Of a stretch of DNA of 39,640 bases, positions 1 to 39,640 are shown in pieces (the stretch's first letter is position 1; each line of letters opens with the position of its first letter). The position numbers were made by a program, and so were the translations under genes. This DNA is from a virus (Duplodnaviria; Heunggongvirae; Uroviricota; Caudoviricetes). The DNA lies in IMG/VR virus record IMGVR_UViG_2563366929_000005. One strand, written 5' to 3'. The notes beneath the pieces are model-generated. The model had not been told where the DNA came from. It worked only from the letters and a program-made list of their open reading frames with translations, and ran no database searches.

Positions 1-1236
1 ATGGCGCTGTCTGATGCGTGGTTGCGTTCAGTCGTTGGAAAGGAACGTGATAAGGTTTTGGTTAAATCCGATCGTGATGGTCTGTCTGTCAGAGTATCAC
101 CGAAAGGTCGCGTAGTGTTCCAATATCGTTATCAATGGGCAGGGAAAGGTGAGCGCCTTGATATCGGAACTTACCCGGCAACTGGATTAAAAGAGGCCAG
201 AGAAGAAGTTATCCGTCTCCGTGGTGAACTCGAGTCAAACCGCAATCCACGATTAGTCAAGCAGGCTGAAAAACGAAAAGCTACTGAAGCCATGACGGTA
301 GAGTCTGTGATCCGTGCCTGGTATGAAGCATATTGTGTAAAAAATAAAAAAGGTTCTGAACAGATACTCCGCTCGTTTGAGCTGCACCTGTTCTCTAAAA
401 TCGGGAATATCCCTCACGATGCAGCTACATTGCATGATTGGTTAGAAGTCCTGGAGCCTCTTAGCACCAAGACTCCAGCAATAGTAGACCGATTGCTAAT
501 TAACGCAAAGCAGGCCCATGTCTGGGCGTATAAGAGAAAGCTCATTGAAACTCGCCCACTGTCGGATATCACGGGTAAAGATATGGATATCCGTAAAGGT
601 CAGAAAAAACGGTTTCTGACACATGATGAAATTAACATCCTTTATGCTGCGATCGATGGTTCTCGAATGGTTCCTAAATACCGAGCCTTCATTAAACTAT
701 TGCTGCATTTTGGTTGCCGTAGTTCAGAGCTAATTACTGCTAGGGTGGATGATTTTGATTTCATAAATAAGGTATGGACTGTACCACCAGAACGACATAA
801 GACTGGGGACATAACAGGCGAACCGCTAAAGCGGCCCATTATTGAACCGGTTGAAGAGCTTATAAAATACGCTATCTCTATGAACAACGGTTCCGATATG
901 CTTTTTACTAAGGAAGGAAGCAGGGAGCCAGTTGGTCGGACATCATTGCAGTCGCTGCCTTACAATTTAATGCAGTTCGCATGGCGACGTTTGGGGTATC
1001 AATTTCCTCATTGGTCTCTTCATGATTTGAGACGAACAGCACGAACAAACTTTTCTGATCTTACTGCTCCTCATATTGCTGAAATAATGCTCGGTCATAA
1101 ACTGCCAGGTGTATGGCAAGTTTATGATAAGAGCGATTATCTAGAAGAACAGCGTAAAGCTTACTGGGCATGGTGGGAGAGGGTTGAATCGATCGTTACT
1201 TGTACTGACTTAATCTCCAACGGACAGTTTGCGTAG
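1..1236 (+). CDS. int: Tyrosine integrase, P4-like (DUF4102-type N-terminus)
   Basis: 411-aa ORF. N-terminus (LSDAWLRS..DGLSVRVSPKGRVVFQYRY) is typical of P4-family integrases. C-terminus has HDLRRTARTN (HxxR) and a terminal Tyr region (GHKLPGVWQVYDKSDY). Confidence 0.95.
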   Translation: MALSDAWLRSVVGKERDKVLVKSDRDGLSVRVSPKGRVVFQYRYQWAGKGERLDIGTYPATGLKEAREEVIRLRGELESNRNPRLVKQAEKRKATEAMTVESVIRAWYEAYCVKNKKGSEQILRSFELHLFSKIGNIPHDAATLHDWLEVLEPLSTKTPAIVDRLLINAKQAHVWAYKRKLIETRPLSDITGKDMDIRKGQKKRFLTHDEINILYAAIDGSRMVPKYRAFIKLLLHFGCRSSELITARVDDFDFINKVWTVPPERHKTGDITGEPLKRPIIEPVEELIKYAISMNNGSDMLFTKEGSREPVGRTSLQSLPYNLMQFAWRRLGYQFPHWSLHDLRRTARTNFSDLTAPHIAEIMLGHKLPGVWQVYDKSDYLEEQRKAYWAWWERVESIVTCTDLISNGQFA

Positions 1237-1394
1237 CCAGAGCGTAATCATATCTGCCAGTCCGCTGCGGATACCTTGTGTACTGGGTTTTTAGCCAGAC
1301 TACGTTAACCGGTAGCTTCAGTATTTGGGGGGGCGGCAGGAGTTTGATGGTTTATTGGGTTACTGTGGGACTAAGGATGTAGGGATGCCAATCA

Positions 1395-2528
1395 ATGAAT
1401 TATGAAAAATATCATAGCACAAACAGAAGCAAGGGTTTGCGAACCTTCTGCTACTTAATTTATTATGTGCAGGTGATTTTTAATGTGATGAAGTGTTTTA
1501 TGACTCGCGGAAACTTTGATTTTATAAACTCTAACGTGGTTTTCTCAGAAGCCGATAAGTCATTGTGGATTGATCTCATTAACACCGATTGTATTTGGTA
1601 TGATATGATAATTAATCCTCCTGATGATATAAGAACAAATAAGATAATAAAGAACTATCTCAGAATTATGGAAAAATATACGAGGGAAAGCTGTGAAAAG
1701 AGATTTATTTATTTCTTAGGTTCAAGAAAAAAAGTAAGGTTTTCAACCAAGAAACAGCCTAGGTATAACCCATTCACAAAAAATATAGTATTCACTCTGT
1801 TGATTGGCAAAGAAGAGCGAAAGCTTCGGATAAAATATTCCTTTTGCACGTTTACGCAGAATGGGGTAGTGAAGGTAACTCCAAATGTTAGAGTAACTGA
1901 GAAGTTTCTCTACATTGAATATGAAAATGGCAATTTATGTGTGATGTCAGTTCATGACTTCGTAAACGGACATTATATTGATTTAGGAATTCATACAGAA
2001 GTGCATTACGTAGGATATACACGTCATCCGCATCGGCGCCCTGTTGATTTTATTCACCGTGGCTTATCAAAGATGCTGTATAGCGTTTCAAATGACGATA
2101 ATGATTTTTTTGTTTGTTTTAGTATATTTAATCCAAGGATTATATCTCTGAATAATAAATGTAATGTGGTCTTTAATATTTCAAATTCTCTACTGGATGA
2201 AATTGATGTTGATAATGAGGGGAGAATTATTGAAAACTGCTTAATACGTTACTTTGATCCTAAGCTTCAAGATGATGACAAGGAAAGTAAAAGGTCAGAT
2301 TTAAATAAAATGTTTATGGACCTGGTGGAAAATAAAAAAATTAAAAAAATATACGTTAATTTTCAATATGAAAGGAATAATGAGTATTTCTGCTTTTACT
2401 CTAAAGTTGTTCCGCCGAAATTTCATCATTTCTTTGTGTTGGATTTTTCTGATGGCAAGATAAATATTGATAGAGACCAGGATATGATGACTCAGATGGC
2501 ATTGTGTATGGGGTATTATAATTATTAA
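1395..2528 (+). CDS. AT-rich orphan protein with a central GIY-YIG-like nuclease motif (candidate defence or homing-type cargo)
   Basis: 377-aa ORF, visibly much lower GC than int or xis. Motif string GHY-x10-YVGYT-x4-RR-x5-H ... EGRIIENCLIRYFDPKLQ (aa about 192-292) resembles GIY-x10-11-YIG..R..H..E..N. The start codon is uncertain (Met1, Met32 or Met36). Confidence 0.65.
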   Translation: MNYEKYHSTNRSKGLRTFCYLIYYVQVIFNVMKCFMTRGNFDFINSNVVFSEADKSLWIDLINTDCIWYDMIINPPDDIRTNKIIKNYLRIMEKYTRESCEKRFIYFLGSRKKVRFSTKKQPRYNPFTKNIVFTLLIGKEERKLRIKYSFCTFTQNGVVKVTPNVRVTEKFLYIEYENGNLCVMSVHDFVNGHYIDLGIHTEVHYVGYTRHPHRRPVDFIHRGLSKMLYSVSNDDNDFFVCFSIFNPRIISLNNKCNVVFNISNSLLDEIDVDNEGRIIENCLIRYFDPKLQDDDKESKRSDLNKMFMDLVENKKIKKIYVNFQYERNNEYFCFYSKVVPPKFHHFFVLDFSDGKINIDRDQDMMTQMALCMGYYNY

Positions 2529-2737
2529 TATTTCGCTTGATACCAACTCAAAATCTTTTTTGTCGCATCCATTGTGGATTAATATTCAGAGGTAAGGGGT
2601 ATCTGCGGAATTTATATTTTGCAGGATGAGCATACAATACATGATATAACATCTGTTTTTGGCACAGAGCATATAGTCAGATTATGTTTAGTTCTGTGCC
2701 ATAGATGGATACTATCTCACCTCTTGGCTAACTCTCA

Positions 2738-2932
2738 TTACTCAATAATTCCAGCAAATCTGTATATTTTGCGTGATGCCCATTTATTTGGGCAGGATTT
2801 GATATCAGGATCTGGAAAATCAGGCCTGTATTTCTGGCCAGTTCTCCTGTTTACGCTGTTCCAGCGAAGAACAGTCGATACTGAAACGCCACAGAAGTCG
2901 GCGACTTGTTTAGTTGTCATTAAGTTGTTCAT
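2738..2932 (-). CDS. xis: Excisionase / AlpA-family HTH DNA-binding protein
   Basis: 64 aa. MTTKQVADFCGVSVSTVLRW is an AlpA/MerR-type HTH. It is the last gene of the leftward operon next to int, and its start abuts the stop of the upstream gene. Confidence 0.8.
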   Translation of the reverse strand: MNNLMTTKQVADFCGVSVSTVLRWNSVNRRTGQKYRPDFPDPDIKSCPNKWASRKIYRFAGIIE

Positions 2933-3552
2933 TACTTCACCTCCTGCGGCGGCTCCGGTAGCGGCATCCAGTGGGTTACTTTCGATGCCGGTTCTTCCCC
3001 ATCGTCAGTAACTGCCCACCATTTGTTTCTCGACCAATCGTAATACCCTTCGAAGGTATCGCACTCAGTCCAGCCGTAAGACTTACCCCAACACCAAACA
3101 TACTGTTTATCGTCCGGCATTCGCTCACTACAGCTTATCCAACCATCCGGAGTTACCGGAGAGTTGCCCGACAGCTCGTTCAACTTGTAAGACTGGCTTA
3201 CAGGTTCGGCACCATGAAGCATGGCGGCGCGGCAGGCGTTCCAGCCTTCATCAAAGCCGACTATGCCATTATTTAAAGACGGACGAACATCTGGCACCAT
3301 CGGCACTGGCTTGGCTATATATAGCGGCTGAACATACCAGCCCTTTGATAACCAACTGTCAGCAATGTTTTTACTCCGTGTTATTGCCGGAATACCTAAG
3401 CCATTGTCTGAATGCAGCCATGCCACCGGTTCTGCTTTCAGCGAGGCTAACGCTATTTCATAAGCTCGGTGCTCAATATTGTCTCGCACGTCCAAGCTGC
3501 CTATGCGCTCTTTGATTTCTTTAATCAGTTCTTTGTCGGTGAAAGTGGTCAT
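2932..3552 (-). CDS. DUF551-domain early protein
   Basis: 206 aa. C-terminal WISCSERMPDDKQ...VTHWMPLPEPP is the characteristic DUF551 signature. The gene is translationally coupled to its neighbours. Confidence 0.8.
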   Translation of the reverse strand: MTTFTDKELIKEIKERIGSLDVRDNIEHRAYEIALASLKAEPVAWLHSDNGLGIPAITRSKNIADSWLSKGWYVQPLYIAKPVPMVPDVRPSLNNGIVGFDEGWNACRAAMLHGAEPVSQSYKLNELSGNSPVTPDGWISCSERMPDDKQYVWCWGKSYGWTECDTFEGYYDWSRNKWWAVTDDGEEPASKVTHWMPLPEPPQEVK

Positions 3553-3553
3553 C

Positions 3554-3883
3554 TCACTCTCCTTTGATGCGAATGCCAGCGACGCGTAGTGCGTGTTCTA
3601 AGTCAATCAGGCAAAGCCAACTGCCATTTTCTTTAGGTATCATGACATGCCGCTTATTAGCATTTATTGGGTGCCCATATCGAAGGTCGTAGCGAGTCGG
3701 TAATTGAACTTCCCTCGCTTCCAGTTCTGTAATGCGTTTGTTTTTAGCTTCTAGTTCATCCAGCAGCGCCAGCACAACCTGCGGTGTGACTTTCATACGA
3801 AATGCCAGCAATTTTTGTGGTGTGGCTACTATTTTTATTGCTTCTGCCGCCTCACGCAGTACCTGATAGTCAATCTTGTTCAC
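3554..3883 (-). CDS. Hypothetical early protein (Ead/Ea22-like coiled-coil)
   Basis: 109-aa ORF with a 4-nt overlap to the upstream gene. It has a coiled-coil segment (LLDELEAKNKRITELEARE). Confidence 0.65.
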   Translation of the reverse strand: MNKIDYQVLREAAEAIKIVATPQKLLAFRMKVTPQVVLALLDELEAKNKRITELEAREVQLPTRYDLRYGHPINANKRHVMIPKENGSWLCLIDLEHALRVAGIRIKGE

Positions 3884-4119
3884 TGGTTGCCTCCTTTACG
3901 GATCTGCGCTGCGATGCACGAAAAAAAAGACTCTCGCGTATGACTGTTAAGAGCTGGCGCGAACGCCGCGTTAAGAACGGCAGCATCACAGCCGTCATCG
4001 ATATAGAGCGCAATTTTTTTCTCCAGGCGTGCTTTGGCTTCCTGCAACTGCATACCCCGGCACGCACGCGGGATATACTCAGCAATTTGAGCGATAGATT
4101 TTTCGTTCTGTTTAAACAT
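3880..4119 (-). CDS. Hypothetical early protein
   Basis: 79-aa ORF. It is chosen over the alternative-frame ORF 3870-4232 because it fits the chain of start/stop overlaps in the operon and has an ordinary composition. Confidence 0.55.
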   Translation of the reverse strand: MFKQNEKSIAQIAEYIPRACRGMQLQEAKARLEKKIALYIDDGCDAAVLNAAFAPALNSHTRESFFSCIAAQIRKGGNQ

Positions 4120-4315
4120 GCTTCACCTCGATAGGCTTGATGGTATCGATCAGCAGTCGGCGGCGAGTATTTTCTGCAAAGTGGCGGCGTCCGTTTTCTT
4201 TGTGGTAAAACTCGTTTTTTCCGACGACCCACATCCGCTTTGTCTGGTGCAGTTTTTTTACCTGCGGACCGTCTCGGGTGATAACAATTCCTGTATGAGT
4301 TTTTATCACGCTCAT
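4112..4315 (-). CDS. Hypothetical early protein
   Basis: 67-aa ORF with coupled overlaps on both sides (4312-4315 and 4112-4119). Confidence 0.55.
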   Translation of the reverse strand: MSVIKTHTGIVITRDGPQVKKLHQTKRMWVVGKNEFYHKENGRRHFAENTRRRLLIDTIKPIEVKHV

Positions 4316-4674
4316 TTCTTATTCTCCGGTGCTTTCGGCATTACTGCCCAGTGAGTGATATTGACGTTTTCAAGGTCCCCGACCTGAAATGTCCACTGCC
4401 ATTCTCCGGTTTCTTTTTGTCCCCAGGTGTACCAGAGAGAACGCCAGCCAATTAGCCAGCCTTCTCCGTTAGCATCAAATAACAGAACACTTTCATTTGC
4501 TGGCGGCAGTTCAGCTGACACTGGTATTATTTTGTTTTCCAGTGCCGCACATTTAGCTTCAAGCGCATCGAATTTACGTACCAGGTACTCAGCATTTGTT
4601 TCGTTCACTTTCAGATCTCGCGGTACACATTTCCCGCGAAGAAACCCTTCCATTTCGAAAACATTCATGCGCAT
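4312..4674 (-). CDS. YfdS-like protein with a DUF551-like C-terminus
   Basis: 120 aa. C-terminus reads NITHWAVMPKAPE. Size and position match the yfdS slot of a CPS-53-type yfdPQRS block. Confidence 0.7.
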   Translation of the reverse strand: MRMNVFEMEGFLRGKCVPRDLKVNETNAEYLVRKFDALEAKCAALENKIIPVSAELPPANESVLLFDANGEGWLIGWRSLWYTWGQKETGEWQWTFQVGDLENVNITHWAVMPKAPENKK

Positions 4675-5201
4675 TTGCGTAACTCCGATAACTCGTTAAA
4701 ACGTTCCATAAACATCCCGTAGGCATGGCCCGGTGCCAGTGGAATCACGTTGAACATCTCTGTTGCCGGGATGCCTTCCAGTACAGGCCAGAAAGAGCCA
4801 TCATCAAGCCCGAGATCGCGGCGTTCGGTTGCCAGCATGATGAGATCGGCATATTTCACAGGCGTGCTCATAACCGGGGGTAACCCGTATTTCTCACGGA
4901 TTACGGCATCTATTTTTTCTTCCATCCGTTTATAGTCAGGAAGAAGGCGTTTCAGTGGAGCGGGGATGTCCTGGCAATACGCTTCTGTTGCATCATGCAT
5001 TAACGCTTCAAAAGCAAATTCCTGCGGCACCAGCTGGCTGCAAAGCACCGCATGTTGGGCGACGCTGTAGAAGTGAGAAAGATGACCGGCAAAGCGACAG
5101 ATATTTGAAAGGGAAACCGCGATATCGTTAATAACGATGTCATCTTTATTTATCTTGTCATAATAAAAATGCTTCCCGGAAAAAGTTTTAATAAATGACA
5201 T
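4665..5201 (-). CDS. yfdR: HD-domain 5'-deoxynucleotidase (YfdR-like)
   Basis: 178 aa counted from MSFIKTF, with a GGAGA Shine-Dalgarno upstream. HD-superfamily metal motifs are present (..SVAQHAV.. and ..ALMHDATEAY..). The longer track ORF start (5228) is rejected. Confidence 0.8.
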   Translation of the reverse strand: MSFIKTFSGKHFYYDKINKDDIVINDIAVSLSNICRFAGHLSHFYSVAQHAVLCSQLVPQEFAFEALMHDATEAYCQDIPAPLKRLLPDYKRMEEKIDAVIREKYGLPPVMSTPVKYADLIMLATERRDLGLDDGSFWPVLEGIPATEMFNVIPLAPGHAYGMFMERFNELSELRKCA

Positions 5202-5328
5202 TTTGTTCTCCACGTATATGCGCTGCACCGCGCTGAATTTGGGTAAAAGGAAGCCCTCACCATCCGGTGATTATTGAGTTAATTACGTTTCCATAAATGC
5301 CCCCGCAGGGGCATTTGCAGTAATGAAA

Positions 5329-6153
5329 TCAGGCGGTGAAAGTACCAATAAAGGTTTCTACTTTGCTGTCTTTGAATTTCTCAACAAGCAGATCACGAAA
5401 TTCGTTAGCCATATCTTCCTGCACCGCTTCCAGCTGAATAATGCGCAGAACCAGTACAGGACGATCGCCAGTGATAATGCTGAGGCGTAATTTAAACGGA
5501 CGTTCTTTCAGACCTTCAAACGGAACGCATTTAAATTCAAATGCCACTGGCATAATGTCTTTGGTCTTCGCTTCGACAGATTCCATCAGGGAGCGTTTGC
5601 CGCTGAAGTCATTATCTTCAAAATCAGCGGTCTGGTTTGCTTCAATCGTGATTTTACGGATTGCCGCAGCCGCTTTTGTTGCCTGAATGGCGTCACCATT
5701 AGCATCAAAGCCCACAAGGTAGTCGGCCCAGTCTTCAATCCATTCTGCCAGTGATTTCTGGGAGTTACGCTCGCCGTTAACAGACAACAGGGCAGAGAAC
5801 GGTGCTGTCTTTTTCAGTTTGAGAGTGGCGGTGTTATCTGCGTGACCTGGTTCATCAATAGTACCCAGGTTAAGCACACTGACGGCACGCATATTATCAG
5901 CATCGATAAAGCAGCGGGTGCCTTCATCTGCAAGATCTTTAGAATAACGGGTAAAGTCATCGATGCTGGCAGTGGAAAGCGCACCACGGAAACGGAAGCG
6001 ATTTAAATTAAATTTTTCCAGATCATGAATGCGGAAATTCTCAGGCAATGCCACAGCATCGGCACCAATCTTACTGATAATTTCATTAACACCCTGAGCA
6101 GAAATAAGGGCATGGATTTGATTAATTGCGGTTGCGTCTAAGTTCTGAGACAT
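5329..6153 (-). CDS. yfdQ: YfdQ-family (DUF2303) protein
   Basis: 274-aa ORF. Size, sequence character and position between the YfdP-like and YfdR-like genes match the family. Confidence 0.8.
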
Positions 6154-6218
6154 AATAAGTCCTCACTATATTAAGATATTCAGTGATGAGATAAATAATC
6201 AGTTAATTAAGAACGATA

Positions 6219-6581
6219 TTAATGACCTGCTGCGCGGAGTTTTCCGTCAGGTTCACCGGCAAGAGTCAGTAATTGTCCCTGGTCTTCCTGCAGAATAGTC
6301 AGGCGACCACCGCGATTGACATACATCGGCGTTTCGGTGGTGTCTTCTTCAGAAATTTTCCCGCGGTTAGTCGGGCGAACATATGAGAGTTTGTGTTTGA
6401 TTTTCACACGGTTCTCATCAAACGGTTCGATTTCCAGGTTGAGCGAGACCTTACCTTTGGTTTTCGTGTTCATCACACCGGAAGCGACTTCACTGAGAAC
6501 TGCGCCGATTTTGGTTTCAAATACGCCGCCGTCCAGCTCCCCGATAAATGCCTGCACATCAGTACTGCGTTCGCTAGCCAT
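6219..6581 (-). CDS. YfdP-like early protein
   Basis: 120 aa counted from MASERSTDVQ, with a GAGGAG Shine-Dalgarno just upstream. The N-terminal 62 codons of the track ORF run through structured non-coding leader and are rejected. Confidence 0.7.
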   Translation of the reverse strand: MASERSTDVQAFIGELDGGVFETKIGAVLSEVASGVMNTKTKGKVSLNLEIEPFDENRVKIKHKLSYVRPTNRGKISEEDTTETPMYVNRGGRLTILQEDQGQLLTLAGEPDGKLRAAGH

Positions 6582-6629
6582 TTTGCTGCTCCTCATCATA
6601 TCGACCCTGCAAGGTCGGTTGGTTTCTCC

Positions 6630-6763
6630 ACAAAACAGAGAAGAACACCTGCGGTGGCAGCCGCCCGGATGGATTGGGTTATGAGCCCGTCGTCCGGTGA
6701 TGCTCTTCTCTGTTTTGTAAAAAGAGCGGTACCAGCCGGAAGCAAGTGTACAAACTGGTACCG
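6630..6763 (-). promoter_or_regulatory. Two large RNA stem-loops in the leftward-operon leader (candidate processive-antitermination or leader RNA)
   Basis: Perfect 15-bp inverted repeat ACAAAACAGAGAAGA (6630-6644) / TCTTCTCTGTTTTGT (6704-6718). Perfect 9-bp inverted repeat CGGTACCAG (6727-6735) / CTGGTACCG (6755-6763). A boxA-like CGCTCTTTTTAC (minus strand, 6717-6728) lies between them. Confidence 0.4.
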
Positions 6764-7052
6764 CCAAAGCAGTGGCTGTTGTGGTGACCGGTGCTGATCT
6801 CCGGCTTGCGGTTATTTCAGACTCTCACGGGCGTTTAATTGCCCCGCCGAACAGCTCTTTTCCGCAATAGCTGCAATGTCTTTCGCGCATCAGCCTGCGC
6901 ATTCACCACAACGCTAAGGATTCTCTCTGGTTGAAAATACTTAGCTGTTATGTGCCTGCTTTTAGCCACATCAGGCGAGGTGGACCTGGTTATTCCCCAA
7001 CAACAAGGATTTGGTTATTATGTAACCCTCCCCAACAACGATAAGGATTTAT

Positions 7053-7142
7053 ATGGATCTATGTGTAGATAAGTATGAGGAGAGGCATGTGCCGTTAAGA
7101 CAAAAGCCTCCAGTTCCTCCAAAACCACCCAAGGAAAACTGA
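7053..7142 (+). CDS. Proline-rich micro-ORF A (29 aa): MDLCVDKYEERHVPLRQKPPVPPKPPKEN
   Basis: ATG preceded by TAAGGATTTAT. The stop lies 7 nt before the 2-TM gene. It shares an H-V-P..PPxPP(K)PP core with micro-ORFs B and C. It is below the ORF-track cutoff. Confidence 0.4.
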   Translation: MDLCVDKYEERHVPLRQKPPVPPKPPKEN

Positions 7143-7149
7143 GACTAAT

Positions 7150-7644
7150 ATGACCAGAGACGATTATAAATTTTATGTTCACTACTCTTATGTATTGGAG
7201 AAGATGAATTACACGTTGTTAACTCGCATTGATAAATTAATAACGTTGATGTTAATCGTTCTCGGTTTTTCAGTTTTCGCCCCGTACAGTAATTTATTTA
7301 TTTTCGGTTTGTTTGTTGCCGTACTTTCGGTTCTTCAGTTGGTCTATCAGTTTGGCCAAGAGGCTGGAATGTCTAAAGAGCAAGCGAGGCATTACAAAAG
7401 ACTGCTGATTGAGTCTGATACCCTTCCTGAAGATCAGTTGCAAGCTAGGTATTTAAAAATCCAAGATACTGATAGTAATCCATGGAAATCACTTGAACGA
7501 GCGGCTTTCATTCGGGCCTGTATTTTTGCTGGTGTTCCAACTAAGTACGATTTAACAACCAAAGAAAAATTTATAGCTTGGTGTGCGGGAGATCTACCTC
7601 TAGAGAATGAACTAACGGATATTAATGATGACCAACAAGCATAA
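7150..7644 (+). CDS. Two-TM helical-hairpin membrane protein (SLATT-like topology), candidate superinfection-exclusion or abortive-infection effector
   Basis: 164 aa. TM1 is LITLMLIVLGFSVFA and TM2 is LFIFGLFVAVLSVLQLVY, separated by a 4-aa loop and followed by an amphipathic soluble tail. The gene is AT-rich, on the opposite strand to the early-left operon, and has its own terminator downstream. Confidence 0.7.
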   Translation: MTRDDYKFYVHYSYVLEKMNYTLLTRIDKLITLMLIVLGFSVFAPYSNLFIFGLFVAVLSVLQLVYQFGQEAGMSKEQARHYKRLLIESDTLPEDQLQARYLKIQDTDSNPWKSLERAAFIRACIFAGVPTKYDLTTKEKFIAWCAGDLPLENELTDINDDQQA

Positions 7645-7699
7645 TCCAGTTCACGGACATGTACCTCCGAAGCCGAAACCACCGAAACCGAAGAAATGA
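7625..7699 (+). CDS. Proline-rich micro-ORF B (24 aa): MMTNKHNPVHGHVPPKPKPPKPKK
   Basis: ATG preceded by CGGATATTA. It overlaps the last 20 nt of the 2-TM gene in the +1 frame. The core is HVPPKPKPPKP. Confidence 0.35.
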   Translation: MMTNKHNPVHGHVPPKPKPPKPKK

Positions 7700-7718
7700 G
7701 ACATAATAGGATTGGATA

Positions 7719-7787
7719 ATGAGTCGACCAATAGAGCCTTTTCATATTCCACCTCGTCCCAGGCCACCAGATCCAGGCCCAAAGTGA
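7719..7787 (+). CDS. Proline-rich micro-ORF C (22 aa): MSRPIEPFHIPPRPRPPDPGPK
   Basis: ATG preceded by TAGGATTGGATA (an AGGA Shine-Dalgarno with 7-nt spacing). The core is HIPPRPRPPDP. The terminator hairpin starts 25 nt downstream. Confidence 0.4.
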   Translation: MSRPIEPFHIPPRPRPPDPGPK

Positions 7788-7801
7788 GGGTTACTGATTT
7801 T

Positions 7802-7810
7802 TAAAGAGCG
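7802..7810 (-). promoter_or_regulatory. boxA-like element (CGCTCTTTA) of a candidate nutL
   Basis: The minus strand reads CGCTCTTTAAAAATCAGTAACCCTCACTTTGGGCC about 100 nt downstream of the putative pL. Compare lambda nutR, recalled as CGCTCTTAAAAATTAAGCCCTGAAGAAGGGC. The boxB-like hairpin is weak (3 bp). Confidence 0.4.
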
Positions 7811-7811
7811 A

Positions 7812-7834
7812 AGCGTCCGGTAGGGCGCTTTTTT
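7812..7834 (+). terminator. Intrinsic terminator of the plus-strand accessory mini-operon
   Basis: AGCGTCC-GGTA-GGGCGCT hairpin (one G.U pair) followed by TTTTTT. Confidence 0.65.
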
Positions 7835-7917
7835 GGTACTAACGAATCATCCTGGACTTCATATGCCCCAGGCGGCTACTTCGTGGGCGTCCTGCCTGTT
7901 CGTTATCTTTGATATAA

Positions 7918-7946
7918 AATCTAACTTAACTTAGTTTTAATGGCAA
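7918..7946 (-). promoter_or_regulatory. Putative pL promoter with an overlapping OL operator
   Basis: The minus strand reads TTGCCA-17 nt-TAGATT. The spacer contains ACTAAGTTAAGTTAGA, a 12/16 match to the OR palindrome ACTAAGTAATCTTAGT. Confidence 0.5.
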
Positions 7947-7981
7947 GAGAAAACACCAAACTTTTCTTAGTTCGGTGTTTT
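7945..7981 (-). terminator. Hairpin downstream of the repressor gene (probable cI terminator)
   Basis: AAAACACC (7950-7957) pairs with GGTGTTTT (7974-7981). On the minus strand the stem is followed by a T-rich CTCTT. Confidence 0.5.
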
Positions 7982-8000
7982 GGTTAGAGAAAAGGGGGGG

Positions 8001-8627
8001 CTAGAGTTCGTATTGAACTCCTTTGACTACACCAATGATGAGGCAATTACCATTGATCGGGATGTTGGGGTACCGGGGATTTAATGGCACTAAAAACTTT
8101 TGAGGGCCATCGATAACTAATTTTTTTACTGTGGCTTCGTTTGTTCCATCAAGTCTAGCGATGACTATTTTTCCATGCCGGGGTTCTGCATCAGGATCTA
8201 CAATCACTGTTGCGCCTTCTGGTATTGTTGGGAGGCCGTTAGGGTTAGTCATGGAGTCGCCTTTAACCTCCAATGCAAATGAGTTATCACCAATCTTTAA
8301 TGATGTATCTACCCACTTGTCTACTTCACTAAACACTTCTGCTGTCCTGCACTCAGTAAACTGCCCAGCCTGAACCCACGAGATTACAGGAACTCTGCGC
8401 ATGTTTGTGACGAGTTTGCCTTCAAACTCCGCACCATAAAGAATGTAATCTATTGACGTATTGAAGAACTTCGCTAATTTTGAAAGTGCTTCCCCACCAG
8501 GGACATTGATGTCTTTCTCCCAGTACCCCACAGCAACGTCACTTACTCCACAAAATTTACCCAATTCTTTCTGGGACGTTCTGGTAACTCTTCTCAGAGC
8601 TTTTATACGCTGACCAACCGTTTCCAT
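8001..8627 (-). CDS. cI: CI-like prophage repressor (HTH_XRE N-terminus plus S24 LexA-type autopeptidase C-terminus)
   Basis: 208 aa. The HTH is QKELGKFCGVSDVAVGYWEKD. There is an Ala-Gly cleavage region (VQAGQF), a Ser motif (GDSM) and a Lys motif (TVKKL). The gene is divergent from the cro-like gene. Confidence 0.9.
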   Translation of the reverse strand: METVGQRIKALRRVTRTSQKELGKFCGVSDVAVGYWEKDINVPGGEALSKLAKFFNTSIDYILYGAEFEGKLVTNMRRVPVISWVQAGQFTECRTAEVFSEVDKWVDTSLKIGDNSFALEVKGDSMTNPNGLPTIPEGATVIVDPDAEPRHGKIVIARLDGTNEATVKKLVIDGPQKFLVPLNPRYPNIPINGNCLIIGVVKGVQYEL

Positions 8628-8648
8628 AGGAGCACCATTTCTTTAATT

Positions 8649-8698
8649 ACTAAGTAATCTTAGTTTTTATTGACCTAAGATAGATTGATAATTAACAT
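8649..8698. promoter_or_regulatory. OR operator palindrome plus putative PR promoter
   Basis: A perfect 16-bp inverted repeat ACTAAG-TAAT-CTTAGT lies at 8649-8664. A candidate PR has TTGACC (8670-8675), a 17-nt spacer and TAACAT (8693-8698), upstream of cro. Confidence 0.55.
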
Positions 8699-8724
8699 CT
8701 AATAAAACTTAGTTTGGAGGGCAT

Positions 8725-8925
8725 ATGACGACTGACGATATCGAAAGCTACTTCGGCAGCATTGAGAAAGTTGCTGCTTTTTTCGGCATAACAACTGAAG
8801 CCGTTTATCAGTGGCGAAACCGTCCTGGCCAGTTAATTCCAAAAGGACGTGCAGCAGAGGCTGCATATAGAACTTGCGGACGGTTGCCATTTAAACCTGA
8901 GCTTTATGAAAAATCTAATGGATAA
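8725..8925 (+). CDS. cro: Cro-like / YdaS-family HTH regulator
   Basis: 66 aa. KVAAFFGITTEAVYQWRN is an HTH. It is the first rightward gene opposite the repressor, with a GGAGGG Shine-Dalgarno. Confidence 0.8.
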   Translation: MTTDDIESYFGSIEKVAAFFGITTEAVYQWRNRPGQLIPKGRAAEAAYRTCGRLPFKPELYEKSNG

Positions 8926-9547
8926 ATCGATTTACAGAAACCACAGATATGAGGGCTTAAACGTGGGTAAAGAACCTGAATGGAAAGTTGATAAGCAACC
9001 AGCATGGCTGGTGGCAGCAATACGAAGAACGATTGCTGATTTACCTCATGGCTATGAGGAAGCAGCAGAAATTCTTGGTTTGTATAAATCTGATGATATC
9101 ACCCCAGCAAAAGATCAATTGCATAACAGACTGCGTAGCGGTGGGGATCAAATTTTTCCACTTGAGTGGGCCATGGTTTTACAGGATGCCAGTGGTACCA
9201 GGCATGTAACGGATGCAATAGCCCGTCGTAGTAATGGGGTGTTTGTGCCGCTGGTGGTCATTGATGACATTGACAATGGTGACATTAATCAGCGGCTGAT
9301 GGAGTCAATAGAATGGATTGGCAAGCATTCCCAGTACTTACGCAAGGCAACTGCTGATGGAGTTATTGACCAAGCTGAGCGTGAGCAAATCGAAGAGAAC
9401 AGCTACCAAGTAATGGCGAAGTGGCAGGAGCATTTAACACTGTTATTTCGTGTTTTTTGTGCGCCGGAAAAGAGTAACGCCCGCGAGTGTGCAGCTCCGG
9501 GCGTCGTGGCGTCGATTGCTTCTGGTTGTGGAGAAACTAACGCATGA
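8918..9547 (+). CDS. CII-like regulatory protein (CP76/YmfL-like)
   Basis: About 209 aa counted from MDKSIY (alternative ATG at 8906), overlapping the cro stop. The pattern ..[26 protein letters not shown].. is typical of the phage CII (CP76) family. Its position after cro fits. Confidence 0.6.
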
Positions 9548-9882
9548 ACAGTTTAACAACACACTACCGTCGCTCGCAACTGATTGCGCTTCCTGTGCCG
9601 GGTGGAAAAGCGAAGGTGGAGTATTGCTATGCAGTGAATGTACCAGGTGACAGGGAAATTGTAACCCACAGCTTTGCAGAGTGGGCTGTGGGTGATTTCA
9701 ACCGGCAGAAGGAGACAGTCCTTTGCGACAAGTTAACCGCTGGTTCAAAGATCACTACGGAGTGCCCGTCAGAGTCATTCGTTGGGAGCCGGAAACACAA
9801 CGGGTTATCTACCTCCGTGAAGGCTATGAACATGAATGCTTCAGTCCGCTCGAACAGTTTCGTCGTAAATTCAGGGAAATAG
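9544..9882 (+). CDS. Hypothetical protein (the 3' half is doubtful)
   Basis: 112-aa ORF coupled to the upstream stop (ATGA). Its last 160 nt overlap a better-supported ORF in another frame. Confidence 0.3.
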
Positions 9883-9935
9883 AGGTCGGTCATGAGCCTG
9901 TTAATGACATCCCAGCCCATTGTGATAAATCGTGA
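9723..9935 (+). CDS. DUF4222-like small protein (TTG start)
   Basis: 70 aa. A strong AAGGAG Shine-Dalgarno sits 9 nt upstream of TTG. The sequence [33 protein letters not shown] resembles the DUF4222 family common in lambdoid phages. Confidence 0.55.
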
Positions 9936-10884
9936 TCTTGCATGCCGTATTGGTCTGAATGAGGCAATTGTGTTGCAGCAGCTTCATTACTGGCTGAATG
10001 AAACGAATTCAGGCACTGAGCATGGCGGAATTCGCTGGGTTTATAACACGACAGAACAGTGGCTGGAGCAGTTTCCGTTCTGGTCAGAGTCCACTCTGAA
10101 ACGCACATTTGCAAGCCTGAAATCACTTGGGGTTTTGCGTCGCGAGCAACTCAATAAATCGAAGCGTGACATGACCAACTTCTACACGATCAACTATGAA
10201 AGTGAGCTTTTAGAAGAGGTCAAAGTGAACGAATCCATCAGGTCAAAATGCACTTCTCCATCGGGTCAAAGTGACCTGATGGATGGGCGCAAAATGACAC
10301 GATCCATTGGTTCAAAACGACACGCTGTCATCGGGTCAAAATGGCCCAATGATCTTACAGAGAATACAACAGAGATTACTACAGAGAATAAAACCTCTTC
10401 TCGTCCGGACGCTTCGCAACCGGACACGCAAACGGCTGAACAGGATTTTTTAACTCGCCATCCTGATGCGGTTGTATTCAGCCCTAAAAAGCGCCAGTGG
10501 GGGACGCAGGATGATTTGACCTGCGCACAGTGGCTCTGGAAAAAAATCATCGCCCTGTACGAGCATGCCGCCGAATGTGACGGCGAGGTGGTTCGTCCCA
10601 AAGAACCGAACTGGACAGCATGGGCAAACGAAATTCGCCTGATGTGTGTGCAGGATGGTCGTACTCATAAACAAATCTGCGAGATGTACAGCCGCGTCAG
10701 TCGCGATCCGTTCTGGTGCCGTAACGTGCTCAGCCCGTCGAAGCTGCGGGAAAAATGGGATGAGCTTTCCCTGCGCTTATCGCCGTCCGTCAGCACGTAC
10801 ACCGAAAAACGCGAAGACCCGTACTTCAAAGCCAGTTACGACAACGTGGACTACAGCCAGATCCCGGCAGGATTCAGGGGGTGA
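9892..10884 (+). CDS. Replication initiator (O-like) with an internal origin
   Basis: 330 aa with an N-terminal wHTH-like region. The iteron array lies inside the coding sequence, as in lambda O. Confidence 0.85.
   Translation: MSLLMTSQPIVINRDLACRIGLNEAIVLQQLHYWLNETNSGTEHGGIRWVYNTTEQWLEQFPFWSESTLKRTFASLKSLGVLRREQLNKSKRDMTNFYTINYESELLEEVKVNESIRSKCTSPSGQSDLMDGRKMTRSIGSKRHAVIGSKWPNDLTENTTEITTENKTSSRPDASQPDTQTAEQDFLTRHPDAVVFSPKKRQWGTQDDLTCAQWLWKKIIALYEHAAECDGEVVRPKEPNWTAWANEIRLMCVQDGRTHKQICEMYSRVSRDPFWCRNVLSPSKLREKWDELSLRLSPSVSTYTEKREDPYFKASYDNVDYSQIPAGFRG
10218..10343 (+). repeat. Origin iterons: six copies of GGTCAAA[AG]TG-like repeats at 23-bp periodicity
   Basis: Perfect copies start at 10218, 10241, 10264 and 10334. 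Degenerate copies start at about 10287 and 10309. Confidence 0.8.
10357..10390 (+). repeat. Three 12-bp-spaced ACAGAGAWTA repeats next to the iterons (probable unwinding or ori accessory region)
   Basis: ACAGAGAATA at 10357, ACAGAGATTA at 10369 and ACAGAGAATA at 10381. Confidence 0.5.
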
Positions 10885-11375
10885 TCATGAGTCTTTTGAA
10901 TGACGTTCAGAAATTCATTGAAGCCCATCCGGGGTGTACTTCCGGAGACATTGCGGATGCTTTTGCAGGTTACTCACGACAGCGCGTTCTGCAGTCAGCA
11001 AGCAAGTTACGTCAGAGTGGGCGTGTGGCTCACCGTTGTGAAGGGGATACACGCAGACATTTCCCGCGGCTGACTGAGATACCGCAGGAGCCGGAACCGC
11101 AACCAGTTCGTGAATCCAGACCTGTGCGCAATTTCTATGTCGGCACTAACGATCCCCGGGTGATTTTGTGCCTGACCCGCCAGGCGGAAGAACTGGAGTC
11201 CAGGGGCTTATACCGTCGTGCTGCAACGGTGTGGATGGCGGCATTCCGTGAAAGCCACTCCCAGCAAGAGCGAAACAATTTTCTTGCGCGTCGTGAGCGG
11301 TGTTTACGGAAAAGCAGCAAGCGCGCTGTATCGGGTGAAGAGTGGTATCTGTCAGGGAATTACGTGGGGGCTTAA
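10881..11375 (+). CDS. PerC/Pch-family-like transcriptional regulator (N-terminal wHTH-like region plus PerC-like C-terminus)
   Basis: 164 aa. AEELESRGLYRRAATVWMAAF...ERNNFLARRERCLRK resembles the PerC signature (LE..GLWRRAA..W....RR..C). Confidence 0.55.
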   Translation: MIMSLLNDVQKFIEAHPGCTSGDIADAFAGYSRQRVLQSASKLRQSGRVAHRCEGDTRRHFPRLTEIPQEPEPQPVRESRPVRNFYVGTNDPRVILCLTRQAEELESRGLYRRAATVWMAAFRESHSQQERNNFLARRERCLRKSSKRAVSGEEWYLSGNYVGA

Positions 11376-11701
11376 TGACGACGTTAACTCAATGCCAGCA
11401 GCAGGTGCTGGATATGCTGATTTCTTACCAGAAAGAACGTGGCTTCCCGCCAACCAATCAGGAGGTGGCTACCATGCTGGGATACCGTTCAGTGAATGCA
11501 GCGGTGGAGCATCTTCGCGCACTGGAGAAAAAAGGCGTCATCACGATAAAGCGTGGCGTGGCCCGGGGCATCACGCTTCATACCGCGGTGAAGGACGACG
11601 ACAGCGAGGTGGCCGGGATTATCCGCGCACTGCTTGCTGGTGAGGAAAACGCCAGGCTGCGTGCAGCCCACTGGTTACATGAGAGGGGGCTGAAAGTATG
11701 A
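11375..11701 (+). CDS. LexA DNA-binding-domain-only protein (no S24 peptidase domain)
   Basis: 108 aa counted from MTTLTQCQQQVLDML (TAATG overlap). It aligns by eye with E. coli LexA residues 1-70: LT..QQ.V.D.I....G.PPT..E.A..LG.RS.NAA.EHL.AL..KGVI.I..G..RGI.L. Confidence 0.8.
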   Translation: MTTLTQCQQQVLDMLISYQKERGFPPTNQEVATMLGYRSVNAAVEHLRALEKKGVITIKRGVARGITLHTAVKDDDSEVAGIIRALLAGEENARLRAAHWLHERGLKV

Positions 11702-12087
11702 AGCTGATTCTGCCTTTTCCACCCAGCGTGAACACCTACTGGCGACACCCCAACAAAGGGGCATTTGCTGGTAAGAGCCTGATAAGCGCGGCGGGGCGAA
11801 AATTCCAGAGTGCGGCGTGCACAGCAATAGTTGAGCAGTTACGTCGTCTGCCGAAACCAACGTCGGCACCTGCTTCAGTGGAGATCGTGTTGTTTCCTCC
11901 GGATAACCGGATCCGCGATCTGGACAACTATAACAAGGCGCTGTTTGACGCCCTGACCCACGCGGGTGTGTGGGAAGACGACAGCCAGGTGAAAAGAATG
12001 CTGGTGGAGTGGGGACCGGTTATCCCGGAAGGGAAGGTCGAGATCACTATCAGTAAGTACGAGAAAACTGCGGGTGCAGCCGCCTGA
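11698..12087 (+). CDS. rusA: RusA Holliday-junction resolvase
   Basis: 129 aa. The RusA signature is present: LPFPPSVNTYWR...RDLDNYNKALFDALTHAGVWEDDSQV. Confidence 0.95.
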   Translation: MKLILPFPPSVNTYWRHPNKGAFAGKSLISAAGRKFQSAACTAIVEQLRRLPKPTSAPASVEIVLFPPDNRIRDLDNYNKALFDALTHAGVWEDDSQVKRMLVEWGPVIPEGKVEITISKYEKTAGAAA

Positions 12088-12106
12088 TTAAGAGGAGAAA
12101 CGAAGT

Positions 12107-12904
12107 ATGAATAATCTGATGGTCATTGATGGTATTGAAGTTCGTCGTGATGCTTATGGTCGTTACAGCCTGAACGATCTGCACAGGGCTGCCGGTTCTC
12201 TGGATAAGCATAAGCCTGCATTCTGGCTCCGCAATGAGCAAACTGAACGTTTAATAAGCGAGTTGCAGATTTGCAACTCGGTCAATATAGAGCCAGTTAA
12301 CGTTATTCGTGGCGGAAATAACCAGGGGACGTATGTCTGCAAAGAACTGGTGTATGCCTATGCAATGTGGATCAGTCCGTCATTCCATCTGAAGGTGATC
12401 CGTACTTTCGATACGGTAACCAGCGCACCGGAAAAATTATCCGGGCAGGCTGCTGACAAGATGCAGGCTGGTGTGATTCTGCTGGACTTTATGCGTCGGG
12501 AGTTAAACCTGTCTAACTCATCTGTGCTTGGTGCCTGTCAGAAACTCCAGGAGGCTGTTGGCTTACCGAATCTGGCACCGCGCTATGCCATTGATGCTCC
12601 TGCCGATGCACCCGATGGCTCAAGTCGCCCCACGCTGTCGCTAAGTGCACTGCTGAAACAGTATGGTATCCGCCTGACGGCTAATCAGGCATATCACCAG
12701 ATGGTGAAGCTGGGGATCGTCGAGCAGCGCGAACGATACAGCCGTACCGCGATTAACAACATCAAAAAATTCTGGTCGCTGACGGCGAAAGGCTGCATGT
12801 TCGGCAAGAACATCACCAGTCCTGCAAATCCGCGCGAGACGCAGCCGCACTTCTTCGAATCCCGATTCCCTGAGCTGTTAAAGCTGCTCGATACCGTTCA
12901 TTGA
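12107..12904 (+). CDS. KilA-N domain protein (putative antirepressor-type)
   Basis: 265 aa with an N-terminal KilA-N pattern: YSLNDLHRAAG...KPAFWLRNEQT...GTYVCKELVYAYAMWISPSFHLKVI. Confidence 0.85.
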   Translation: MNNLMVIDGIEVRRDAYGRYSLNDLHRAAGSLDKHKPAFWLRNEQTERLISELQICNSVNIEPVNVIRGGNNQGTYVCKELVYAYAMWISPSFHLKVIRTFDTVTSAPEKLSGQAADKMQAGVILLDFMRRELNLSNSSVLGACQKLQEAVGLPNLAPRYAIDAPADAPDGSSRPTLSLSALLKQYGIRLTANQAYHQMVKLGIVEQRERYSRTAINNIKKFWSLTAKGCMFGKNITSPANPRETQPHFFESRFPELLKLLDTVH

Positions 12905-12905
12905 G

Positions 12906-13901
12906 GTGACCGTGAGAGCACTACTGACCCCTGAAATTGCCCCGCGTATGGGGATCGTATTGTTCAGACCAGGTTCAGAGCTGATGCCCCTGTTTATGCA
13001 GGGGCGTGTCCTGCTGGAGCCTGAGCCGGAACGTTATTCATCTTTCGCCAGTGGTGCCGTTCCGGCGGCATCACAACCGCTGGCGGATGATCCTGCCGTT
13101 CGGGCCGTGTTCCGCAATGAGGCAGTGATCCGTCGTGCTGGTGGCGTGGAATGTCTTGAAAGCTGGTTACTTCGTGAAAAAGGCTGCCAGTGGCCTCATT
13201 CCGACTGGCACAGCGAGAACATGACCACAATGCGGCACGCTCCGGGCGCAATCCGTCTGTGCTGGCACTGCGATAACCAGTTGCGCGATCAGTTCACGGA
13301 ACGGCTGGAATCAATGGCAACGGATAACTGTGCCCGCTGGGTGTTATCTGTTGTGCGCCGTGATCTCGGTTTTGATGACAGTCACGTTGTGACAATGCCG
13401 GAACTGTGCTGGTGGCTGGTTCGTAATGACCTGGCGGATGCCTTACCGGAAAGTGCAGCCCGTAAGGCACTGAGATTACCGAAGCCTGTTGTGCCGTCTG
13501 TCACCCGGGAGAGTGACCTTGTTCCTTCGGTTCCTGCCACCAGCATTATCCAGGATAAAGCGAAAAAGGTGCTGGCGCTGAAAGTGGATCCGGAGTCGCC
13601 GGAGTCTTTTATGTTACGCCCAAAACGTCGCCGCTGGGTTAATGAAAAGTACACGCGCTGGGTTAAGACACAGCCGTGTGCATGTTGTGGAAAGCCAGCT
13701 GATGATCCCCACCACCTGATAGGCCACGGTCAGGGGGGAATGGGTACAAAAGCGCATGACCTCTTTGTGTTGCCTTTGTGCAGAAAGCATCACGACGAGC
13801 TGCATGCGGATACCGTGGCATTTGAAGAGAAGTATGGCTCCCAGCTGGAGCTGATATTTCGTTTTATCGATCGTGCGCTGGCAATTGGCGTGCTGGCCTG
13901 A
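12906..13901 (+). CDS. DUF968 (YdfU-like) protein with a C-terminal Cys/His HNH-like motif
   Basis: 331 aa with a GTG start. The C-terminus reads QPCACCGKPADDPHHL...LPLCRKHHDELH. Confidence 0.8.
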   Translation: MTVRALLTPEIAPRMGIVLFRPGSELMPLFMQGRVLLEPEPERYSSFASGAVPAASQPLADDPAVRAVFRNEAVIRRAGGVECLESWLLREKGCQWPHSDWHSENMTTMRHAPGAIRLCWHCDNQLRDQFTERLESMATDNCARWVLSVVRRDLGFDDSHVVTMPELCWWLVRNDLADALPESAARKALRLPKPVVPSVTRESDLVPSVPATSIIQDKAKKVLALKVDPESPESFMLRPKRRRWVNEKYTRWVKTQPCACCGKPADDPHHLIGHGQGGMGTKAHDLFVLPLCRKHHDELHADTVAFEEKYGSQLELIFRFIDRALAIGVLA

Positions 13902-13918
13902 TTTTGTGGAGAAAGTTG

Positions 13919-14299
13919 ATGCGTGATATTCAGATGGTTCTTGAACGCTGGGGGGCATGGGCTGCAAGTGGTAACACCGGGGTGGACTATTCTCCGATCG
14001 CTGCCGGATTCAAAGGACTTTTACCATCTGCCACTAAACCACGTCCGGCCTGCTGCGATGATGACGGACTTATCATTGAAAACTGTCTTGCTCGTCTGAA
14101 GCAGAAAAAACCTGAGGAGTATTCGCTTCTCATTGCTCATTATTTGTTGCGAATATCAAAAAGACAGATAGCCAGGACGAGAAAGAAAAGCGAAAAAGCA
14201 ATACGAATTGAGATGCAGATAGCCGAAGGGTTTATTGACGGATGTTTGTCTGTGCTGGGGGTAAGACTGGAGATGGACGACTGGCTGCTAAAAAAGTAA
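13919..14299 (+). CDS. Q: Late-gene antiterminator Q (QuuD/phage-82 type)
   Basis: 126 aa counted from MRDIQMVLERWGAWAA..IAAGFKGL. This closely resembles my recollection of the DLP12 QuuD N-terminus. The upstream TTG in the track ORF is rejected. Confidence 0.9.
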   Translation: MRDIQMVLERWGAWAASGNTGVDYSPIAAGFKGLLPSATKPRPACCDDDGLIIENCLARLKQKKPEEYSLLIAHYLLRISKRQIARTRKKSEKAIRIEMQIAEGFIDGCLSVLGVRLEMDDWLLKK

Positions 14300-14367
14300 A
14301 AAATGATTAGTGCGGTCCGCAAAAAGTATGTCAGTATGTTAAGAGTGGTTACTTCGCCACACAGCTT

Positions 14368-14392
14368 AAACCCGCCGCGAGCGGGTTTTTTT
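14368..14392 (+). terminator. tR'-like intrinsic terminator downstream of Q (expected target of Q antitermination)
   Basis: AAACCCGC-CGCGA-GCGGGTTT hairpin followed by a T7 run. Confidence 0.75.
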
Positions 14393-14400
14393 ATGGCTGA

Positions 14401-14729
14401 ACGTTAAATGCGCTGGTGGTTGTGAATGCCGACTGCGGCGGTATTTTGGCGTGACGGCGCAGGTGCCGTATACCGATGTCTGGACGCATAAACCGGTGCA
14501 GTTCTATCCCGGGAAACATCCGTGCGAAAAACCGGCAGAAATGCTGCAGCAGATAATCAGCGCTAGCAGTCGTCCGGGTGACCTGATTGCAGATTTTTTC
14601 ATGGGGTCGGGTTCGACAGTGAAAGCGGCACTGGCGCTCGGGCGTCGTGCAATTGGCGTTGAGCTGGAGACTGAACGTTTTGAGCAGACGGTTCGGGAAG
14701 TACAGGATTTAGTCAGCCAGAACGGATGA
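14401..14729 (+). pseudogene. Remnant of a DNA (N6-A/N4-C type) methyltransferase
   Basis: The C-terminal 92 aa carry HPCEKP and DFFMGSGST (AdoMet motif I of beta-class MTases). An N-terminal-like stub ..LVVVNADCGGILA* (14401-14454) is in another frame. No DPPY-type catalytic motif is present. Confidence 0.7.
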
Positions 14730-14769
14730 TATTGAAGAATTAATTACGCGTCGTTATTATGCGGCTCCC

Positions 14770-14845
14770 GGCCCTTTAGCTCAGTGGTGAGAGCGAGCGA
14801 CTCATAATCGCCAGGTCGCTGGTTCAAATCCAGCAAGGGCCACCA
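14770..14845 (+). tRNA. ileZ: tRNA-Ile2 type (anticodon CAU; would read as Met without lysidine)
   Basis: The cloverleaf folds by eye: acceptor GGCCCTT/AAGGGCC, anticodon loop CTCATAA, T-loop TTCAAAT, encoded CCA. It closely resembles E. coli ileX. Confidence 0.9.
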
Positions 14846-14852
14846 TCACATA

Positions 14853-14929
14853 CCGCCATTAGCTCATCAGGATAGAGCACCAGCCTTCGAAGCTGGTTGC
14901 GCGGGGTTCGAGTCCTCGATGGCGGTCCA
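14853..14929 (+). tRNA. argN: tRNA-Arg (anticodon UCG)
   Basis: Acceptor CCGCCAT/ATGGCGG, anticodon stem CCAGC/GCTGG with loop CTTCGAA, T-arm GGGGTTCGAGTCCTC, encoded CCA. Confidence 0.85.
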
Positions 14930-14942
14930 TTATCTGTACCCT

Positions 14943-15019
14943 GCGTTGTTAGCTCAACCGGACAGAGCAATTGCCTTCTAAGCAATCGGTCACTGGTTCG
15001 AATCCAGTACAACGCGCCA
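14943..15019 (+). tRNA. argO: tRNA-Arg (anticodon UCU)
   Basis: Acceptor GCGTTGT/ACAACGC, anticodon stem ATTGC/GCAAT with loop CTTCTAA, T-arm CTGGTTCGAATCCAG, encoded CCA. Confidence 0.85.
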
Positions 15020-15033
15020 GACTTATTTTTCCC

Positions 15034-15059
15034 GGCTCGCTTTTGCGGGCCTTTTTTTT
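15034..15059 (+). terminator. Intrinsic terminator after the tRNA cluster
   Basis: GGCTCGC-TTTT-GCGGGCC hairpin (one G.U pair) followed by a T8 run. Confidence 0.6.
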
Positions 15060-15460
15060 AAATGTCTCACAATTCAGACGGTTGACAGTTGTCTGTTTTG
15101 CGGGGAGTTTGTTAAAAGAAACTGGCATGGTGAATCCCCCTGTGCGGATGGGCAATCAGCGAGTAGGTATATGGGATAATCGCGGATTCAGGTGCTGGTA
15201 CTGAATTCACCGGGAGGCACCCGGCACCATGCAGTTGACTGAAACCATGTATACTCTCAGGCCCCACGCACATGTGTTGGGGCCTTTTTACATGCAAAAA
15301 AAAGCCCGCATATGGATACGGGCGGCAAGGAACAAAAAACGTGAAGTGATCTATTCAGCCAGTGGATAATACCCTGACGTTACCATATTGCGCAATCGCG
15401 CATTCTTTCTTTTTCGCTCCCCTTATAACTACGCCATCCGTTCGCTGCGGAGGTGAGGCT

Positions 15461-15676
15461 ATGAAATCCATGGACAAAATTTCAACGGGCATTGCCTACG
15501 GCACCTCCGCAGGCAGTGCTGGCTACTGGTTTTTACAGTGGCTTGATCAGGTCAGTCCGTCACAGTGGGCTGCGATTGGTGTACTGGGGAGTCTGGTTCT
15601 GGGCTTCCTGACTTATCTGACAAATCTGTACTTCAAAATCAGAGAAGACAAGCGTAAGGCTGCACGGGGAGAGTAA
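15461..15676 (+). CDS. Class II holin, S21-type pinholin with a dual-start motif
   Basis: 71 aa: [28 protein letters not shown]...[36 protein letters not shown]. Two TMDs. Met1/Met4 form the dual start. A GGAGGTGAGG Shine-Dalgarno lies upstream. The upstream part of the track ORF is rejected. Confidence 0.9.
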
Positions 15677-15680
15677 TTCA

Positions 15681-16031
15681 ATGACTCAAAACTATGAACT
15701 GATTGTGAAAGGGATCCGCAATTTTGAGAATAAAGTTACGGTAACTTTAGCGTTACGGGACAAAAAACGCTTTGACGGTGAAATTTTTGACCTGGACATC
15801 TCGCTGGACCGTGTTGAAGGTGCCGCGCTGGGGTTTTATGAGGCAGCAGCCAGAAGGAGCATCAGACAGGTCTTCCTGGATGTTGCTGCCGGGTTATGTG
15901 AAGGGGATGAGCAGTCGCCGGAAAAGCGCCCCGTAATTTTAGAGGCGCAGAATGTGTGGATAACCTACAAAGGAAAGCTACCAGGAAGAATTACTGGTTC
16001 TCTGAAGACTCCTCCGGAATCACAACCTTAA
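15681..16031 (+). CDS. DUF1327 (YdfR-like) protein inserted between holin and endolysin
   Basis: 116 aa. NYELIVKGIRNFENKVTVTLALRDKKRFDGEIFDLDISLDRVEGAALGFYEAAARRS matches my recollection of the Qin YdfR family. Confidence 0.7.
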   Translation: MTQNYELIVKGIRNFENKVTVTLALRDKKRFDGEIFDLDISLDRVEGAALGFYEAAARRSIRQVFLDVAAGLCEGDEQSPEKRPVILEAQNVWITYKGKLPGRITGSLKTPPESQP

Positions 16032-16094
16032 GTCACTGACCGGAACAGATAAACCTGTCCGTGGGCAGAAACCGATAAATCCTGATAAATATCC

Positions 16095-16628
16095 ATGAAC
16101 GCAAAAATCAGATACGGCCTGTCGGCTGCCGTTCTGGCACTGATTGCCGTCGGTGCGCCCGCGCCTGATATTCTCGACCAGTTTCTGGATGAAAAAGAAG
16201 GTAACCACACAACGGCATACCGCGATGGTTCCGGCATCTGGACCATCTGTCGGGGTGCCACGATGGTGGATGGAAAACCCGTTTTTCCCGGTATGAAACT
16301 GTCGAAGGAAAAATGCGACCAGGTCAACGCCATTGAGCGTGATAAGGCGCTGGCATGGGTGGAGCGCAATATTAAAGTACCACTGACCGAACCACAAAAA
16401 GCGGGTATCGCGTCATTTTGTCCCTATAACATTGGCCCCGGTAAGTGTTTTCCATCGACGTTTTATAAGCGGCTGAATGCTGGTGATCGTAAGGGCGCAT
16501 GCGAGGCGATTCGCTGGTGGATAAAAGATGGTGGGCGCGATTGCCGCATACGTTCAAATAACTGCTATGGACAGGTTATTCGTCGTGACCAAGAAAGCGC
16601 ATTAGCCTGTTGGGGAATAGATCAGTGA
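16095..16628 (+). CDS. R: SAR endolysin (T4-lysozyme-like, GH24)
   Basis: 177 aa. The N-terminal signal-anchor-release segment is [17 protein letters not shown]. The catalytic E-x8-D-x5-T is [16 protein letters not shown]. Confidence 0.9.
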
Positions 16629-17092
16629 GCAGAGTCGCCGCGATTATTTATGCTCTGGTTATCTGCATCATCGTCTGCCTGTCGTGGGCGGTCAATCATT
16701 ACCGTGATAACGCCATCACCTACAAAGAACAGCGTGATAAAAAAGTCAGTGAGCTGAAGCAGCTGACCGCCACCATCGCTGACATGCAGCAGCGTCAGCG
16801 TGATGTTGCTGCGCTCGATGCAAAGTACTCGAGAGAATTAGCCAATGCGAAAGCTGAAAATGAAACTCTGCGCGCTGATGTTGCCGCTGGTCGTAAGCGC
16901 CTGCGGGTCAATGCCAGTTGCTCCGCAGCCGTGCGTGAAGCCACCGGACCCACCAGCGTGGATAATGCAACCAGCCCCAGACTGGCAGACACCGCTGAAC
17001 GGGATTATTTCACCCTCAGAGAACGGTTGATGACGATGCAGAAGCAACTGGAAGGGGCACAGCTATACATTCGTGAGCAATGTCTCAGATAA
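16625..17092 (+). CDS. Rz: i-spanin Rz
   Basis: GTG start overlapping the endolysin stop. [34 protein letters not shown].. is close to lambda Rz. Confidence 0.9.
16845..17030 (+). CDS. Rz1: o-spanin Rz1 (lipoprotein) embedded in Rz in the +1 frame
   Basis: 61 aa. The lipobox is LVVSAC. The proline-rich mature part [30 protein letters not shown] is close to lambda Rz1. Confidence 0.85.
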
Positions 17093-17247
17093 AAACCGGC
17101 CAAGGATAATCCGCTAAAGATTCGCCGGTGGCGAAAGAGAGCCAAGGTGTCAACCTACGCTATTACTTATGATAATGCAACAGACGAAGCGGGACATATT
17201 GGCGCATAACAAATCAGTGCAGGCTAACTGCAGGAAGAACTTAGGGC

Positions 17248-17514
17248 GTGAACGTAGAAAACCTAAGTAACGCACATTACATCTATAACGAGATGAAAGA
17301 GCTACAGCGACAGAAAGGTATACTGGAAAGTGGTGCAGGGCTTGGTGTGACAATCCAGTCTGCCTATCAATATAGTGCTTTTCTTGAGGCCATACGCCCG
17401 CATGCAGTTGCTGAACTTAACAGCCGTATTGAGGAAAAGAAATCCGCGCTGGTTAATTTGGGTGCTTCCTTCTCTATATACGAGCATAATAAGGCGGGTT
17501 GGAAACCCGCCTAA
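17248..17514 (+). CDS. Hypothetical protein (GTG start) downstream of the lysis cassette
   Basis: 88-aa ORF with no recognisable motif. It ends inside a hairpin shared with the convergent gene. Confidence 0.45.
   Translation: MNVENLSNAHYIYNEMKELQRQKGILESGAGLGVTIQSAYQYSAFLEAIRPHAVAELNSRIEEKKSALVNLGASFSIYEHNKAGWKPA
17493..17511. terminator. Hairpin between convergent genes (probable terminator for the minus-strand moron)
   Basis: GGCGGGTT-GGA-AACCCGCC, an 8-bp stem. On the minus strand it is followed by TTATTAT. Confidence 0.45.
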
Positions 17515-17519
17515 AGCAC

Positions 17520-18059
17520 TTAGAAACTGCGTGGAGCTGTGGAAAGAATGGATGCCAGTTCTTCCTTCGATAAATCCCAGCTTCGATTTACAGCGTCAAT
17601 TTTCTTAAACTCATCAAGCATTGCGTTATAGAGATGTTCTGTACGTGAATGAGTATTGGCAATGGGCTGTTTCTGTTCGGGGAAGCGATCAATTTTCTGA
17701 TATGCCTCAATGATACTGAAGTAATCGCATTCATTATTACCGTCGAAACCTGGGAGCTGAATTGCCCCATCATGTATTTTTAGATGATGGTCACGGACTA
17801 ATTCTTTTTGCTCGTCATCACTAAGTTTCCTGAAAGCATTGGAAAGTCCGCGATACATATTCAAGACAGCAGTAACAAAATCACGATCTTCTTTACTTGG
17901 TTCGTCAACATCCAAATGTGAATATTCGGCCTTGATAACCCAATCATTACCAGATGACACAGCATATTTAACAAGCTGTGGATCAATATCAGTTTCGATA
18001 CCTAGGTGGATGGCAATGTCACATAACAAAATGGTATTGATTTTATCTTTAATATCCAT
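17520..18059 (-). CDS. YfbU-family-like protein (reverse-oriented, low-GC moron)
   Basis: 179 aa. By-eye similarity to E. coli YfbU: ..EDRDFVTAVLNMYRGLSNAF.. versus EETCRTIIDIMEMYHAL; ..GFDGNNE..YF.. versus GFDAATE..YL; and a C-terminal LSKEEL versus LSANEI. It is on the opposite strand to the late operon. Confidence 0.65.
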   Translation of the reverse strand: MDIKDKINTILLCDIAIHLGIETDIDPQLVKYAVSSGNDWVIKAEYSHLDVDEPSKEDRDFVTAVLNMYRGLSNAFRKLSDDEQKELVRDHHLKIHDGAIQLPGFDGNNECDYFSIIEAYQKIDRFPEQKQPIANTHSRTEHLYNAMLDEFKKIDAVNRSWDLSKEELASILSTAPRSF

Positions 18060-18197
18060 GAGTTAACCCTCTGAAGTAAAAAGTAATATCTACACCCGTT
18101 GGCTCATGAAGTCTATTGATCTGTCTCATATCAGCAGCAAATCTATTCCATGGAGATACTCAATGCAGGTCACCTTTGATTTATATAAGGGCGAAAC

Positions 18198-18548
18198 ATG
18201 CCAGCACTAATCCCACGCGCCTGCCGTAAGCGTGGATGTGCAGGTACAACCACAGACAGTTCTGGTTACTGCGATAAACATCGTGGCGAAGGATGGGTAC
18301 AGCATCAACGCGGACTGAGCCGCCACCAGCGTGGCTATGGCTCGAAATGGGATGCCATACGTGCGCGCATACTGAAGCGTGATAATCATCTGTGTCAGAA
18401 CTGCCTGCGCAATGGGAGAGCCGTTGAAGCCAGAACTGTGGACCACATCATTCCGAAAGCTCATGGTGGCACGGATGCAGACAGTAACCTGCAGAGTCTG
18501 TGCTGGCCCTGTCATAAAGCAAAAACAGCGCGCGAACGCATCAATTGA
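18198..18548 (+). CDS. HNH endonuclease (HK97 gp74-type, terminase-associated)
   Basis: 116 aa. HLCQNC...VDHIIPKAHGGTDADSNLQSLCWPCHKAKT. It lies immediately upstream of the small terminase gene. Confidence 0.9.
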   Translation: MPALIPRACRKRGCAGTTTDSSGYCDKHRGEGWVQHQRGLSRHQRGYGSKWDAIRARILKRDNHLCQNCLRNGRAVEARTVDHIIPKAHGGTDADSNLQSLCWPCHKAKTARERIN

Positions 18549-18695
18549 TAACAGCTCCCATCTGCAGGGGAGGGGCGGGTCAAATCTCTGCAACCCTGGC
18601 TGTTCAGTACCGCCGCCTGACCTTTCCTCGCATCGCCGCAGGTTCGAAAACTTTTTTTTGGAATGTGATTAAATGATTGATAGGTAAAACCGATT

Positions 18696-19178
18696 ATGTC
18701 TGGACCCCCGAAAACCCCGCCACGCCTGCATTTGATACGAGGCAACCCCTCAAAGCGGCCAGTTAAAGACCTCAAAAAAACCGCTAAAAAGGATGAAAAA
18801 GGTCTCCCTAAAATTCCGCAACATTTAGGGGCGCAGGGGAAGTACTGGTTCAGGCGAATGGCGGAAGAGCTGAATGCGGAAGGGATCATTTCTCAGCTTG
18901 ATGCGCGTGCGCTTGAGCTACTGGTGGAAGCCTATACCGAATACCGGCATCACTGCGAAACACTCGATGTTGAGGGGTACACCTACCGCTCGGAAACGCA
19001 GAACGGTGATGTGCTGATTAAGGCACACCCAGCTGCTGCGATGAAAGCGGATGCCTGGAAGCGGATCCGGGCGATGCTTGCAGAATTTGGTATGTCACCG
19101 GCAAGCCGGGCAAAAGTAAATACCGCCGGACCGGATAATGTTGATCCGCTGGCAGAGCTTTTAAAAGCGAGAGACTGA
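18696..19178 (+). CDS. Terminase small subunit (P27/HK97 gp1 family)
   Basis: 160 aa. The pattern ..LIRGNPSKRP...P..L...G...W..........G....D...L..L..AY..Y.. is present, and the gene is coupled to TerL (TGATG). Confidence 0.9.
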   Translation: MSGPPKTPPRLHLIRGNPSKRPVKDLKKTAKKDEKGLPKIPQHLGAQGKYWFRRMAEELNAEGIISQLDARALELLVEAYTEYRHHCETLDVEGYTYRSETQNGDVLIKAHPAAAMKADAWKRIRAMLAEFGMSPASRAKVNTAGPDNVDPLAELLKARD

Positions 19179-20935
19179 TGGCAAAAGTGGCTGACGGGAT
19201 CCGCTACGCCGAACGTGTTGTTGCAGGAGAAATTGTTGCTGGCGAATTTGTCCGCCTGGCCTGCCAGCGTTTTCTTGATGATCTGAAGTACGGCGAAAAG
19301 CGGGGGATTTATTTCAGTGAACCCCGTGCGCAGCACATCCTGAATTTCTACAAATTTGTGCCTCATGTAAAAGGGGCACTGGCAGGCCAGCCCATTGAGT
19401 TGATGGACTGGCATGTATTTATCCTCATTAATATTTTTGGTTTTGTCATTCCGCTGGTCAATGAAGAAACCGGGGAAGTTGTCATGCGCAGCGATGGCAG
19501 CGGACGTCCGGTGATGGTGCGCCGGTTCCGGACGGCGTACAACGAAGTCGCCCGTAAAAACGCAAAATCAACCCTGTCATCGGGTATCGGCCTGTATATG
19601 ACGGGGGCAGATAGTGAAGGCGGAGCTGAGGTGTATTCAGCCGCAACCACGCGTGACCAGGCCAGAATCGTGTTTGAAGACGCCAAAAATATGGTCAGAA
19701 AAGCCCGGTCGACACTCGGGCGGTTGTTTGATTTCAACAAGCTGGCGATTTACCAGGAGCAGAGCGCATCAAAATTTGAACCGCTTTCCTCGGATGCAAA
19801 CAACCTGGACGGTCTGAACATCCACTGCGCCATTATTGATGAGCTGCATGCACATAAAACCCGCGACGTGTGGGACGTTCTGGAGACGGCAACCGGTGCC
19901 CGTCTGCAGTCTCTGTTATTTGGCATCACCACGGCTGGCTTTAACAAGGAAGGGATTTGTTACGAGCAGCGTGATTACGCCATCAAGGTATTGCGAGGCT
20001 ATAACAGCGACGTGGAGGGCGCGGTAAAAGACGACTCCTACTTTGCGATCATTTACACGCTCGATGAGGGAGATGATCCGTTTGATGAAACGGTCTGGCA
20101 GAAAGCGAATCCTGGCCTGGGCATCTGTAAACGCTGGGATGATCTGCGTCGTCTGGCGAAAAAAGCGAAGGAGCAGGTCTCTGCGCGGGTGAATTTTTTT
20201 ACCAAACACATGAATGTGTGGGTCACTGCCGAATCTGCCTGGATGGATATGATTAAGTGGGAGAAGTGCGAATACATTGCTCCACAACATGAGCTGAAAA
20301 CATATCCCATGTGGGTCGGCGTCGACCTTGCTCATAAGATTGATATCTGTGCGGCGGCAAAACTCTGGCGAACCGATAACGGACATGTTCATGCTGATTT
20401 TAAATTCTGGCTTCCGGAAGGACGGCTGGAACGATGCTCGCGGCAGCAGGCAGAACTTTACCGGAAGTGGGCGGAGATGGATAAGCTCATCCTGACGGAT
20501 GGTGATGTTATCGATCATGCTCAGATAAAAAGTGACTTACTGGAATGGATTGGCGGTGAAAACCTCAGGGAACTGGGATTTGACCCGTGGAGCGCAATGC
20601 AGTTCAGCCTGGCACTGGCTGAAGAAGGGATACCGCTGGTGGAGGTTCCGCAGACGGTCCGCAATCTGTCAGAGGCCATGAAGGAAACGGAATCACTGGT
20701 TTATGCCGGGCGTTTCCATCACAGCAATCATCCGGTCATGAACTGGATGATGTCTAACGTTACTGTAAAACCGGACAAAAACGACAACATCTTCCCGAAT
20801 AAATCCACGCCGGAAGCCAAAATCGACGGCCCTGTTGCGCTTTTTACAGCCATGAGCCGCTTTCTGGTAAATGGCGGGGGCGTGAATGACTTTCTGTCCA
20901 CGCTTGATCCTGATGAGGACTTGTTAATTCTGTGA
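19178..20935 (+). CDS. Terminase large subunit
   Basis: 585 aa. Walker A-like ARKNAKST, a Walker B-like hydrophobic stretch (HCAIIDELH) and a C-terminal nuclease region. Confidence 0.95.
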   Translation: MAKVADGIRYAERVVAGEIVAGEFVRLACQRFLDDLKYGEKRGIYFSEPRAQHILNFYKFVPHVKGALAGQPIELMDWHVFILINIFGFVIPLVNEETGEVVMRSDGSGRPVMVRRFRTAYNEVARKNAKSTLSSGIGLYMTGADSEGGAEVYSAATTRDQARIVFEDAKNMVRKARSTLGRLFDFNKLAIYQEQSASKFEPLSSDANNLDGLNIHCAIIDELHAHKTRDVWDVLETATGARLQSLLFGITTAGFNKEGICYEQRDYAIKVLRGYNSDVEGAVKDDSYFAIIYTLDEGDDPFDETVWQKANPGLGICKRWDDLRRLAKKAKEQVSARVNFFTKHMNVWVTAESAWMDMIKWEKCEYIAPQHELKTYPMWVGVDLAHKIDICAAAKLWRTDNGHVHADFKFWLPEGRLERCSRQQAELYRKWAEMDKLILTDGDVIDHAQIKSDLLEWIGGENLRELGFDPWSAMQFSLALAEEGIPLVEVPQTVRNLSEAMKETESLVYAGRFHHSNHPVMNWMMSNVTVKPDKNDNIFPNKSTPEAKIDGPVALFTAMSRFLVNGGGVNDFLSTLDPDEDLLIL

Positions 20936-21093
20936 AACAGCTTATTACTGATATGACCGGGCTGATCGGTTTCGGTTTGCTCACTGCTGGCGTTTATCTG
21001 TATGCAGGTCTGCCAGCGTCTCTGATGCTGTCGGGCTGTTTGTTGCTGCTTTATGCACTGGTGGTGTCCATGAGGAGAAAACATGCTTCTTGA
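20932..21093 (+). CDS. Small hydrophobic (2-TM) protein between terminase and portal
   Basis: 53 aa from a GTG overlapping the TerL stop (alternative ATG at 20953): VKQLITDMTGLIGFGLLTAGVYLYAGLPASLMLSGCLLLLYALVVSMRRKHAS. It is below the track cutoff. Confidence 0.35.
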   Translation: MKQLITDMTGLIGFGLLTAGVYLYAGLPASLMLSGCLLLLYALVVSMRRKHAS

Positions 21094-22309
21094 TGCTCTG
21101 TTTCGCAGTGAGCCTCTGGAAAATCCCTCGGTTCCGGTAACCGGAGAGGCCGCTGAGACGGATAATATTTTTGCCCGGGATGTGTATGTCAGTCCGGAAA
21201 CATCCATGAAGCTGGCTGCTGTCTATGCCTGTATTTATGTTATTTCATCCAGTGTGGCTCAGATGCCCCTGCATGTGATGCGAAAAACGAATGAGCATGT
21301 TCAGCCGGCACGCGATCACCCGTTGTTCTGGCTCGTTCATGATGAACCTAATGCCTGGCAGACCAGCTATAAGTGGCGGGAACTGAAGCAGCGTCATGTG
21401 CTGGGGTGGGGCAATGGTTATACGTGGGTAAAACGTAATCGTCGTGGCGAGGTTACCAGTCTTGAATGCTGTATGCCATGGGAAACCACGTTACTTAACA
21501 CCGGAGGGCGTCATACCTACGGTGTGTATAACGAAGAGGGTGCATTTGCGGTAAGTCCGGACGACATGATCCATATCAGGGCGCTGGGAAACAATCAGAA
21601 AATGGGACTGAGTCCGATCATGCAGCATGCTGAAACCATTGGTATGGGAATGAGTGGTCAGCAGTATACCAGTGCTTTTTTTAACGGTAATGCCCGTCCT
21701 GCCGGGATTATTTCTGTGAAAAATGAACTGAACGAACAGAGTTGGAGCAGGCTCAAGAATATGTGGCAGCGGGCGGTGACAGCGCTTCGCAGTCAGGAAA
21801 ATAAAACCATGCTGCTGCCTGCGCAACTGGATTACCGCGCTCTGACAGTTTCTCCGGTGGATGCTCAGATCATTGATATGACCAAGCTGAACCGGTCGAT
21901 GATTGCCGGGATTTTTAATGTCCCGGCGCACATGATTAATGACCTGGAAAAAGCCACATTTTCGAATATTACGCAGCAGGCGATTCAGTTTGTTCGCTAC
22001 ACGATGATGCCCTGGGTTGCGAACTGGGAGCAGGAGCTTAACCGTCGCCTGTTTACCCGTACAGAACGGGCTGCCGGGTATTACGTTCGTTTCAACCTCA
22101 CGGGGTTGCTCCGTGGGACCCCACAGGAGCGTGCGCAGTTCTATCACTTTGCCATTACAGATGGCTGGATGAGCCGGAATGAAGCCAGGGCATTTGAGGA
22201 TATGAACCCGGTTGACGGTCTGGATGAAATGCTGGTCAGCGTAAATGCAGCAAATCCGTTGAATAACTTTAAAGATACGAAAGGCAAAGAGGAAAAGAAC
22301 GATGAATGA
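21083..22309 (+). CDS. Portal protein (HK97 family)
   Basis: 408 aa with an AGGAGA Shine-Dalgarno. Position and sequence character are those of HK97-family portals. Confidence 0.95.
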   Translation: MLLDALFRSEPLENPSVPVTGEAAETDNIFARDVYVSPETSMKLAAVYACIYVISSSVAQMPLHVMRKTNEHVQPARDHPLFWLVHDEPNAWQTSYKWRELKQRHVLGWGNGYTWVKRNRRGEVTSLECCMPWETTLLNTGGRHTYGVYNEEGAFAVSPDDMIHIRALGNNQKMGLSPIMQHAETIGMGMSGQQYTSAFFNGNARPAGIISVKNELNEQSWSRLKNMWQRAVTALRSQENKTMLLPAQLDYRALTVSPVDAQIIDMTKLNRSMIAGIFNVPAHMINDLEKATFSNITQQAIQFVRYTMMPWVANWEQELNRRLFTRTERAAGYYVRFNLTGLLRGTPQERAQFYHFAITDGWMSRNEARAFEDMNPVDGLDEMLVSVNAANPLNNFKDTKGKEEKNDE

Positions 22310-22901
22310 CCGTGAAACGCGCTGTTACAGCGGGGAGGTGCGGGCGGAACAATATGATAATGCCCCGACCCACATTCTGGGCTATGGCTCGGTATTTAAC
22401 AGTCGTTCAGAACCTCTGTGGGGATTTCGTGAAATCATCAAGCCGGGGGCTTTTGATGATGTACTGAATGATGATGTACGTGGCTTGTTTAATCATGATC
22501 CTAATTTCATTCTCGGACGAAGTTCTGCCGGCACGTTGTCATTGTCGGTGGATGAACGCGGTTTACGTTATGACATTGTTGCACCGGATACTCCGACTAT
22601 TTGTGACCTGGTGCTGTCTCCAATGTTGCGTGGTGACATTAATCAGTCCTCGTTCGCGTTTCGTGTCGCCCGTGACGGAGAGAGCTGGTATGAAGACGAC
22701 GAGGGGATTGTTATCCGGGAAATCACGCGCATTTCTCGTCTGTATGACGTCAGCCCGGTGACATATCCGGCCTATCAGGACGCAGACTCTGGTGTCCGCT
22801 CAATGAAAGCCTGGCAGGAAGCGCGGGCGAGTGGTGCGCTGAAGAAAGCTGTTAACGAACGAATGGCGCGTGAGCGTCTTTTGACCCTTCTTAATGCATA
22901 A
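22302..22901 (+). CDS. Prohead maturation protease (HK97 family)
   Basis: 199 aa. GYGSVFNSRSE...FNHDPNFILGR.. is typical of the HK97 gp4-type protease. The gene lies between portal and capsid. Confidence 0.9.
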   Translation: MNDRETRCYSGEVRAEQYDNAPTHILGYGSVFNSRSEPLWGFREIIKPGAFDDVLNDDVRGLFNHDPNFILGRSSAGTLSLSVDERGLRYDIVAPDTPTICDLVLSPMLRGDINQSSFAFRVARDGESWYEDDEGIVIREITRISRLYDVSPVTYPAYQDADSGVRSMKAWQEARASGALKKAVNERMARERLLTLLNA

Positions 22902-22915
22902 GGATACTACTGACG

Positions 22916-24133
22916 ATGAAACTTCATGAGATGAAGCAAAAACGAAACACCATTGCAAAGGATATGCGTGCACTGCATGAAAAAATTGGTGATAACGCAT
23001 GGACTGATGAGCAACGGGCAGAGTGGAACAGGGCGAAAGCTGAGCTGGATGCGCTGGATGAGCAAATCGCCCGTGAAGAAGAGTTGCGCCGTCAGGATCA
23101 GGCATATGTGGATGAGTCCGGGCCGGAAGAGCGCCAGAATAATGAGGCGGAGAACGGGAAAAAGGCGGTGGAAGAGAAGCGCGCTGCGGCATTTAACCGT
23201 TTTCTGCGTGCCGGATTTGCAGAACTGAATGCTGAAGAGCGTAATCTGATGCGTGAACTGCGGGCTCAGAGTGTAACAACGGATTCTCAGGGCGGATATA
23301 CGGTGCCCACGCAGATGCGTAACAAAATCATTGACACCATGAAGGCTTATGGCGGGATTGCCAGTGTGGCGCAACTTCTGACCACATCAACCGGGCAGGA
23401 TATCACCTGGTCAACGTCTGATGGCACGACTGAAGAGGGCGAACTGCTGGCGGAAAATACAGCCGCAACGGAACAGGATGTGACGTTCGGGACCGCTATT
23501 CTGGGGGCTAAAAAGCTGTCATCAAAAATAATTCGTGTGTCCAATGAGCTGCTCCAGGACAGTGGGGTGGATATTGAATCTTATCTGGCAAACCGTATTG
23601 CCCAGCGTATTGGTCGTGGAGAGGCAAAATATCTGGTTCAGGGGACCGGAACGGGATCACCGTTACAGCCAAAAGGGCTGGCAGCGTCGGTGACGGGAAC
23701 CATCCAGACTGCAGCCTCTGCCGCTTTCACCTGGAAAGAAATGAATGCCCTGAAACATGCCATTGATCCGGCATATCGTGGTGGGCCGAAATACCGCTGG
23801 GCATTCAATGATGCCACATTGCAGACTATTGAAGAGATGGAGGATGGACAGAAACGCCCGTTATGGCTGCCGGATATTGCAGGCGGTACGCCGGCTACTG
23901 TGCTGGGGATCCCTTATGTTATTGATCAGGCTATTGACGGGATTGGTACCGGAAAAAAATTCATTTTCCTGGGGGATTTCAACCGCTTTATCATTCGCCG
24001 CGTTACTTATATGGAACTGAAACGTCTGGTTGAGCGTTATGCTGAGTTTGATCAGGTGGCATTTCTGGCTTTCCATCGTTTTGACTGTGTGCTGGAAGAT
24101 GTGGCAGCCATCAAGGCGCTCACTGGCAAATAA
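22916..24133 (+). CDS. Major capsid protein (HK97 fold) with an N-terminal delta/scaffold domain
   Basis: 405 aa. A coiled-coil delta domain of about 100 aa precedes the capsid core. Confidence 0.95.
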   Translation: MKLHEMKQKRNTIAKDMRALHEKIGDNAWTDEQRAEWNRAKAELDALDEQIAREEELRRQDQAYVDESGPEERQNNEAENGKKAVEEKRAAAFNRFLRAGFAELNAEERNLMRELRAQSVTTDSQGGYTVPTQMRNKIIDTMKAYGGIASVAQLLTTSTGQDITWSTSDGTTEEGELLAENTAATEQDVTFGTAILGAKKLSSKIIRVSNELLQDSGVDIESYLANRIAQRIGRGEAKYLVQGTGTGSPLQPKGLAASVTGTIQTAASAAFTWKEMNALKHAIDPAYRGGPKYRWAFNDATLQTIEEMEDGQKRPLWLPDIAGGTPATVLGIPYVIDQAIDGIGTGKKFIFLGDFNRFIIRRVTYMELKRLVERYAEFDQVAFLAFHRFDCVLEDVAAIKALTGK

Positions 24134-24154
24134 CCACTCGTTGTTCAGTTACAG

Positions 24155-24177
24155 ACCGCGCCGACGCGGTTTTTTTA
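24155..24177 (+). terminator. Terminator-like hairpin after the capsid gene
   Basis: ACCGCG-CCGA-CGCGGT hairpin followed by a T7 run. Confidence 0.6.
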
Positions 24178-24209
24178 TGCCCGCACAGTGTTGCGGGCAG
24201 GAGTTTCTG

Positions 24210-24527
24210 ATGGCAGCAATAGTGGAAAAACTCAGGGCGCAGTGCCGTATTGATACAGATGATGCAACTGATGATGAGTTACTGATGCTGTATTTCCGGG
24301 CTGCCTGCCGCAAGGCAGAAAATTTTATCAACCGTAAGCTTTATGAGGAGACGGTGCCAGAAGGTGATCCTGAAGGGGTGCTTATAGCTGATGATGTTTT
24401 GCTGGCGCTCATGTTGCTGGTCGGGCACTGGTACGAAAACCGGGAAAATTCCTCAGATGTCAGCAAGGCACCAGTCCCGTTTGGTTTTTCTTCTCTTCTG
24501 GAGCCTTATCGTTTTATTCCTTTGTAG
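24210..24527 (+). CDS. Head-tail connector (gp6-like)
   Basis: 105 aa counted from MAAIVEKLRAQCRID, with a GCAGGAG Shine-Dalgarno. The pattern ..LK..lRid...dD..l..li.aA is typical of gp6-like connectors. The upstream part of the track ORF is rejected. Confidence 0.8.
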   Translation: MAAIVEKLRAQCRIDTDDATDDELLMLYFRAACRKAENFINRKLYEETVPEGDPEGVLIADDVLLALMLLVGHWYENRENSSDVSKAPVPFGFSSLLEPYRFIPL

Positions 24528-24535
24528 GAGGAGAC

Positions 24536-24874
24536 ATGCAGGCGGGCAGATTACGTGATCGCGTAATTATTCTGAATGTCACCACCGCCCGCTCTCCGTC
24601 AGGGCATCCGGTGGAGACGGTGACGGAGGGAGCTACCGTATGGGCAGAAGTTAAGGGTATCAGCGGGAGGGAGATAATCTCAGGCGGAGCAGAAACCGCT
24701 CAGGCTACGGTCAGAGTCTGGATGAGATTCCGGCGCGATGTGACAGCGACTTCACGTCTGAAAGTGCTGACCGGTGCATTCAAAGGCGCGATTCTGGGTA
24801 TAGAAGGTCCACCAATACCGGATGCACGCGCTACCCGGCTTGAAATGCTCTGCAGCCTGAAGGGAAATGTGTGA
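24536..24874 (+). CDS. Head closure / head-tail adaptor protein
   Basis: 112 aa. MQAGRLRDRVIIL.........G.......WAEV.. is the typical head-tail joining family pattern. Confidence 0.8.
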   Translation: MQAGRLRDRVIILNVTTARSPSGHPVETVTEGATVWAEVKGISGREIISGGAETAQATVRVWMRFRRDVTATSRLKVLTGAFKGAILGIEGPPIPDARATRLEMLCSLKGNV

Positions 24875-25320
24875 TGGATTTCAGTCTTGATTTTTCCGGC
24901 CTGGCGGATATTGCACGGGATTTGGAGGCGCTCAGCAGGGCAGAAAACAATAAGGTTCTGCGCGATGCCACCCGTGCCGGTGCTGAAGTTATGCGGGATG
25001 CAGTTGTTGAACGTGCGCCGGAGCGAACCGGGAAACTGAAGAAAAATGTGGTTGTTCTCACTCAGCGTTCAAAGCGTCGGGGGGAAATTATCTCGGGTGT
25101 CCACATTCGCGGACGGAACCTGCGAACCGGAAACAGTGATAACAGCATGAAAGCCAGCGATCCCCGAAATGCATTTTACTGGCGCTTTGTGGAGCTGGGA
25201 ACGATAAACATGCCCGCGCATCCATTCATTCGTCCGGCTTTCGATACGACAGAGGAGCTGGCGGCGCAGGTTGCCATACAGCGAATGAATCAGGCTATTG
25301 ATGAGGTCTTAAGTAAATGA
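24874..25320 (+). CDS. HK97 gp10-family tail-proximal protein
   Basis: The ATG overlaps the upstream TGA. ..RAPERTGKLKKN...YWRFVELGT..MPAHPFIRPAF is the gp10-family signature. Confidence 0.85.
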   Translation: MDFSLDFSGLADIARDLEALSRAENNKVLRDATRAGAEVMRDAVVERAPERTGKLKKNVVVLTQRSKRRGEIISGVHIRGRNLRTGNSDNSMKASDPRNAFYWRFVELGTINMPAHPFIRPAFDTTEELAAQVAIQRMNQAIDEVLSK

Positions 25321-25661
25321 GGGAGGGCACACTGTATTCCCTGTTGTCTCAGCTGGCCGGAGGACAGGTTTATCCTTATGTGGTCCCGCTGACGGAGGGA
25401 AAGCCTGCGGTATCTCCGCCGTGGCTGGTGTTTTCTGTGGTGTCTGACACGGCATCTGATGTGCTTGATGGGCAGGCTGAATCCAGAATTACCGTGCAGA
25501 TCGATGTCTGGGCGACAGTACCTGATGACGCAGATAATATTCGTGAGCAGGCGCTTGATGCGGTAAGAAAACTGGCACCCTCCGTTATTTCTAAAACGCA
25601 GGGGTATGATCCTGACTCCCGTCTGAGCAGAGCCACGCTTGAATTTCAGGTAATAGCCTGA
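25317..25661 (+). CDS. Tail completion/terminator-type protein (DUF3168-like)
   Basis: 114 aa with an ATGA overlap. ..VYPYVVP......P.lVFSVVSD is a DUF3168-like pattern. The gene lies directly upstream of the tube gene. Confidence 0.7.
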   Translation: MREGTLYSLLSQLAGGQVYPYVVPLTEGKPAVSPPWLVFSVVSDTASDVLDGQAESRITVQIDVWATVPDDADNIREQALDAVRKLAPSVISKTQGYDPDSRLSRATLEFQVIA

Positions 25662-25720
25662 GGTCGTTAATGATTTACCCACCCGCCGCTGGCGGGTTTT
25701 TTTATTTTCAGGAGACGAGT

Positions 25721-26425
25721 ATGTCCTCTAATTTTGAGCGTTCGCAACTGACGAAAATTATGATTTCGTCTGCACCGGTAACAGCAGAAACCCTGGATTC
25801 TGCCAGCTATCTTGGCCTGAGCTGTACAATCAAAGAGGTGCAGTTTACCGCAGGACAAAAGCAGGATATTGATGTCACCACGCTGTGTTCTGTTGAGCAG
25901 GAAAATATTAACGGCCTTGGGGCTGCTTCAGAGATTTCCATGTCAGGCAACTTTTATCTGAATGCTGCCCAGAACGCGTTGCGCAGTGCCTATGACAATG
26001 ACACCACGTATGGCTTTAAAGTTATTTTTCCGTCAGGCAACGGATTTACCTTTATGGCAGAGGTGCGTCAGCATACCTGGTCTGCAGGAACCAATGGTGT
26101 TGTGGCTGCAACGTTTTCCCTGCGTCTGAAAGGTAAACCTGTGCTGACGACAGAGCCGCTGAAAGTGAAGGTCGATTTAAAAAGCACGCTGCGGGTTTCT
26201 TCCGGAGCGAAACTTGAAATGGCGGTTGAGGCTGCGGGTGGTGTGCCGCCTTATTCTTATGCCTGGAAAAAAGGTGGTTCTCCTGTTTCCGGACAGACGG
26301 CGGCAACGTTCAGTAAGGCATCAGCAGCATCCGGTGATGCCGGTGCGTATACCTGCGAGATTTCTGATTCAGCAAGCCCTGTTAACAAGGTGACCTCCAC
26401 TTCCTGCACTGTAACCGTCAGTTAA
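25721..26425 (+). CDS. Major tail tube protein with a C-terminal Ig-like domain
   Basis: 234 aa counted from MSSNFERSQ, with a CAGGAGA Shine-Dalgarno. The upstream track codons span a terminator hairpin. The C-terminus PPYSYAWKKGG...GAYTCEISD is an Ig-like signature. Confidence 0.85.
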   Translation: MSSNFERSQLTKIMISSAPVTAETLDSASYLGLSCTIKEVQFTAGQKQDIDVTTLCSVEQENINGLGAASEISMSGNFYLNAAQNALRSAYDNDTTYGFKVIFPSGNGFTFMAEVRQHTWSAGTNGVVAATFSLRLKGKPVLTTEPLKVKVDLKSTLRVSSGAKLEMAVEAAGGVPPYSYAWKKGGSPVSGQTAATFSKASAASGDAGAYTCEISDSASPVNKVTSTSCTVTVS

Positions 26426-26811
26426 TGAGGATGGATGTGATGACTAAAAATATCCGTAATCTGGCACTGGCAACGATGTCGGGGTTTCGCCATAAAACCG
26501 TTGATGTGCCTGAATGGGAGGGAGCAACGGTTGTGTTACGGGAACCTTCTGCAGAAGCCTGGTTGCGCTGGCAGGAGATCGTTAAAGCAAAAGATGATGA
26601 GACACCGTTATCCGTTGCGGAGCGCGCCCGCCGAAATCTGGAGGCAGATGTTGAACTGTTCATTGATGTTCTGTGTGATACCGGACTGCAACCCGTATTT
26701 TCAGAGGATGATCGTGAACAGGTGATTGCCGTGTATGGCCCGGTGCATGCGCGGCTTCTTCGGCAGTCTCTGGAACTGATCAGTGATGCCGGCGAGGTTA
26801 AAAAAAAGTAG
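26425..26811 (+). CDS. G: Tail assembly chaperone G-like
   Basis: 128 aa (an alternative start at 26440 has a better Shine-Dalgarno). The gene ends in the slippery run GTT AAA AAA AAG TAG. Confidence 0.8.
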   Translation: MRMDVMTKNIRNLALATMSGFRHKTVDVPEWEGATVVLREPSAEAWLRWQEIVKAKDDETPLSVAERARRNLEADVELFIDVLCDTGLQPVFSEDDREQVIAVYGPVHARLLRQSLELISDAGEVKKK

Positions 26812-27113
26812 CGCTTCCGGGGATGCGTTTTCTGATGATGCTGGCGCTCAGGATGGGGCGCACATTGTCAGAGTTACGCCGGGAAATGTCCGCATCAGAA
26901 ATCATGATGTGGGCAGAATTTGACAGGTTCAGCCCGCTGGGTGACGAGCGGGCTGATATCCGGGCTGCCCAGATTGTTTCAGCTGTTTACGGTGCGCAGG
27001 GGGTCAAAGTGCCACTGAATGATGCGCTTCTTCAGTGGGAGCAGGAGCAGACAGAAGGCGTCTCAGATCCATTTGCCGGACTGGAAAACGCGCTTTTAAT
27101 AGTGTCTCAGTGA
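26425..27113 (+). CDS. Tail assembly chaperone GT-like fusion made by a programmed -1 frameshift
   Basis: An A8 run lies at 26800-26807. The -1 frame is open from 26805 (K V A L P G M R F L..) through to the stop at 27111-27113. The arrangement is conserved upstream of the tape measure gene. Confidence 0.7.
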
Positions 27114-27153
27114 GTCAACATAACCGCTTCGGCGGTTTTTTTTCGTCCGGAGA

Positions 27154-30100
27154 ATGAGTGTGGCGACATTACGTGAACTGATTATTAAAATCTCGGCAAA
27201 TTCCCGGTCATTCCAGTCAGAGATCTCCCGGGCTTCGCGTATGGGGCAGGATTACTACCGTACCATGCAGAACGGAGGCCGACAGTCCGCTGCTGCATCC
27301 CGTGAAATGCGGCGTGCACTGGCAGAAGTGACGGATCAGATAAATACAGCTAAATCTTCGGCACTGAACATGGCGGGGGCATTTGCCGGGGCTTTTGCTA
27401 CCGGTCATCTTATTTCTCTCGCCGATGAGTGGAATTCAGTAAATGCCCGTCTGAAGCAGGCCTCACAGTCCAGTGATGATTTTCAGTCATCACAGCGTGA
27501 ATTAATGGCGATCAGCCAGAGAACGGGGACGGCTTTTTCTGATAACGCCAGCCTTTTTGCCCGCTCTGCAGCTTCCATGCGGGAGTATGGTTACAGTTCT
27601 GAGGAGGTACTGAAAGTCACCGAGGCGATCTCCACGGGCCTGAAATTATCCGGTGCCAGTACAGCAGAAGCCAGTTCGGTGATCACGCAGTTCAGTCAGG
27701 CTCTGGCGCAGGGAGTGCTGCGCGGTGAAGAGTTTAACTCGGTGAATGAGAACGGCGATCGTGTTATTCGTGCTCTGGCTGCGGGAATGGGAGTTGCCCG
27801 TAAGGATCTGAAGGCCATGGCGGATAACGGAAAGTTGACCGCCGATAAGGTTGTTCCTGCACTGATTAGTCAGCTTGGGGCATTACGTGATGAATATGCG
27901 GCAATGCCTGATACGGTTTCATCCTCTGCAACCAAAGTTGAAAACGCCTTTATGGCCTGGGTTGGTGGTGCGAACGAGGCAAGCGGAGTGACGAAGACGC
28001 TCTCCGGTGTGCTGAATGGTATTGCAGGCAATATTGACACCGTGGCAACCGCTGCCGGTGCTCTGGTTGCCGTCGGGGTAGCCCGATATTTTGGCAATAT
28101 GGCGTCGTCTGCTGGATCTGCAACTGCCGGATTAATTACTGCAGCCAGAAACGAAGTGGCTCTTGCTGAAGTGCAACTTCGGGGGACACAGATAGCAACC
28201 GCCAGGGCGCGTGCGGCGGTTTATCGTGCGCAACAGGCGGTTGTTGCTGCTCGCGGTACCGAAAGGCAGGCCGCAGCAGAAGCGAAGCTGACAGCTGCCC
28301 AGGTGTCACTTACCCGTAATATTGCGGCCAGAACAGCGGCACAGACAACGCTGAATAATGTTACGTCAGTGGGGAGTCGTTTATTAAGTGGCGCGCTGGG
28401 GCTGGTTGGTGGTGTGCCGGGACTCGTCATGCTGGGGGCTGCGGCCTGGTACACGATGTATCAGAATCAGGAGCAGGCCAGAGAATCTGCACGCCAGTAT
28501 GCCGCAACAATCGACGAAATTCGCCAGAAAACGTCGGCAATGTCGCTTCCTGAAGCGTCAGATAATGAGGAAAAGACGCGACAGGCACTGAAGGAGCAAA
28601 ACAGGTTAATTGACGAGCAGAAAAGTAAGATTAAATCCTTACAGGAAAAAATTGCTGGCTATCAGTATGTGCTGGCAAACCCGGGCTGGACAACCGATAA
28701 CGGTTTTATGATTAACCACATGACGTCGGTAAAAACTGTCACAGAAGGGCTTGCAGAAGCAACAAATCAACTGGCAGTTGAACAGTCTCGCCTCACTCAA
28801 ATGCAGGGCAAAGCGCAATCCATTCAGGATGTGCTTGCCGGGCTGGAGGAGCGACGGGTGGCGTTGATCCGTCAACAGGCAGCGGAACAAAACAAAGCGT
28901 ATCAGTCCCTGTTGATCATGAATGGGCAGCATACCGAGTTTAATCGCCTTCTCGGGCTCGGTAATGAATTACTTCAGCAGCGACAGGGGCTGGTGAATGT
29001 ACCGTTACGGCTACCACAGGCAACCCTGGATGATAAACAGCAGACCGCACTGAATAACAGCGAGCGCGAACTGGCTCTGTCCCGCCTGAAGGGGGAAGCT
29101 CGTGAGCGTGCCCGCCTGGGTTATGCTGCGGATGATCTCGGCTTTGTGGGAGAGGCGTATCAGACAGCAAGACTGAATTATATAAATAACTCACTGGATG
29201 CATGGCGAAATAACCAGGCAAATAAACCCAAAGCGCATAAAAAGACCGAAGCGGAAAAAACAGAGGATATTTATAAACGGCTGATTAAACAGCAAAAAGA
29301 ACAGATAGCACTGGCAGGGCAGAATACTGAACTGGCTAAGATGAAATATCAGGTCAGTCAGGGCGAATTATCAACCCTGTCAGAAGCGCAGAAAAAAACG
29401 CTTTTGCAGAATGCAGCACTTATCGACCAGAAAAAGATTCGTGAGCAGCTTGCTGCGTATGAGAGCAGTCTGGCGGACAGTAATGCCAGTGTCAGAGCAT
29501 CAAATGAGGCTCAGTTACTGGGATATGGTGAAGGCTCACGGATGCGTGAACGACTTCAGGAAATGTGGAGCATCCGGCAGGAGTTTGAGCAGAAAAATAA
29601 CGAGCTACTGAGACAGTATCAGGCCGGAGAAATTGAAGAAGCCCTGTGGAAACAGGAGAAAGAGCTGAATAAAAAATATCTGGAAGAGCGTCTCAGCGAT
29701 CAGCAGGATTATTATGCAAAGGCTGATGCTTTACGCAGTAACTGGAATGCCGGGCTCAAAGAGGGGCTGACGAACTGGGCAGACAGTGCCACCGATTATG
29801 CTTCGCAGGCGGCAGATGCTGTCGTTTCCACGATGGACGGGCTGGTATCAAATATTTCCGATGCACTGGCCGGGAATGTTGTGGACTGGAGGAACTGGGG
29901 GAGTTCAGTTCTCCGGGAAGTTTCAAAAATTCTGATGAATGCAGCCATTGTTAACGGACTGAAATCACTCTCCGGTGCCGGAGGGTGGCTTGGTACGGTC
30001 GGCGGATGGATTTCGGGGGCAGTGGCAAACGCAAAAGGTGGTGTTTACACATCGGCAAATCTGAGTGCGTACAGCAACAGCATTGTGGACACGCCCACGT

Positions 30101-30387
30101 ACTTTGCGTTTGCAAAAGGGGCCGGGCTGATGGGGGAAGCCGGACCTGAAGCCATTATGCCCCTGACCCGGGCGGCGGATGGCTCGCTGGGCGTACGCGC
30201 GGTGGGCAGTATGAACGGCAGTGCCGGTCTGGTGTATTCCCCGGTCTACCACATCGCCATTCAGAATGACGGGGCTAACGGACAGATAGGGCCGGAGGCG
30301 GCAGGCAGTCTTGTGCAGCTGATTGACCAGCGGGTGCAGGCGGTGATGCTGTCCATGCGACGTGACGGAGGAATGCTGAGTGGCTGA
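27154..30387 (+). CDS. H: Tail tape measure protein
   Basis: 1077 aa, alanine- and coiled-coil-rich, with Gly-rich hydrophobic stretches. It lies between the chaperones and M. Confidence 0.95.
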   Translation: MSVATLRELIIKISANSRSFQSEISRASRMGQDYYRTMQNGGRQSAAASREMRRALAEVTDQINTAKSSALNMAGAFAGAFATGHLISLADEWNSVNARLKQASQSSDDFQSSQRELMAISQRTGTAFSDNASLFARSAASMREYGYSSEEVLKVTEAISTGLKLSGASTAEASSVITQFSQALAQGVLRGEEFNSVNENGDRVIRALAAGMGVARKDLKAMADNGKLTADKVVPALISQLGALRDEYAAMPDTVSSSATKVENAFMAWVGGANEASGVTKTLSGVLNGIAGNIDTVATAAGALVAVGVARYFGNMASSAGSATAGLITAARNEVALAEVQLRGTQIATARARAAVYRAQQAVVAARGTERQAAAEAKLTAAQVSLTRNIAARTAAQTTLNNVTSVGSRLLSGALGLVGGVPGLVMLGAAAWYTMYQNQEQARESARQYAATIDEIRQKTSAMSLPEASDNEEKTRQALKEQNRLIDEQKSKIKSLQEKIAGYQYVLANPGWTTDNGFMINHMTSVKTVTEGLAEATNQLAVEQSRLTQMQGKAQSIQDVLAGLEERRVALIRQQAAEQNKAYQSLLIMNGQHTEFNRLLGLGNELLQQRQGLVNVPLRLPQATLDDKQQTALNNSERELALSRLKGEARERARLGYAADDLGFVGEAYQTARLNYINNSLDAWRNNQANKPKAHKKTEAEKTEDIYKRLIKQQKEQIALAGQNTELAKMKYQVSQGELSTLSEAQKKTLLQNAALIDQKKIREQLAAYESSLADSNASVRASNEAQLLGYGEGSRMRERLQEMWSIRQEFEQKNNELLRQYQAGEIEEALWKQEKELNKKYLEERLSDQQDYYAKADALRSNWNAGLKEGLTNWADSATDYASQAADAVVSTMDGLVSNISDALAGNVVDWRNWGSSVLREVSKILMNAAIVNGLKSLSGAGGWLGTVGGWISGAVANAKGGVYTSANLSAYSNSIVDTPTYFAFAKGAGLMGEAGPEAIMPLTRAADGSLGVRAVGSMNGSAGLVYSPVYHIAIQNDGANGQIGPEAAGSLVQLIDQRVQAVMLSMRRDGGMLSG

Positions 30388-30721
30388 GATAAAAACGCTG
30401 CATCTGGTCCCGCGTGAAGGGATGCAGGTGAGTGAGAAACCGTCGGTGGTGAGGGTTCGGTTTGGTGACGGTTATGAACAGCGCCGCCCCACAGGACTGA
30501 ATCCTCAACTGAAGACGTTTCAGGCGGTGTTCCGGGTGACGGATGAGTCAACCCGGCGCTGGCTGGATGAATTTTTATCCTGGCATGGTGGTTACCGTGC
30601 CTTTTTGTGGCGACCGCCGAAACATAACCGGACGGTGAGGGTGGTGTGTCGGGAGTGGAGCGTCACGGATAACGCCCGGTACAGTGATTTCAGCTGTACG
30701 ATTGAGCAGGTGGTGAACTGA
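30380..30721 (+). CDS. M: Minor tail protein M
   Basis: 113 aa with a GTG start, lambda M-like (..VRFGDGYEQR...F....W..FL..H.G...F.W..P). Confidence 0.9.
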   Translation: MAEIKTLHLVPREGMQVSEKPSVVRVRFGDGYEQRRPTGLNPQLKTFQAVFRVTDESTRRWLDEFLSWHGGYRAFLWRPPKHNRTVRVVCREWSVTDNARYSDFSCTIEQVVN

Positions 30722-31419
30722 TGCAGGATATCCGACAGGAAACACTGAATGAATGCACCCGTGCGGAGCAGTCTGCCAGCGTGGTGCTCTGGGAAATCGA
30801 TCTGACAGAGGTTGGTGGAGAACGTTATTTTTTCTGTAATGAGCAGAACGAAAAAGGTGAGCCGGTCACCTGGCAGGGGCGACAGTATCAGGCATATCCC
30901 ATTCAGGGGAGTGGTTTCGAACTGAATGGCAAAGGCACCAGTACGCGCCCCACGCTGACGGTTTCTAACCTGTACGGCATGGTCACCGGGATGGCGGAAG
31001 ATCTGCAGAGTCTGGTCGGCGGAACGGTGGTCCGGCGTAAGGTTTACGCCCGTTTTCTGGATGCGGTGAACTTCGTCAACGGAAACAGTGACGCCGATCC
31101 GGAGCAGGAGGTGATCAGCCGCTGGCGCATCGAGCAGTGCAGCGAACTGAGCGCGGTGAGTGCCTCCTTTGTACTGTCCACGCCGACTGAAACGGATGGC
31201 GCTGTTTTTCCGGGACGTATCATGCTGGCCAACACCTGCACCTGGACCTATCGCGGCGATGAGTGCGGTTATCGCGGTCCGGCGGTCGCGGATGAATATG
31301 ACCAGCCGACGTCCGATATCACGAAGGATAAATGCAGCAAATGCCTGAGCGGCTGTAAGTTTCGCAATAACGTCGGCAACTTTGGCGGCTTCCTTTCTAT
31401 TAACAAACTTTCGCAGTAA
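30721..31419 (+). CDS. L: Minor tail protein L
   Basis: 232 aa, close to lambda L, including the C-terminal Cys cluster CTWTYRGDECGY...CSKCLSGCKFR. Confidence 0.95.
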   Translation: MQDIRQETLNECTRAEQSASVVLWEIDLTEVGGERYFFCNEQNEKGEPVTWQGRQYQAYPIQGSGFELNGKGTSTRPTLTVSNLYGMVTGMAEDLQSLVGGTVVRRKVYARFLDAVNFVNGNSDADPEQEVISRWRIEQCSELSAVSASFVLSTPTETDGAVFPGRIMLANTCTWTYRGDECGYRGPAVADEYDQPTSDITKDKCSKCLSGCKFRNNVGNFGGFLSINKLSQ

Positions 31420-31423
31420 TCCC

Positions 31424-32167
31424 ATGACAGAGACAGAATCAGCGATTCTGGCGCACGCCCGGCGATGTGCGCCAGCGGAGTCGTGCGGCTTCGTAGTGAG
31501 AACGCCGGAGGGGGAAAGATATTTTCCCTGCGTGAATATCTCCGGTGAGCCGGAGGCGTATTTCCGGATGGCTCCGGAGGACTGGCTGCAGGCAGAGATG
31601 CAGGGTGAGATTGTGGCGCTGGTCCACAGCCACCCCGGTGGTCTGCCCTGGCTGAGTGAGGCCGACCGGCGGCTGCAGGTGCAGAGTGATTTGCCGTGGT
31701 GGCTGGTCTGCCGGGGGGCGATTCATAAGTTCCGCTGTGTGCCGCATCTCACCGGGCGGCGCTTTGAGCACGGGGTGACGGACTGTTACACGCTGTTCCG
31801 GGATGCTTATCATCTGGCGGGGATTGAGATGCCGGATTTTCATCGCGAGGATGACTGGTGGCGTCACGGTCAGAATCTCTATCTGGATAATCTGGAGGCC
31901 ACAGGGCTGTATCAGGTGCCGTTGTCATCAGCACAACCGGGCGATGTGCTGCTGTGCTGTTTTGGTTCATCGGTGCCGAATCATGCCGCCATTTACTGTG
32001 GTGATGGCGAGCTGCTGCACCATATTCCTGAACAACTGAGCAAACGAGAGAGGTATACCGACAAATGGCAGCGACGCACACACTCCCTCTGGCGTCACCG
32101 GGCATGGCACGCATCTGCCTTTACGGGGATTTGCAACGATTTGGCCGCCGCATCGACCTTCGTGTGA
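31424..32167 (+). CDS. K: Tail tip assembly protein K (MPN/JAB plus NlpC/P60)
   Basis: 247 aa counted from MTETESAIL. The JAB motif is HSHPGG and the NlpC/P60 Cys is in GVTDCYTLFRD. Confidence 0.95.
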   Translation: MTETESAILAHARRCAPAESCGFVVRTPEGERYFPCVNISGEPEAYFRMAPEDWLQAEMQGEIVALVHSHPGGLPWLSEADRRLQVQSDLPWWLVCRGAIHKFRCVPHLTGRRFEHGVTDCYTLFRDAYHLAGIEMPDFHREDDWWRHGQNLYLDNLEATGLYQVPLSSAQPGDVLLCCFGSSVPNHAAIYCGDGELLHHIPEQLSKRERYTDKWQRRTHSLWRHRAWHASAFTGICNDLAAASTFV

Positions 32168-32736
32168 AAACGGGGGCCGAAGCCATCCGGGCGCTGGCCA
32201 CACAGCTCCCGGCGTTTCGTCAGAAACTGAGCGACGGCTGGTATCAGGTGCGTATTGCCGGGCAGGATGTCAGCACGTCCGGATTAACGGCGCAGTTACA
32301 TGAGGCTCTGCCTGACGGCGCTGTGATTCATATTGTTCCCAGAGTCGCCGGGGCCAAGTCAGGTGGTGTATTCCAGATTGTCCTGGGAGCAGCCGCCATT
32401 GCCGGATCATTCTTTACTGCCGGAGCCACCCTTGCAGCATGGGGGGCAGCCATTGGGGCCGGTGGTATGACCGGCATCCTGTTTTCTCTCGGTGCCAGTA
32501 TGGTGCTCGGTGGTGTGGCGCAGATGCTGGCACCGAAAGCCAGAACTCCCCGTACACAGACAACGGATAACGGTAAGCAGAACACCTATTTCTCCTCACT
32601 GGATAACATGGTTGCCCAGGGCAATGTTATGCCTGTTTTGTATGGTGAAATGCGCGTGGGGTCACGTGTGGTATCTCAGGAGATCAGCACGGCAGACGAA
32701 GGGGACGGTGGTCAGGTTGTGGTGATTGGTCGATGA
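32065..32736 (+). CDS. I: Tail tip assembly protein I
   Basis: 223 aa. It overlaps the K 3' end as in lambda and has a Gly/Ala-rich hydrophobic centre. Confidence 0.9.
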   Translation: MAATHTLPLASPGMARICLYGDLQRFGRRIDLRVKTGAEAIRALATQLPAFRQKLSDGWYQVRIAGQDVSTSGLTAQLHEALPDGAVIHIVPRVAGAKSGGVFQIVLGAAAIAGSFFTAGATLAAWGAAIGAGGMTGILFSLGASMVLGGVAQMLAPKARTPRTQTTDNGKQNTYFSSLDNMVAQGNVMPVLYGEMRVGSRVVSQEISTADEGDGGQVVVIGR

Positions 32737-32796
32737 TGCAAAATATTTTATGTGAAACCGCCTGCAGGCGGTTTTGTCGTTTATGGAGCATGACGA

Positions 32797-35700
32797 ATGG
32801 GTAAAGGCAGCAGTAAGGGGCATACCCCGCGCGAAGCGAAGGACAACCTGAAATCTACGCAGTTGCTGAGTGTGATTGATGCCATCAGTGAAGGGCCGAT
32901 TGAAGGTCCGGTGGATGGATTAAAAAGCGTGCTGCTGAACAGTACGCCGGTGCTGGACACTGAGGGGAATACCAACATCTCCGGTGTCACGGTGGTGTTC
33001 CGGGCAGGTGAGCAGGAGCAGACTCCGCCGGAGGGATTTGAATCCTCCGGCTCCGAGACGGTGCTGGGTACGGAAGTGAAATATGACACGCCGATCACCC
33101 GGGCCATCACGTCGGCAAACATTGACCGACTGCGTTTTACCTTCGGCGTGCAGGCACTGGTGGAAACCACCTCAAAGGGGGACAGGAATCCGTCGGAAGT
33201 CCGCCTGCTGGTTCAGATACAACGTAACGGTGGCTGGGTGACGGAAAAAGACATCACCATTAAAGGCAAAACCACCTCACAGTATCTGGCCTCGGTGGTG
33301 GTGGGTAACCTGCCGCCGCGCCCGTTTAATATCCGGATGCGCAGGATGACGCCGGACAGCACCACAGACCAGTTGCAGAACAAAACGCTCTGGTCGTCAT
33401 ACACCGAAATCATCGATGTGAAACAGTGCTACCCGAACACGGCACTGGTCGGCGTGCAGGTGGACTCGGAGCAGTTCGGCAGCCAGCAGGTGAGCCGTAA
33501 TTATCATCTTCGCGGGCGCATTCTGCAGGTGCCGTCGAACTATAACCCGCAGACGCGGCAATACAGCGGTATCTGGGACGGAACGTTTAAGCCAGCATAC
33601 AGCAACAACATGGCATGGTGTCTGTGGGATATGCTGACCCACCCGCGCTACGGCATGGGGAAACGTCTTGGTGCGGCGGATGTGGATAAATGGGCGCTGT
33701 ATGTCATCGGCCAGTATTGCGACCAGTCGGTGCCGGACGGTTTTGGCGGTACGGAGCCGCGCATCACCTGTAATGCGTACCTGACCACACAGCGTAAGGC
33801 GTGGGATGTGCTCAGTGATTTCTGCTCGGCGATGCGCTGTATGCCGGTATGGAACGGGCAGACGCTGACGTTCGTGCAGGACCGACCATCAGATAAGGTG
33901 TGGACCTATAACCGCAGTAATGTGGTGATGCCGGATGATGGCGCGCCGTTCCGCTACAGCTTCAGCGCCCTGAAGGACCGTCATAATGCCGTTGAGGTGA
34001 ACTGGATTGATCCGGATAACGGCTGGGAGACGGCGACAGAGCTTGTGGAGGACACGCGGGCCATTGCCCGTTACGGTCGTAACGTCACGAAGATGGATGC
34101 TTTTGGCTGTACCAGCCGGGGGCAGGCACACCGCGCCGGGCTGTGGCTGATTAAAACAGAACTGCTGGAAACGCAGACCGTGGACTTCAGCGTGGGCGCA
34201 GAAGGGCTTCGCCATGTACCGGGGGATGTCATTGAAATCTGCGATGATGACTATGCGGGTATCAGCATCGGCGGGCGCGTGCTGGCGGTGAACAGCCAGA
34301 CCCGGACGCTGACGCTCGACCGTGAAATCACGCTGCCATCCTCCGGTACCACGCTGATAAGCCTGGTTGACGGAAGTGGTAATCCGGTCAGCGTGGAGGT
34401 CCAGTCCGTCACCGACGGCGTGAAGGTAAAAGTGAGCCGTGTTCCTGACGGCGTTGCCGGATACAGCGTGTGGGGGCTGAAGCTGCCGACGCTGCGCCAG
34501 CGCCTGTTCCGCTGCGTGAGTATCCGTGAGAACGATGACGGCACGTATGCCATCACCGCCGTGCAGCATGTACCGGAAAAAGAAGCCATCGTGGATAACG
34601 GGGCGCACTTTGACGGTGACCAGAGCGGCACGGTGAATGGTGTCACGCCGCCAGCAGTGCAGCATCTGACCGCCGAAGTCACTGCAGACAGCGGGGAATA
34701 TCAGGTGCTGGCGCGCTGGGACACGCCGAAGGTGGTGAAGGGCGTGAGCTTCCTGCTTCGCCTGACCGTGGCAGCGGACGATGGCAGTGAGCGGCTGGTC
34801 AGCACGGCCAGGACGACGGAAACCACATACCGCTTCACACAACTGGCTCTGGGGAACTACAGGCTGACAGTCCGGGCGGTAAATGCGTGGGGACAGCAGG
34901 GCGATCCGGCGTCGGTATCGTTCCGGATTGCCGCACCGGCAGCGCCATCGCGGATTGAGCTGACGCCTGGCTATTTTCAGATAACCGCCACGCCGCATCT
35001 TGCGGTTTATGATCCGACTGTACAGTTTGAGTTCTGGTTCTCGGAAAAGCGGATTGCGGATATCAGGCAGGTTGAAACCGCAGCCCGCTATCTTGGCTCG
35101 GCGCTGTACTGGATAGCTGCCAGTATCAATATCAAACCGGGCCATGATTATTATTTTTATATCCGCAGTGTGAATACTGTTGGCAAATCGGCATTTGTGG
35201 AGGCTGTTGGCCAGCCGAGTGATGATGCATCCGGCTATCTGGATTTTTTCAAAGGAGAGATAGGGAAAACCCATCTGGCTCAGGAGTTGTGGACGCAGAT
35301 TGATAACGGTCAGCTTGCGCCTGATCTGGCTGAAATCAGGACGTCCATTACGAATGTCAGCAATGAAATCACGCAGACCGTCAATAAAAAACTGGAAAAT
35401 CAGAGCGCGGCAATCCAGCAGATACAGAAAGTTCAGGTTGATACAAATAATAACCTGAACAGCATGTGGGCCGTGAAACTGCAGCAGATGAAGGACGGAC
35501 GCCTTTATATTGCGGGTATCGGAGCCGGTATTGAGAATACGCCAGCAGGTATGCAGAGTCAGGTGCTTCTGGCTGCTGACCGGATTGCGATGATTAATCC
35601 TGCGAATGGCAACACAAAGCCGATGTTTGTTGGTCAGGGCGATCAGATATTCATGAACGAAGTGTTCCTGAAATACCTGACGGCTCCCACCATTACCAGC

Positions 35701-36276
35701 GGCGGTAATCCTCCGGCATTTTCCCTGACACCGGACGGGCGGCTGACGGCGAAAAATGCCGATATCAGCGGTAACGTGAATGCGAACTCCGGGACGCTCA
35801 ATAATGTCACCATTAACAAGAACTGTGTCATCAGAGGGAAACTGTCTGCAAACCAGATTGAAGGCGATCTCGTTAAAACAGTGGGTAAGGCTTTCCCCCG
35901 TGACTCCCGTGCACCGAAGCGTTGGCCATCAGGAACCATTACCGTCAGGGTTTATGACGATCAGCCGTTTAACCGGCAGATTGTTATTCCGGCGGTGGCT
36001 TTCAGCGGTGCCAGACATGAGCGGGAGAACAGCGATACTTATTCGTCATGCCGCCTGATAGTGAAGAAAAATGGTGCTGAAATTTATAACCGTACCGCGA
36101 TGGATAATACGCTGGTTTACAGTGGTGTTATTGATATGCCTGCTGGTCGCGGCGACATGACGCTGGAGTTTTCTGTATCAGCATGGTGGGTAAATGGCTG
36201 GTACCCCACAGCAAGTATCAGCGATTTGCTGGTTGTTGTGATGAAGAAAGCCACTGCAGGCATCACGATTAGCTGA
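32797..36276 (+). CDS. J: Central tail fibre / host-specificity protein J
   Basis: 1159 aa, lambda J-like throughout, including the FN3-like repeats and a C-terminal receptor-binding region. Confidence 0.95.
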
Positions 36277-36295
36277 ATTTTATAACCCATATACG

Positions 36296-36319
36296 GGCGC
36301 CAGAAATGGCGCCTTTTTT
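36296..36319 (+). terminator. Terminator-like hairpin after J
   Basis: GGCGCC-AGAAAT-GGCGCC hairpin followed by a T6 run. Confidence 0.6.
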
Positions 36320-36343
36320 ATTGCAGAAAAGCGAGAGGTAATT

Positions 36344-36943
36344 ATGCGTAAATTATGTGCAGCCATTTTGTCCGCAGCCATCTGTCTGTCCGTATCCGGT
36401 GCGCCTGCATGGGCGTCTGAACATCAGTCCACACTGAGCGCGGGGTATCTTCATGCCCGTACGAACGCTCCCGGCAGCGATAATCTGAACGGGATTAACG
36501 TGAAATACCGTTATGAGTTTACGGACGCGCTGGGGCTGATTACGTCCTTCAGTTATGCCAATGCTGAGGATGAGCAAAAAACGCACTACAGCGATACCCG
36601 CTGGCATGAAGATTCCGTGCGTAACCGCTGGTTCAGCGTGATGGCGGGGCCGTCTGTACGCGTGAATGAATGGTTCAGCGCGTATGCGATGGTGGGTGTG
36701 GCTTACAGCCGTGTGTCGACTTTCTCCGGGGATTATCTCCGCGTAACTGACAACAAGGGGAAAACGCACGATGTGCTGACCGGAAGTGATGACGGTCGCC
36801 ACAGCAACACCTCTCTGGCGTGGGGGGCTGGCGTGCAGTTTAACCCGACCGAATCCGTGGCCATTGATATTGCTTATGAAGGCTCCGGCAGTGGCGACTG
36901 GCGCACTGACGGTTTCATCGTGGGTGTCGGTTATAAGTTCTGA
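36344..36943 (+). CDS. lom: Ail/Lom-family outer-membrane beta-barrel protein
   Basis: 199 aa. It has a signal peptide (..SVSGAPAWA), alternating beta-strand patterns and a C-terminal GVGYKF. Confidence 0.9.
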   Translation: MRKLCAAILSAAICLSVSGAPAWASEHQSTLSAGYLHARTNAPGSDNLNGINVKYRYEFTDALGLITSFSYANAEDEQKTHYSDTRWHEDSVRNRWFSVMAGPSVRVNEWFSAYAMVGVAYSRVSTFSGDYLRVTDNKGKTHDVLTGSDDGRHSNTSLAWGAGVQFNPTESVAIDIAYEGSGSGDWRTDGFIVGVGYKF

Positions 36944-36970
36944 TTAGCCAGGTAACACAGTGTTATGACA

Positions 36971-36996
36971 GCCCGCCGGTTCAGGCGGGCTTTTTT
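36971..36996 (+). terminator. Terminator-like hairpin after lom
   Basis: GCCCGCC-GGTTCA-GGCGGGC hairpin followed by a T6 run. Confidence 0.65.
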
Positions 36997-37007
36997 GTGG
37001 AGTGGAT

Positions 37008-39068
37008 ATGGCAGCAGTAAAAATCTCAGGTGTGCTGAAAGATGGTGCGGGAAAACCAATACAGAACTGCACTATTCAACTGAAGGCAAAGCGTAACAGC
37101 ACCACGGTACTGGTGAACACGGTGGCCTCTGAAAATCCGGATGAAGCCGGGCGTTACAGTATGGACGTTGAGTATGGTCAGTACAGCGTCACCCTGCTGG
37201 TTGAAGGTTTTCCACCTTCACATGCCGGGACCATTACCGTCTATGAAGGTTCCAGACCAGGTACGCTGAATGATTTTCTCGGTGCCATGACGGAGGATGA
37301 TGCCCGTCCGGAGGCACTGCGCCGTTTTGAGCTGATGGTGAATGAAGTGGCACGTCATGCCGGAGCGTCATCACAGAGTGCAGCGGCGGCAAAGAAATCC
37401 GAAACGGCAGCGGCATCATCGAAGAACGCGGCGAAAACCTCAGAAACGAATGCAGCTAACAGCGCACAGGCGGCAGCGGCCTCGCAGACTGCATCGGCAA
37501 ACTCCGCGACAGCAGCCAAAAAATCAGAAACCAGCGCGAAAAATAGCGAGACAGCCACAAAGGCCAGCGAAAAAAACGCAAAATCCAGCCAGACGGCAGC
37601 GAAAACCAGTGAGACGAATGCCAAAGACAGTGAAGCCAACGCAAAGGTGAGCGAAACAGCGGCGGCGAACTCGGCGAAAGCATCGGCAGCAAGCCAGGCG
37701 GCAGCAAAAGCAAGTGAAGATGCTGCCAGAGAATACGCAAACCAGACAGCAGAGCCGTACAGATATGTTTTACAGCCGCTGCCGGATGTGTGGATACCCT
37801 TTAATGATTCGCTGGATATGATTACGGGCTATTCTCCGGGTTATAAAAAAGTGAAGATTGGTGATAATGTGGTTCAGGTTGCCAGTGATAAACAGGTTAA
37901 TTTCAGTCGCGCATCAACGGCAACATATATCAACAAATCTGGCGAACTGAAAACGGCGGAAATTAATGAGCCACGATTTGAAAAAGAAGGTTTATTGATT
38001 GAAGGTCAGCGAACCAACTACATGTTGAATTCAGCAACTCCAGCTTCTTGGGGTAAATCTGCAAATATGAATGTCGCTGAGGTTGGAACTGATAGTTTTG
38101 GTTTTACTTATGGAAAGTTTGTTTGTAATGAATCATTAATTGGGCAAAGTACAACCCTTAATATGGCAGTAGTTTCAACCTCGGGGGCTGTCGATGTATC
38201 AGGCGATAATAAGTGTGTGACGACATCGTGCAGATTTAAAACGGATTTGGAACTCCTGTTAAGGATCAGGTTTGAAGCCTTCGATGGCAGCGCTTCATCT
38301 AATCTTGGATATGCCATTGTTAATACGCGGTCTTTATTGGTTGAAATCACCGGTGTAGCTGCCGACAGGCTCACCGCACGAGTTAACAAAGATGAAGCTA
38401 CGGGCTGGATTTTTGTAGAGGCAACGATTCAAGCAAGTAAAGAAACTTACATAACCTCTGCAATACAATACGCACCAAAAAAAGGTGGTGTCGTTGAATC
38501 TGGTGACTATATTTATTTGGCCACCCCTCAGGTTGAGGATGGTTCGTGTGTATCATCTTTTATTATATCAGGAACGACGGCGGCGACGCGCGCAAGCGAT
38601 ATGGTGACAGTTCCGATTAAGAATAATCTTTATAATCTTCCTTTTACGGTTCTTTGTGAGGTACATAAGAACTGGTATAAAACGCCAAATGCAGCACCGC
38701 GTGTTTTTGACACATACCGGCATCAGGCAGATGCGGGGATCGTAATGGGGTTTGGTTCATCAGGTGGGTACGACGGTTTTCCGTATTGTGATATAGGTGG
38801 TTCAGACCGACGAATAAATGAAAATGCCGGGCTGGAAAAAATGCTTATTGGTATGCGGGTAAAGTCCGAACGGTCCACATGTGTAGTCAGTAACGGTAAG
38901 TTAAGCAGCGAAACTAAAACCAAATGGGAATATATCCGGAGTACAGCAACCATTCGCATTGGTGGACAAACTACAGCAGGATTACGCCATTTATTTGGGC
39001 ATGTGAGGAATTTTCGTCTCTGGCATAAAGAGCTAACAGATGCGCAGCTTGGGGAGGTTGTGGAGTGA
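37008..39068 (+). CDS. stf: Side tail fibre (lambda Stf-like N-terminus, Ala/Ser/Lys repeat shaft, divergent distal domain)
   Basis: From MAAVKISGVLKDGAGKPIQNCTIQLKAKRNSTT.. the sequence is close to the lambda Stf N-terminus. The shaft has SETxAxxSxxxA repeats. The distal half, from about 37750, has lower GC. Confidence 0.85.
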   Translation: MAAVKISGVLKDGAGKPIQNCTIQLKAKRNSTTVLVNTVASENPDEAGRYSMDVEYGQYSVTLLVEGFPPSHAGTITVYEGSRPGTLNDFLGAMTEDDARPEALRRFELMVNEVARHAGASSQSAAAAKKSETAAASSKNAAKTSETNAANSAQAAAASQTASANSATAAKKSETSAKNSETATKASEKNAKSSQTAAKTSETNAKDSEANAKVSETAAANSAKASAASQAAAKASEDAAREYANQTAEPYRYVLQPLPDVWIPFNDSLDMITGYSPGYKKVKIGDNVVQVASDKQVNFSRASTATYINKSGELKTAEINEPRFEKEGLLIEGQRTNYMLNSATPASWGKSANMNVAEVGTDSFGFTYGKFVCNESLIGQSTTLNMAVVSTSGAVDVSGDNKCVTTSCRFKTDLELLLRIRFEAFDGSASSNLGYAIVNTRSLLVEITGVAADRLTARVNKDEATGWIFVEATIQASKETYITSAIQYAPKKGGVVESGDYIYLATPQVEDGSCVSSFIISGTTAATRASDMVTVPIKNNLYNLPFTVLCEVHKNWYKTPNAAPRVFDTYRHQADAGIVMGFGSSGGYDGFPYCDIGGSDRRINENAGLEKMLIGMRVKSERSTCVVSNGKLSSETKTKWEYIRSTATIRIGGQTTAGLRHLFGHVRNFRLWHKELTDAQLGEVVE

Positions 39069-39343
39069 GAGATTTCACGTTGCGTTTCAGTGATAAAGCA
39101 GATTTCAGGGCATTTCTCAGGAAACTTAACTGGGAAGAGGACGAAGAGCTGCAGAATGCCGTTCTGGTTGATGAGATTGGTTTTACGTTCAGGGAGACAG
39201 ATGTTTCTGATGACGGAGAACCAGAATACACGCGAAACGAAGGGTACTTTGTTAATATCCGTCTTCTTGACGATGGATTTGATGATTCCGTGTTCCGTGA
39301 GTGGGTGGTTACACCAGAGCGCCCGCTCAGGGAGTGGTTTTAA
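39065..39343 (+). CDS. Hypothetical acidic protein downstream of the tail fibre
   Basis: 92-aa ORF with a GTG start overlapping the fibre stop (GTGA). No motif is recognised. Confidence 0.5.
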   Translation: MRDFTLRFSDKADFRAFLRKLNWEEDEELQNAVLVDEIGFTFRETDVSDDGEPEYTRNEGYFVNIRLLDDGFDDSVFREWVVTPERPLREWF

Positions 39344-39352
39344 GGATAGCAG

Positions 39353-39640
39353 ATGGATATCACGTCGATACTTCATGCGCTTTGTGCCGTGGCGGTGCAG
39401 GTACTGGCTGGTCTTTTTACCGGAAACTGGGCTTACGGGGCGATAGCCGGTTGTACGTTCTTCATTGCGCGTGAACACACCCAGGCAGAATATCGCTGGA
39501 TTGAAATGTTCGGGCATGGCAAGCGGATTAACATGCCGTGGTGGGGCGGTTTTGATCCACGTGCGTGGGATGTGGCAAGCCTGATGGATTTTGCTGTGCC
39601 GGTGGTGGCGTGTCTGCTGATCTGGATGTTGATCCGTTAA
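39353..39640 (+). CDS. Hypothetical small membrane protein
   Basis: 95 aa. Hydrophobic N-terminal segments (LCAVAVQVLAGLF, YGAIAGCTFFIA) and a hydrophobic C-terminal segment (FAVPVVACLLIWMLI). The stop falls at the end of the window. Confidence 0.5.
   Translation: MDITSILHALCAVAVQVLAGLFTGNWAYGAIAGCTFFIAREHTQAEYRWIEMFGHGKRINMPWWGGFDPRAWDVASLMDFAVPVVACLLIWMLIR

What the first reader, a model, noticed from the sequence alone, without database searches (positions are those of the whole stretch)
17248..18059. Convergent gene pair between lysis and packaging modules: an unknown 88-aa ORF and a reverse-oriented low-GC YfbU-like moron
The minus-strand 179-aa gene has clearly lower GC than the flanking late genes. 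It has its own upstream intergenic region (18060-18197). It shares a hairpin (17493-17511) with the convergent 88-aa ORF. Its position corresponds to the bor slot of lambda, which holds lysogen-expressed cargo. Similarity to the YfbU family (UPF0304, function unknown) was judged by eye only. A YfbU-like protein as prophage cargo has no assigned role and could be a lysogenic-conversion or defence factor.
Basis: partly seen in the sequence, partly recalled or inferred. Interest (0 to 1): 0.5.

Follow-up and report, generated by a model that had tools for sequence, protein, structure and literature searches.

The report
Prophage YfbU-like cargo gene, probable defence
An E. coli prophage carries, between its lysis and DNA-packaging genes, a self-contained backwards-facing cargo gene for a YfbU-fold protein that probably protects the lysogen against other phages, while the small gene facing it is an unrelated phage gene that has lost its stop codon.

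Summary
The 88-aa + ORF (17248-17514), the 179-aa minus-strand ORF (17520-18059), the GC dip (0.39 against 0.50) and a perfect 9-bp hairpin (17492-17512) are all present.

It is an autonomous cassette of about 720 bp with its own terminator. On otherwise identical phage backbones the same slot holds bor/iss or is empty. In 78 viral contigs all 412 recognised lysis or terminase neighbours lie on the opposite strand. dN/dS is about 0.1.

The 88-aa ORF belongs to a separate late-gene family that is normally 76 aa. It occurs with or without YfbU. Here it lost its stop codon and reads into the cassette's terminator, so the pair is not a functional unit.

The most likely role is lysogen-expressed anti-phage defence, like Kamadhenu, a published single-gene 180-aa YfbU-fold abortive-infection protein of Lactococcus. 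This is inferred, not shown. Expression, promoter and phenotype were not tested, and the Kamadhenu sequence could not be obtained.

Verdict: new member of a known kind, of moderate interest.

The parts
17248..17514 (+). Small late-operon ORF (88 aa here, family norm 76 aa; phrog_5415, function unknown). It is not part of the YfbU cassette.
   Evidence: ORF. (phrog_5415, E 2e-38, profile length 76). (276 homologues, mostly 76 aa). (found with and without YfbU). (dN/dS about 0.2). (helical hairpin model, pLDDT 77, no significant PDB match).
17476..17478 (+). Site of the ancestral stop codon of the small ORF. It reads TAA in Klebsiella L007 and E. coli L002 and ATA here. Its loss adds 12 codons that run through the hairpin.
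   Evidence: DNA alignment A2 and protein alignment A4.
17479..18197 (-). YfbU cassette (moron) of about 720 bp: terminator, CDS and 5' region. The left edge is where homology to YfbU-less prophages ends. The right edge is the HNH start codon, where homology to the bor-carrying and empty-slot phages begins.
   Evidence: homology to L002 ends after the 76-aa stop; the CDS is 93.7% identical to Klebsiella while the flanks are 61-83%. (phages without the cassette match only from window 18198 onward)..
17492..17512 (-). Probable intrinsic terminator of the YfbU-like gene: 9-bp GC-rich stem, 3-nt loop, followed on the minus strand by UUAUUAUG. There is no U-tract on the + strand.
   Evidence: Klebsiella, Enterobacter and Providencia relatives each have a different strong hairpin at the same place (z -3.3 to -5.6), and those in the two Enterobacter loci and Providencia are followed by clearer U-rich tails. 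The strict terminator scan did not call this site.
17520..18059 (-). YfbU-fold protein gene (179 aa; WP_000351660.1). It is of the GFDGNNE / N-[ST]-H subtype.
18060..18197 (-). 5' region of the cassette: a 138-bp spacer up to the divergent HNH start, GC 0.391. It holds the Shine-Dalgarno sequence AGAGGG (18067-18072). A promoter is presumed here but has not been identified. The weak candidates are -35 at 18115-18110 with -10 at 18090-18085.
   Evidence: 83% identical to Klebsiella, not alignable to other subclades. (no match better than chance).
16610..17092 (+). Rz spanin gene, the last lysis gene. It forms the left flank of the cargo slot.
   Evidence: PF03245, E 1.6e-49.
18198..18548 (+). 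HNH endonuclease gene, the first gene of the HK97-type packaging module. It forms the right flank of the cargo slot.
   Evidence: PF01844. TerS P27 family lies at 18696-19178 (PF05119).

Best explanation
Window 17479-18197 is a self-contained cargo cassette (a moron). It sits antisense in the polymorphic slot between the lysis genes (Rz) and the packaging genes (HNH, TerS, TerL) of an HK97-like lambdoid prophage of E. coli.

The cassette encodes a cytoplasmic, two-domain helical protein with the YfbU fold. The protein belongs to a mobile-element subfamily marked by the motifs GFDGNNE and N-[ST]-H.

Most likely function (inferred): the gene is transcribed on its own in the lysogen and acts as a single-gene anti-phage factor of the Kamadhenu type. 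In that model it acts after DNA injection of a superinfecting phage, possibly in response to the phage's recombination machinery (single-strand annealing protein or recombination intermediates), and aborts the infection.

The conserved antisense placement would let the prophage's own Q-antiterminated late transcript run against the gene during induction and so dampen it. This is also inference.

The 88-aa ORF is a separate late-operon gene of unknown function. It is normally 76 aa. Here it lost its stop codon and reads into the cassette's terminator.

Shown: family, fold, cassette boundaries, slot polymorphism, orientation rule, terminators, purifying selection.
Inferred: expression in lysogens, the defence role, the trigger, and self-silencing by antisense transcription.
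For: Family and fold:
- Pfam YfbU 46.3 bits against a cut-off of 25.
- The profile of 30 homologues hits the solved YfbU structures 1WPB and 4LR3 at E 2.7e-9.

Cassette anatomy:
- GC 0.391 against 0.502 for the window.
- A hairpin lies 7 nt after the stop codon. Relatives carry non-homologous hairpins at the same place.
- Homology to YfbU-less prophages ends right after the small ORF's ancestral stop and resumes at the HNH ATG.
- The CDS is 93.7% identical between E. coli and Klebsiella, while the flanks are 61-83% identical.

Slot:
- The same backbone carries bor/iss in antisense orientation or nothing.
- 567 genomes hold the iss allele and 224 hold the YfbU allele.

Position rule:
- In 78 viral contigs, lysis genes lie on the 3' side in 74 and HNH or terminase genes on the 5' side in 56.
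- All 412 recognised neighbour ORFs are on the opposite strand and none on the same strand.
- This holds across at least three small-terminase types (plus loci where only a large-terminase match was recognised) and several lysis cassettes. It also holds for homologues of only 28-39% identity.

Selection: dN/dS 0.07-0.13.

Defence link:
- All its escape mutants map to G22 of a Sak-like single-strand annealing protein (PMC12184496).
- E. coli YfbU is needed for cell death after DNA damage (PMC2646832).
- Immediate neighbours of distant homologues include FRG/PDC-S15 (6 loci), MADS, TIR/bSEFIR, PARIS AriAB and GmrSD proteins, as well as integrases.
Against: - There is no direct evidence of expression in lysogens.
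- No promoter better than chance was found.
- PADLOC-DB v2 has no model that matches the protein. This is expected for a 2023 library that predates Kamadhenu.
- The Kamadhenu sequence could not be obtained. Whether the two proteins share a subfamily is therefore unknown. Both hit PF03887 and fold like 1WPB, but the family is diverse: the window protein is only 17-26% identical to K-12 YfbU and to the E. faecium plasmid YfbU.
- Only 2 deposited phage records carry the near-identical gene and 2 more (one Yersinia phage) a 32% relative; none is characterised.
- Defence-gene enrichment near distant homologues was not compared with a matched background.
- The window hairpin has a poor U-tract and was not called by the terminator scan.
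Confidence: 0.5

Rival explanations
1. Host-physiology or lysogenic-conversion factor rather than phage defence. In this reading the prophage copy acts like, or interferes with, chromosomal YfbU in the response to DNA damage. It would tune host death or survival, or prophage induction, to the prophage's benefit.
For: Chromosomal YfbU is reported as needed for mazEF-linked death after DNA damage (PMC2646832). The slot otherwise carries bor/iss, a host-fitness (serum-survival) gene and not a defence gene. The fold is shared with chromosomal YfbU.
Against: Identity to K-12 YfbU is only 17%. The score falls below the NCBIfam equivalog cut-off (34.8 against 90). The signature GFDGNNE / N-[ST]-H is degenerate in the chromosomal protein, which reads GFDAATE / NAQ. 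The only experimentally assigned role for a mobile-element YfbU-fold protein is phage defence. Distant relatives sit beside defence genes.
Confidence: 0.2
2. A phage life-cycle or counter-defence gene that serves the carrying phage during its own infection. Examples would be an inhibitor of a host defence or an accessory to packaging near cos.
For: The gene lies immediately next to the packaging module in every context examined. Small accessory genes of unknown function are common at this junction.
Against: The gene is always antisense to the late operon (412 against 0) and has its own terminator. It would therefore be opposed, not driven, by late transcription. Closely related phages lack it or carry bor/iss in its place, so it is dispensable for growth. 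Relatives are also common on plasmids and chromosomes outside phages.
Confidence: 0.12
3. The 88-aa ORF and the YfbU-like gene form one functional two-gene module, for instance a regulator or antidote plus an effector, coupled through the shared hairpin.
For: The two genes are adjacent and convergent in E. coli and in Klebsiella prophages that have different lysis genes. The hairpin overlaps the 3' end of the small ORF.
Against: The small ORF adjoins YfbU in only 30 of 78 viral loci. It occurs without YfbU in lambda-type E. coli prophages. YfbU of 99% identity occurs without it (L116, L118 and L141). The overlap with the hairpin is a lineage-specific stop-loss. The two genes diverged at different rates between E. 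coli and Klebsiella, 82.9% against 93.7% identity.
Confidence: 0.05
4. Decaying or neutral hitch-hiker DNA with no current function.
For: Low GC and no recognisable promoter. A few truncated copies exist (L153 and L156).
Against: dN/dS is 0.07-0.13 and the 540-nt reading frame is intact in the six relatives checked down to 75% identity. Ten residues are invariant across 30 homologues. The placement is strictly conserved across mosaic phages. The cassette is in 224 complete E. coli genomes.
Confidence: 0.05

Closest known systems
Kamadhenu (Lactococcus plasmid pUCCL624_130; Grafakou et al. 2024, PMC11381338; escape study PMC12184496)
   Different: Host (Lactococcus against Enterobacterales), vehicle (plasmid against prophage late region) and unknown sequence relationship, because the Kamadhenu sequence could not be retrieved. 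No phenotype is known for the E. coli protein.
Chromosomal YfbU of E. coli (b2294; PDB 1WPB and 4LR3; UPF0304)
   Same: Same Pfam family and same two-domain helical fold. It shares the GFD...E core, the conserved Tyr and the LxMY helix.
   Different: 17% identity. It is 164 aa against 179 aa. The N-terminal 50 residues do not align by sequence. The motifs are degenerate in the chromosomal protein (GFDAATE, NAQ). It is a core chromosomal gene, not mobile cargo. The window protein scores below the NCBIfam equivalog cut-off.
bor / iss moron of lambda and lambdoid prophages
   Same: Same slot between Rz and the packaging genes, same antisense orientation, and same role as optional cargo presumed to be expressed in the lysogen. 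The two are true alternative alleles on one backbone.
   Different: The proteins are unrelated. Bor/Iss is an outer-membrane lipoprotein involved in serum survival, whereas the YfbU-like protein is a cytoplasmic helical protein.
Prophage-encoded superinfection-exclusion / abortive-infection genes (for example lambda rexAB; from my own knowledge, not tested here)
   Same: Prophage cargo that is expressed in the lysogen and harms other phages.
   Different: No sequence or structural relationship. rexAB is a two-gene system in the immunity region, not in the late region.

Membership tests
YfbU family (Pfam PF03887 / UPF0304) | Sequence match to the family HMM above the curated gathering score | tested here: met
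   46.3 bits against a cut-off of 25, E 6.5e-12, residues 46-172. The profile of 30 homologues hits 1WPB and 4LR3 at E 2.7e-9.
YfbU family (Pfam PF03887 / UPF0304) | Two-domain all-helical YfbU fold | tested here: met
Chromosomal YfbU orthologue (NCBIfam NF003936 equivalog) | Score above the equivalog cut-off | tested here: not met
   34.8 bits against a cut-off of 90. Identity to K-12 YfbU is 17%. It is a distant paralogue, not an orthologue.
Kamadhenu antiphage system | Single-gene system of about 180 aa with the YfbU fold | tested here: met
   179 aa. No conserved co-oriented partner gene appears in any enterobacterial prophage context. The fold is as above.
Kamadhenu antiphage system | Sequence similarity to the Kamadhenu protein pUCCL624_130 | not testable with these tools
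   The sequence was not retrievable. There was no Lactococcus hit in the listed plasmid results, no supplements were held, and there was no Lactococcus protein in the homology search seeded with the E. faecium YfbU. The AFDB library was unavailable, and cluster names were uninformative.
Kamadhenu antiphage system | Confers phage resistance after DNA injection; escape through mutation of a phage Sak-like annealing protein | not testable with these tools
   This needs plaque, survival and escape-mutant experiments. The published data concern Lactococcus only.
Moron (autonomous cargo unit in a lambdoid late region, in the sense of Juhala/Hendrix; definition from my own knowledge) | Inserted between genes that are adjacent in related phages | tested here: met
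   In phage Evi, Rz is followed about 40 nt later by the HNH gene. Phage 640R1 carries bor/iss there instead.
Moron (autonomous cargo unit in a lambdoid late region, in the sense of Juhala/Hendrix; definition from my own knowledge) | Base composition distinct from the flanks | tested here: met
   GC 0.391 against 0.50-0.54.
Moron (autonomous cargo unit in a lambdoid late region, in the sense of Juhala/Hendrix; definition from my own knowledge) | Own terminator | tested here: met
   The hairpin at 17492-17512 is followed by UUAUUAUG on the gene's strand. Non-homologous hairpins lie at the same place in four relatives, three of them with clearer U-rich tails. Caveat: the strict scan did not call the window copy.
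Moron (autonomous cargo unit in a lambdoid late region, in the sense of Juhala/Hendrix; definition from my own knowledge) | Own promoter, active in the lysogen | tested here: inconclusive
   No consensus sigma-70 site was found on the minus strand. The best relaxed match was reached by 350 of 500 shuffles. A conserved TATAGT lies 44 nt upstream of the ATG in the two Enterobacter loci only. Transcript data are needed.
Bor/Iss lipoprotein family | Sequence similarity to Bor/Iss | tested here: not met
   The family scans return YfbU and one sub-threshold restriction-enzyme match, with no Bor/Iss hit. Only the genomic slot is shared.

The most novel reading that the evidence does not exclude
The GFDGNNE-type YfbU-fold proteins form a broad and largely unrecognised class of defence effectors or sensors. 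There are about 2,100 clusters at 50% identity. They occur as single genes in prophage late regions, as two-gene operons with a conserved 167-aa partner, and next to FRG (PDC-S15) proteins. The conserved Asp/Asn/Glu/His site would detect or act on phage recombination intermediates. In lambdoid prophages their strictly antisense position in the lysis-packaging slot would be a built-in switch: the prophage's own late transcription silences its abortive-infection gene during induction.
Probability: 0.25. Interest if true: 0.65.

Novelty: new member of a known kind. Interest (0 to 1): 0.42.

Why it matters
If the defence role holds, about 4% of complete E. coli genomes (224 of 5,426), and many Klebsiella, Enterobacter, Citrobacter and Providencia prophages, would carry an unrecognised single-gene anti-phage factor that PADLOC-DB v2 (2023) does not detect. 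That matters for predicting phage-therapy host range in clinical lineages.

It would also move Kamadhenu from a lactococcal curiosity to a cross-phylum family. E. coli would become a tractable model for working out what the YfbU fold does, a question open since the 2004 structural-genomics structure.

The 412-to-0 orientation rule gives a clean test case for how prophages keep a potentially suicidal cargo gene from acting against their own lytic cycle.

If the defence role does not hold, this is an ordinary, already-annotated prophage accessory gene.

Tried and rejected
1. I could not obtain the Kamadhenu sequence for a direct comparison.
- tblastn of the window protein and of the E. faecium plasmid YfbU against PLSDB showed no Lactococcus among the listed organisms or rows.
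- No supplementary files are held for the paper.
- The third large homology search, seeded with the E. faecium protein, returned only Enterococcus and unnamed metagenome proteins.
- The AFDB50 fold library was unavailable.
- Cluster names for nine 180-aa family representatives (plus one of 179 aa) were uninformative.

2. Single-sequence phmmer of the 179-aa protein against the PDB missed YfbU altogether. Only the profile found it.

3. PADLOC-DB gave no hit for either protein.

4. Promoter search. The consensus scan found nothing on the minus strand. The relaxed scan was no better than shuffles. The upstream regions of different subclades do not align.

5. The small ORF has no Pfam or NCBIfam hit. 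Its only PDB sequence hit is non-significant (E 0.15). Its two-helix model gives only non-specific Foldseek matches, all with E > 1.

6. Rfam found no known RNA in 16900-18700.

7. A literature search for the exact accessions, phrog_6084, PF03887 and UPF0304 found no description of this prophage clade.

8. I rejected the reading of a bidirectional terminator shared by a convergent pair, because there is no U-tract on the + strand and the overlap comes from a stop-loss.

9. I rejected any relationship to Bor, because only the position is shared.

Full report
**1. What is there**

The window is a complete lambdoid prophage, identical to one in E. coli MS8345 that is integrated between yjjG and prfC. 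The late region reads as follows:
- P21-type holin
- YdfR/DUF1327
- lysozyme
- Rz (16610-17092)
- the 88-aa ORF (17248-17514, + strand)
- the 179-aa ORF (17520-18059, - strand)
- HNH endonuclease (18198-18548)
- P27-family small terminase
- large terminase

- The 179-aa CDS and its 138-bp 5' spacer both have GC 0.391. The window as a whole is 0.502 and the flanking genes are 0.53-0.54. Only 3.9% of 540-nt windows are as low.
- A perfect 9-bp/3-nt hairpin lies at 17492-17512.
- The gene has a good Shine-Dalgarno sequence, AGAGGG, 7 nt before the ATG.

**2. Identity of the 179-aa protein**

- Pfam places it in the YfbU family: PF03887, 46.3 bits against a gathering score of 25.
- It matches PHROG 6084 end to end.
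- It falls well below the NCBIfam equivalog cut-off for chromosomal YfbU, 34.8 against 90.
- A single-sequence search of the PDB missed YfbU. A profile of 30 homologues hit both solved YfbU entries, 1WPB and 4LR3, at E 2.7e-9 over residues 54-173.

The protein is only 17% identical to K-12 YfbU. Thirty homologues share ten invariant residues, including a GFDGNNE motif, H137 and Y144. The same GFDGNNE...N-[ST]-H...Y signature appears in distant relatives from Pseudomonas, Psychrobacter, Megasphaera, Christensenella and a Yersinia phage; a Vibrio relative has NSY at the second motif. In the chromosomal E. coli protein it is degenerate (GFDAATE...NAQ).

RefSeq already names the gene 'YfbU family protein' (WP_000351660.1), so the family label itself is not new.

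**3. It is an autonomous cassette in a polymorphic cargo slot**

*Boundaries.* An alignment with a Klebsiella prophage that has the gene and an E. coli prophage that lacks it fixes the left edge. Homology to the YfbU-less locus stops directly after the small ORF's normal stop codon. Phages without the cassette match the window only from 18198 onward, which is the HNH start codon. The unit is therefore about 17479-18197, made up of hairpin, CDS and 5' region.

*Slot contents on the same backbone.*
- Phage Evi has Rz followed about 40 nt later by the HNH gene.
- Phage vB_EcoS-640R1 has the same backbone and carries bor/iss, also antisense, in this slot.
- The iss allele with these flanks is in 567 of 5,426 complete E. 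coli genomes. The YfbU allele is in 224.

*Recent exchange.* The CDS is 93.7% identical between E. coli and Klebsiella. The small ORF is 82.9% identical, the HNH start 74.6%, and the sequence left of the small ORF is essentially unalignable (60.7% over 117 nt). The cassette has therefore moved between genera more recently than its flanks diverged.

*Terminators.* Every clade member examined has a strong stem-loop just past its stop codon on its own strand. The sequences are unrelated (z -3.3 to -5.6). The Enterobacter and Providencia versions have clearer U-rich tails. The window copy has a weaker tail, UUAUUAUG, and the strict scan did not call it.

*Promoter.* No promoter could be identified.

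**4. A strict placement rule**

In Enterobacter hormaechei (58% identity) and Providencia (50% identity) prophages, the gene again lies between the lysis genes and the small terminase gene and is antisense. There the terminase is the lambda-like DUF1441/GpA type and the lysis genes differ.

A scan of IMG/VR found 176 viral contigs with a relative, and I analysed 78 loci.
- 74 loci have lysis genes on the 3' side.
- 56 loci have HNH or terminase genes on the 5' side.
- All 412 recognisable neighbour ORFs are on the opposite strand, and none is on the same strand.
- The rule holds for homologues of only 28-39% identity and across at least three small-terminase types.

dN/dS against five progressively divergent copies is 0.07-0.13 where it could be estimated. 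The gene is under purifying selection, and so, apparently, are its position and orientation.

**5. The 88-aa ORF is a separate matter**

- Its family (phrog_5415; 276 hits) is normally 76 aa long.
- In the window the ancestral TAA at 17476-17478 reads ATA. The frame therefore runs 12 more codons through the cassette's hairpin.
- The family occurs right after the spanin genes in lambda-type E. coli prophages that have no YfbU.
- YfbU copies of 99% identity occur without it.
- It adjoins YfbU in only 30 of 78 viral loci.
- It is a real gene (dN/dS about 0.2).
- It is predicted as a two-helix hairpin with a conserved ESGxGLGVTIQS loop. It has no informative structural or family match.

The 'convergent pair' is therefore a juxtaposition and not a module. 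The hairpin is not a bidirectional terminator, because there is no U-tract on the + strand.

**6. Function**

Nothing here measures function, so this part is inference. Three lines point to phage defence.

- It gives strong resistance to Skunavirus and Ceduovirus phages.
- It does not affect adsorption or DNA injection.
- Its authors report an abortive-infection phenotype (PMC11381338).
- All escape mutants map to G22 of a Sak-like single-strand annealing protein (PMC12184496).

(b) Chromosomal YfbU was reported as required for cell death after DNA damage (PMC2646832). This fits a death-effector role tied to DNA metabolism.

(c) Genomic company.
- The immediate neighbours of distant homologues include FRG-domain proteins (PADLOC candidate PDC-S15, 6 loci), MADS, TIR/bSEFIR, PARIS AriAB and GmrSD proteins, as well as integrases, resolvases and a transposase.
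- Relatives are frequent on plasmids, including about 150-270 Enterococcus plasmid records.
- I did not compute a matched background, so this enrichment is suggestive only.

The antisense placement invites a mechanism. In the lysogen the gene would be transcribed alone. On induction, the Q-antiterminated late transcript would collide with it and pair with its mRNA, which would spare the prophage its own abortive-infection factor. This is untested.

Confidence:
- about 0.9 for the structural description
- about 0.5 for the full statement that includes the defence role

The main rival (0.2) is a host-physiology or lysogenic-conversion role related to DNA-damage responses.

**7. Limits**

- I could not retrieve the Kamadhenu sequence. 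Homology to it is therefore established only at family and fold level.
- The family is diverse, with 2,112 representatives at 50% identity and E <= 1e-3. It has at least two N-terminal domain types.
- PADLOC-DB v2 (2023) has no model for the family.
- The searchable literature holds no description of this enterobacterial prophage clade.

**8. Verdict**

It is a new, uncharacterised member of a recently recognised kind: a YfbU-fold, Kamadhenu-type single-gene defence candidate, here carried as a prophage moron allelic with bor/iss. Interest is moderate.

The most useful new facts are:
- the exact cassette boundaries
- the allelic relation to bor/iss
- the 412:0 orientation rule
- the GFDGNNE / N-[ST]-H signature that separates mobile copies from the housekeeping paralogue
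- the demonstration that the 88-aa ORF is an unrelated gene with a lost stop codon

Noticed in passing
L019, L022-L024, L026, L027, L031, L032, L037 and others (for example L022:5465-5968:+ upstream of L022:5983-6546:+): In 29 of 79 distant genome loci, the YfbU-like gene is directly preceded by a conserved, co-oriented gene of about 167 aa. The gap is about 10-15 nt, and the partner has no Pfam hit and no significant PADLOC hit (one marginal ThsA match, E 0.017). This looks like a two-gene operon in Pseudomonas, Psychrobacter, Arcobacter and other genera, and it could be an undescribed two-component system.
   Followed up: partly
L029:6545-7228:+, L068:5008-5832:+, and also L046, L077, L082, L086: In six loci the YfbU-like gene is adjacent to, and co-oriented with, an FRG-domain protein (PF08867). 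This protein matches the PADLOC defence candidate PDC-S15, with E values down to 6e-82.
   Followed up: partly
window 1395-2528 (+), with GC 0.30-0.35 across about 1100-2600: This is the lowest-GC island of the window. It is a 377-aa ORF just downstream of the integrase gene, annotated as hypothetical (WP_225092812.1), with no Pfam or PADLOC hit. It is a second candidate cargo gene at the attachment-site end of the prophage.
   Followed up: partly
window 14770-15019 (+): Three tRNA genes lie between the Q antiterminator region and the holin gene. ARAGORN calls them Met(CAT), Arg(TCG) and Arg(TCT). RefSeq annotates the first as tRNA-Ile, which would fit a CAT anticodon modified to read AUA. A truncated DNA methyltransferase pseudogene lies just upstream.
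   Followed up: partly
L100 (E. faecium Aus0085 plasmid p3) 4998-5516 and 5523-6035: A YfbU-family gene of 172 aa is found on at least 146 Enterococcus plasmid records (270 when the E. faecium protein is the query). In the one plasmid examined (E. faecium Aus0085 p3) it is followed 6 nt later by an unannotated-function 170-aa gene, among IS elements, resolvases and lsa(E). It may be another two-gene variant.
   Followed up: partly
window 17520-18059 compared with L007:4273-4812: The YfbU cassette is 93.7% identical between E. coli and Klebsiella prophages, while the adjacent small ORF, hairpin region and HNH start are 61-83% identical. The cassette has therefore been exchanged between genera more recently than its flanks diverged.
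   Followed up: yes
L134, L143, L148, L153 (viral contigs): In some prophages the lysis-packaging slot is enlarged. About 1.5-3.8 kb of further unexamined sequence lies between the YfbU-like gene and the lysis or terminase genes, so the slot can hold several cargo genes. L153 and L156 carry truncated YfbU copies.
   Followed up: no
family-wide (P0214, P0220, P0224, P0253 and others): A subset of family representatives is 225-240 aa long, with an extra N-terminal segment of about 50 residues ahead of the YfbU-like body. The nature of this segment was not examined.
   Followed up: no
L101 (Yersinia phage vB_YenM_324) 4956-5534: A P2-like (Peduoviridae) Yersinia phage carries a 32%-identical YfbU-like gene near the right end of its genome, downstream of tail-fibre genes. 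This context differs from the lambdoid lysis-packaging slot.
   Followed up: no
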